Assembly: GCA_030264375.1 (NCBI GenBank)
Contig: JASCQW010000099.1
Coordinates: forward strand, 19,135,152-19,199,151
From: Carcharhinus longimanus
Taxonomy: Eukaryota
Length of the DNA stretch: 64,000 nt
Direction of reading: 5' to 3'
Made by a program: the position numbers and the translations under genes. Positions 1-64,000 of this stretch are shown piece by piece (positions within the stretch are counted from its first letter, which is position 1; every line of letters starts with the position of its first letter). Under the pieces are notes generated by a model, which saw only the letters and a list, made by a program, of their open reading frames with translations, did no database searches and was not told the DNA's origin.

Positions 1-197
1 TGGGTTTCCTCCAGGTGCTCTGGTTTCCTCCCTCAGTCCAAAGATGTGCTGGTTTGGTGCATTGGCCACGCTAAATTCTCCCTCAGTGAGTGTACCCGAA
101 CAGGGGCCGGAGTGTGGCGACTAGGGGATTTTCACAGTAACTTCATTGCAGTGTTAATGTAAGCCTACTTGTGACACCAATAAATAAACTTAAAAAC
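1..197 (+). mobile_element. HE1-like tRNA-derived SINE, tail type A (cut by window edge)
   Basis: Body GGGTTTCCTCCAGGTGCTCTGGTTTCCTCC...AGTCCAAAGATGTGC and tail GTAAGCCTACTTGTGACACCAATAAATAAACTT shared with many copies in the window. Confidence 0.85.
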
Positions 198-199
198 TT

Positions 200-835
200 G
201 GTGGTCAGTCATTCAGTTACAGTGGCTGATCCAGTTAGGTTTTTGTCAATGGTTTGTCATCAGGATACTGATGGTGAGAGAATTCAGCAATGGAAATGTT
301 GCTGAATGTCAGGGAGAGATGGTTAGATTCTCGCATTGTCTGGCAATTGTATGATGTAAATGTTGCTTTCTGCTTATCAGCCCAAGCTTGAATGTTATCC
401 AGGCCTTGCTGCATGCAGGTTTCATCATCTGGGGTGTTGTACTCCTGAACACTGCACGATTGTCAGCGATCATCTCATTTCTGACCTTATGTTGAAGGCA
501 GTGTCATTTATGAAATAGCTGAAGATGGTTAAACCCATTCCGTGACCTTGAGGAACTCCTGAAGCAATGATCTGGGGCTGAGATGATTGGCCACAAAATA
601 CTTCCTTTATCATAAGTATAATTTCTTTTCACTTCAATTTTGCTGGGACTCCTTGGTGCCACACTTGGTCAAATGCTGCCTTGATGGCAAGGTTAGACTC
701 TCTTACCTCACTTGTGGAATTCAGCTCTTTCATCCACATCTTGATCAAGGCTATAATGAGGTCAGCAGCTGTGTGTCCCTTTGGAACCTGAATTCAGCAC
801 TAATGAGCTGCTTATTGTTGAGTGTCACTTAATAG
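200..835 (-). mobile_element. Degenerate CR1-clade LINE RT fragment
   Basis: Similar to 37290-37970 (e.g. GGGAGAGATGGTTAGATTCTC, CTTGAGGAACTCCTG = reverse of the GVPQG motif); many stops. Confidence 0.6.
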
Positions 836-1239
836 CACTGTCAACTGATAAGTTTTCATTCAGTGTAAATGTACCAATCACATGATGAGGATTGGCAAAA
901 CAACCATGTGGGTCCTTTATTTGAAGATAAAATGATATAAAGACAAGGTTAATTGGGATTCTGTATATACATATCTGACTTCTACAAAAGCTCCTGTTGT
1001 AAACTGAATTCAGAGTTCATGGGACCAATCCATCACATTGTATACATGTAGATCATATCACAAAATGGCTAAACCTTTCATTACTTTGCTGATGAATAAG
1101 AGTAAATTGAAAGGGCAGTAATTGGTCAGATTGGATATGTTCTGCTTTTGTGGGTAGGACATGTCTGGACAATTTGCCACATAGTAGCTGATTGGAACAG
1201 CCTACCTAGGGAACTGACTAATTCAGTAGTTCTTTTCAT

Positions 1240-1590
1240 GTACCCAACAAGTAAAATGAACTCAAATTAACTTAGGGACAAATTAAGAGGGGCAGCCCCC
1301 CAAAAAGAAAGGGGGGACGGCCCAAACAGAAACCAAAGTCCAAAGGAAACTTGAAACATTAAATCAAAATGCGGTGTCCAGTGGGCGCGGAAGGCGTTGA
1401 CTGCGCCTGTGGACACCACATGCTCCCTCTCCAGGGACACCTGGCTGCGAACATAGCCATGGTAGAGAGGCAGGCAGTCGGGATGGACGGCCCCATCGAT
1501 CGCCCGCTGTCTGGACCTATTGATAGTGCGTCTCGCCAGGCCCAGGAGCAGGTTCACGAGGAGGTCAGCGTCCCGATACGCCCCTGATCA
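1240..1590 (-). mobile_element. 3' end of Tx1/L1-like non-LTR retrotransposon ORF2
   Basis: ORF 1267-1557 LLLGLARRTINRSRQRA...DCLPLYHGYVRSQVSLEREHVVSTGAVNAFRAHW resembles the C-terminus of Tx1-type ORF2; locally GC/CpG rich. Confidence 0.7.
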
Positions 1591-2067
1591 GGATCGTGGG
1601 ACTGAAGTGCTAACAAAACATCAGTAAAAGGTGTTTGAGGAAACCAAAAAGGGTGTGCAATACAACTGCTGGGATTTTGTATGCAGTGCCTTCAGCTGTT
1701 CCTTGTTAGCACATGGGGTAATTTGAACTGGCTGAAGATCTGCATTTGTATTGCCAGGGTCCTCAGGAGGAGGTCAAGATGGTTCATCCACTTGGCACTT
1801 CTAGCTGAAGATATGTTGCAAATGCCTCAGCCTTTCCTTTGCATTGGCAAGCTAGGCTCTACCATCATTCAGGACGAGACTATTTATGGAGCTTCTTCCT
1901 CTAGCTTGTTTACTTGTTGCCTACAATTCAAAACTGGATGTGACAGAACGGTAAAGCTTAGATCTTAGTTGTAGGATTGCTTAGCTCTAACTGTAGCATG
2001 CTACTTTTGCTGTCTGGAGTACATTTATCTGTCCTGTGTTGTTACTTCATCAAGTTGAAGGCATGGG

Positions 2068-2362
2068 GTGGCATGGTGACGCAATGGTTAGTACTGCTGG
2101 TTCACAGAGCCAGGAACCCGGTTTCAATTCCTGCCTTGGGTCACTGTCTGTGTGGAGTCTGCATGTTCTTCCCGGATGGGTTACCTTCGGGTGCTCCAGT
2201 TTCCTTCCACAGTCCAAAAGACGTGCTGATTAGGTTCATTGGCCATACTAAATTTTTCCTCAGTGTACCTGAACAGGGTCTGGAGTGTGGCGACTAGGGG
2301 ATTTTCACAGTAACTTCATTGCAGTGTAAGCAAATTTGTGACATTAATAAATAAACTTTAAA
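2068..2362 (+). mobile_element. HE1-like SINE, tail type A
   Basis: tRNA-like head GGCATGGTGACGCAATGGTTAGTACTGCTG, B-box-like GGTTTCAATTCC, tail TTGTGACATTAATAAATAAACTT. Confidence 0.9.
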
Positions 2363-2469
2363 ATAGTAAAAATTTCAATATTGTATCTCTCTGCTAAGAA
2401 GTTTGTTTCACCTTTCACACATGGTTTCTCTGAATTTGATGTGGCTATGTCTGATAAGCTTAAGCTTTT

Positions 2470-2746
2470 TTTTAACTAGTGTCACAAGCAGGCTTACATT
2501 AACACTGCAATGAAGTCACTGTGAAAATCTTCTAGTCGCCTCACTCCGGTACCTGTTCGGGTACGTTGAGGAAGAATTTAGCATGATCAATGCACCTAAC
2601 CAGCATGCCTTTTGGATTGTGGGAGGTAACCCATGCAGATATGGGGAGAACGTGCAGACTCCGCACAGACAGTGACCCAAGCTCGGATTCAAACCCGGGT
2701 CCCTGGCGTTGAGAGGCAACAGTGCTAACCACTGTGCCACCATGCC
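2470..2746 (-). mobile_element. HE1-like SINE, tail type A
   Basis: Reverse complement of the same consensus (ends CTAACCACTGTGCCACCATGCC on +). Confidence 0.9.
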
Positions 2747-2994
2747 ATCTTTCCTTTAAATTGGCAATGTTTAGTTTCAAAGCCAAAACAGCTTCTGCAC
2801 AAGTGGACTACCTGGTGTCACAAATTCATTTGACCGCCATATGCCTGCTCCAAGCATGATGGCAGCATATTCCATCGGTGCGTGGAAACTACAAGAAAGG
2901 CATACAAGTTTTGAACAAAATCAATAAAATGTACAGCTGCCTCTCACAATTCAGCTGCTGCATTGCAAATTAAATTCAAGTATGACTGGAAAAG

Positions 2995-3243
2995 TTTAAG
3001 GTTATTTATCAATGTCACAAGTTGGCTTACATTAACCCTGCGATGAAGTTACTGTGAAAATCCTCTAGTCACCACACTCCAGCGCCTGTTCGGGTACACT
3101 GAAGGAGAATTTAGAATAGCCAATGCACCTAACCAGCAGGTCTTTCAGACTGTGGGAGGAAACCGAAGCACCTGGAGGAAACCCACACAGACACAGAGAG
3201 AATGTGCAAACTCCTTACAGACAGTGACCCACGCCAGGAATCA
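2995..3243 (-). mobile_element. HE1-like SINE, tail type A, 5'-truncated
   Basis: Reverse-complement match to SINE body and tail. Confidence 0.85.
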
Positions 3244-3967
3244 ACATAGGATGAATAATGCACAGGTGCTTGTGTTGTTCAGCCTTGCTTGTAGACTTGA
3301 ACATTTTCCTGCCATATTTGAAGTGTGATTGAAGTTCTGCCCATGACAGTTTTTGATGTCTATATCTAAATTTGCAATGATTTCCAAAACAATTATCCCT
3401 AGGCAGCCGGTAGTGTGGGATTGTTGGAGGGCTGGGGTGGCCAAGACAGCAGGAAGGGGAAACCTGGTTTTTTCTGAGAGGGGGGGAATGGTGTGGAGGA
3501 CGGTGTGGAGGCTTCAGATGGGTCCCAGGAAGCCTGTTAAGGAGGCATCTTGCATTGCCTATCACAAACCCACACAGTCAAAGTTGCCGGGCTGGATGCT
3601 TGGCAAGGGCCTTCCCTGCCTCTGGTTAAATTCAAGTGATGGTGGGGTGTGAGCCTTAGATGGCCATTGAAGGCTTCCCTACTACTGGGAAAATTGTGGT
3701 GTGGGCAGGAGTAGACAGCAGACTCGGTGCTTAAGGCATGGCTGCCAATTTTACCGGCCCACACCCACATGCCAACCAATTCCATTCCATTATCTATTAT
3801 GCAATAGTGGCATCATAAACATCAGGAAGATTTCTTCAAGTTGCTATTATCTAACTAAATTTTACAAATGTTTGAAAAGAACAAATTTACAACTTCATTG
3901 AAAGTTCAGTTGGGGGGGAAATCTTCCTTTGTTTATAATGATACTAATGTTAGAGATCAGAGACAAT

Positions 3968-4222
3968 GGCTGGAAGTTTACTGACACACCCGCCCCAATT
4001 TTGGGGGCAGGCAAGGCTCGGAGAATGGCATTCTCTGTTGGCCTCGGGCAGGATCGTACGAACCTCGGGCAGATGTGCCAGTAAAATTCCACCCAATGGG
4101 TGGCATTTTCTGGCTGTGTTCGCCTCAAGACCGGAAAACCGTGCCCAAGGTCAATGGACCTATGCGTGGTTCGCCCCTGCCTGCTACAATTCCTGTGGCA
4201 AATGGGACGGGAAAATTCTGCG
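3968..4222. mobile_element. Harbinger-related MITE(s), GGGC(A/G)GAATT-type ends
   Basis: Contains CCGGAAAA...CCCAAGGTCAATGGACCT...GGGACGGGAAAATTCTGCGC, which recurs at ~21098-21225, ~28826-28955 and ~30620-30749. Confidence 0.6.
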
Positions 4223-4301
4223 CAATGTTCTTCTATGTTTGGAAATAATTATACAGATTATGAAGTCTCACATTGTTGCATTGATTTTGTTTGCATTATA
4301 G

Positions 4302-4450
4302 AATATACTAAAACACACGGAACCAAATCATCCTGATTATTACCTGCTGCCATTATGCACACATCATTTCCAAACCTTTCTTTCTCGATTCAGCCATCTA
4401 CTCCAGTATAATGAAGAATTGCTAAAACAGAACCAAAAAGGCTTAACTAG
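4302..4450 (+). CDS. ARHGEF33: ARHGEF33 internal coding exon (end of DH/RhoGEF domain)
   Basis: ttgcattatag| ... |gtgagt. Translates NILKHTEPNHPDYYLLPLCTHHFQTFLSRFSHLLQYNEELLKQNQKGLT, aligning to recalled human NVLKFTEQEHPDYYLLLVCVQRLRVFISHYTLLFQCNEDLLIQKRKKLK. Phase 0 to 2, 149 bp. Confidence 0.9.
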
Positions 4451-5299
4451 GTGAGTAACTCTGACACTAGAAACTTTGGAGTTCTGGCAGAACATAAATT
4501 TAATATCTCAATCTTGACTGAAATCCAAACTGACCTGAACTCTCATATAAATGTAGGACTAGCTTGATAATAAGAGACTAAAGCTCACCTTCTACCTTCT
4601 TGGTAGTCACGTGGTTACAATGATAATTATGTTGTTGATTAATCATAGCAATTAATCTCTATCAAATAGTCCTATTCAGGCCCAGACATAGTACCAGGAA
4701 ACCCCTAGTGGTGGAGACCTTTTGTGAATTTTCAGTTCAGAGTCACCTCTTCCTCCCACGCCTGCTACACAGACTGTATGTCTCCTCTCAAGTTACTCCT
4801 AGACTGCATCGTAAAATGTTATTTTATTAAATAAATCAATCTCATTTGCGTTTTATAAGATTTATATCAACTGCTTCTGCTGTCTCCCTTTGTGAGTCTG
4901 TTTTATAGGTTGTTAGATAAAGTGTGATAGCTGGACAGGGGAAAAACAGGAAAATTGTCAAACTCGTTCCACTTTTCCAGAATCCCCTCAATTACTCATA
5001 TCAAACAAGTTCTGGCTACAAGCAGGATAACTGAGTTGTAATCCATTCAACTGCTCCTCATTTTCATGGGACAATGGTCGTGTTACTTCAATGTTTTTTT
5101 TGTAAAGAGAATATTGCTGTATTTTCTGTTTTTTGGTTGTGAGGTAAATAGCCTGGTAGTGGCAGTGGTTTCTATATCATATTTTTAGCCACATTGAAAA
5201 AAGAATTTGGCATGGTTTTCACGTTGCCTCTACAGCAGACAGAATCTGATTCAACCATCCTGCCATCAGTTCAGAGCTTCAATCAGCTGCTTCAATTAA

Positions 5300-5605
5300 A
5301 GGCAACCCAGTGCTCCCGAAATGCTTGTTAAAAGTCCACCAATGAGTATGGCTACAAAGAAGTCTGCCCCAAGGTTCAGTGAGACATCCTTTGCCAGAAT
5401 GCTGGATGCCGTGTATCCCCTGTCACCAAGAAACCAACCTTGTAGCCTCTGTGCTCACTCAAAAATGTTGGGTATCTGAGAATGAAGCATGGCACAGAGG
5501 GCAATGATGATATGGACACTCTCCGAGGACCTAGCACACATCTGTAGGATGCGCTTCATGTGGTCACAGACTTGGTGAACATTAAGGGAGTGGAAGCCCT
5601 TGCAG
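5300..5605. mobile_element. Internally deleted PIF/Harbinger relic
   Basis: + strand MATKKSAPRFSETSFARMLDAV (Myb/SANT ORF start) abuts - strand transposase motifs KGFHSLNVHQVCDH and GWFLGDRGY. Confidence 0.7.
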
Positions 5606-5865
5606 TCATGTGGTGATTTATAGTGATCGTCCCTTTAAGAGCAACACAGCAGAAGAGGGTCCCTTTGTTTGTGAAGCCAACGGAGACTGAGTGCAAGTAA
5701 CCAGCCCAGGGATTGGAGTCCTCTCTAAGGCAGTAGACATACAGGGGACTAGGGCAGCCATGTGGACTGTGTTTCTATTGAAGTTTGTGAAAGTGCATCA
5801 TTACATTTGGTGAAGAGGATAAAATTATCATGACACTTTCTGGCCTGACATTTGTGAGTATCCTA

Positions 5866-6025
5866 TTCTTGACCACCTTGTCCACCTGAGTTGCCAACTT
5901 CAGGGAACTGTAAATCTGCATGCCTAAATCGCTCTGTCTACTAATATTTCTAAGGGCTCTACCATTTACTGTATACTTTCCTTCTGTAATAGACCTTCCA
6001 AATCGCATCACCTCACATTTAACTT
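5866..6025 (-). mobile_element. CR1 LINE RT fragment (inverted partner of the 6879-7665 copy)
   Basis: KCEVMRFGR...Y.VNGRAL...DLGMQIYSSLKLATQVDKVVK. Confidence 0.8.
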
Positions 6026-6177
6026 GTAGATCTATTGGATTGGATGTAGTTTTAGCAAAGGGAAGTCCTAAAAGAGTCTGAAGAAAAAAGGACTCACCTG
6101 AATGCCTGACTTTGGCAAATAGACCCATTTGAGATGTTGACATATTCCCAGATCCTAGCCAGTAGGGTATAAAGTTT

Positions 6178-6503
6178 AGAAATCATAAAACCCTATACTG
6201 AGAAGGAAGTCATTTGGCCCATACAGTCTGAACCGACTCTCCAACAGAGCATCTTACCCAGGCCCTATCTCTATAACCCTACATATTTACCTGTACATCT
6301 TGGGACACTAAAGGACAATTTAGCAAGGCCAATTGACCTAACCTGTATATCTTTGGACTGTGGGAGAAAACTGGAACACCAGGAGGAAATCCGTGCAGGC
6401 ACAGGAAGAATATGCAAACTCTATACAGTCACCCAAGGCTGGAATTGAATCCAGGTCCCTGGCACTGTGTGGCAGCAGTGCTAACCACAGTGCCACTATG
6501 CTG
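6178..6503 (-). mobile_element. HE1-like SINE, tail type B (CR1-like 3' tail)
   Basis: Reverse complement of SINE head/body with a tail related to ...GGGCCAAATGGCCTCCTTCTG...GATTCTATGATT. Confidence 0.85.
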
Positions 6504-6878
6504 CTAAATATATGGAGATGTCACGAATCTGGCTGATGTTAACTGCAAGGGTGTGCCAACTTGGAAACACTGGTCAACGGTGATGTATATTTTTGTCCAT
6601 AGGAACAGTATAAGGGGCCACATGTGATACATAGTGAAAACAGTAACTAGCCCAGTCATAGTATAATACCTATTAAAGACTATTGACTACAGTAAAAAAG
6701 ACACATATACATCAGCAGGACTATGGTAGTCTAAGACAGCTACATACAAGACCACTAAATACACTCACACAGTTTAAGTAGAAATTATCCTCTTGGAACC
6801 AAAGTACATTTACAAGATCTGAACTCTTTCAGGACTTCCCTCAGCTAAAACTACATCCAATCCAATAGATCTACAAGT

Positions 6879-7665
6879 AAAATGTGAGGTGATGCGATTT
6901 GGAAGGTGTAGTATAGAAGGAAAGTATAATCTAAATGGTAGAGTCCTTAAAAATATTAGCATACAGAGGTATCTAGGTGTGCAGATACACAGTTCCCTGA
7001 AGGTGGCAACTCAGGTGGACAAGGTGATCAAAAAGGTGTATGGCTTGCTGGCCTTCATTGGTCAGGATGTTGAATATAGGAATTGAAGAAACATCTTACA
7101 GCTGTATAAGAGTTCAGTTAGGCCACATTTGGAGTATTGTGTACAGTTCTGGTTGTCCCACTACCGGAAGGATGTTGATGCATTGGAAAGGGTGCAGTAG
7201 AGAATTACCAGAATGTTGCCTGGTTTGGAGGATATGGACTATAGAGAAAGGATGAACAAACTTGGATTGTTTTCATTGGAGCATCAGAGGTTGAGAGAGG
7301 ACCTGATGGAGGTTTACAAGATTATGACAGGCTTGGATAGAGTGGAAAGTCAGACTCTTTTTCCCAGGGTCAAAGGGTCAATTACTTGGGGGCGTAGATT
7401 GAGAGTGAAAGAGAGAAAGTTTAAAAGAGATGTAAGGGACAAGTTTTTCCACACAGAGGGTGGTGAATGCCCAGAACGCGCTGCTGGAGGAAGTGGTGGA
7501 AGCAGATTCTATAAAAACGATTAAGAGGCATCTAGGTACATAGGCTGCGAGTAGACGTATATGGACTAGGTAGAGACAAAAAAAATTAGATCAGAGAGGT
7601 AGCTGTGTCAGCATAGACTTGGTTGGGCAAAAGGGCCTGTTCCTGTGCCTTACTGTTCTTTGTTA
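6879..7665 (+). mobile_element. CR1 LINE 3' portion with 3'UTR
   Basis: KCEVMRFGR...ATQVDKVIKKVYGLLAFI...LGLFSLEHQRLREDLMEVYKIMTGLDRV; ends GGGCCTGTTCCTGTGC...TGTTCTTTG. Confidence 0.9.
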
Positions 7666-8099
7666 TAAAGGCTACCTTATGGTTACCTCGCTGTATATGA
7701 TTGAGTAGTTATTCTGGGGAACTTCTCTTCTTAGTGTGTTTTAACAACTCCACCCAAGGTACTCTGCATGCTTTCTTCTGGTCTGCTAACCAGCTCTGCT
7801 TACAGGCTGCTGGCTGGACTCTGCACGTCAGGTTGCTAGTTAAATACTGCCTCCCTCCATCCACAAGAGTGTTGTCATTTGTATCATTGTTTCTCACTGT
7901 ACCTTTGGCTGTCTGTCTCCTTGGCTTCTGTTAGTTTTGACATTGGCATATATATGTCTTCCCTAAATGGTACTATTGTCTCCCCAAAGTATTTCCTAGC
8001 AGTAAGATTATGTATCTCTTTTTTGGTCTATCTACACCTACTAACCTTGTTACTGGGACTCACATCCTGTGAAATACCTTCTGAGGTTCTAGTGGCTTT

Positions 8100-9450
8100 G
8101 AATCTGCTGGCACAGTCATGACAGAAAGAGAGAGATACAAGAGAAAATAACTGTGAGTTTAAGAAAAATAGAACTTGGGCTAAGGAAAAATGAAGAGTTA
8201 CTGCAAAGTTTTTTTTTAAAGAGACAGAACATAGAAAACACATTTTGGTTGAACAGGAAAAAATGCCCTAAGGAGCTGTGTCGAGTTCTCCAGAAACTTG
8301 GGAAAATGAAGAGACTGAAGCTGCCAGGCTCCTGATTGGAGCCAGTGGGAGTTCCATGGCAGCGGTCCCTGCACTGAGGGAATTCAGGCAGCGAAGTTTC
8401 AAAGGTCTACAAAGTAGAGAAGTCCCTCAATCTGTTTGAAATAATAGTTTAAAAGTTTTTGGTAAAAAGATAAAAAGACAATGGCCCTGAATGGACCACA
8501 TGGGACCGCCCAATGAAATTGACAAAAAGTTGAGGGAAAATGGATTCTCCAAATGACTAAAGAAGAAAAATTGCTGAGATTGCTGAGAGAACTTTCCATC
8601 AGCAAGAATAAGTTTTAAAAGTTTTTTAAAAATTAAAAAGAGCTCCAAAGTTGGCACCAAAACTCTAAAAATGTGGAAAGAACATTCAGAGAAAATCAGC
8701 AGCTGTTGGCAGTTAGAAAAAACATGACAATCTTAAAACCGCAATGCATTTAGAAAGAAGCAAACAGCAATGGACTGGAAAATTGGAGAAGACCCCAGAT
8801 AGAGAGCAACTGTCAAAAACTGTCCAGAGACAAAGAAGACCTTGTGGAAGAAGCAATGCAAGACCTCAGAGGAGGAAATGAAGATCTCAGAGGAGGGTAA
8901 TATAAGACCCCAGAAAGAAGATAATGTAAGACCCAGAAAGAGGGCACTGAATGACCCTAAAGAAGCACAGCGAAAGACCCAATGAAAGGAAGGGCAATGA
9001 AAGAATTGCAAAATGGAAATAAGATAACATTTTCGTTGGAGAAGACCTGACCAACAGTGAAGTCAAAAGGGCTTGGTTGAAGTTAAGACAAGTAGAAACA
9101 GGTTCCATCTGTGAAATATATTATCCAGTCAGAACAAGATGGATTTCTCTTGGAAGAAACACAGAAATTAAAGATTTGAAAAGAAATTAGGATCTACTGA
9201 ACATAAACTGGAAATAGTAAAAAGAATTAAAGCTCTAAAGAAGACATTAAAACAACAAGATGAAATTTCTCAGCAAACTTGAAAAAAGTGGCAAAAATTT
9301 ATCAAATGAAGTTAAGAAAAAGGAGAACTTAATGCGACAATGGAGAATAAGCCGAACTCAGGCAGTGGATGTCCAAGCCATACCAGTTTCTGGAAAAAGT
9401 TGCACAGTTGAATCATTCTGTCCTTGGACAGACAAAGACATTATCGACAG
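8100..9450 (+). mobile_element. Possible decayed endogenous-retrovirus gag-like region
   Basis: Purine/A-rich broken ORFs with coiled-coil character ending FCPWTDKDII, reminiscent of the (Y/F)RPWT motif of fish ERV Gag; no pol seen. Confidence 0.3.
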
Positions 9451-11354
9451 TGATGCTCACTCACCTCTCAGAGGTCAGGTGCTGTCTGTAGACCCTGAGC
9501 CATAGAAAGCCTCCAAAGGCTTTCAGGGTCTCTCCTACAGAAATGGAGCAGGCCCTGCCATCTCTTCCTCCTCAGGATTCAGCTCATGCCTCTTGAGAAC
9601 TAGGTGCTTCTGTTGAGAACATCGCTCCTCTCAACAGGCTAGAAGAATGATAGCCAATTATCCATCTCTCTCTTGTGCTACACACTGCAAAGGGAAAGAG
9701 AAAGCAAACATTAGGAATTTGCCTCCCTGAGTTGACCTTTTGCCCCTCAACCGATGTTAGCAGCGTCTCAATGGTAACTGACTGCTGTGCTAGCCATCAC
9801 ATTGAGGACCTTTCCCATACAGTCTCCCAAAGCACACATTACCCACATCACCCTTTCACCACTCAGAGCGAGAGCTAAAACTTTGGAAACCCTCCTGAGC
9901 TCTCATGTAAGATGCTTCTTGGGCACTGCGTGCTACCCTGTCAAAGGGGGAGAGGGGAAGTGGGGGGGGACCTTGTAAGGACACCGCAGCACCCACATGT
10001 TTTGGAGCAGCATGCTCCACTAAATCTTTTAGCCTTTGTCCTTTGTTAACAAGCCTTCTCAGCAAATGGTGCAGGAACATCATGGTATTAACAGAATTGG
10101 GAAGTCTGTTCATCAGTAGGCATAATTCACTCAGCTGGCAAAGTAAAGGAATATTAATAGACTAGCAGTTCAATGATCTGGATGGCAAAAGTATACTTAT
10201 TGATGTCTTGCCTCTCTGTCAGAGTTAANNNNNNNNNNNNNNNNNNNNNNNNNNNNNNNNNNNNNNNNNNNNNNNNNNNNNNNNNNNNNNNNNNNNNNNN
10301 NNNNNNNNNNNNNNNNNNNNNNNNNNNNCTCTCTGTCAGAGTTAACATACTCAGTCATGAACTCACAGGCAACCTTGCATCCCCATCTTGGTAGATCCTA
10401 GGTTGTCAACTGGACAATCAGTCAACCCACCAGCCTAGGCTTCCCTTTCTAGTGTCAGGGCCCTTCAAGGATGCAGAGCTGAAGATGACAGCCTCAAGAT
10501 GGATCAGCTTTAAAAATAGCTTCTTTCCCCTCTCAGTGATGATTCCTCCCCCTTTCAGGGGCCAAACCATTTCCCCTTCTTAGTAAGAGGCCATTGCCAC
10601 TGTGACCCCCCCCATGCCTCCGTGCACCGCCCGGGGNNNNNNNNNNCCTCCCCCCACTGACTCTCCCCCCCTTGTAAACAGTCCTACCATTTCAAACCTC
10701 CAAAGTCCCCTAAACTTCACTCCAGCTGCTTGGCCAGTCCGCAAATTCACTACCCCCTTCCTCTTCCACCTACCTGTCCTCAACCCTTGCATGGAAAGCA
10801 GGGTTGCCCCCTGGAACCTCAAGCCCCATCACCTGGTTATTTCTAGGTTCAGCCCTAGAACCCAAAACCCTATTGTCTGGTGTGTGTTTTCCCCTACCCC
10901 ACTTCCCCACTCTCCCAGTTCAGCCATGTGTCTTTGCCTCCTTTGACCTTCAACCCTCCTCACCCTGATGGCCCGAGACCCTCTATTTGCTCTGACCTTC
11001 AACTGCGCACCCCTCCCCACACAAACACACACACAAACACCCCCTTACCCCCACCCCCGCGTCCATATTCTGAGACTCTTTGCTTCTCTGACCTTCAACT
11101 GTGCCCTCTTTGAGGCAAGGAAACAGAAAAAAATCCCAAGGCCAAAAAGTAAAAAGTACTTTCAAAAATTCCTCTCTGCCCTTTCAGGGAATCAAATCAA
11201 GTCCAGGAGATCACCTCTTCAAGAGGAAAGAGCTCTATGTATTAACTCCCTCCCCTTTCACGTGGATTATTACTCCAATTTAAGCTGTTTTATCAAAGTT
11301 TGCAGAATGCACAAATTATTTATATTCCTTGTTGCATTTATCAGCATTTATAAT

Positions 11355-11960
11355 GTACTGGTAGGTAAGTAAGTTATGAAGAGGACATACCGAAGTTATA
11401 AAGGATCATAGATAGATTAAGTGAGTGGGAAAGAATCTTGCAAATGAAAGATAGTGTGGGCAAATATGAAATTATCCATTTTGGCAAGAAGAATTGAAAA
11501 TAAGCAAATTATCTAAATGGTGAGAGATTGCAGATCTCTGAGATTTAGAGGAATCTGTTCCACTGCAGGAATTGCAAAGGGCTAATGTGCAGGTACAGCA
11601 AGTAATTAGTAAAGCTAATAGAATACTATAATTTATAACAAGGGGAATTGAATACAAAAGTAGAAAGGTTATGTTTTAGTTGTACAGGACACTGGTGAGA
11701 CAACATCTGGATTACTGTGTACAGTATTGGTCTACTTTTTTAGGGAGGATGTAAATACATCAGAAGCCGTTCAGAGAAGGTTTACTGGACTGATACCAGG
11801 AATGGGCAGGTTGTCTTATAAGGAAAGTTGGACAGGCTGGTTTTGTGTCCACTGGAGTTTAGAAGAGTAAGAGGTCACATGATTGAAACTTTTAAAACCC
11901 TGAGGGACATGGTGGATGTAGAGGGGTTCCCTCTTATGGGAGGATCTAGACCTAAGGAGT
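11355..11960 (+). mobile_element. Degenerate CR1 LINE RT 3' fragment
   Basis: Motifs LYRTLVRQHLDYCVQYW, EAVQRRFTGLIPGMGRLSY, LEFRRVRGHMIETFKTL. Confidence 0.85.
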
Positions 11961-14359
11961 CACTTTGTTTTCCATCTAGAAATTGGACTTCAATCTACTG
12001 CCATCCCTTTTAATATTATATTTTAGGATGCATATAGTAATGCCCTAAGTCCAGGCCAAAATTGACTTGATTTGCTACCTTCCCCATTAATTGCACTTAA
12101 AGTTGCATTGTTGTGACTACCATTAATTTTATGCGCATAACTTGTATTATATAACTATTGTGCACTCACTCCAATTTGCTGGAGAAACAATTCTGCTTCA
12201 ATGGGGGTTTCTACTGGAGTTTTCGTCACAACTCTGTCTGCTGTAGTTTGTTATGATTAATTAGATTCTGTTTGCTGCACTCTCCCAAAAAAATTCTAAG
12301 TGTTTAATTCGCATAAAAACTGGAGTAAATCCTGCTGTTTTTTTCAGCGGAATTTTCAAAATGAATCTCCCATACTCTGTGCATTGTAGAGTGTACGAGC
12401 ATGAATTACGCTGATTCCCAATGGGCAGAGCCTATTCTTGCTGAAGAGGTTGGCAATATAGCACTGAGTAGGCCACTGTGCACGTGCCGATCTATCAGTG
12501 CCCAGATTGGCACATGCACAGTGGCTCCCACACTGCCGGCCTCCCGATCGCTGGCGCGTTCGATTGCGGGCCAAGTCCTCCACCCNNNNNNNNNNCCCAG
12601 GTGTATTTGGGCAAGCCTCCCCCACCTCGGCAACCCTTTCATCCTCTGACCTCCTGGGGATCTCGATAGCCACCCTTCCATCCAGTGGGGTCAGGCCATC
12701 AGCTCCCCATTAGTGGGAAGCTATTGTAAACCCTGTGGAGTGAAACACTTCTGGGTTTATGCATGTGGGTCCATAGACTTCAGTACCAGACCTGCTAATG
12801 AGATGTAAATCCGATTTTAAGTAAGTTATGCAGCTCCGCACTGATTTCTGGCATGGAGCTGATGGCACCGGAAATCTAGCGACTGGAGACTCGCCAAGGC
12901 TGTGGCACCCAGCGGAAAGCCTGCTACAGGGTCTCTGCCCAAGCCCGCTATTGGGTCTCCTGGAAGCAGTGCAGTGGGCTGGGAGAATCGCCCTCACGAG
13001 TGGGATTTTACACCTCAACCTCCAGCAGCATGTTTTCTGTAAGCAGAATGAGCCAATATTGGGATCCTCTGGTGTTGTGTGTTTCTCACTGGCTGAAATA
13101 CTGGGGAACACAGGTGGTCACCGTCGGCAAAACTGATGGGAAAAATTCAGTCCTGTGTTTGCTGTGACACTCTCTGTTTGTCTCTATTTGCTGAGTAAAT
13201 AAACACTTTGCTGTAAATCCTAGCCTGTCTCCAACTCATCAACTGACATGGTGGTGCCATTACTCCCTCTGGGATTCTCTGCCACCATTTTGAGCAGGCA
13301 GGAAAGCCGGTGAATCTGGAGAATGCAATGAGAGTCTCCAAACAGCTTTTACGCTGGCAGAGTTTCCCAATCAGATTGTTCCCCCACTCCCTCCCCCCCA
13401 GTTATTGCTGTATAATCCCTTATATTAGGAATCATCTCCTGCCAAGGTGATGTCACATCGGTGAGATTTACAACAGGTCTGGGCCACGGAGACCTGGCGA
13501 ATAGTCCACACCAGGGGCACACAGGTAGGTATAACTCCCGGAGGGAGGGGGTCATGCCCATGCAATACCCTGGCAGTGCCAGTGACACAACTGGGACTTC
13601 CTTTGGGAGATTCAGGGTGAGTAGGGTTTACTGGGGAGGGCTGTCATGTCTGTGAAGGGAACCCTGTGTCCGTGGGAAGTTCCTTGGACTCGGTCTTTTT
13701 ATTTGTTTTTGTTTTTGATTGGGGCACCCTTTTAAAAAATCTCTCAGCAGCCGAGGTTGCAGGCAGTTCGGGCCCATTCAGAGTCTGCCCCACGAGCATG
13801 AAGTTGCGAGACCCCTCCCTTAACTTATTTTTTATGTAAGTGTTTGAAGAACAGTAGGAAATCCCAACAAGGCAATTGATGGTTTGTCCTCCACTTTTTT
13901 TGCCTGAGACAACACTGAAGAAAAAAATTGGAAAATTCCACCCTGTACATTTTATCATTTTGAATATGATATTAGGAAACCATATTGGGTGGGATTCACC
14001 CCCTCACCCCACCCACACACCCCTCCTCCACCCCCCCCACTCGCCCCCAAATTGTGGGGTATTTTGGAGGTGGAGGCAGTTTACCATTGGCCTCTAGTGG
14101 AATCTTCTTGTCCCACCGATGTACATGACATTTTGTGTGGCTTGCCCATCCTGCTGCTGAGGGTCACTTTCAATGACACCAGGAAACCCTGGAAGGGGCA
14201 GAAAGTCCCACCCATTGTTTACTGCTTCCCACTGATAAAAGTCACACAAATAAAATACATATCAGTAGACAGATAGACCAGAGGAGTAAAAATGTGTTGC
14301 TTGCAGGACACCTAACCCTCTCTGAAATCCTTTACCAAAAAATCAGACTCTTCCCTATT

Positions 14360-14465
14360 TCTCCTACATTGCAACAATGATTATCTTTCAAAAGTACTTC
14401 AATATCTGTGAACTGCTTCGAAACATCCAGAATCTATGAAAATCATTTTGTAAGTGCAAGTCTTT
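14360..14465 (+). mobile_element. Deu-domain (SacSINE1-like) SINE 3' fragment
   Basis: CCTACATTGCAACAATGA...TCAAAAGTACTTCA...GTGCAAGTC resembles the tails of the copies at 42110 and 60346. Confidence 0.5.
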
Positions 14466-14904
14466 GATTTTCCCCAAACCTTGTGATGCACAAGGAACTT
14501 GGCAATGCCTTTTAAAATGGTTAAGTCCTACATGTAAAAAAGGTACAGTAGAGATAATTTAATGTATTAATGGTACAACAACCTTTACTGTTAGGGCATT
14601 TCAGGAAGTTGTTATCTGTGATTAACGTATGTTTTGTTTTGTTTTCAAGAGATAATGAGCATATAGTGTAAATGTACTCACTCCACAATTATCTTCAGTA
14701 CAGCCTTCACTGCTTTTATACTTATTTTTCTTCATTTGACTCAATAACCAAAATTGAATCTGTTACATAAAGAGACTGCTTCATCAGTGACAATAAGTCA
14801 CTTCATTAGGGAAGACCTCACAACTCACGAGTTCCACAGTCATGAGCAAAGTCATCAGGAGACTTTTAGTACCCTGTGGGCGAAAAGCCTCTGACTAGGT
14901 TTTT

Positions 14905-15255
14905 TACACATATATGAAGAGCAAGAGGGTGGCCAGGGAGAGGGTTGGCCCACTCAAGGACAGGGGAGGGAATCTATGTGCGGAGCCAGAGGAAATGGGC
15001 GAGGTGTTAACTGAGTACTTTGCGTTAGTATTCACCAAAGAGAAGGACTTGGTGGAGGATGGGTGGGAAAGGGTGCGTAGATAATTTGAGTCATGTTGGG
15101 ATCAAATAAAAGAAGTATTGGGGTTCTTGAGAAACGTTAAGGTAGACAAGTTCACAGGGCCTGATGGGATATATCCCAGAATACTGAGAGAGGCAAGGGA
15201 GGAAATTGCTGGGGCCTTGAGAGGAATCTTTGATTCCTTACTGGCTACAGGGGAA
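14905..15255 (+). mobile_element. CR1 LINE ORF2 internal fragment
   Basis: NLCAEPEEMGEVLTEYFALVFTKEKD ... KVDKFTGPDGIYPRILREAREEIAGAL. Confidence 0.85.
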
Positions 15256-15264
15256 TAGCAGGTT

Positions 15265-15464
15265 AGTTGTAAAGACTCGCATTCTAATCAGTAAACTGTC
15301 TGTGCTGTTATATGCTCTGAGGCCAGAACTCTCCATTCACCTGACAAAGGGGCTAACCCCGAAAGCTTGTGAGTTTACTATCAAATAAATCGGTTGGACT
15401 AAAACCTGGTGTTGTCAGATTTTTTACTGTGTTTACCCCAGTCCAATGCCAGCATATCCACATC
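15265..15464 (+). mobile_element. Penelope-like terminal-repeat fragment carrying a hammerhead motif
   Basis: ATTCAC CTGACAA A GGGG CTAA CCCC GAAAGCTT GTGAGT, then AAATAAA...CCTGGTGTTGTCAGA...CCCAGTCCAATGCCAGCATATCCACATCA; same family at 50172, 53718 and 55766. Confidence 0.75.
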
Positions 15465-15650
15465 AATTTGGCATTGCCAGTTAACCAAACCTGCACATCT
15501 TTGGAGTATGGGAGGAAACCGGACCACCCGGAGGAAACTCGCATAGACACGGGGAGAATGTGCAAACTCCCCACACTGACCCAAAGCTGGAATTGAACCT
15601 GGATTGCTGGCTCTGAGGCAGCTGTGCTAACCACTGTGTCATTGTGCTAC
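15465..15650 (-). mobile_element. HE1-like SINE 5' part
   Basis: Reverse complement of head and body. Confidence 0.8.
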
Positions 15651-16005
15651 CCCCAAAAAGAATAACTAATTTGTCTGTACTTCATTGTTACCACTAGGCA
15701 GTGGAAATGGATAACCAAAATAAGTAATTTTTTAAAAAGAGCAAAAAGAATGGTAAATATGTATGATATTAAGTTGGAGGAATGTTAGTATTCTCTTATA
15801 GTTTTGGGAATTCATATCAGGCTAATTCCTAAATCTAATCCTGTTGTGTTGGAAATTGAGTGGATTAAACTTTTCACAGCAATTGGGCTCGTATATTTAC
15901 AATCTCCAAATTGCAACTTGAAATTCAAATTTTTATTGAAATTTAGTTTAGGTTGGTGTAACATTAACTGTATTGGATTTATTTGTTTTTTTTAATTCTC
16001 AAAAG

Positions 16006-16142
16006 AGGACTACACAGAGGACTTGCTGCAGCTGCATAACCTGGAGCTCAATCGACTAAAGCAGTATTATCAAGCACACCAACAACTGTTTGACGGTGTC
16101 TGCAAATGGGAAGAAAATTGGAAGCTTTATCTAAGTTTTGAG
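16006..16142 (+). CDS. PRC1: PRC1 (MAP65/Ase1 family) internal exon, isolated inside an ARHGEF33 intron
   Basis: tttaattctcaaaag| ... |gtgaga; 137 bp, phase 1 to 0. (E)DYTEDLLQLHNLELNRLKQYYQAHQQLFDGVCKWEENWKLYLSFE vs recalled human EDYTESLLQLHDAEIVRLKNYYEVHKELFEGVQKWEETWRLFLEFE. Confidence 0.85.
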
Positions 16143-16394
16143 GTGAGATGCTAAAATTTATATAGACTAGGACTTGGATTCTGTTACTAAGGTCATTGTG
16201 ATTTAAGCAGATTGTATTGTAATTTTACTGTCACTCAAACCCCTACCAATGATGGAGTTCCTGCTCAAGCAACGATATTAGAGGCTACTGTTGTTGCTGA
16301 AACCCAAGGCTACCACTTTGACTTGATCAGCTCGTTTAATCAGGTTGAAGGAAACGTCAAAAGTAAAACTATTTTTAAACTGTTCTTTTTGCAG

Positions 16395-16490
16395 AAGAAA
16401 GCAGCAGATCCAAACCGCTTCACCAACCGAGGGGGCAATCTATTGAAAGAGGAGAAGCAGAGAACAAAGCTCTACAAAATGCTGCCTAAA
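16395..16490 (+). CDS. PRC1: PRC1 next exon (MAP65 signature motif)
   Basis: ttctttttgcag| ... |gtatgt; 96 bp, phase 0 to 0. KKAADPNRFTNRGGNLLKEEKQRTKLYKMLPK vs recalled human RKASDPNRFTNRGGNLLKEEKQRAKLQKMLPK. Confidence 0.9.
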
Positions 16491-16847
16491 GTATGTGACG
16501 TAGTGTCTATGTCTTGAATATCATATATAAAAGCTGTGGTTTACATGAATATTCCAATAATAGCACTAGTGACACTCTGATACTCATTACTAATGTCATT
16601 GCAGTAAAATTGGCTGTCTTTATTTAAGCAGAGCGGGTGAACACTTGAGCAAAAGTATCTGCTGAATGAGACTCATTCTGATTTGAAAGGATAGTAAATG
16701 AACTCAGCAGGAATCAATACTAGCACCTAGTTTTAAAAATCTGATACAGCAAATATATAATTTAAGTCTGGTCTGTCGTTTAATTAGATTATGGAATTTC
16801 CTTTTACCTGATTTTGCATATGATCTGCAGTAGCATATCGCTTATAG

Positions 16848-17100
16848 GTGACACGGTGGTACAGTGGTTAGCACTGCTGCCTCTCAGTGCCAAGGACCAG
16901 GGTTTCATTTCACATCGGGTCACCTTGAGTCTGTACGTTTTGAAAGATGTGCTGGTTAAGTGCATTGACTATACTAAATTCTCCCTCAGTGTACCTGAAC
17001 AGGTGCTGGAGTTTGGTGACTAGGGGATTTTCACAGTGCCTTCATCAAAATGTTAATGTAAGCCAAATTGTGATGCTAATAAATAATGTTTTTTTAACTT
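16848..17100 (+). mobile_element. HE1-like SINE, tail type A, internally deleted
   Basis: Head GACACGGTGGTACAGTGGTTAGCACTGCTGCC and type A tail. Confidence 0.85.
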
Positions 17101-17137
17101 TATAACGTTATATATTTTATGAAATTAAAGTCTACGT

Positions 17138-17453
17138 ATCATAGAATCCCTACAGTACAGTACAGAAGAAGGCCAATTGGCCCATTGAGTCTGCATCAAC
17201 CACAACCCCACACGGGTCCTATTCCCACAACCCCACATATTTTACCCTGCTAATCCCCTGATGCCAACAGACAATTTATCATGGCCCATCAACCTAACCC
17301 GCACATCTTTGGACTGTGGGAGGAAATTGGAACACCCTGAGGAAACCCACACAGACATGGGGAGATTGTGCAAATTCCGCACAGTGACTCAAGCTGGGAA
17401 TTGAACCCGGGACCCTGGTGCTGTGAGGCAGCAGTGCTAACCACTGTGCCACC
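17138..17453 (-). mobile_element. HE1-like SINE, tail type B
   Basis: Full reverse-complement copy starting ATCATAGAATCCCTACAGT on +. Confidence 0.9.
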
Positions 17454-18359
17454 CCTATCCTGAAATTTTAATTTGACTTCATGTTTACACTTCCACTGCC
17501 CTTTTGTGCATGCTGATTTCATGCCTGACTGTTAGCTCTACTTTGTGTTATTGTCTCCTTATTCTGATACATCCTGGTAGCACAAATTGCTTTCGTTTAC
17601 CTACCCTCAGGCCAATTTATACTTTGCAATGCATGCCCGGAACAGAATATAACGTTCCATGTGAAGTCTCTGTATAACTGAAGTCAATCTGCATATNNNN
17701 NNNNNNNNNNNNNNNNNNNNNNNNNNNNNNNNNNNNNNNNNNNNNNNNNNNNNNNNNNNNNNNNNNNNNNNNNNNNNNNNNNNNNNNNNNNNNNNNGAAG
17801 AGGCGACATTATTTAGGGGGCAGATGTGACCCTTGACCCCATCAGAACGTTAATACCTGTGAAGGTTTTGAGTCTTTAATGTGATTGAAAACACCAAAAC
17901 AATTGTCAGATTATTATGATACTTGGTGTAGACACCACAAGGCTTTGTTAAATATCCAGAATGAACTCAAATCCATTTAATATTTGTCTCTCTTTGTTAT
18001 TTAGTGTGAATTATCAGTTGACCCTGAAATTAAATTATTTGCAACTGTTAAGGTAAAAGACCTGTAAATATACTGTTGTAACAAAAGTTTTATCCTTATT
18101 TTCCTTTGTGATGGAGATGGTTCACTAAATTTTGAAAAATTAAATTTCAAAATGCTGTGAATTTTAGGCACATTAGCATTCCTCAGTTTTTCTGCTTAAA
18201 AAAGATTTATTTTCACTCCAAAAACTGTGTACAGTAGAATAGTAGTTGTGCTACTGACGAGTAATCCAGAGGCTTAGACTCATGAACATGCTCAAATCAA
18301 ATCATGGTATCTGGGGTATTTAAATTCAGTTAGTTAAATAAATGTGGAATAAAAAGCTA

Positions 18360-18565
18360 ACATCTGGAATGCACTGCCAGGGGTGGTTGTGCAGGCAGAT
18401 ATGATAGGGGCGCTTAAGGGGCTTTTAGATAAGTACATGAATATGCAAGGAATAGAGGGACACGGACCAAGTGCAGGAAGAAGGAATCAGTTTAATTTGG
18501 CATCATGTTAGGCACAACATCGTAGGCCAAAGGGCCAGTTCCTTTGATGTACTGTTCTGTGTTCT
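18360..18565 (+). mobile_element. CR1 LINE 3' end inserted in another SINE-like relic (~18235-18630)
   Basis: WNALPGVVVQADMIGALKGLLDKYM followed by GGCCAAGGGCCAGTTCC...TGTACTGTTCTGTGTTCT. Confidence 0.75.
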
Positions 18566-19019
18566 TTCAGCAATGACAACTATTAAATTACTGGACTGTC
18601 TATAAACCCATTTGATTCACTAATATCTAGGACTGGTTAGCTTAGTCAGCTAGATGGTTAGAGTGTAAAACTGAATAACACAAACAGTGCAGGTTTAAAT
18701 CCCACACTGGCTGTAGTTCTTGGGGCCTCTGTTCTTGCTTTGCTCCATTGTGATATCATTGCATTGGCAAAATTCAAAATCCTCTGATACTGAAGATGTA
18801 ACATGAAGAGAGAGGGCTTTGGTACAATTATTAAAGTTATTCTAATCCTGAAAATGATGATCCCACAAGAATATCATATCACAATATCAACCATCTGAAA
18901 ATTATTGTAATGTCACATTATATTTCTACAGAAGGGAAGGAGGACATTTTTCTCCTTCTCACGGAACAAGATACCAGTTCTGGGACAGGAAAGAGCTATA
19001 GTGATGGGATGGGTCCACC

Positions 19020-20060
19020 TGGATTGAAAAGTAGAGACGTAGAGAAGTTAATGCTAAATCTGTACAGAAACTTAGAATATTCTATGCAATTTCAGTCACC
19101 TTACTACAAAAAGGCCATGGAGCATCAGAGAGTGTGCAGACTTAAATTTACAAAGGATTATACCAGAAATTTGTGGTATACTGGGTCTCGTCGATTGAAA
19201 AAGAAAGCTGAGGTGTGACTCAGTAAAATTATGGAAGGCTTCATAGAGTGAATGGAGAGAGAATTTTTCCTCTTGTGAGAAAGAGCATTAACTCCAGACC
19301 ATCAATACAAGACAGTATCAAAAAATCCAATAGAAAATTCAGAAGAAACGTCTTTACATAAAAAGTGGTAAATGGAACTCGCTACTTCAGGGAGTGGTTG
19401 AAGCAAATATTATATCTGCTAATATAATATAAGCAAATATAATATGTACTTGGGGGATTTAAGTGAGGCTAGATGAGCATTTAAGGAAGATGGTTAAGAT
19501 AATAGATTCAGATGAGAAAAGAGGGGAGGAGGGTGGAGTGGAATGTAAACACTGCCAAAAACTATTTAGGCTGAATGGCCTGTTTCTGTGCTATATACCC
19601 TTTGTAATTTTCTGTAAGTACTTATCCAAAAGGAAATTACTGCAGATGATGGCAATCTGAAATAAAAAAAACAGGGAGATCTGATGGAAGTGTACAGGAT
19701 TATGACAAATTTAAATAAGCTATGCAAATAAAAGCTGTTCCCATCACCTGATGGTACAAAGACAAGGGGATACGGATTTAAGGTTTTGGTCAAGAGATGT
19801 AGGGGCAATTTGTGAGGAAAAAGCTTTTTACACAATGAGTGGTAATAGCCTTGAATGCATTGCCTTCAAAGGGATGGAAATGGAGATAATCAGTGATTTC
19901 AAAATGAAATTGGATGGGAGCCTCAAGTCATTAAGTTTCCATTTTTATTGAGTACTATTAACTATGGGCTATGGGGACAGAGCAAAGGAATGTGACTGAC
20001 TGGATCGCTCTACAGAAAGTTGACATGGACTCAAATGAGTCAATTTCCTTCTATTGTTCA
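19020..20060 (+). mobile_element. Two tandem degenerate CR1 3' fragments (~19020-19600 and ~19675-20060)
   Basis: MLNLYRNLEYSMQFQSPYYKK; GDLMEVYRIM; CR1-type 3'UTR GGCTGAATGGCCTGTTTCTGTGCT. Confidence 0.7.
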
Positions 20061-20202
20061 TAATACTAACAAAGAGAACATTAGTAATAATATTATCTAT
20101 AGATTGTTTTAGCTGAATGCTATGAGGTTAAAGTTTTTGCTTTACTGATGGAATTGAAGTAGAAAGCTAATTATCATTGATGATTGTTTTTTCTTATTTG
20201 AG

Positions 20203-21046
20203 GTTTGTGATACCATCAGTACAACAAAGCAAGGTGAAAGGGTTGGAGCAGATTCAATATTTGAAGTCAGATGAATGGGAATACACACCAAGAAGGTACC
20301 AGAAACTTGGTAGTATGGACTATACCCCACTTTACACCAGTGACATTGAGCTGGAGTCAAAATTATTGAAAAGCTCATCGGAGCCTGAATGCCAGATTTT
20401 CTGTAAGGAAACCAGGGATGATTTCAACATTAACAAAGCAAAGTCCGCCGTAAGTCACGCAGATCCTATCTGTTTCTCAAAAGATAATGCAAAGGAAATT
20501 ACTCCAGACAACCAATATTTTCTGTACAGAAGATTTGGAGAAAGGACAGGAGAGCAAGCACAGGAAGCTCCAAGTCATCCTGAAGATGAAGAATCCATTC
20601 AAAATGCTTCTTTGCTCGATCAGTGTTCAGTCAGATCTTCAGATTCTAGCTTGGATGTACATTTTATGAAAACATTGAACTACATTCCTGAAAGGGAGTC
20701 TGAAACAATAGATTACTCTATGCAAATCAGACCCTGTCATTCCATCAGTCAAGAAGATTTCACTAACATGTACTGGCACCATTGTTATGAAACAGGACAT
20801 GATATATTTAATGAAACACATTCAGAGATTTATTCCAGCACAGAATACATAAGCAACACCACTGAAAACCTGAAAAATTCTCATTCCTTAAGTAACACTG
20901 GCTGCAGATCACTGAAAACCGAAGGAGGCAACCCGCCTCACATGAAATTATTTATGAAAGAAAGCTCCCAGTGGGCAATTTCTTCAATGCCTAGATCTAA
21001 AGATTACAGCAACCAAACTTCAGATGAGTGGATGGAATCAGAAAAA
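20203..21046 (+). CDS. ARHGEF33: ARHGEF33 large internal coding exon (low-complexity C-terminal region)
   Basis: Longest clean ORF in the window. ttcttatttgag| ... GAAAAA|gtaatt; phase 2 to 0. EDEESIQNASLLDQCSVRSSDSSLDVHFMKTLNY resembles recalled human YDEEPFQAPALFENCSPASSESSLDICFLRPVSF; LKSDEWEYTPRRY resembles GKPSDWELEGRKH. Exact acceptor less certain (GAG). Confidence 0.85.
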
Positions 21047-21814
21047 GTAATTTACCTATCCTATATACATATATGTATATATAAATAATAGTCACATTGG
21101 GCAGAAGTTTCTGGCCCACCCACCCCAAAACCAGAAAATCCAGTCTGAGGTCAAGGGACTTTTGCATGGTCAGCCCCGCACCCATTACGATTCCCATGGT
21201 GGGTGGGATAGGAAAATTCCCCCCATTGTGTCTGACTTATAAAAATGTTTACAAGTGAGTTATGGAATAATTACAATTTTAGATTGTAATATCTGCCCTC
21301 ATTATGTTTCACTTTTCTTTGTTGGTATTATTTATTTTCTCCTATTTTTCTTTTTTCCCTTTTCTTTAACTTTCGAAAGACAGATGTTCATGATTCTACC
21401 ATTCACTCCTCTTCCAGACATAGTGTCAGTGCAATAAGTTGACCTTAAAACCTCAAACAATTTCTCCAAAAATGGGGATTGATTTGCACATTGATTATAA
21501 AACGGAATCACCAGAGTGGGTGTGGGTGAATGCCACTTTGAAATTTCCTTGGCATCTGACATAAAAAGTGGTTGTGTTTAAATTCCCGTGCATCTTTGCA
21601 ACACAGCCCATATCACATTCTTGAATACTTTGCACCCAGCCATAAGGTACCAGTAAGTGAAACATGCATTTATGCAGTGGAAAATTCAGGCTGACTACTA
21701 AAGGGTTGACTTATGCGCCAAGTATGTAGAAACATGATTTTTGGAGCCAGAAAGATAGGGTCACTTAAACGCCATGTCAACCTTTACATCACAATTTAGT
21801 TCTTTCTTGTCCAC

Positions 21815-22045
21815 CATCAGTTGTTGCACCATCAATTCTTCTGTCATTTAATCTCTCCTTCCACCTGATCACACGCTTCTTTTTCCTGCCTCTCCTTTCA
21901 CTTATTTAAAACCTGTTACAACTGTAACTTTACCCTGATCTAATGAAAATTCATTGACCTGAAACGTTAACTGTTTCCCTCTCCACAGGTGATGCAAAAT
22001 CAGTTGAGTATTTGAAGCATTTTATGCTTCTATTTCTTATTTTCA
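21815..22045 (+). mobile_element. Degenerate Penelope-like 3' terminal fragment
   Basis: CTAATGAAAATTCATTGACCTGAAACGTTAACTGTTTCCCTCTCCACAG..., a decayed hammerhead-type tail. Confidence 0.55.
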
Positions 22046-22349
22046 ACATTTACAGCTTGTGGCTTTCGTACAGACAGGTCATGTACCTAATCAGGTTGCT
22101 AATAAAGTAATCTAGCTCCTTAGAAACATTGCCAACACCTAATTGGATATGATTTTGAAAGGTTGATTGGTAGATTGTGAAATTAATGTATCGCATGATT
22201 TTACATAAGTTTACAGTACATACACCCATTTGGCCCAACTAGCACAGGCTGGTGTTTCTGCTCAATTCAAGTTTCCTTCCCTTCTTTTCTCATCCAAATC
22301 TACCATCATAACCATCTATTCCCACTCACTCAAATGATTGTCTAGCATT

Positions 22350-24487
22350 CCCTGTATGAGTGTACTTGTACAGTCCTTTATGAATATCTACAGTGATGTA
22401 TCTCCTCTGCCAGTTGGAGGTGGGTGTGTCTCATATCCAATTTGGAAAATATATGACTCTCAGCCAGTTTTGCATACAAGTCTTCTATGCGTGGCAAAGA
22501 ATACCTGTCTAAGCCAAAAGCTCTGTAGACCGTCAACTTATCGTTGTTGAGTTTTAAAACCAGCACTACTGGCTAGGCCCATTCGGGAAATCGTGTCAGG
22601 CGTGTAATGCCAAATTTCTCTAGTTGTTTCAATGTGACCTTTACTTTGACACAGAGGGCAGTGCAACTAGTTGTACCTTGAAGTATTTAGGCTAGGCCTC
22701 TGCGTCTACATAGATATGAACCAGGCAAAATGCATATCACCCCGGCTAAGGGCAAAACCACCTAAAGACAGGGCTTTGTAAATAAATCAGCCCAAGGATG
22801 AGGAACTAATGCAACTACATTGCATCACTGCACCCAAAATGGCCCCAGTCCAGCTTCATCTCCAGGAAATGATCGCTTCCTAGACATAGAGGCCTTCTTG
22901 GAACACTTCCACCATAATAACTTCGCACAGGTTGCCAGCACCCATTTTAAAGATCTGTTGCCAATCTAGGTGGATTTTCTGCAGCCAGTCCCTTCTCAAG
23001 AGACTGTGCTACTTTCGGGGGAGTCAGATTGTCTGTTGCCATGTGTAACTGGAGTTACAGTGCTCCCAATAATGTCTAAAGCTCTTCAGTGTACGTAGCC
23101 AATCTAGGCTTGGTGTCTCGCAGGCTTAAAGGCAAAATGTCCAATTGGAGTCACCTAATGGCTTGTCCCCAGTGATAAATACTGTGGCATAAAGTCTATC
23201 TCCATGTCTAGGAGTGGCCACTTACCTGGAGTTGAATCCGGATTGGGGCCACTTTGGGTATGGTGTTGCAATTTAGTTGCATCAGTTCCTCGACTTCAGA
23301 CTGATTTATTTGTAAAGACCTGTCTTGAGGTGGCTTCGCCCTTCGGCTTTGGTGATACATAGAACATAGAACATTACAGCACAGAACAGGCCCTTCAGTC
23401 CACGATGTTGCGCCGACCAGTTAAAAAGCAATGACCCTCTAACCTAAACCAAACCCTTTCCATCCATAAACCTANNNNNNNNNNNNNNNNNNNNNNNNNN
23501 NNNNNNNNNNNNNNNNNNNNNNNNNNNNNNNNNNNNNNNNNNNNNNNNNNNNNNNNNNNNNNNNNNNNNNNNNNCCAACTTTCAGGGATCTATGTACACA
23601 TACACCTAGATCCCTCTGTTCATCCACACTATTCAGAGTCCTACCGTTAGCATGATTTGCCTGTTTTGGTAGCCTTGATTGGTATGGACCCTATGACTGC
23701 AGTACAGCATGGATAGATGCTGTACAGCATGCAGTACAGGATGGATATGGAGAAATCTCCCATCCAGTTCCAGAATTTCATAATCCAATTGCTCTTCCTT
23801 AGCAAAAATGGGAGACATGAGTGTTATCTGCTGGGGACTTAGTTCTGTAGTATGGGGGTCACCCAAGGCTGAGGACGGTACACTTTCTGGATCCTTGAAG
23901 CTCCTGGGCCCCTTTCTCTGAGTTTTTGTGAGGACGAGCTGGTTCTGTAGCTTTCTTAAGGTCCTGATTTGGTTCAGTCAATAGCTACCTTTGAGTCGCT
24001 ATATTATTTATTCCACATACCAAGCATACCATATTTTAACATTTCTGGGAATGCTGGCCCGAACACAAGTGTGCTGCAAATTCCTGCAATCTTGTCAAGA
24101 ATTCTGTAACTGGTTCTCCAGAAGGTGTAATTGTCATGTTGTAGCATTGCAACATAACAGATGGTTCGGGGCCATAGTTGTTTGCTAACAAATCTTATCA
24201 GTTCATTGAAGATTTTTGAATCTGGAACTGCCGGGTTAAACTCTTTATGATGCTGAAAGTTGGGGCCACAAGTGGTCAGGCGGATGACTTTCTGCTAGTT
24301 ACCCCTTCTATCCTGTTTGCCCTGAAGAAATATTTCATCAGTTCAATGCACTGGATACAATCCTCCACATCAGCATCACATAGTTCCAATTTTCCAAATA
24401 GTGCCATTTTCAGATCTCTCTATTATTGTCTTAATGAGATTGTCCAAAGGCAAGTTATCCAAAATGTTCCTTGTTTCTCATCACCAA
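22350..24487 (-). mobile_element. Degenerate Gypsy/Ty3 LTR retrotransposon internal region (with a CR1 piece and a gap inside)
   Basis: RT motif YSLPRIEDLYAKLAESHIFSKLDMRHTHLQL; gag start GKLELCDADVEDWIQCIELMKYFFRANRI. Confidence 0.75.
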
Positions 24488-24750
24488 TGTAATAATTCAG
24501 GAAGCCTGATGGAAAGGAACAGTACCTATTGTTAAACATAAAATAAAGCCATTACCCTGTGGTGTACATACGCAAGTCCAAATCGGGACAATAGTTCTGC
24601 AGACCCTTCCCAGTGTCTGCCTTATAAAGGGCTCAGGTGATGAATTCCATTTGGGCAGGCCATTGTCTGTTACTAAGAGAACTTGTTTTCAACGAGCCCC
24701 TCTGGGAGCTCAATTAGAGATTCCCTATGGAACTCAGGGGGGTTATCACA
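24488..24750 (-). repeat. 5' LTR of the Gypsy relic
   Basis: TG...CA ends with short inverted termini (TGTAATAA / TTATCACA); on - it is followed directly by PBS-like TTGGTGATGAG and then gag. Confidence 0.6.
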
Positions 24751-24796
24751 TTTAGCATAACTTCTCTTCTTTTTAATTCTATCTGTGTAGAAATAA

Positions 24797-27700
24797 AGGG
24801 GACAATTCTCCCATCACATTGTGCTAATTTTCTAGTACAGTGGGCTGAGAGATTCCCGTGTCGGCTGATTAGTGGGGTTTGTGTGAGTATTTGCATCTCC
24901 CAACCCAAGTTTTCTGGTGGCGACAGAGCGCACCAAAGATCAGCGTAACCATCATTTGCATGCTTTTGTATCCCTACGCATCTGATTAGCAAGTCTGAGA
25001 CAATACTCTCCGCCCTCGTTAGCATCTAACATCTCTCTGGTGTGATATGATCTGGCGCTGTTTACACCAGCTATTATAAAAGTTGGGAGTTCATTTGGCA
25101 GTGTTGAACAGGAATAAGGAGATATGTTTGATGGAGCTGCAGCCCCTGGAGTGCTGGGGAGTTTTGCAGCTCTGTCTGAAGTTTCTTGCAGATGTTCAGG
25201 TTCTGTGCCCTGACCCTGTGGGGCCCTTAACGAATGCTGGCCAGGCTGCTCAGGAAGTGGCAGGCCCTCAGGGAGGAGGGCAGGGGACTGCTGCTGAAAG
25301 ACAGGAGCTAGGACAGCAGTCCCCTGAAAGGGTGGCACGGAGATGGAGGATCGGAGGCCTAGGCAGTACCAGACCAGACATTCATTTGAAGGGATGTCAG
25401 AGGTTATGTGCTATCGCCAGCTCCTGTGTGAGATGCTCACAAACCTGGCACCTCAAGAGCCACCCGCTCCCAGTAGAAGTTAAGGTGACAGCGGCCCTTA
25501 ACATTTACACAACAGGGTCATTTCAGGCACCCAGTGATGACTCTGTGGAATATCTCACGCCTCTGTCCACAGATATGTTCACCAGGTCACAGATGCCTTG
25601 TATGCCAGGCAGGGCAATACGTCCATTTTGATGTTGGGCAGGTTCAGCGGGAGTCCTGGGCTGCAGGTTTTGCCACCACTGCAGGGATGCTGCATGTCCA
25701 GGGGGCAGTGGACGGACCACATATCACCCTGCAATCCCCACAAGGTGAACGGCAACCATTCAACAACCGCAAAGGGTTCCACTCCCTCAATGTCCAAATA
25801 GTCTGTGACCATCGCATGATCATCATACAGGTCTGTGTACGCCAACCAAAGAGTGACCACAACAACTTTGTGCTGAGGCAGTCAGACATCCCTGGGTTCT
25901 TTGAAGGCCAGCCCAGACTGCTGGGCTGACTTCATGGGGTTCAAGGGCCGCACAGAGGTCATGGTTGATGACATCTGTGTGGAAGCCTAAGACTGAGCCA
26001 GAGACCTGTTATTATGAGGCCCACACTGTCACCCTAGTAGAGTGGTGCATAGGCCTGCTGAAAATGCATTTCTGCTCTGCCTGGACTGCACTTGGGGGGG
26101 TGGGGCCCTGTAGTATGACCAGGTGTGTGCCTCATGCATCATAATTGTGTGCTGCATCCTGCACAACATCACGCAGCAGTGAGACCAACTGGTGGAGGAG
26201 CAGGAAGAGCGGCGACAGGGCAAAGTGGTTGTCCTGCTATATGAGGAGCCAGAGGATGGAGGGCATGTGGTGATGGCAGCTGTCTGGCAGGACAGGGCAG
26301 CGAAGGAGGCCCTGATAGCACCTGCTTCATGTAACTGGAGCTGTGCAGGGTGGGGGCTGCTCCAAACACACTTCCACCACACCCCAGGAGCCACTTCAGC
26401 TGCCACCGCACCCCCCTCCTCCAACACAACCCCAAACTGGCCCCTCAATCCACAAGACCCTTCCTCTTCCCCAGCCTCTCAGCCCACCACCCTCTCCCTG
26501 AGAAACATTACAACCAGTTAGAGGGCCTGGGCTGGCACAAGTCATTGATGAAGGCTGGAGGATGATGATGACAACTCACTGTAAGGCACACTGGGATCCT
26601 GCCCCTGAAGTTTGACTCCTTTTCTCCAATTGCACAGTGTCACTTGGCCCATGTAGCAGTAAAGGTTGGCAACACAAAAGTGTGAGGCAACGAGTTGGGG
26701 ACATCATTGTGGGGCGGGTCCAGTTTGACTAAGGGTCCGGTAGATGGTGGGGAAAGTAGACCAGGCAGTCTGTGAAATTTGGCCAAGCTTTGCACGGCGC
26801 AGCACAGCACTTTGTGCCTCGATGCATGGGATTGAGAAACACTCAGCTCTGTGGAGGGGGAATGAGGGACAGATTAGTCACTGCTGTGAGGGGCACCAAC
26901 AAGTTATTGTGCTTTTAATATTTAACCCTGACTACTGGTGACCTTCATCTGTGCCCTCTTAGTGAAACTACAGCTTACTAATCTTGTGTGGCCTATTGCT
27001 TCATCTAGCTGCTCATCCAGGATACACATCAAGGGTGGAGGAGTTCTGCTGTGATGTACTCCGTTGCCTGTGATGCTCTTGGCGGCTGTCCGATGGGGGG
27101 AGCTGAGATCTGGAGGGCCCCGGCTGACTTGTGGATGACACTGATGTTTCATAGAATCATAGAACCATAGAATCCTACAGTGTAGAAGGAGGCCATTTGG
27201 CCCATCAAGTCTGCACCGACCACAATCTCACCCAGGCCCAATGCCCATAACCCCATTCATTTACCCTAGCTAGTCCATCTGAAACTAAGGAGCAATTTAG
27301 CATGGTCAATGCACCTAACACGCACATCGATGGACTTTCTGTGCCACACTGTACATCCAGCTTGCCCTGAGATGCCCCAGTGTGAGGAAGGGGGGCATTG
27401 GAAGGTCTCGGGATATTCAGTGCCTCCTGGGTGGAAGGCCCCAGCATGGGCTCAAGCCCTTCCTCCTCCCTCTGGATGCCAGGATAGCTGGACTGGGCTC
27501 CTGAAGCTCTGGTACTACCTTGCTCTGTCAGTCCTGGAGGGTAGATGCATCTGCCCCATGATCTGTGATCCCTCAGCCTTGGCCCTCTGAAACTGGGCCA
27601 ATCTCTGGAGCCCCTCTGCTATAGCAGTTTGTGAGCGAACCAGGCTCTGGAGTCCCTCAGCAGCAGCCCTCTGGGATTGGACTAAGTTCTCGAGGCTCAC

Positions 27701-28035
27701 AGCCATGGCCTGCTGTCTCCAGAATGCTAGTGAGAGTCCCAGCCATGGCCAGCAGTATCTTCCACATGCCTCCAACACCCATGGCCATGGATTGATGTGC
27801 CTCCTGGATGCTGGCGACACCCTAGGCCGTGGCCTGCTATGTCTCCAAGATAGCCTTGACCTTGTCACCCATGAGGCCTAATCCCTGACCCAGACTTTCC
27901 ACTGTGGACCCCACCCTTGCAGCGTTGGCCTAATTTCCACACTATGTTGGCACCACCTCCTGTGACAGTACTCAGTAAAGCTCTCATTGTTCTCCGGAGC
28001 AGTGTACCTGGTGGCTTTGGTGAGTGTTGGATTTA
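24797..28035 (+). mobile_element. PIF/Harbinger DNA transposon, left part with frameshifted DDE transposase (~25080-26340)
   Basis: LPVEVKVTAALNIYTTGSFQ; VQGAVDGPHI; NRKGFHSLNVQIVCDH; CCILHN. Begins GGGGACAATTCTCCC. A convergent coiled-coil ORF relic lies at 27515-27868 (-). Confidence 0.85.
27150..27322 (-). mobile_element. HE1-like SINE type B 3' fragment nested in the Harbinger
   Basis: CATAGAATCATAGAACCATAGAATCCTACAGTGTAGAAGGAGGCCATTTGGCCC. Confidence 0.8.
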
Positions 28036-28039
28036 CTTT

Positions 28040-28484
28040 AAAACGTTTTCTGACTGCACTTCCGGTTCGCGGAGTTTCTGTCTGTGCATTTTACTTCCGT
28101 ACCGGAAGTTAGGCGAGGGGCTAGTCGGGAAGGGAGAGCGGGGGGTATAAAAAGAAGGTAGTGATAGACAGTGGGCAGCGTCGGGAGCGGGCAGCAGAGT
28201 GAGTGGGGAGCTGAGTGAGAGTTATAAGGGCTTTGGCTCACTGGGCTTAGGTGAGAGCAGGCTTAGACGAGGTGAGTTGCAGTTTCTATCTTTCCCGTGT
28301 TGCGTTTCAGCACATACAAACCCAACGGAGGTTGGAACATGGCAGGGGCTATGGGGAGGAGCGTAAGCTGTGTTAGGTGCCACATGTGGGAGTTCTTGGA
28401 GGCATCCCGTCTCCCGAAGGCCCACATCTGCGTCAAGTGTTTAGAGCTGCAGCGCTTGAGGGCCCGGGTCAGGCAACTAGAGGT
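28040..28484 (+). mobile_element. 5'UTR and ORF1 start of a young CR1 LINE (runs into a gap)
   Basis: CpG-rich 5' region; ATG at 28339: MAGAMGRSVSCVRCHMWEF...HICVKCLELQRLRARVRQLE (CxxC..CxxC zinc finger plus coiled coil, typical of CR1 ORF1). Confidence 0.75.
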
Positions 28485-28584
28485 NNNNNNNNNNNNNNNN
28501 NNNNNNNNNNNNNNNNNNNNNNNNNNNNNNNNNNNNNNNNNNNNNNNNNNNNNNNNNNNNNNNNNNNNNNNNNNNNNNNNNNNN

Positions 28585-28788
28585 GTGCTCCGGTTTCCTC
28601 CCACAGTCCAAAGATGTGCAGGTTAGGTTGATTGGCCATGCTAAAATTGTCCTTAGTGTCCAGAGATGCGTAGGTTAGAGGGATTAACAGGTAAATAATT
28701 AGGGATATGTGGTAGGGCCTGGGTGGGATTGTGGTTGGTGCAGACTCGATGGGCCAAATGGCCTCTTTCTGCACTGTAGCATTTCTAT
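28585..28788 (+). mobile_element. HE1-like SINE type B, 3' part
   Basis: Body plus GGGCCTGGGTGGGATTGTGGTTGGTGCAGACTCGATGGGCCAAATGGCC tail. Confidence 0.85.
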
Positions 28789-29365
28789 GCCTCACACTTT
28801 GAAGGCTCCCAATGGTGAAGTAACAGGGGGCAGGATTTTTCGGCCACACTTGTCCCGAAACCGGAAAATCCTGCCCAAAGTCAACGGACCTTTCCATGGT
28901 CTGTCCCTTGCCTGCTCTGATTCCTGTGGTGAAAGGAATGGGAAAATTCATCCCACTGTCACAGAAAGAAAGATAATTATTCAGCCATATTAAGGTTGGG
29001 ATAACAGTCCTGAATTCTAATACTGGCCTTCCTGGTTGCTGGTTTAACAAATCTGGACACCAACTTTTAATAGAAATGGTAAATGCCTCTCTCTCCAAAC
29101 CCACATATTGCACCGGGTATCTCCCCAACCTGATCCTGGTAATGTCAGTGACTTTTAACAACCCTCTGGAAGTGGCCCAACAAACCACTCAGCCGTTCAA
29201 AAACACAACTCACCACTAGCCCAATTTGGGCTGCAGTCCCTCACCTTGTCAGCTTGGATCTCCTTTGCCCCTTTTATGGGGACCTTGAGTTGGATTCAAT
29301 TGGTCTTTGGAGAAAGCAAGGAACGGGTTTGGGTTTGCCCATTCTATTCTCAACATTGGCTTTGT

Positions 29366-29657
29366 ATCATAGAATTCCTACAGTGCAAAAGGAGGCCATT
29401 CGGCCCATCAAGTCTGCATCAACAACAATCCCATCCAGTCCCTATCCCTGTACTCCCACACTCTGCTACTCTGCCTGACAGTAAGGGAGAATTTAGCATG
29501 GTCAATCAATCTAACCTCCACACTTTGGACTGTGGGGGGAAATCGGAACACCCAGAGGAATCCCATACAGACACAGGAAGAATGTGCAAATTCCACACAG
29601 ACCCAAGGGTGAGAATTGAACTTGGATCCCTGTTGCTGTGAGGCAACAATGCTAACT
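29366..29657 (-). mobile_element. HE1-like SINE type B
   Basis: Reverse-complement, near full-length copy. Confidence 0.85.
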
Positions 29658-30320
29658 ACCCCAGTGCTAATGGGGTTAAAAAAAACACCTTCCTAAGGGC
29701 TGTAAATTCAGGTCTTGCTGGTGAAGACCACATCCCTGAAATGAATCATCAAATATTCAATACTTAAACTGAGGGAGGGCTCCTGGTGTATTAGAAATGA
29801 ACTGTGGGTGCTCAGGTTGTTAGAGTGACTTAACCTGTTTGTTTTGATTTCCACTAAACCCCCCCCTGAAATTAAATGTTGAACTTTGGGAGTGAATGAC
29901 AATTAACAATGACTTGACTACAATTTAAAGCATGTTTATCAAAAGCACAGTTGAATGAGCAGCTTAAGAAGGTATTCAGAATTTTAATGAGAGTCGTTAG
30001 CCAAGTGAGTCAGAATTCATTTAGATTTCACATTAGTTGATACCTCCCAGGCTATATCCTTATTAAGTCCTTCAGCATCGACTTTAGCAGGTGATCCAAA
30101 TTGTTTGTAATGCATTATAGATGTTCCTCATTTAAGTCATCGCTGAATACATTTGTTACTGCAAAAATCTGAATCCCTTAAGTCTCATATGCAGATTCAT
30201 CATATAAAAATCCACTGATTTGAACGTAACACCAATTACATTGTTCATTTATGTTCCTTTCTCGTGTTGAAGTTTATGGAAATATGTTTCAGTATCAGGA
30301 AAACGTTTTTGTTCTCTGTT

Positions 30321-30592
30321 GCAGCATGGTAGCACTGCTGCCTCACAGCGCCAGGCACACGGGTTCAATTCACGACTTAGGTTACTGTCTGTGTGGAGTT
30401 TGCACGTTCTCCCCGTGTCTGCGTGGGTTTCCTCCGGGTGCTCCGGTTTCCTCCCACATTCTGAAAGACATGCTGGTTAGGCACATTGACCCAAACAAGC
30501 ACCAGGCTGTTGGGACTAAGGGAATTTCACAGTAACTTAATTGCGGTGTTAATGTAAGCCTTACTTGTGACTGGTAAATAAATTTTACTTTA
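30321..30592 (+). mobile_element. HE1-like SINE type A (short subfamily)
   Basis: Head, body and type A tail; shares the ATTGACCCAAACA internal-deletion junction with the copies at 41108 and 42988. Confidence 0.85.
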
Positions 30593-30599
30593 AATTGGA

Positions 30600-31115
30600 T
30601 TTTGCTGAAAAAGGAGACGTGGGTGGAATTTTACAGCCACACTCATCCCAAAACTGGAAAAATCCTGCCTTAGCTCAATGGACCTTTCATGGTTCCGCCC
30701 CCACGCTGGCTGCGATTCCCATGGCTGGTGGGACAGGAATACTCCGCTCATGCCGACAAAGCTTTTTGTCTTGCCCTCATCAGGAGCGCTTACAAGAAAA
30801 CACCAATAATTAAGGGAAATACAATCTATACTACATGAGATGAGCGTCCTGATTGGTTGGCAAGTGAACTCCTGATTGATAGAGGCATTGCTTTGGACAA
30901 TGCAGCAGGAAACAATTAACTGCCAAGCATTTTGTACAAATTCGAACAAGGAACAGGTTGGTGAAGGTATTGTCATTCGGAATGAACCAGAGAATGACTG
31001 CTCCCTCATGCTGCTGTTTAGCTGGAAAAGGTGCAATGCGTTGACTTCTATCTGCATAGGACGGAGCCCTAACTGTGAATATATGTGGCTTTTTGCAAGC
31101 ACAAATGAGCCAACT
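30600..31115 (-). mobile_element. Penelope-like terminal fragment (second family), interrupted by a MITE at ~30620-30749
   Basis: - strand CCTGATGAGGGCAAGACAAAAAGCTTTG (decayed hammerhead) near a ...TTTTCAGCAA end. Confidence 0.55.
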
Positions 31116-31782
31116 ATGATCTTGACTGATGGGGATGAAGTAGAAAAGGTCAAAAGCTTCAAGTTTCCAGGTGTCCATATCACCAACAACATGTCCTGGT
31201 CCCCCCATGCCGACACTATAGTTAAGAAAGCCCACCAACACCTCTACTTCCTCAAAAGGCTAAGGAAATTTGGCACCAACCAAAGACTGAAACTCTCACC
31301 AGCTTTTATAGATGCACCATAGAAAGTATCCTTTCTGGATGTATCACAGCTTGGCATGGCTTCTGCTCTGAACCAGACCGCAAGAAACTACAACAATTTG
31401 TGAATGAAGCCCAATCCATCATGCAAACCAGTCTGCCACCCATTGACTTTGTCTACATTTCCCACGGCTTTGGAAAAGCAGCCAATGTATTCAAGGACAC
31501 CACGCAGCCTGTACATACTCTCTTTCATCTTCTTCTGTCAGGAGGTCACGTACCAACTGACTCAAGAACAGCTTCTTCCCTGCTGCCATCAGACTTTTGA
31601 ACGGACATACCATATATTAAGTTGATCTTTCTCTACACCCTTGTAACAACTAAAACACTACATTCTGCACCCTCTCCTTCCCTTCTCTATGAGCAGTATG
31701 CTTTGGCTGTATAGCATGCAAGAAACAATACCTTTCACTATACCCCAACACATGTGGCAATAATAAATCAAATCAAATCAAA
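31116..31782 (+). mobile_element. Rex1/Babar-like LINE 3' end
   Basis: DEVEKVKSFKFPGVHITNNMSWSPHADTIVKKAHQHLYFLKRLRKFG; ends AATAATAAATCAAATCAAATCAAA. Confidence 0.85.
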
Positions 31783-31937
31783 AGATAATCTTAAATTGGT
31801 TTGCATAATCAGGATTGTTTAGCAAGTGTTACCCAATCGTGAAGTCACAAGTAACGTTTGACTCTCTGGGTGAAATTTTACCACCCCTTCTGCCGGCAAA
31901 ATCTTATGGTCTTGCCAAAGGTAATGGACTTTAGACG

Positions 31938-32217
31938 TTTTAAAGTTTATTTATTAGTGTCACAAGTAGGCTTACAACTTCACTGCAATGAAAAAACTGT
32001 GAAAGTTCCCTAGTTGCCATACTCTGGTGCCTGATTGGGTACACTGAGGGAGAATTTAGCATGGTCAATGCACCTAACCAGCATGTCCTACGGACTGCGG
32101 GGAGGAAACAGGAGAACCCAGAGGAAACCCACACAGGCATGGGGAGAATGTGTCTGCACAGACAGTGACCCAAGCCAGGAATCCAAGCCGGGTCCTTGGT
32201 GTTGTGAGGCAGCAGAG
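31938..32217 (-). mobile_element. HE1-like SINE type A
   Basis: Reverse-complement copy. Confidence 0.85.
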
Positions 32218-32707
32218 CTTACTGACTTTGAATGCATTTTAAATCCCTTTCCAACACTACAGGGACATAAATATCAGCTCTACGTTCTGAATCTTTCAAG
32301 CACGGGCCAGGCAGGTACGGTCAATACTTAGCCTTTTGCCAACAGCCAATAGGATGTGCTGATTGATATGATCCATTTGTCATTGGGACACATGACCTAC
32401 ATACTTGGCAATCACATTGGCACTGACTCCATAATCTGAACGATGGCACACTCTACAATGGAGAACTTCCTCACTACTGCACTCATGTGCCAACCTGGGA
32501 TTGTTACGCTGACATCCTGCAGTGGGGCTGGAATCTGCAACTTGACATTCAAAGTATTTGAAGGCACCATAAAAATGAGAGGCAGGGGAGTCGAATAAAA
32601 CAGGAAGTGTTGAAAATTCTGTTGGCAGATGAAAAGAAAAAGATGTTTCATGTTAAGGTGGGAATTGGGGTGACTGCAATGGAAGAGAAACTGCAGCAGC
32701 TGTCTAG

Positions 32708-33030
32708 GGTGGCTTGGTGGCACAGTGGTTAGCACTGCTGCCTCATAGCTCCGGGAGCCCAGGTTCAATTCTCTGCTCGGGCCACTGTCTGTGTGGAGTT
32801 TGCACATTCTTCCTGTGTCTGCATGGGTTTTCTCCGGGTGCTCTGGTTTCTTCCCACAGTCCAAAGCTGTGTGGGTTGATTGGCCATGCTAAACTGCCCC
32901 TTAATGTCAGAGCGATTAGCTAGGGTAATTGAATAGGGTTATCAGGATAGGATCTGGGTGGGATTATGGTTGGTGCAAATTCGATGGGTCGAATAGCCTC
33001 CTTCTGCTCTGTATTATTCTATGAATTCTA
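32708..33030 (+). mobile_element. HE1-like SINE type B
   Basis: Full head, body and CR1-like tail ending ATTCTATGAATTCTA. Confidence 0.9.
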
Positions 33031-33264
33031 AAACAGTCTTGAAAAATTCGGGAAGGAACATATCTTTGAATTGGGATAAATAAATTGGTTTGCTCATTTT
33101 CATATTGGCTCCCACTCTGAAATTGGATTAATATCCTTGATTAAGTTATACACATGTTAAACAGTGCAAGATTACATGTGGTAGAAAACCTACCAATTAA
33201 ATCCCACAGAGCATAGGCATCCAGAAGCAATTATTATTTCTGTCCCGATTCATTAATGGAAAAC

Positions 33265-33760
33265 CAAAAACAATGGTGAGACCACGACTGGAGCATTGTG
33301 TGCAGTATTGGTCTCCTTATTTAAGGGAGGATGCAAATGTATTGAAAGCAGATCAGAGAAGAACAAAGAACAGAGAAAACTACAGCACAGGAACAGGCCC
33401 TTCAGCCCTCCAAATCTACACCGACCATGCTGCCCGACTGAACTAAACCCCCTGCCCTTCCGGGGACCATATCCCTCTGTTCCCATCCTATTCATGTATT
33501 TGTCAAGACGCCCCTTAAAAGTCACCACCTTATCCGCTTCCACTACCTCCCCTGGCGACAGGTTCCAGGCAGCCACCACTCTCTGTGTAAAAAATTTCCT
33601 CCTTTAAACTGAATCTGGCTACATTAGGGGTTCCATTCACATACACACAGGGCAGGGTAGGTGTAGGAAGATGCGGCGGCGCGGGCTTGTTGGGCCGAAG
33701 GGCCTGTTTCCCGTGCTGGGTTGTTCTTTGTTCTTTGTTTTTTGTTCTTTGTTCTGTTTG
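33265..33760. mobile_element. Cluster of CR1 3' fragments in both orientations
   Basis: - strand WNLSPGEVVEADKVVTFKGRLDKYM; + strand tail GGGCCGAAGGGCCTGTTTCCCGTGCTG...TTCTTTGTTCTTTG. Confidence 0.75.
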
Positions 33761-33764
33761 ACTC

Positions 33765-35082
33765 CCCTAAACAGAGTTGCAATCACAGCATAGTTGCTGA
33801 TAGCCCTTCCACAACTCCCTGGGTTTTCTGATGCATCTCCACCAGCCTTGGGACAAATGAACCTGGCCCGGCATCTGGCTTGGGGCCAGCTGATTCTCTG
33901 CATCCATGTGCCCGAACCTCGGATGTGCCCACCTCCACTCAATGTGCATCAGCAGTTGTGATGTGCTCTCCAGTAAGTGACCCAGAAGCCTCAGCACTAA
34001 AATGACCCACTTTCGTGATAGTCTCTATGTTGGTGGTTGATGACTGTGCCAAATCACAGGTGTTGTCCTTGGAGGAATCTTCAAGGCCTCCCTCTGAGGT
34101 ATTGTCCGAGGTGTCCTGGGAAGTTTCTTTATGAGCAGCAGGGGAACGCCGACCCCCAAAGGGCTTGGTGCATCAGAGCCCAGGACTGTAACAAAGAACA
34201 CACATTAGGGAAAGGGAGGGAAAGCAGCCCATGCAGCATGACTTACTTCAAAGAAGAACTTAAGAAGAGGGTTAAGCTGATAATCACTTATATGCCAGAT
34301 GTTGACCTGGCTGTTAGTTACCATTCTAGGCATTGATTCTCCCCCTGCCAGCTCCAAGGCTCACTGCTTGCAGACCGTCAGGTGCCACAGTCCAGACACA
34401 CCGCCACCAGTCTGTGCCCTCGCACTGGTTGTTTGCGCTTTTGTCCTGTGGGGAAATAAGGGAGATTGAAAGAATGGATATATTGAAATATATGGAGTGT
34501 AATGTGTGCCTGAGTTTTGGAACTTGTGCTGGACATTTCAGGATAAAAGGCCACCATGACAGGGGGGTGTTGATTGAGAGGGGAGGGGAGGGGAGGGGAA
34601 GGGATTGGATGTGGTTCTTGGAGGGTGGAGCTGTTGTTGGATGTCCTTCATGGTCTGAGCATGGTGTAAATCAGCACATGTGCAGGTTTCAGAATGGGAT
34701 GCACACTCACCTTTGCTGCTCGAAGAAGATCATTCAGTTTCTTGTGGAACTGCTCTTCGGACCGAGGTGTCAGGCTCCTGGCATTAATTGCAGCTGGCAC
34801 CTCCCCCACAATGCCTTTGTGGCACAGCCCCTTGGGCGGCCCCCCTCCACTGCGTCCAGCCTCAGTGAATCTCGGGCAGGTTTATTTTGGTGCCATATTC
34901 CTGGCATGACTGGGTGTGTGTCCATTATTGCAGCTTATATACAGCTCTGGCTTGTTAGGGGAGTGCAGGTACGGTCAGTTTGGGCCAGTCATGGACCCAT
35001 CATTTCTGGAAACACGCCGGCAACACCAGTGCAATTTACTTCAATTTGACACTTGGAATTTTTTTTGAGAGAATTCTGCCCA
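33765..35082 (-). mobile_element. PIF/Harbinger right part with Myb/SANT-like ORF relic
   Basis: - strand MAPK*TCPRFTEAG...EVPAAINARSLTPRSEEQFHKKLNDLLRAAK then gtgagt; terminal GAGAGAATTCTGCCC at 35067-35081. Confidence 0.7.
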
Positions 35083-35129
35083 TAAAGTCTGGTGCTTGGT
35101 TTACATTTCTTATGGACTTGTCAGTCATG

Positions 35130-35990
35130 CAACCTTTAGCTATTTCTGGTCTCTTTGTTCCCCTATCTCCATCTGGACATCCAATTAATAAGTAAACTCC
35201 CGACCAAAATGTTCTGCCTCACGTTTATCTCTGTTGAATATCATTTGCCAATTATTTGCCCATTTTGCAAGTTTATTAATGTCCTCCTGTAATTTGTTGC
35301 AATCCTCAGTATTTTACGAACATCCCAACCTAACTTGATGTCACTGCAATTTTAAAAATTGTGCTTCTCATTCCAAAGTCCAATTATTCTTGTAATTGTG
35401 AATAGCAGTGTTCCCAGCACTGATCCTTACACACCACTTCCCATCTTCTGCCACATTGAATAATGAACTACCCTTTACTTCCACTCTCTGCTTTCTACCT
35501 TGATAGTTAGCAATCCACTCTGCCACTTGCCCCCTGTCTCTACATTCTCTAGCCTTATCCATTAGTCCATTCTGAGACACCTTATCAAAGATCCTTTAAA
35601 AATCTAGGTGAAACATACCTACTGTGTTAATACAGTGTACTCTCTCTGAAACCGCCTCAAAAACTAATGAATTTATTATAAGCAAGGTTTGCATTTTTGA
35701 AATCCATGCTGACAATCTGTGATATTTCTCATTTCTAGGCGTTCTTCTATTCTCTCCTTTAGTAAGGATTCTATTTTTTTCTCCTGTTGATGTTAAGCTG
35801 AATGGTTTATAATTCCTTGAACATATCCTGTCCTCCTCCTTAACTATAGGAATTGCATTAGCTAACCACCAGTCCTCTTGCGCTACACATTTTTCTAATG
35901 TATTATTAAATGAGTGGCAATCTCTTTCCTAGATTATTTTAAAACATGTGGATGTTTTATCCAGGGGTTTTATCCTCTCTGAGTTTTATT
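35130..35990 (-). mobile_element. Old CR1 LINE RT fragment
   Basis: Frameshifted RT motifs (LDF..FDKVS, RKQRVEVKGS). Confidence 0.7.
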
Positions 35991-36069
35991 AGTTAATTCA
36001 GTTCATTTTTATTTTAAATAACTTAGCTCATTGAATGGTGAGCAGAGCAATGTAAAAATTGATGCAAAA

Positions 36070-36790
36070 TCATTTTTTTTACAAAAGTATACTTAATTCA
36101 TAAAATATCTAAAAGAGACATTTCAAATTGTCATAACAAGAAAGTGCAATGATATTTACATTTTCTACAAGGATCAAAATGCACTCTGTGGTGCTTCAGT
36201 ACAGTAATGAGAACATTACAAAATTTTAATAATTTTGTTCGAGGAAGTAGCAATGTTCAAGTTATATATGTAGGTCAGTTTGTGCTGAGGTGCTTCAACA
36301 CATTTGCATTTACTATATACAATCAAGAAGAAGTTTACAGTCCAAGAGGTTTTACCCAGTTAGTAGCCTCTAGATGTACATTATTGGAAAGGCCTTACAC
36401 AGTGGCCTATCCTTGGCAGCAGCTGCCCACGGTTGAGTGCGTCCTCAGCATGTAGGCCTGAACCTTGGAACATGCCAGTCTCAACACTCGGTTGAGGGCA
36501 ATTCTTTGTATTGGAAGATCAACAAGTTTTGGGCGGACCAAAAAGTGTCTTTCACTAAATTGATGATCCTCCAGCAGCAATTGATGTTTGTCTTGGAGTG
36601 CATCCCTGGAAACATGTGGAGAACAGAGTATTACGTCATGGAGCTGCTCGGGATGAACTGTGACAAAACCCAACTCATCTCTCTCTCGAGCTTCTTTGCA
36701 AAGGCACATTCCAATAGGAGGTGTCTGACCATCTCATTCCCTCCTGCAGCTCCTTCAGGATCAGTGTACAGCGGAGCAAAGACTTCAAGT
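36070..36790 (-). mobile_element. Tx1/L1-like LINE 3' end
   Basis: FPGMHSKTNINCCWRII... and RLACSKVQAYMLR, followed by a 3'UTR and an A-rich end. Confidence 0.7.
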
Positions 36791-36964
36791 GAGCATTAAG
36801 GATCTAACAGGGAGTTGCTGCCACTATTCATCTGAGGTGAAGGGATTAAATGTTTGTGGAAGGGGTAGTAATCAAGCAGGCTGCTTTGTCCTAGATGGTA
36901 TTGAGCTTTTTGAGTGTTGTTGAAGCTACACTCATCCAAGCAAGTGGAGAATATGCCATCACAC

Positions 36965-37285
36965 AGTGACACAGTGGTTAGCACTACTACCTCACAGTGC
37001 CAGGGATCCGGGTTTAATTCCAACTTTGGGTGACTGTGTGGAATTTGCACATTCTCTCCCTGTTTGCTTGGGTGCGCCAGTTTCCTCCCACAATCCAAAG
37101 GTATACAGGGAAGGTGGATTGGCCACACTAACTTGTCCCTGTGTGGCCCAGGATGTATAAATTAGGGGGTTAGTGGCGTAAAAACGTGGGGCAATGATGA
37201 TAGGGCCTGGGTGGAATGCAGTGTTGGTGCAAACTCAATGGGCTGAATAGTCTCTTTCTACACTGTCAGGAATCTATGATTCTAT
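36965..37285 (+). mobile_element. HE1-like SINE type B nested in a LINE
   Basis: Head ACAGTGGTTAGCACTACT... and tail GGAATCTATGATTCTA. Confidence 0.85.
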
Positions 37286-37289
37286 AACT

Positions 37290-39070
37290 CCTGGTGTTCC
37301 TTGTAGATGGTGGACAGACTTTGGGCAGTCAGGAGGTGAGTTATCCGCTGCTTGATCCCTGACCTCTATCCTGTTGTTATAGTCACAGTATTTATAAGGT
37401 TAGTCCAGTTCAGTTTTGGATCAATGGTAACCCCCAAGTATGTTGATAGTAGGGATTCAATGATGGCAATGCCATTGACTGTCAAGGGGAAATGGTTAGA
37501 TTCTCTAGTGTTGGAGATGGTCAATGCCTGGCACTTGTGGGGCATGAATATTATTTGTTACCTGTCAGTCCAAGCCTGAATATTTCTTGGGTCTTGCTGC
37601 ATTTGGACATGGACTGCTTCAGTATCTAAGGAGTCATGAATGGTGCTGAATATTGCACAATCAGGGTACACTCCCACTTCTGACCTTCTGATGGAAGATC
37701 AAACAGCTGAATATGGTTGGTCCTAGGACACTACCCTGAGAAACTCCTGCAGCGATGTATTGGAGCTGAGATGGTTGATCTCCAACGCCACAGCCATCTT
37801 CTGTTGTGCTCTAATCAATTGAGGTTTTCTCCCTGATCCCATTGGCTCTAATTTTGCTAGGGCTCCTTGATACCATATTTGATCAAATGTTTCCTTGACA
37901 TCAAGGGCAGTCACTCTCACTTACCTCCTGAGTTCAACTCTTTATCTGTGATTGAACCAAGGCCGTAATGAATCATAGAATCACGACAGTGCAGAGGGAG
38001 ACCATTTNNNNNNNNNNTGGCTCATTGGGCCTGCACCGATAACAATCCCACCCAGACCCTATACTTGCAACCCACATATTTACCCCACTAATCCCCTTAA
38101 TCTTGGACCACTAAAGGGCAATTTAGCATGGCCAATCAGACTGCAGAGGAAACCAGAGCTCCCATGCAGACACAGGGAGAACATACAAACTCCACACAGA
38201 CAGTCACCCGAGGCCGGCATCAAATCTGGGTCCCTGGAGATGTGAGGTAGCAGTGCTAACCATTGTGCTACCATGCCGTCTGGTGAGATTAAGAACTAGA
38301 TCTGTTTGAAGTCTTTCCCATTCAGTATGGTGTAGTGCCTCACAACTCAATGTGAAGATGGGGCTTTGTTTTAACAAGGACTGTAATGTTACTCTATCCA
38401 ACTCATGATCAGTTGCATCTGTGGTAGGTAGGTTGGTGAGGATGAGGTCAAGTATATTTTCCTACTTATCAGTTCCTTTACCATCTGCCACAGTTCCAGT
38501 TTAGCAGCTATATCCTTTAGGACTAACCAGCTTGGTTTGCAGAAGTACTTCTGAGTTATTTGTGCTAATGGACATTGAATTCCCCCACCCACAGTACATT
38601 CTGCGTCATTGCCACCCTCATTGCTTTCTCCAAATGTCGTTGACATGGAAGAGTACTGATTCATCAGGTTACAAAAGCGAGTACAGGGTAATCAGCAGAT
38701 ATTCTTGCCCATGTTTGATCTAGTACCATGAAACTTCATGGGGTCTGGCATCAATATTGAGGGCATCTGAGGTGACTCCCTCTCCACTGTATACCACTGT
38801 GCCGTCACCGCTGCAGGGTCAGTCTTGCCGGTGGGACAGGACATACCCAGGGATGGTGATGGTAATGTCTGGCACATTACCTATAAGTTATGATTCAGTG
38901 CATATGACTATGTTAGGCTGTTGCTTGACTAGTCTGTGCGAAAGTTCTCTTAATTTTTGCACAAGTCTCCAGAGTCAACTGGGCTGAGTCTGTTGTTGTT
39001 TCCAGCGCCTAATTTGCTGTTGGTGCTCCGTCTGGTTTCATTCCTCTTTGCTTTCTTTGTAGTGATTGGA
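37290..39070 (-). mobile_element. Fragmented CR1-clade LINE (same family as 63365-64000), with a SINE at 37971-38278
   Basis: RVTALDVKETFDQIWYQGALAKL (RT domain) on -. Confidence 0.75.
37971..38278 (-). mobile_element. HE1-like SINE type B
   Basis: Reverse-complement copy. Confidence 0.85.
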
Positions 39071-40188
39071 TACAACAGCATGAATATAGGCAGCAACAAT
39101 CAACAGATGACACATGCTGCCATCTTCTAGTCATAGTTTTTGAATTGTGGCAGACATAGACATTTCTCAGACATGGAAGATCCCAAAGCAGAAAAATTAA
39201 ACACTCATCTTACATTGTCAGCCATCACATGTGCCAAATTTTAAAAATAAAGCAGGGCTGTTTTGGAGAAGAATGTGGAAGCAGTTTTTCCTCACAAATG
39301 CTGTGGTGGTTCAACAGCACGATTGATTGCTATTGTTACCCAACAAAAATCTAAGAATTTGGATCAGAGGCAAGTAAATGAAGTTTAAGTACAGACCTTT
39401 CAAGGTTTAACTGCATGAGCCGCAGTTCTGTGTCCATTTGATCCCATGAAACATGTTGGGGCATTCTTCTGTATTAAGGGTACAATATAAATGCAAATTG
39501 TTACTGTTGTTGGCATGAGGAAGTGGAGGGTACATTTTTTTTATGAACTATTTGGACGGTAGCAACCTAGATAGGTTACATGATTAATTTACTTAGCTGG
39601 ATGTCTTGAAAAGCAAATTCACAAACAGAGACCTAAATATTGCACAATGGAATCTCAGCTCAGTGCAAGTGATTATTATTATTAGCCCATTGTGATGCTG
39701 TCTTGTGCACCTGATAGATGGATGGAAATTGATCATGATCATTAAACAACTTTGCATGGAATATGCATCCCAACCTAGAGTTTGAGGTCAGTGAGAAATT
39801 GAGCTTTGGACCTTATGCCAAAAATTTAAGTGCACTGTTCGTGATTCCTCAGGGAGAACGCACCTAGTTAAAACCACAAGAGGCCCTTAGGTTACTTCTG
39901 GAGACTGGGAAGAAAACAATGGAAAGGGAACCAATCACAATTAGCAACAATTCTTGGAGTGTAGTGGAACTGGGAGGAGCATTTCTGGGATACTTCCTTG
40001 TGTACCTGTGAAAAAGATTCTGATTTCTGCACAGTACTCAACCAGAAGCAGCATTTAGAAAACTGTGAACACAAATTTACATGTTGCTACCCAGTGGCAG
40101 TGCATAGCATAGCTCAACATGCTGTTAGCAGGGGTGAAATGTTTCATGACATGGCTACAGTAACAAAAGCTTATACTTTTTATTTCAG

Positions 40189-40337
40189 AGTAACTCTGTC
40201 ATGGCTGTAAAATTCAAACAGGCAAGTAAATTCTGTAGGAAGGAAGAGAGCAAGCAGACAGCTTTGGCTGAACAAAACAGAAAACAAGAACAAAAAGGAG
40301 GCTTCAGAAACTCCTTCCGCAAGTTATTCAGGAAAAA
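40189..40337 (+). CDS. ARHGEF33: ARHGEF33 penultimate coding exon
   Basis: tttttatttcag| ... AA|gtaagg; phase 0 to 2, 149 bp. SNSVMAVKFKQASKFCRKEESKQTALAEQNRKQEQKGGFRNSFRKLFRK(K) vs recalled human TTRFCPKEERESEQTSFSDQNPRQDQKGGFRSSFRKLFKKK. Confidence 0.9.
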
Positions 40338-40693
40338 GTAAGGAAATTATAAACTGACAATCTGAAACCTAAGGGAAAATATATTGAGTATTATGGTAAC
40401 AATTAATTGTACTCAGTATCTCCCCATTTAACAACATGTACACATATATCACAATTTTATTATTGGGCATCGAGGCAGGCTCAGTGATAGAATTCCCTAC
40501 TTGGAGTTAGAGATGAAGTATTCGAACCCTGTTCCAAACAGTCCCAGTGAATGAAGACAAGCTCTGGTTTGAATTCTAGGTTGACATTCAGCAGAATACT
40601 TTCATTGATGTTTCTGTTTTCAGTGTAAGTGCTCCCCTTCCCCCATCTCCCCTTTTCCTTCCCTTCACACACAAATACACTTGCTTCTACCAG

Positions 40694-40823
40694 TCCGCAC
40701 AAAGAAAAGAGTAACATGAATAAAAATGGAAAAACTCCAGGGGAACCAGAAAACAAGCTACAGTACAAGAGTAAGGCATCACAAGGGACAAAACGGGTTG
40801 GAGGCGAACCAAACAAAAAGTGA
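40694..40823 (+). CDS. Possible alternative terminal exon of ARHGEF33
   Basis: Pyrimidine-rich acceptor ttgcttctaccag|T, phase 2 compatible; open to TGA: (N)PHKEKSNMNKNGKTPGEPENKLQYKSKASQGTKRVGGEPNKK*. No homology recognised. Confidence 0.3.
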
Positions 40824-41107
40824 CAGAGCAAGAAAAGGGGACATGTCCTCTCTCTGTCTGACCCTAAACTCCCTATGAACTGATACAAATATGGTTGTGG
40901 CTATAGGAGTGATCACTCTTCTTGTCCAAAAATCCTTCTCATTGTGACTTATGACATTGCAATGGCATAATCTGAATGAATCCCAACTTTTCTGATAAAT
41001 TGTGATCAATTATTGAAATAATGGTTACATAATCACATATCTACTTATTATTTTGACCAAATATATAATAAATTATTCAGATTGCTAGATACTTAGCAAT
41101 GTAGAAG

Positions 41108-41418
41108 CGGCAGCACGGTAGCACAGTGATTAGCACTGCTGCTTCACAGCACCAGGGACCTGGGTTTGATTCCTGGCTTGAGTCATTGTCTGTGTGGAGG
41201 TTCCACATTCTCCCTGTGTCTGTGCAGGTTTCCTCCAGGTGCTCCGCTTTCCTCTCACATTTTGAAAGATGTGCTGGTTAGGTGCATTGACCCAAACAGG
41301 TGCTGGACCTCAACTCGTTGTCTCACACCTTTGTGTTGCCAACCTCTACTGCTTCATGGGCTAAGTGACACTGTGCAGTGTTAATGTAAGCCTTACTTGT
41401 GACTAATAAATAAACTTT
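41108..41418 (+). mobile_element. HE1-like SINE type A with a replaced internal segment (~41308-41372)
   Basis: Head, body and tail recognisable; unrelated sequence replaces part of the tail. Confidence 0.85.
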
Positions 41419-41454
41419 ATGTCCTTTGCCTATTCCTACACTTTTGTTTTTAAT

Positions 41455-41616
41455 CCCAAAAGATAAAACGCTAGAAAATCTCAGCAGGTCTGGCAGTATC
41501 TCTAAGGAGAGCAAAGAACTGGTGTTTCAAGTCCAGATGACCTTTTGTCAAAGCATAATATCTCCCTCTTTCTATGCCTTTTAGCTTTGACAAGGGGTCA
41601 TCTCTGGTCAGCTCTT
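41455..41616. mobile_element. Head-to-head Penelope-like termini (third family), running into a gap
   Basis: - arm GCTTTGACAAAAGGTCATCTGGACTTGAAACACCAG...GATACTGCCAGACCTGCTGAGATTTTCTAGCG; + arm GCTTTGACAAGGGGTCATCT. Confidence 0.6.
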
Positions 41617-41769
41617 NNNNNNNNNNNNNNNNNNNNNNNNNNNNNNNNNNNNNNNNNNNNNNNNNNNNNNNNNNNNNNNNNNNNNNNNAATTTGCTTTTA
41701 TCTTTGCTTTTAATATTTAGAGATGCATAAGAAAATTATGGCTTCCTAACACTGGTGTATCTCTTCTAG

Positions 41770-41911
41770 GTCAAATCAAAATTCCTGCAGTTTGGAGAAC
41801 AAGCAGAAATCTGACAGTAATCTCACACAGGATGCTGCAAGGATAGAAATCCAAGAATTCAAGGAGAGGATTGCTCATGTTAGCACTATCGATCGTGGTA
41901 CTGCTGTTTAA
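41770..41911 (+). CDS. ARHGEF33: ARHGEF33 probable last coding exon
   Basis: ctcttctag|G, phase 2 matching the 40337 donor. SNQNSCSLENKQKSDSNLTQDAARIEIQEFKERIAHVSTIDRGTAV*, ending in a class I PDZ-binding-type T-A-V. Confidence 0.7.
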
Positions 41912-42109
41912 TCTTTCATTTTTGTAAAATTCTGAAGCAAATATCATAAATTTGAACTGACTATTCTTATGCTCAAGTTTTGTGGAAAATAATCTTGATC
42001 TAATTCACGTGGATTGGTGAGAATCACACATTAGATTGACAAGTTTCAAACATTAAATGACAATGTTCCCCATCTGGATACAACTTTGCATATACATTTA
42101 AAAGAAAAA

Positions 42110-42385
42110 CAAAACTTGGATTTATATTACATCTTTCATGTTAAAATTTCCCAATTACAGCTTTACTGCTAATTAAGAGTTCTTGTGGCAGTCACTGTTG
42201 TAATGTAGGCAACACACAGGCAATTTGTACATAGCAAGCCCCCAAGTACAGCGTGTTAAAGTGACCAGATAATCTGTTGGTGATGCTTGTTGAGGGAGAA
42301 ATATTGGCCAGGACACCAGGGAGAACACTCTTTCTCTTCTTTGAGTAGTATCATGGGTATTTTCATCTCAACCTATGCACATATG
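42110..42385 (-). mobile_element. Deu-domain (SacSINE1-like) SINE
   Basis: - strand TTCTCCCTGGTGTCCTGGCCAATATTTCTCCCTCAAC...CAGATTATCTGGTCAC...CCTACATTACAACAGTGACTGCC. Confidence 0.7.
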
Positions 42386-42987
42386 AAAAATATTTCATTT
42401 GTCCATATTTTTTCTTTGCTCTCAAGACACCTGAGGAGCTTAGATTTTCTACCATTTCTGCAGGGTGGGATTGTTTGTGGGTTTCTCCACAACCATTGTA
42501 AATAGCACCCTGTGATTAGGTGGTAAGACCCAAATCATTCATGGTTTATTTCAGAAAAAGATGAAGAGCATTAAGTTCTATGCAGTCCTCCACCTACTAG
42601 CCTAACTAATAGCTGTCATAACTTATTTGGCTGATGGATAATTCAAGAAGCAGACAAATCTGGGATTGGAATTCATGATGTTATGTACAGCAAAGTTTTA
42701 CTATTTATGCTATCAGTCGAATTCTGGTTGATGTATCAGAACTGCATCTAAAATTTCAGCTTGTTGCTCCAAAATTATGATGAAAGGAGGAGTTGTACTG
42801 AAGAAAAAAGTTAGGGCATTTAAGATGATACATGAGCTACTAAAATGAAAGAGTTGCTAAATCTTATTGCCAAATATGAACTGCTGCTTTTAGAATATTT
42901 CAGTGAAATGTCCATGTAAATATTATGAATAACCATATAAACTTTGGAAGAATACTTCAAAATATTTACATTTTTACAGTATTCAAG

Positions 42988-43105
42988 TTAGGTGCATTGA
43001 CCCAAACAGGTGCTGGAGTGTGGCGACTCGGAGAATTTCACAGCAACTTCATTGCAGTGTTAACATAAACCTTGCTTGTGACCAATAAATAAACTTTAAA
43101 CTTTA
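42988..43105 (+). mobile_element. HE1-like SINE type A 3' fragment
   Basis: GTTAGGTGCATTGACCCAAACAGGTGCTGGAGTGTGGCGACT...AATAAATAAACTTTAAA. Confidence 0.85.
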
Positions 43106-44449
43106 AAACATACCACACATTGCTTTAAGGATATTGGGCAGTGAGTATTCACCAAGCAAAATTAATTAGGAATGAAGTGGATAAGAAATAATTGCTAAAA
43201 ATAAGTCTCAAGATATTTGAAAGCAGTGAAGGTGGTGGCAAACCAGAGATTCTGAGGAAGACAGTTCCAGAGGGTAAGGGGAAGTGGGGAATGAGAGGTA
43301 AACTAATAGTGGAAAACTAGAGGCAATGACAAAGAACAAAAAGGCATTAATTCTATTAATAGCTCACTTTATGTGTTTGACAGTATAGCATGGAATACAA
43401 GTGTCAGCTTGCACTTAATCAATTGTAATACTGCTTTCCCCTGTAGATTAATGTAATTATCTTGAGTTATAATACATTATGAATACATTAATAAAGGAAT
43501 GAGAGACAGGGATCCAAGATGGATGAAGTGATATTAGCATCACAATGAAAATAGTTTTTGTGAGAGTGTCAGAGGAAAAAAGAAAGGTAAAGGTAAATAC
43601 ACTAACCAAGAGTTAGCACAGCAGTTTAAAGTGGAAAGTTAGCCTGGAGGGGAGGGAGTTATTTTCTGTTCAAAATACTCTTTTGTCTAATCTAATAATA
43701 ATATTTTGCCATTTTCAATATTTCCTTACATTTTGAGTTTTGGTGGAGGCGTGCCATCGCAGTCTTCACTTTCCAGTTAGGAAGCATCAGAAGTTCCAGT
43801 CAATTTAACAAGAGACACAGTTTTAACATGATCAATGACCAGGGCACCCACCTAATGTGACAATACTGTGCCTTTAAAAAATATATTTTAAAATTGTTTC
43901 TTGTGCAGGTCTGTTTTTAGCAGTTTTTTTCTGCAACCTGCAGCCTCTATTGTTACTGCAGCAGAATAATTTCTCCTAATTGCTAGAATGTTTGTTTTAA
44001 TCTGGATTAATGCTGTCCTGCTGTTTGTAATGTTCCCTTGGGGCTTTGCCAAGTAGGACTTGATTGGGTTGACTGACAATATCAGTATGACATAAAATAT
44101 CTTGGAGTTTCTGATCTGGTCCCTAACATCAGGAAGAAAAAATGTTTTATGAAAGTAGGCCCAAAATTCAGAAAAAAAAGCAGAAAAAGTTTAGATGTTA
44201 GTTTGAGAGAGATTGAGATGGGGTGACTGCAAATGTAGAAGTGGTTGGGGAAAGAAGTGAAGAAGATTGTAGATCCTCATTGCAGTTGTGAAGGACTTGT
44301 AAAAAGTTTTATTTGGAGATCACCTGAAAATTGATGACAGTTCCTACAATGAGTTCAGATGAATGCCAGGAAGTTCCAAAACTCAATTTTACAACCCGAA
44401 TTGTGAAACAGCTTTTTATACTGCTGTTAGACTGTGACAGAAGCCACAG

Positions 44450-44990
44450 GGTGATAGGCCACAGCTAGGCTATAGTGTGCTGTTCTGGAATTCACATTAA
44501 AGAAGGATGAAAGAGCACTGGAAAGTGTGAAGAGATTTAAAGGAGGTTATCTGGGCTGAAGAGTTTTAGTTAAGAGAGATTGAATAGATGGGGGTTGTTT
44601 TCCTTGGAGCAGAGGAGACTGAGAAGGGACATGATAGAGATGCATAAAATTATGAGGGGCATAGATAAAGCAGACAAGAAGCATTTTTTCCTCTTGGTGG
44701 CGTGATCAATGGCTAGGGCTATAAATTTAAGATAAGGGCAGGAGGGTTAGAGAAGATGTGAGGAAAAAGATTTTCACCCAGTGGGAGTCTGGAACTCACT
44801 GCCTGAAAAGGTGGCAAAGGCAGAGACCTTCATAATATTTAAAAAGTATTTAGATGTGCACTTATGATGCCAAGGCATACAAGGCTATGGGCCTGGGAAA
44901 TGCAATCAGAATAGTTTAATGATTTGTCTTTGACTGGCACTAACTTGAGGGCCAAAGGGTCTTTTTCTGTGCTATGCTTTTTCTGAGTTA
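44450..44990 (+). mobile_element. CR1 LINE 3' fragment
   Basis: GLFSLEQRRLRRDMIEMHKIMRGIDK; WNSLPEKVAKAE. Confidence 0.85.
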
Positions 44991-45519
44991 TCTTTATGAT
45001 TTGAAATTTAACAGACCCAAAACTGTAAAATTACATGTAGAGATGAATGCTGCCATTTTAGTGAATGTTTTCCTAAACTATAGTCAAATTGTCAGGAAAA
45101 TCTTATCATCTCACTTGTATTTAAATATATTTTACAATGCTTTCATTAAATGAAACTCTGGGCTAAGATATCTAAACTCATTAAAGGAAGCAAATGTATT
45201 TTAAAAATTTGCATTGTGATCCTTTTCCATGTTTTTGTACAATATGGCCTAGAACCTCATTTGCATTTCTTTGGCTTGTGGCAGGCAGGTTATGTCTTGC
45301 ATCAAAATAGTGAGATATGATTTGCCCTCAATATTGAGCTCCAAGTAAAGAAATTGTAGCCTTAGGTGGTTGGAGATTGTAGGTTTCAAACAGGGCAAGG
45401 AAAGAGACTGGAGCTTACTGTAGGGTGGGGTCATTTGAAAAAAAAATATATCAAGTCAATAATCTCCAGGGTAGAAAAGGGGAGTACTTGGAAGGCAGTT
45501 AAAAAAAATACTGAGCAGT

Positions 45520-48500
45520 CTTGAATTGCTAGTGCCTTCAAGTGAAATGGTGGGTCAATTAGTATCCATTAGTCCTTTCAATGAAGAAAATGAAGCATGG
45601 AGCTCCTATGTTCAGCACTTTGTACAAGTGAAAAAAATTATAACTAAGTTACCCGTACCAGCTTTTCTCAGTACAATGGGAAGTAAAACTTCAATTTGCT
45701 CCCGAGCCTACTTCTTCCAGCAAAACCAGGAACCAAAACTCATGATAATTTGACAAAGATCCTTGAACAGTAGTTTTCTCTGAAACCACTGATCATTGTG
45801 GAATGGCTTAGGTTCTGGCACAGAAATCAAGTGGATTTGAGGCAACCTTAAAAAGGTTAGCATAAATTGTGAGTTTGCTAAGTCACTAGAAGATATTCTT
45901 CGAGATCATCTAGTTTGGTGTTCTCCAAAAATGAGGCTATCCAAGTTTGCTTACTGAACATGCTTTCACTTGGATCTAGCTGCTAAAGAGGCATCACAAT
46001 TTGGTGCAGGAATGAAGATCCACAAATTGGAAACTGCTCATAAGAAGTCAAAACAGCAACAAGCATGTTACAGTTGTGCCAAAAATGGGCCAGTCAACAA
46101 ATTAGTGCTGGAACAAGGATAGTCAATTCAATTGTGGCAAAATGAGTCATACTGTAAAAGCTTGTTGGATTAGACCAGCTTCCCCTGAGACAAATATTCA
46201 GAATAAGAATCTGGGTACCCTCAAGAAGGACAAATTGCATTCTACAAAAATAATTCACAACATAGGAGAATTATGACTGTGGCCTTGTGAATGTCCAGAA
46301 ATATGATGAAGAGCACCAATTGAATGTCTTATCTAAACAGGGTAGATTACATAACTTTGGAATCACCCAAAATCTAAGTGGACAACCAAGTAGGAAGGGA
46401 GGTTGCTACTGGTGCTACTGTGTCTTTAACTCCTGAGACTACATACCAACAAAAGCTGAAGCTTTTTCATTTAAAACCAGCTCATGTGATTTTCAGGACA
46501 AATGTGGAAGAGGTTGTGCTGTTAAAAGGTTACAACATGGACAACGAGGAGTTGAGTGGACAAACAGTGGAATTGCCTCTCCATGTGGTAATTCTCTAGC
46601 TCTATTTGGAAGTTCATCGTTGGAGAAGATAAAGCTTAACTGGAGTGAACAAAGAATAAAGGAGAAAGAAAATTACAGCACAGGAACTGGCCCTTCGGCC
46701 CTCCACCTCCAAGCCTGCACTGACCATGTTGCCGACTGAACTAAAACTCCCTACCATTCCAGGGACCATATCCCTCTATTCCTATCCTATTCATGTATTT
46801 GTCAAGACGCCCCTTAAAAGTCACTAATGTATCCGTTTCCACTATGTCCCCTGGCAACGAGTTCTAGGATCCACTACTCTGTGTGGAAAATCTGCTGTCA
46901 ATAGATTGGTCTTCAAAGAGATACTCGGCTCAATGAACGGAGTTCAAGTGAAACTCAAGATAAAACCTAATAGTCAACCAAAAAGTCTCAAAGCAGGAAC
47001 AGTACCATATGCAATTCATCCCAAAAATCGAAGAAAAGTTCATATGACTTGCTAACACTGGTGTGTTAGAGCTGGTTACGAGTGACTGGGCTACCCCAAT
47101 CATTCCTGTCATGAAACCAGATGGTTCAGTTTGTATTTGTGGTGATTTAAAATTAACCATATATCCAGTGTTGTGTGCTGATCAATTACCACTTCCTTTA
47201 ATTGAAAATTTGTTTGCTGGGTTATCAAGTGTGCAGCAATTCAGCAAGATTGATCTTTTACAGGCATATTTACAGATGAATGTAGCTGCTGAATCTCAAT
47301 TATTGCTTACCATTGTAACTCATAAAAGTCTTTTTCATTATAAAAGATTGTCTTTTATAATGGGAACTAGAGCAGATCATTGAGTATGGAGACTGGGGAA
47401 GAGACTAAGGCAAATGTAGCTAAGAGGAAGAGCAGTCAGGGAGATGTCGCTCAGCTCAATAGACTGGAAGCTTGGACTGCATTTGCTTCAGTGCAAGAAA
47501 CTAGTAAGACAGATGAACTTTAAGCCTGGATTAACATGTGGAATTATGAAATTGATACTATCACAGAGACATGGTTGAAAAAGGAATAGTATTGGCAGCT
47601 TGAAGTTCCAGAATATCAATGTTCTATACAAGACAGAGATGGAAGCAAATAAGGTGGGGGAGTTGGAATGCTTGTTAGGGAGCTGTGTTGAGGGAGGACA
47701 CCTTAGAGGGATCCCATAGTGAGACATTATGGATAGAGTTCAGGAACAGAATGGATGCAATCACAATGCTGGGATTGTGTTGATCTCCCAGCTAGAAATA
47801 GAGGAACAGATATGTAGTTTCTGGAAAGATGTGAAAATAACAGGGTTGTTGAGGTTGCTTACCCATATTTATTGGGACTCCCTTCATATCAAGGGTTTGG
47901 ATGGGAGAGTAATTTGTTAGGTGTCCAAGATGGGTTTTTGATACAGTACATGGATAGCATGGGGCCATACTGGACCTGGCACTGGGGAATGAACCCGGTC
48001 AAGTGATCAAAGTTTCAGTAGAGGAGCATTTGGGAATAAACAGGATTAAGGAGAATCCCAAGGCATTTTATACATATATTTGGAGAAAGAAGGTAGATAC
48101 GGAAAGAGTAAACCCATTTAAGAACGGAGGGAGGTTATGCGTGGAGCCAGAGAAAATGGGTGAGATCCTCATGAGAACTTTGCATCAGTATTCACAAAAG
48201 AGAGGGACATGAGGGGTGTTAAGGTTAGGGAAGGGTGTAGGGAAGCTCTCAGGCATGTGAATATAACAAAGTAGGAAGTGTTTTAAGTCTTAAAATGCAT
48301 TAAGGTAGCCAAGTCCCTAGGACTGGATGGGATCTATCCCAGGATACTATGGGAGACATGGGAGGAAATAGCTGGGGCCTTAACAGACGTCTTTGCATCC
48401 TCTTTGGCCACACGCAGGGTTCCAAAGAACTGGAGAAAGGCCAATATTGTTCCTTTAAGAGAAACATAGATAATCCAGAGGAAAGTTATGTCTCACCAAT

Positions 48501-49620
48501 TTGAGTTTTTTGAGGTGGTGATAGGAATGATTGATGAGGGATAGGCAGTGGTTATTGTCTAAATGGACTTTAGTAAGGTGTTTGACAAGCTCCCTCATAG
48601 TAGACTGGTATAAAAGGTAAAGTCTCAGGTTTCCAGGATGTGCTGGGTAGATGGATACAGAATTGAGTTGACCTTCAAAGATTGAGTAGCAGTGGAAGGG
48701 TACCTTTCAGAATGGAGATCACTAACTAGTGGTATTCCACAAGGATCAGTGCTGGGACCTTTGCTGTTTGTTATATAAATGATCTGGAGGAAAATGTTGG
48801 CCTCATTAATAAGTTTGCAGATGACACAAAAATTGGTGGACTTGCAGATAGTGACAAGAATCGTAATGTTTTAACCATATGGTACTGAAAGGAATAGCTG
48901 GAACATCATCCACAACCTGATATGAAACCATCCATGTCAAGAAAGCATGTTTTGACCATTCAAGGTGGGTATATATTGTGAGGAATTTGAGTGATCAGTC
49001 CTCCTAGTCTGCATGGAAGAGTTCTTGAACAACTACATGAAGGAAGCCTGGTATAGACTGGATGAATGAATTAGCAGAGTTATTTTTGGTGGTTGGTGTG
49101 GAGCCCAGATTGAAGAAAAAGTAGGATAGCATCAATCCTGCGCATAAATAAGAAATACACCACTGTTGTCTCCTTTACATCCTTGGGAGTAACCTAAAAT
49201 ACCATGGCAACAATTGCATTTAAATTTTACTGGTCCATTTGAGGGTTGCATGTTCTTAGAAATAACTGATGTGCACTAAAGTGGCCTGAAATTATCATGA
49301 GATCTACTATAACTGAACAAACCACTGAAAAGCTTGAATAAACCTTTGCAAGATTTGACAAACTGGAACAGATTGTTAGTGATACAGGTTCACAGTTCAC
49401 TTCACAAGAGTTTGAATAAATGGTATTCAGCATATAATATCTGCATCATACCATCCATCAACCAATGAATAAGCTGAAAGATTTGTACAATCCTCAGAAC
49501 ATTCTTTAGAAGCTTCAAGAGAGTGAGACTCGTTATATGAAAAGCTTTTTGGCATCATATAGAAACACTATTCATGTGACTACCCAAAGTTCACTTGTAA
49601 ATGGGTTTATCACAAGATAA
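45520..49620 (+). mobile_element. Degenerate Gypsy/Ty3 gag-pol, interrupted by CR1 insertions (~46645-46890 -, ~47375-48862 +)
   Basis: gag ISPFNEENEAWSSYV; protease-like VATGATVSL; RT SDWATPIIPVMKPDGSVCICGDLKLTI...FSKIDLLQAYLQM; integrase QIVSDTGSQFTSQEF and YHPSTN. Confidence 0.85.
47375..48862 (+). mobile_element. Deleted CR1 LINE ORF2 (endonuclease to RT pieces)
   Basis: ITETWL; RIKENPKAFYTYI; GIYPRILWE; MDFSKVFDKLPH; [13 protein letters not shown]; KFADDTK. Confidence 0.85.
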
Positions 49621-49744
49621 AGGGTTGTTCATCAAAACTCTCTACGCCACCACATTTTAAGTAATTGAAAGAAACTTTAAAAAGTTACACTGGTGTATAG
49701 CAATCAGTTTTTTAGTAAATTAAGATAAAATGTCTTATAAGCAT

Positions 49745-50171
49745 ACAAAATAGAAGTAGGCCATTCAATAAGACTATGGCTGATCTGATTCCGTTTTCAA
49801 TGAGCCTGCCTCCACTGCACTCTAGGCAGAGTTCCAAATTCGCAAAACTCAAGGCAAAAAAGCTTTTCCTCATCTCTGTCTTAAATTTTAAAACAGACGC
49901 CCCCTAGTTCTGGACTCACCTACAACAGGAAACATCCGTGTCACATCCAACTTGGCAAACCATTCAGGATCTTACATACTTTGATCATGTCACTCTTCTA
50001 AACTCCATGAAAAAAGCACAATTCGTCCAATCTTTCCTCATAAGACAACATGCTCATACCAGTAAACCTCCTTGAACCACGTTCAATGCATTTACATCCT
50101 TCCTTAAATAAGGAGACCAAAACTGCACAGTATTCAAGGTGTGGCCTCACCAATGTCCTGTATAACTGCAA
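49745..50171 (-). mobile_element. CR1 LINE 3' fragment
   Basis: [16 protein letters not shown]...LSYEERLDEL. Confidence 0.85.
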
Positions 50172-50494
50172 CATGATGTGGAGATGCCAGTGTTGAACTG
50201 GGATAAACACAATAAGAAGTCTCACAGCATCGGTTAAAGTCCACCAGGTTTATTTGGTAGTAAACACCACTAGCTTTCGGGGTTTGCCCCTTCATCAGGT
50301 CAGTGGGAGTTCTGATCACAAACAGAGCATATAAAGGCACACAGTTTACAGAATACTGATTAGAATGTGTGTCTTTACAGCTAATCAAGTCTTAAAGGTG
50401 CAAGCAATGTGAGTTTAACATCTCTTTAACCTATGCTTAATGCTATCTCCACTCACATTGTCTGCACCTTTAAGACTTGATTAGCTGTAAAGAC
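50172..50494 (-). mobile_element. Penelope-like termini with an intact hammerhead core and an inverted partner
   Basis: - strand GAC CTGATGA A GGGG CAAA CCCC GAAAGCTA GTGG (50267-50302); 44-bp inverted arms at 50371-50414 and 50451-50494. Confidence 0.75.
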
Positions 50495-52567
50495 NNNNNN
50501 NNNNNNNNNNNNNNNNNNNNNNNNNNNNNNNNNNNNNNNNNNNNNNNNNNNNNNNNNNNNNNNNNNNNNNNNNNNNNNNNNNNNNNNNNNNNNNNNNNNN
50601 NNNNNNNNNNNNNNNNNNNNNNNNNNNNNNNNNNNNNNNNNNNNNNNNNNNNNNNNNNNNNNNNNNNNNNNNNNNNNNNNNNNNNNNNNNNNNNNNNNNN
50701 NNNNNNNNNNNNNNNNNNNNNNNNNNNNNNNNNNNNNNNNNNNNNNNNNNNNNNNNNNNNNNNNNNNNNNNNNNNNNNNNNNNNNNNNNNNNNNNNNNNN
50801 NNNNNNNNNNNNNNNNNNNNNNNNNNNNNNNNNNNNNNNNNNNNNNNNNNNNNNNNNNNNNNNNNNNNNNNNNNNNNNNNNNNNNNNNNNNNNNNNNNNN
50901 NNNNNNNNNNNNNNNNNNNNNNNNNNNNNNNNNNNNNNNNNNNNNNNNNNNNNNNNNNNNNNNNNNNNNNNNNNNNCTTTTTGCCCTCCTAACTCCCCTT
51001 TTGAGATCCCTCCTACTCTCTCTGTATTCCTCCAACGCTCTCTCCGTTCCCAGACCTGTAGGTACCTGTACCTAGATTTCCAGAAGGCACTTGATAAGCT
51101 GCCACATCAAAGGTTATTTGCTGAAATTAAAAGCTCATTGTGCAGGGTGTATTGGTTTGGGTAGGAGTTTGGAGGCTTAACAGTAAAGGATGGGGGGTGG
51201 TGGGGGTGGTGGTAGGGGATAGGCAGTTGGTGAGAGGTTAGGTAAGGCCTGGAGTGTAGTTGGTGGTAGTCCTGGGGCTAGTCAAGGGTGGAGGTGAGTA
51301 AATCTCATGAGAGTTCAGGGTGTGGGCAGGGGAGGAGTTTAGTACTCTTGGTTGCCAGAAGCTAAAAGTGGTTTTAATTCTTTTTCTGAGTAACTACAGG
51401 TGTAAAATACATTCAAAGTTTGCAACTTAAATCACATTTTTGCATGATTCCCAAAGAAGGGTAATTGTCCACGGACAGTTTGCACTTCTCAGAGGCAGTT
51501 GTACTTCCCAGCATATTTGGCATACTCCCAGTTGCATTGCCCTGGGGCTTGGAAGTTACGATCCATTACATACACACATTTCTCTATATCCACTCCAATT
51601 AAACACTGAAGTAAAGCAAAACCTCATCAATAATAGGGAGGTAAATGAATTATAAGAAGCAGAATCAGCAAACTATAATATTAAAATGAGCCACAGAGTT
51701 TAATACTGTCCAGAATGCATTATTGTGAAAAAGGACAATTGTACTCCACACAATTGGATGCATATTTTTTCTCTTGGTAAACAAGAAATCCTTGATACTT
51801 CTTGAATTGGTCTAAAAAATGACTCAATTGACTGCAGTAGCCTTTGAAGGTGTTCTAAAATTTAGCAGTCAAGAGAGAAACAATGATTCTTACTCCTGGA
51901 TTAAAGATCAGCAGAAACAAATACTTAAAAATGGAAACACTAAAAACAGGTTTCAAACATATTTAATATACAGATTTCATTTTTTAAATATAAATTAAAG
52001 AAAACAAAACATCTGACACCTGTAAATTTAACATAACAATTTAAAAATAAAACCCAATTACACACAAAAGTTAGGCAAATGCAAAAACTCCCATTGCGAA
52101 GCATTCTAGGATTTACATACCAGTTGAAAAAAAGACTTACAATTTCCTTAAAAATAATTGTTCCAGGAAAGAAACAAAATATCCTGGTGCAGTACATGAA
52201 AAATGTCAGTCTAATACACTGGATGAAAATAAGGCAAAAAAATTATTTCATTATTGTGTACATTTTTCTGGCTCCTATTTTGTAAGTCAAATGTTACTTT
52301 GCCATTACTTAGTTGCTCCCGTTCTTTCTGAATATTATTTCTCAGTGTAATCAATACAAGGAAAAGACAGTAATTATTATATTTAATTGCAAAATGAATA
52401 CTGTTACTCCTAACATAGTATACAAAGTTCTACAGACATGGTTAAAGTATACCGGTCATATTAGATGTGCCAACAAAGGTTACCATTTGTTCTTAAATCT
52501 GGTCAACTTCACTTAATGCCTATGTATAATCATTGCTGAAAATAACCATGCCATTAAAACAATGCAT

Positions 52568-52578
52568 TATATATATAT

Positions 52579-52636
<58 letters not shown>
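52568..52636. repeat. (TA)n(CA)n compound microsatellite
   Basis: Directly visible. Confidence 0.95.
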
Positions 52637-53717
52637 AAATTTAACCATCGATATGTACATTTTATGTTTACAGCTGAAAGGTTTGTTTTCTGGTGCATAT
52701 AACCAGAAATACAATTTTCTGACTCCCTGGTTCAAAATTAAAAAGATTAAGAAAAAAATAAGTTCAAAAAGTCAGAAAAGAAAATTGAGACATAATAAAA
52801 AGGCACATTTGGCAGCTACTGAAACTGGCATGCGTCTGCCACAAACAGTACAGGGTGCTTCACTAAACATTCAACCACCTAGGAAGTTCCAAACCATATT
52901 AGAGTGAATGAAAGTTTCTTTTGCATTAAAGATCATCAGTTTCGGTGCAGTGACATGCTGAAATGTCTTCTTCTATGTAGGAAGGCTCATTCAGTTTGCT
53001 ATTCCTCAAGAGGGGTATGGAGAAATGATGAGTAAATGAAGGTGAGGTACAAATCATCCATAATCTGGTTGAACGATGGAAAAAGAGAGTTGACAGGTTG
53101 AATGGTCCAATTCTGTTCCTATTTCTTTACAAATTATATTGTGAAAGTCAACGCACTTTTGAGGAGACACATAGATAGACTTTTTAAAAAAGAAATTACA
53201 CTTTGTCTTCTTATTCCTGTATTGTGGTCAATGCCAAGGAATATAACATTTCAAAGAAAATAAAGTTAGCGGTACAGAAAAATGCCTATGTTTTCTGCAC
53301 GGGTCTGCTAAAACTACATCAAATCTGAACTTTGAAGTTATGGACATTTACCATGCTGACATGTTCTGAAGATAATTTTCCTTGATTTAATTTGAAGTTT
53401 ACATTCGACATACAGATACCGCCTCATTTGTTCAGCTGCAGAATGATAACAACTATGGATTTCAGCTCATAGGCAGCCAAGCTTGCATAATTAGGGGATA
53501 CATTTTCAAGTGCTTTCTCTCATTTGCTGAACCACAACTACTTGACATTAACAGCACAAACAGAAATGCACATTAGTAATGGGGTTTTCCAACTGGTATG
53601 TAACCCTGAAAATGAAANNNNNNNNNNNNNNNNNNNNNNNNNNNNNNNNNNNNNNNNNNNNNNNNNNNNNNNNNNNNNNNNNNNNNNNNNNNNNNNNNNN
53701 NNNNNNNNNNNNNNNNN

Positions 53718-53790
53718 CCCCTCGAAAGCTTGTGAGAATATTATCAAATAAATAGGTTGGACTAAAACCTGGTGTTGTCAGACTTTTTAC
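53718..53790 (+). mobile_element. Penelope-like terminal fragment (3' half of the hammerhead motif; the rest is in the gap)
   Basis: CCCCTCGAAAGCTTGTGAG...AAATAAATAGGTTGGACTAAAACCTGGTGTTGTCAGACT. Confidence 0.7.
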
Positions 53791-55765
53791 TCCATCTGTT
53801 ATGCATCAGTCTCAGAGCAGGATTACAGAACCAATTTACTGATAATTCCAAATATTGCTTCAAGGCTAAGGGTCAGCCTTTGTTAAGTGTACCTCCTGGG
53901 ATAGGAAAGAGCATTTCACAAGGCACACTGGCTTGATTGAGTACACAGGTACATGTCAATGACCGTAGTGAGTACACCATCACGGTCAAATTGCATTCCA
54001 GGGGACAGATCATAGCAGGTAACACATTTCAATGAGCAGGGTCATAAAACATTACCCTAGTCTACTAATATCAAATAATAACTGCTTGATAGGGCTGTTA
54101 CTGCAATTTCTGAGCAATAACAATGCTAGTGTTAATAAAGAGCAATTAAAGGCAGAACACATAATGTCAAACTCATTCCACATTGTGGTATCTGTGATAT
54201 TGTATGGAGAATGAATGTGAAACCCAAGCCAGAGACAAACTATTGTAATCTTTTGGTCATATTTCCTGTTATGACACAAGCCCTCATTCATAGCAAAATA
54301 CACTAATGTGTATTTATGGAAGGAATCCAAATGGTTCATTAGTATTTCCTACACTTCTCTTTTATGATGTTTGTCAATGAAATAAAAAGAACCGCCAGCA
54401 AAAGTCTTGGTATTTTTCAAATGTTGAATGATTTGCAAAAAACAAAAATTGAGCAAATGATTAGCTGCAATACACCATTCCAGTTAGAACACACAAAGCA
54501 CCAACATTAGCTGGGAAAAGAAGTGTTTTCACAAGAGTTTGCTCAAAAAGTTACGGTTTAAATTTTGAAAACTGCAGCTGTTCAATACCTGAGTGCCGGT
54601 AAATGTTCATGATATTCCTCTTTTGAAAAGGTACTTGGTCAACTGAAGCTTGCTATCACATGATACATAATAGCCTATTGTCGTCAAATCCATTTTTCTG
54701 ACTCACCAGATAGCCACAAATAATGGTTCCATCATGCGTACAAAAATTGGAAAATGCAATGAGATGTTGACAAGGCAAATAATCTGTTGTTACAATACCC
54801 ATTATTTATTGGAAATTCTGATCTGATAGTAACTGGAGAATCAATGTATTTTCTACATTCATTTTGTGAATCAGGATTACATCAATCTCCAGGTTTTAAT
54901 TCTGATTGCTAAGGTATCTGTCTTTAATTGCCATAGATTCAGGTTTTCCTATTAGCAGGAGAACACACCCTAGCTTGAGGAAAGTAAACTGTTGGTGAAA
55001 AAATGTTGGAACACAGTTAGCGTACCATTGGCTATGTTGTAAACATAATATTAAGCTGTGCAGCAGAATACTTTCAACAGCATTATTTCATTGATAATTT
55101 GACGTGCTGTTTCTTCTTGTCACATTATCTAAACAGCCAGGCCTATTTTGATTTGATTTTTTTGTCACAAAGATTGAGACAATCCATACAGCTGACTCTA
55201 TCACTTCCCTCCCTCCCTAAATGTTCACCAGGCTAGCCATCTTGTAATGTGACTTGCTATTCTAGCCCTGATCTCAAATTTTTCTCTCTAGCTTTTATCC
55301 CATCTCCTGCCATGTTTTCTCTGAGAGCTCATCTTATTTATGAGACCCACCTTCTGTTCTCTCAATCCTATTCTCACTACACTACTGACAACCCAATTTC
55401 CCTCCCTGGTTCCAATGTTAGCTGATGTAGTTAATGGTTCCCTTTCCTCGGGGACTGTACCCCTCCCATTAAACTCTGCCATGAGCACTCTTCTCCCAAA
55501 AGCACCTGCCCTTGTCCCTTATGTGCTGCCTCTTTGGGGAGGAAAGGGAGGACACAACTTCCTTTCCTCACCAAAGTCCTTGAATGTGCATCCATGACCT
55601 TCTTTCCTATAACTGCATATTTGATTTCTTCCCATCAGGTTTATGACTGCACTAGAATACCAGAACAGCTCTCACAAAAGTCACAAATCACATTCTCTGT
55701 GTCTGTGGCTGTGATAAACTGTCTCTCCTCATCTTTCTCAACCTGCCTACAGTGATCAATACAGT

Positions 55766-55895
55766 AAGAAATCTCACAACACCAGGTTAAAGTCCATCCA
55801 GTTTATTTGATAGTAAACCCACGAGCTTTCGGGGTTTGCCTCTTCGTCAGGTGAGTGGGGAGTCCCAGTCCAACGCTGGCATCTCCACATCATGA
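55766..55895. mobile_element. 130-bp Penelope-like insertion with internal inversion and 19-bp TSD
   Basis: TSD CTACAGTGATCAA(T/C)ACAGT at 55747-55765 and 55896-55914. Confidence 0.8.
55817..55856 (-). ncRNA. Minimal type I hammerhead ribozyme motif
   Basis: ACUCAC CUGACGA A GAGG CAAA CCCC GAAA GC UC GUGGGU: 6-bp stem I (one G-U), intact core, stem II with one mismatch, palindromic AGCU stem III, CUC triplet. Activity untested. Confidence 0.6.
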
Positions 55896-58800
55896 CTACA
55901 GTGATCAACACAGTTGACCACAACACCCTCCTCCAATTTGGCCTGCCATTTTCTCCACTGTGGGTGGAAGTAGTCATTGCCTGGTTCTATTCTTATCTGA
56001 TGACAATATACAATGATTTCTCAATGATACTGGCATTTATGAAGCCCACATGTTTTTCACTGAGATCTCCCTTCGAACACTATTAAAATTATGTTCCAAG
56101 TTTTTGTGCATTCACTGTCTTTCACATTTTCATTCAACTCAAACACCATGCTTATAATTCACATGTGGTTAAGTGTAATGCCGGTCTTAAATAATCCAAT
56201 AAACTCTCAATGGGATCAAGAGAAAAATAGTTGGCAAAGAGACACAACAAATTTTGACCCAATGACAATATACAACGATTTCTCAATGATACTGGCATTT
56301 ATGAAGCTAAAAAATACCTCTTAAATTATGTCCAAAACTAATGGGTTAATGGGTTTAAGTATGATACTTTTGTGATGCAGCATTTTTTATAATCATGCTC
56401 GCAAAGGTTAAGCAGTTTTTAGACTTGTTTAACTTACTGATTATAATTGCATAAATATCAAATTTGTCACAAAAGTTATTTTGTATTTTACTTCCAACCG
56501 TCTAGGCTCCCTCCTGCATTTTTTTCAAATTTACAAGGTCAAAGAAAACACCAGAAGCTGAACTCTTCTTGCTTGTAAAAAATGTATTTAATGCCAATTA
56601 TGCCTTTTTTCAGGACTAAGTATTCTAAAAATACCCACAAGAGTTTATATCTGGCAGCCCTATCAATAGATTAACTGAAACAGTATAGCAAAGATATGTC
56701 AAAGTGCTTAAAATGGCCTGCTGAAATGATAGCGTTTTAATATTGTTTGGCTGTCCTATAGATGAAGTACTTTGAGTAAAGTATGATACCATGAAGTTAT
56801 TTAGGTATAGTAGATTTAACAGTGCTTAGTGAATTTATTTATTCTAGCGACAATAAAGTGATTTATTTTAAAATTAGCATGCATAGGTGTATTTGTTCAA
56901 ACCTCAAATGTAAGCTACTGGAATAAAGATTCGTGGAGAATCCAAATCATAACATCAGTACATTTTGAACCAATAGGCTTTTTGTATTGCTCAGATCTGT
57001 AGTTATAAATACCAGAGTTCAGGATTATGCCCTTACCTTCCCTGTATCAAAGGCTTGCTATCAAATTTTGTACTACATCTACCCTTTCTCATACAAGATG
57101 TAATGCGTTCTACTTAAAAGCCTTCTAACCCTGTCTCTCGGCTCATGATCTTGGATGGTTTTAATACTTTTGGGAAAACAAAAGCAGGAATTAGTGACAT
57201 TTACAAGACCATGTGAATTAAAGGCTTTTAAGTAATTGCAGGTAAATAACATTCAGATGTAACAAAAGAATCTGAATAATAATCAAACTACATACTATCA
57301 TGAAAAATGAACAATTTTAACTAAATTATGACATTGTATTTTGAAAATGCTGATATAATGCAGACAAACCAATGAAAAGAGATGGTTTAAAGGAGAAGAA
57401 GGGGGTCTCTATATGGAGCAATGCCCGAAAATCTTCCTTAATTGTAAAACTTATATTTGATGCTATTGAAACAATCACTCCATCATTAACAAAAAGGTTA
57501 CTGGTCTGCACGGTGGTTTAACCAGTACATGGTCATCTGTACATTCCAAAGCTTTAGAGCTTAAGATTTTTCTCATTGTCACATGACTTTTGGATCTTTA
57601 TATACCAAGGATAAATTTCATAATATTTTCTTGTAATACTGTGCTAGTGTTATATACTCTACAGTCCATGTCAATCTGCCTTAGAGTCAATAACCATCCC
57701 ATTCAAAATCTATTTGTGAATTCAACACAGTCTCCTTTTCCTAAAAGGAGCTCACTAAAAATTATTCAACAGTCCCTTTTACATTAAGCTTCTTGTTAGT
57801 TCAATACCACTTGGTCCCTACAAATTTGAGTGTAGTTTGTTCATTTTGCTTCATATGTGACTCAAGTTACCAAATAATATGTATGGGGTATTCAGCTATG
57901 CCTCAAATCTTCTTTACATCAATACCTTTTCACAATTTAACTTGGCATAAGGTACAGGAAAATGCGGTTGTTTGAATAAATAGTTTAGCTTTGTCATATA
58001 CAGTAAAACAAAAACCATCCAATGGATTATTTTGTAACAAACCCAGATCTTCACTTCCAGATTAAGCCATTCTATTGTACATTGTTCTTAAAAGTGCAGT
58101 TTTCGGATACATTCTGCAAGGAATTTCAGACAGTGCAGTGATGTTATGACATGGGTTATCGCTAAAATGCACGTTTAAGAGAATGATATTATCAAGAACT
58201 CATTGAAGATGTAAATGCAGACATCACAAATTTCCACATTTTGCTGTATCTGGTTAAATTCACTTAAAAAAAATTAATAAAATCAATGAATGTGTTCTCC
58301 TTTGTCTAATGAAGATGGGTGCTACATTCTCATTGAAGGATCTCTCTAGTAGGACTGGTTCTTGAATCAGTCTCCACAAAGAATGTGCCTCTTTGGTGTA
58401 GCAGGTACCCATATTTCAACAAACAAAAAGTTCTATAGTTTCTGCGCAGAGCAAATATTTGCTCAATAGTCTAGGTACCGAAAATGCATTTCCAGAAGTT
58501 CCCCTTTTAATACACTTAAAAGTAGTTAAACAAGGCATGATCGCAGGAAACATCAATCCTGTTTTCAGGTTGGAGGTGTAAACCACATTTTCCTNNNNNN
58601 NNNNNNNNNNNNNNNNNNNNNNNNNNNNNNNNNNNNNNNNNNNNNNNNNNNNNNNNNNNNNNNNNNNNNNNNNNNNNNNNNNNNNNNNNNNNNNCATTTT
58701 CCTCTAACGGACCTCTTCCCGGCTGGTTGATATTGTATCCCCTTTAGCATCAATCTGAATTTACCGTTGGTACAGCAAACTGACAACTATTTTCAGTTAC

Positions 58801-59018
58801 TGGCAAAGTCAATATGATTAAATTTTTAGTTGCAACTGTTCAATTTGTTTCCCATTGCCTGAATGCAAATCGATGGAAACTCTGTCTATGTCAGAAGTGA
58901 TAAAAACTTACCAAGCCAGGCATTAACAGTATTTTTACAGCTTAAGACATTTGCATTCTCCCATGCTGCAACCTCACATGTTCAGGAGCTTGTAGTGTTT
59001 AAGGAAAATACATCAGAG

Positions 59019-59498
59019 CTATGAAGAGTGGGCATTTTCTAGCAGTGATAATCCATCTCGATGGAATGATGGATGCGTATGCTCCCTTTTGTAGGTTTTT
59101 GGTGGAAGCTTTGGAATTATTTGAGATGTAGAGCTCTGTCTTGGTGGAACTGGTGGTCCAGCAATGGTACCACTATCAACATCCTGTGGCAAGTGTCTGC
59201 GAGTTCCAAGTGGTGAAGGTGTTTGAGGAGGTGGTGGAGTAAAAGGTGTAGGGGAGTTGGGGAAAAAAGTGTTAGGATGCTCCGTTTTTCTACCCAAGGG
59301 TGGAGGCTGCAAGGGCAGAGGTGAGCCTGGAAATACATCTGGTGTTCGCAGGGGCTCTCGGGGTGGCAAACTGGGAGGACTGTCAGGAGGCTCTGATATG
59401 GATGACCTCTCTGATAACGGGTATCGAGGTGAGTAAACCTTTGCTGTGGGTTGACGGGGTGGAATAGCAGGCGGACTGTCCAAATGTTTTGATTTGAT
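59019..59498 (-). CDS. SOS1: SOS1 (Son of sevenless homolog 1) last coding exon, proline-rich GRB2-binding tail
   Basis: Acceptor ttgtctgtttcag|[29 protein letters not shown]...PPVPPRQ...[31 protein letters not shown], very close to the recalled human SOS1 C-terminus. Confidence 0.97.
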
Positions 59499-60345
59499 CT
59501 GAAACAGACAAAAACAAGTCTGTTAAAAGAATTCACTAAGCAAATAACCTCAAGAATCATTATTATCAAAGCATTAATTCTTCAGCAGGTGCTAGAACAT
59601 GAAAGTTTGAATTAACAGTAACATTCCTTAACATGGAATGCTAAGGGCCAGTTTTATTCCTTAAAAGACAGCAATCAAAGATACTGGATAAACTATTAAT
59701 CAAGGTAAACTGTTTAGGAGTAAGCTCCTCTCCCCTTCATTTATTACAACTACTGAAATATATGTTGGCTGACCAGGACTTTCTGATATTCATCAAATTG
59801 AGCCTATTTTAGCTTCAGGGAAATGAGTACGTCTCTCCACTGGTTCAAATATCCACACATAATACAACATACTATGAGACAAATGCATTTTTGAATAACT
59901 CAATAAAAGGAACATAAGAATGCAGAAAAGCCAAAAGGTTATTCAGCACACCCAACTGTCAGGTGGCTTCTACTTTCAGACATAATCTGATCATAAAAGC
60001 TGTTGCCCGAGTTAAATTCTAACGGCTTACTCATCAAGAAAGGGAACGTGCGCTGTTTTAAAATGTCATGGACATGCAGAAATTGCTGCACATATGTGCG
60101 ACATACCCACACAAGCGTGCGCACAGAAATTGGCTGGCATGGACAATACGAGTTGTAAATTTCTAGAATTGCAATTAACGGACAGAAGATGTGCTTTGCA
60201 GTTTCTGTCTGGTATGCATGATCATCAGCTAAAAATATCATGATGTTAAAGTCGTCTGGACAATGGTTGATAAAATTTAAAATTTATGACCCCAAATCAG
60301 GAACTTTAATATTATGAGTAAATTTAGTGTTAACCTGGTTTAATT

Positions 60346-60725
60346 GGTTGTGAGTTCAAGCCCAACTCCATGACTTAAGCACATAATCTAGGCCAACATT
60401 TGGTCTAGAGAGTGCTCCCATATCAGAAGTGCTTTCTTTTGGATGAGATGTCATGAAACTCAGTCTGCTCTTTCAGGTAAATATACAAGATGCCTCGCAT
60501 TATTTCAAGCAGATCAAAGAATTCACCCAGTATCCTCATCAACTCCTTGCTCAACTAATAGCACCGATACAAATGGTTATTCATGCACTTGTTTATTGTG
60601 TAACCTTGCTAAGTGAAACGTGGTTGCCACATTTGCTTCCTTATATAAGTGACAAGTTTTCAAAGTTAATTTATTGCATTTTTGAATATCCTAAGGACAT
60701 GAAAACACTACAAATTCAACTTCTT
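60346..60725 (+). mobile_element. Deu-domain (SacSINE1-like) SINE in the SOS1 intron
   Basis: GGTTGTGAGTTCAAGCCCAACTCC...TTTTGGATGAGATG...TCTTTCAGGTAAATATACAAGATGCC. Confidence 0.65.
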
Positions 60726-61539
60726 TACTGTGGCACTCTTGTTTAAAGAATGTAACCTTTCCATGCATTTTCTTTTTTCTTTGCACTTCTGTAAAGCATT
60801 TTGTATGTTTCTCCATTGTTAAATTTGCTTTAAAAATGTAGATTGCATTTTATTTTTCTCAGGAAGTGAGGAATACTGATAATGCTGCATTTATTGCTCA
60901 TCCCTAATTGTTCTGAGGTTGTGGCATTTCTTCAACTGCTGTAATCCTTATGGCAATAATACTTCCATAAATTCAGGATGTTTAGCCAAGAATGAAATAA
61001 CAACAACATCTGTCCAATTTAAGATGGTGTGTATTTAGGGAGAGAATTTAGAGGTCATAAGGGAGAAGTGCTATGAAACAGTGGCACACTGTTGCAAAAT
61101 ATCCTGTGCATTGTACATATTGTGCCACTTTGGAAGTGGTGAATATTCAGCTGAACAATAGTTTGACTTGGATGATGATGCATCTCTTCAATATTGGTAT
61201 AACTTTACCCATCCAGACAAGTGGCAAGGATTCTATTGCACTCCTTACTCTAACTATGTAAATGGCACTGTGACTATTTATGAATGATGAGCTGGTCCCC
61301 ACCATGCCCGTTAGAAACCTGACCAGGATCAGGATTGTCACGGAGATTGTGCCCTGCATACAGAGTGAGAACAATTTTCCCAACTCCAGGAAAATATGAT
61401 CAGATGTTCGTGTGATCAGTTGGGTGTAAGTCTCATCCCACCATTTAATCAACTGTTTTGTGCAACTTTTCCCCAGTCTCTCTCCCATTCTGAGGCTGTG
61501 TGTATGGGTTTTGGAAGTGCAATGATGTACTAACTATCA

Positions 61540-63360
61540 ATATCTTTTCCCAAAGGCAGCAGAGTTTAAAACTAGAGGGCATAGGTTTAAGATGAGATAC
61601 AAAAGGGTCCAGAAGGGCAAATCTTTCACACAGAGGAAACAAGCTGCCAGAGGTAGTACCAGAGGTACAATTTTGTCTTTTAAAAAGTGTTTAGACAGTG
61701 ACATGGGTAAAATTGGTACAGAGGAATATGGGCCAAATGCAGGCAATTGGGATTATCTTAGGGATTTAAAAACAGGGGCAAGTTGGGCTGAAGGGCCTGT
61801 TTCCATTCTGTATACCTCTATGATTCTATGATTTTGTAGTACATTAATGAGAAAGGATCTGGCCTCAGAAGATCATGAAGTAGAATCAGTATGTGTAGAA
61901 ATTTGGAATAGCAAAAGTCAGAAAACATTGGTGGGCATAGTTTATAGGATCCTAACAGTACTAATACCAATGGACAGAGTATCACATGAGAAATGATCAG
62001 AACTTGTAACAAAGGAGATGTAATAATCATGGGGAACTTTAATCTCCACTTGACTGGGACAAATTGGCAAGAGTAATCAAGAAGGTGAACTTTTATAAGT
62101 TTTTATGACAGTTTCTTGGAACAATATATTGTGAAACTGACCAGAGATAAAGCTATCTTAGTTTTAATATTCTATGATAAAGCAGGGTTGATTAGTAATG
62201 TCATAATAAAAGATCCATTGGGAAATAGTGATCATAATACCATTGAATTCCATGTTAAATTTGAAAGTGATATCCTCCAATCACATTCAAGAATTTTAAA
62301 TTTAAACAAAGCCCATTACATAATTAAGGGGGAGAACTGGCTAAATAAACTTAAATGTATGGAGGAACGATGGGAAACATTTCAAGAAACAATTCAAAAT
62401 GTTCCACAAAAATACATTGTTGAAAAAGAAAAATTCAGCAAGAAAGACCCAAGGGTAGTACTAAATTAAAACGAGACTTACAATGTTGCAAAAAGAAGTT
62501 GCCAGTCTGAGGACTGGGAGTGTTTAGAAACCAGCAAATATAATGGGGAAAAAAAGCTACCCAGAAATACAAAATCTTATTTTAACAGCAAATGTTACAC
62601 CATTTATGCCAGTTAGTCTAACATCAGTTGTTAGGAAAACACTGGAATCCATTATTTAGTAAGTCTTAACAATGCACTTAGTAAAGCGTAGTATGATTAG
62701 ATTGTGATTATGATTAGATACATTGTTCTAACCAAATCAACATAGTTTTACTAAAGGAAAATCCTGTTTGATAAATTTATTCATTTATTGAGGAAGTAAC
62801 TGGTAATATACCTGAATTTACGAGAGGTATTCGATAAGGTGCTACACAAAAGGCAAGATAAAGGTTCATGGTGCTGGGGGTAATATATTAGTATGGCTAG
62901 AGAATTAATTACTGGATAGAAAGCAGAGAGCGAGCATAAACGGAGCTTTATCAAATTGGCAGGCAGTAAATAGTGGAGTACTGCAAGGAACAGGGCTGGG
63001 GCCCCAGCTATTTACAATCAACATTAATGACTTAGATGAAGAGACAGAGAGTAGTGTATACAAGTTTGCTGATGATACCGAGCTAGATGGAAAGACAGGC
63101 TGTTGGGAGTATCTAGAGCGGTTGTAAACAGATATAGATAGGTTAAGCAGGCAACAAGATGGCAGGTGGAATATAATGTAGGGAAGTGTGAAATTATTCA
63201 TTTTAGTTGCAAGAGTAGAAAAACAAAACATTTTTTATAAAGGTATAAAACTTATAACTGCTCATGTTCAAACAGACTCAGATGTGCTCACACAAACAAT
63301 GCAGAAAGTTAGCATGCAGGTACAGCAGGCAATTGGGAAGGCAAAATGGCATGTTTTTAA
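61540..63360 (+). mobile_element. CR1 LINE fragments (3' end ~61540-61830; deleted ORF2 ~61840-63360)
   Basis: PLGNSDHNTIEF; SGVLQGTGLGPQLFTININDLDE; KFADDTELDG. Confidence 0.85.
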
Positions 63361-63364
63361 ATTC

Positions 63365-64000
63365 ATTCATGGGACATGGGCGTCACTGGCTGGCCAGCAT
63401 TCCTTGCCCATCCCTAGTTGCCCTTGAGAAGGTGGTGGTGAGCTGCCTCCTTGAATTGCTGCAGTCCACATGCTGTGGGTTGACCCACAAATTTAGAGAG
63501 GGAATTCCAGGATTTTGACCCAGCGACTATGAAGGAATGGTGATATATTTCCAAATCAGGCTGGTGAGTTGTTTGGAGGGGAACTTGCAGGTGGTGGTGT
63601 TCCCATTTATCTGCACCCCTTGTCCTTCTAGATGGAGTGGTCTTGGGTTTGGAAAGTGCTGTCTAAGGATCTTTGGTGAATTGCTGCAATGCATCTTGTA
63701 GATAGTACACACTGCTGCTACTGAGTGTCAGTGGTGGAGGGATTGAATATTTGTAGATGTAGTGCCAATCAAATGGGCTGCTTTGTCCTGGATGGTGTCA
63801 AGCTTCTTGAGTGTTGTTAGAGCTGCATCCATCCAGGCAAGTGGGGACTACTCCATCACACTCCTGACCTGTGCCTTGTGGATGGTGGATAGGCTTTGGG
63901 GAGTCAGGAGGTGAGAGTTACTCACCGCAATATTACTAGCCTCTGACCTGCTCTTGTAGCCACTGTGTTTACATGGTGAGGCCAGTTGAGTTTCTGGTCA
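63365..64000 (-). mobile_element. CR1-clade LINE 3' end
   Basis: - strand TIYKAQVRSVMEYSPLAWMDAA-like and CTIYKMHCSNSPKILRQHFPNPRPL. Confidence 0.8.

Follow-up and report, generated by a model that had tools for sequence, protein, structure and literature searches.

The window, a stretch of 64,000 bp from the Carcharhinus longimanus assembly, lies on scaffold C99, along which the ARHGEF33 protein of the basking shark (P0014) maps in order. The ARHGEF33 exon at 4302..4450 (+; aa 411-460 of P0014, 92% identity) ends in a phase-2 donor at 4450, and the next exon, at 20203..21046 (+; aa 460-744), joins this donor in frame. Two exons of another gene, PRC1b, are present on the same strand within the 15.7-kb intron between them (4451-20202). 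For ARHGEF33 aa ~303-345, no matching exon was found at the locus or elsewhere in a search of the shark's own genome, the second search having a stricter first pass. Several gaps lie at window positions -13761 to -4641, and this exon was likely lost in a gap.

Exon A (16006..16142, +) is 137 bp long, enters in phase 1, leaves in phase 0 and encodes PRC1b aa 326-371. Exon B (16395..16490, +) is 96 bp long, has phase 0 on both sides and encodes aa 372-403, with the DPNRF..RGG motif. Both exons have AG/GT ends and they are separated by an intron of 252 bp, just as the first-pass annotation had placed them. Its assignment of the exons to the MAP65/Ase1 type also held. The PF03999 (MAP65_ASE1) scores were 41 bits for exon A (profile positions 318-361) and 44.4 bits for exon B (362-394), both above the curated cut-off of 26.9, and exon A corresponds to residues 329-373 of human PRC1 in PDB 4l3i (E 1.9e-15). 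The nearest proteins (13 matches) come from sharks and rays and carry the name PRC1b. A processed pseudogene, already rejected in the first-pass annotation, is ruled out by the retained intron and by the absence of stops from both exons.

No further PRC1 exon was detected at E<=0.01 in the window and 40 kb on each side (144 kb), extending the earlier statement that the window contains no neighboring ones. The rest of the gene was found on scaffold C171. A genome scan with PF03999, in which 17 candidates were scored, gave 12 matches at three places: five on C171, five on scaffold C1 and the two in the window. The C171 matches cover profile positions 2-319 and 395-444, and those in the window cover 310-396. 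When three full-length shark PRC1b proteins were used as tblastn queries (residue numbers as in P0007), aa 5-325 and 404-613 matched C171 and aa 326-403 matched the window, so that the residues complement each other without overlap or hole. The pattern was the same for all three queries, with a one-residue offset allowed. The main locus therefore lacks exactly these two exons, which is what the first-pass annotation had proposed to look for by tblastn. It had also named a gap at the canonical PRC1 locus, with junction reads leading to another scaffold, as evidence against nested exons; for the locus half of this, a gap of 2,954 N (C171:3556982-3559935) was found at precisely these exons, in the intron between the exon ending at aa 325 and the exon starting at aa 404.

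The splice phases fit as well. The C171 exon upstream of the gap has phase 1 at its end, exon A brings the frame back to phase 0, and exon B keeps it there. The four exons, two from C171 with A and B between them, joined to 176 codons with no stop, while the C171 exons without those of the window gave a frameshift and a stop at codon 59. The C171 exons contain no stops, and their exon-bounded tblastn matches showed 81-98% identity. Full-length PRC1b containing the residues of exons A and B is present in 11 sharks and rays, to which exon A is 87-93% and exon B 94-100% identical. These values fall within the 65-100% spanned by the C171 exons, and the profile of identity to 13 homologues also matches that of the C171 exons. 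Compared with PRC1b of other sharks and rays, the exons in the window differ only in their place in the assembly, two on C99 and the rest on C171. About 20 kb downstream of PRC1b there is an open frame of 367 codons (C171:3586312-3587412, +).

The matches on C1 belong to a second, divergent PRC1 paralog (C1:136704925-136732704, -), which shares the exon boundaries of PRC1b and is about 41-72% identical to it per exon. With tblastn, no match was obtained for its exon covering aa 227-289. This paralog was excluded as the source of the window exons: it has its own counterparts of exons A and B with the same 137- and 96-bp boundaries, and their DNA identity to A and B is 55% and 66%.

The first-pass annotation had presented the two exons as nested in the ARHGEF33 intron, where they would act as poison exons. 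Its arithmetic was correct in that both produce early stops when spliced to the phase-2 donor at 4450, 11 codons past the junction codon for exon A and 17 codons past it for exon B. An early stop in the host is weak evidence for a poison exon, because most foreign exons would give such stops. Same-strand nested genes and poison exons are a known class of arrangement, and the present case resembles it in that an intron contains foreign exons with canonical splice sites which do not keep the reading frame of the host. It differs in that there is no independent gene here, and it is another gene, PRC1b, that requires the exons. The nested reading is left unsupported by the gap for these exons in PRC1b on C171. 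None of the papers found for PRC1 together with ARHGEF33 described a nested arrangement, as judged by titles or the starts of abstracts.

Repeats connect the two loci further. On C171, the left flank of the gap ends with the 5′ half of a SINE (C171:3556724-3556860), a 13-bp word (C171:3556848-3556860) and then 122 bp of a reversed repeat arm (C171:3556860-3556981). In the window, the order is a forward arm (15263-15427, +), a 36-bp tail (15428-15463), the 13-bp word (15464..15476, +) and the 3′ half of a SINE (15464..15650, +). The names SINE and, for the arms, Penelope-like are those that we presume to apply. A high-copy LINE fragment (14897..15254, +), which from its translated motif we take to be CR1-like, abuts the forward arm. 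When projected on three intact SINE copies from C171, the two halves share exactly 13 bp, the length of the target-site duplication; one further sub-hit pairing, in a tandem SINE copy, gave an overlap of 33 bp. At two of its bases, the 13-bp word departs from the most common SINE form. Throughout the genome, this variant of the duplication occurred in one of 18 left-type junctions, the one on C171, and in one of 11 right-type junctions, the one in the window. The exact left and right junction sequences are each unique in the genome. The C171 arm is the inverted partner of the window arm and 94% identical to it, with differences at four places in 122 bp. Since unrelated copies exceed this value, with up to 98% identity to the C171 arm, arm-to-arm identity was dropped as proof of linkage.

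Because the exons complement those on C171, the splice phases fit, and the two SINE halves and the 13-bp duplication are shared between the loci, we conclude that the segment in the window originates from PRC1b. Continuity of the intron with C171 was found on the left side, through the split SINE and its private duplication. On the right side, the end at 17696 showed no sequence overlap with the right flank of the C171 gap, which begins at C171:3559936 and at the SINE position where the left-edge insertion also lies. This suggests a second split SINE at the right edge, filling part of the remaining gap.

The other 10 right-type insertions at the same SINE position served as controls. In three of them (L034, L036 and L040), the duplication, inverted arm, tail and second duplication were intact over 112-289 bp. 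The full architecture was missing within 450 bp in the remaining seven: the left copy of the duplication was degenerate in L035, a gap interrupted the sequence just upstream in L038 and L041, and in four the left copy was not found within that distance. In L041, a gap of 2,294 N ends inside the arm. The recurrence of these insertions at one SINE position (18 left-type and 11 right-type exact junctions), with 13-bp duplications and a hairpin structure, hints at a preferred target site within the SINE for this Penelope-like element. Two reports describe inverted pLTRs, short extensions at the 3′ side and, as an option, a tail of 30-40 bp for Penelope-like elements (PMC8969392, PMC11167929). The insertion resembles these elements in its inverted 5′ arm and in the 36-bp extension of its forward arm, a length within that range. 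It is unlike them in that the terminal sequence amounts to only ~200 bp, and no RT or GIY-YIG coding part was seen.

The whole window contains 11 gaps. Those reported earlier around the exons, at 10637, 12586 and 17697, are present, together with one more at 10229. The exons lie in an N-free contig of 5,101 bp (12596-17696), and the first-pass annotation had offered as one option that this contig was mis-scaffolded from the real PRC1 locus. The PRC1 origin was borne out, but the misplaced piece is probably smaller than the whole gap-bounded contig, which is too long for the gap of 2,954 N on C171. The part from 15309 to 17696 (2,388 bp) fits that gap and leaves 566 over. The left part of the contig (12596..15258) is likely genuine ARHGEF33 intron. 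It is likely connected, gap by gap, to the ARHGEF33 exon, because the two sides of the 10-N gap at 12586 carry one repeat family, in order and on the same strand as in one copy in L026, and the sequences flanking the 100-N gap at 10229 overlap by 17 bp at their ends. The 10-N gap at 10637 gave no comparable evidence. For its ~2.3 kb of non-repeat sequence, no second copy was seen among the 40 matches scored. With the left part likely belonging to ARHGEF33, the false join likely falls within the repeat arm, and the misplaced piece likely starts near 15263-15463, inside gap-free sequence.

To the right of exon B, 16491..17696 (+) is likely the 5′ part of the PRC1b intron that follows aa 403, and the 100-N gap at 17697..17796 forms the right boundary of the piece. 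The end of the contig (17460-17696) is single-copy, it overlapped no other contig, and no unplaced contig extending 17696 was found. We compared the gaps of the window and of the C99 and C171 flanks. Terminal overlaps of at least 8 bp were found at 6 of 27 100-N gaps, at none of 23 sized gaps and at none of eight 10-N gaps. At some 100-N gaps the flanks overlap by 9-47 bp (for example, at 10229 and 58595 in the window), and such gaps represent no missing DNA. The gap at 17697 was considered as a negative-size gap of this kind; it was uninformative, being without overlap like 21 of the 27.

We consider it very probable that the segment was mis-joined into the ARHGEF33 intron through the high-copy repeat arm, as an error of assembly. 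The Penelope-like insertion in the intron of PRC1b, with its hairpin shape, would have broken the assembly. The assembler may have entered one high-copy arm from the ARHGEF33 intron and left it through the PRC1b copy. It would thus have brought ~2.3-2.4 kb (about 15300-17696) to C99, with a sized gap remaining on C171. The animal itself would then have an ordinary, intact PRC1b gene, and the intron of its ARHGEF33 would be an ordinary one, from which, we infer, the segment is absent. What is confirmed here is the sequence of the assembly, as distinct from the arrangement of the chromosome in the animal. Repeat-mediated misjoins occur in fragmented draft assemblies, and this case resembles them in that the exons are orphaned, the home locus has a gap to match, the junction lies at repeats and a single copy is assembled. 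It differs in that the home locus is tied to the piece by a private target-site duplication, from sequence alone. A literature search on Penelope misassembly in sharks gave nothing relevant, as far as titles and the starts of abstracts reveal.

Several observations stand against a misjoin. The left join lies in N-free sequence (12596-17696), as a real rearrangement would also leave it. The right end has no overlap, seven of the ten control insertions are incomplete, and the other half expected of an insertion was not found on the ARHGEF33 side, where the 20-mer preceding the arm occurs only at that place. Nor did we see a contig bridging the C171 gap: among the contigs listed for four public runs (X1, X2, X6 and X15), the unique ones end at or before the SINE of the left flank. 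In a run that we guessed to be RNA, the exon before this gap was not covered.

A junction free of gaps, at an arm that is young and high-copy, would also be left by a real and recent DNA-level duplication, in which recombination between Penelope-like arms, or template switching between them, placed a copy of ~2.4 kb of PRC1b in the intron of ARHGEF33. If the near-identical copies had then collapsed, one would be assembled on C99 and the source would appear as a gap on C171, so that a single copy plus a gap is expected in this case too. Inclusion of the copied exons in ARHGEF33 would bring the stops after 11 or 17 codons. A search of the 2.68-Gb assembly with 15900-16800 gave one match, rather than the two assembled copies by which a segmental duplication is recognized. 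A duplication requires an extra biological event where a single assembly error covers everything, and the exons show no decay. Its right boundary is a gap and not a sequenced breakpoint, in an assembly fragmented into 68,774 contigs, with 11 gaps in this window and a break at the same element in L041. We therefore regard a duplication as unlikely. If it were true, it would be a very recent same-strand copy, mediated by Penelope arms, that provides ready-made poison exons, that is, exon shuffling at birth.

The sole assembled copy on C99 would also fit a cut-and-paste translocation out of PRC1b, which would leave that gene frameshifted or dependent on trans-splicing; the C1 paralog could in principle compensate. 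The sized gap of 2,954 N on C171 is, however, a scaffolder's estimate of about the right length for the missing piece. The C171 exons are free of stops at 81-98% identity, and 11 sharks and rays keep a full-length PRC1b with these residues, making a translocation very improbable. Even less credible is a third, interleaved PRC1-like gene, another option of the first-pass annotation, whose remaining exons would lie in gaps or beyond the window. The exons are intact with canonical splice sites, and there are many gaps nearby. But 144 kb around them held no other PRC1 exon, and, apart from these two exons, the genome scan of 17 candidates gave matches on C171 and C1 alone. Such a gene is effectively refuted by the residue-exact complementarity with C171, the splice phases and the common intronic target-site duplication.

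If the segment was mis-joined through the repeat arm, as we favor, this assembly would transfer pieces of kilobase size from one scaffold to another where hairpin repeats occur, even within gap-free sequence. PRC1b would then be annotated wrongly as frameshifted in it, and other cases of nested exons from this genome would need the same check of the home locus. Matching of private target-site duplications may offer a cheap, read-free way to return such pieces to their loci. For the biology of this shark, the arrangement is most likely unimportant, as PRC1b and ARHGEF33 would be ordinary genes.
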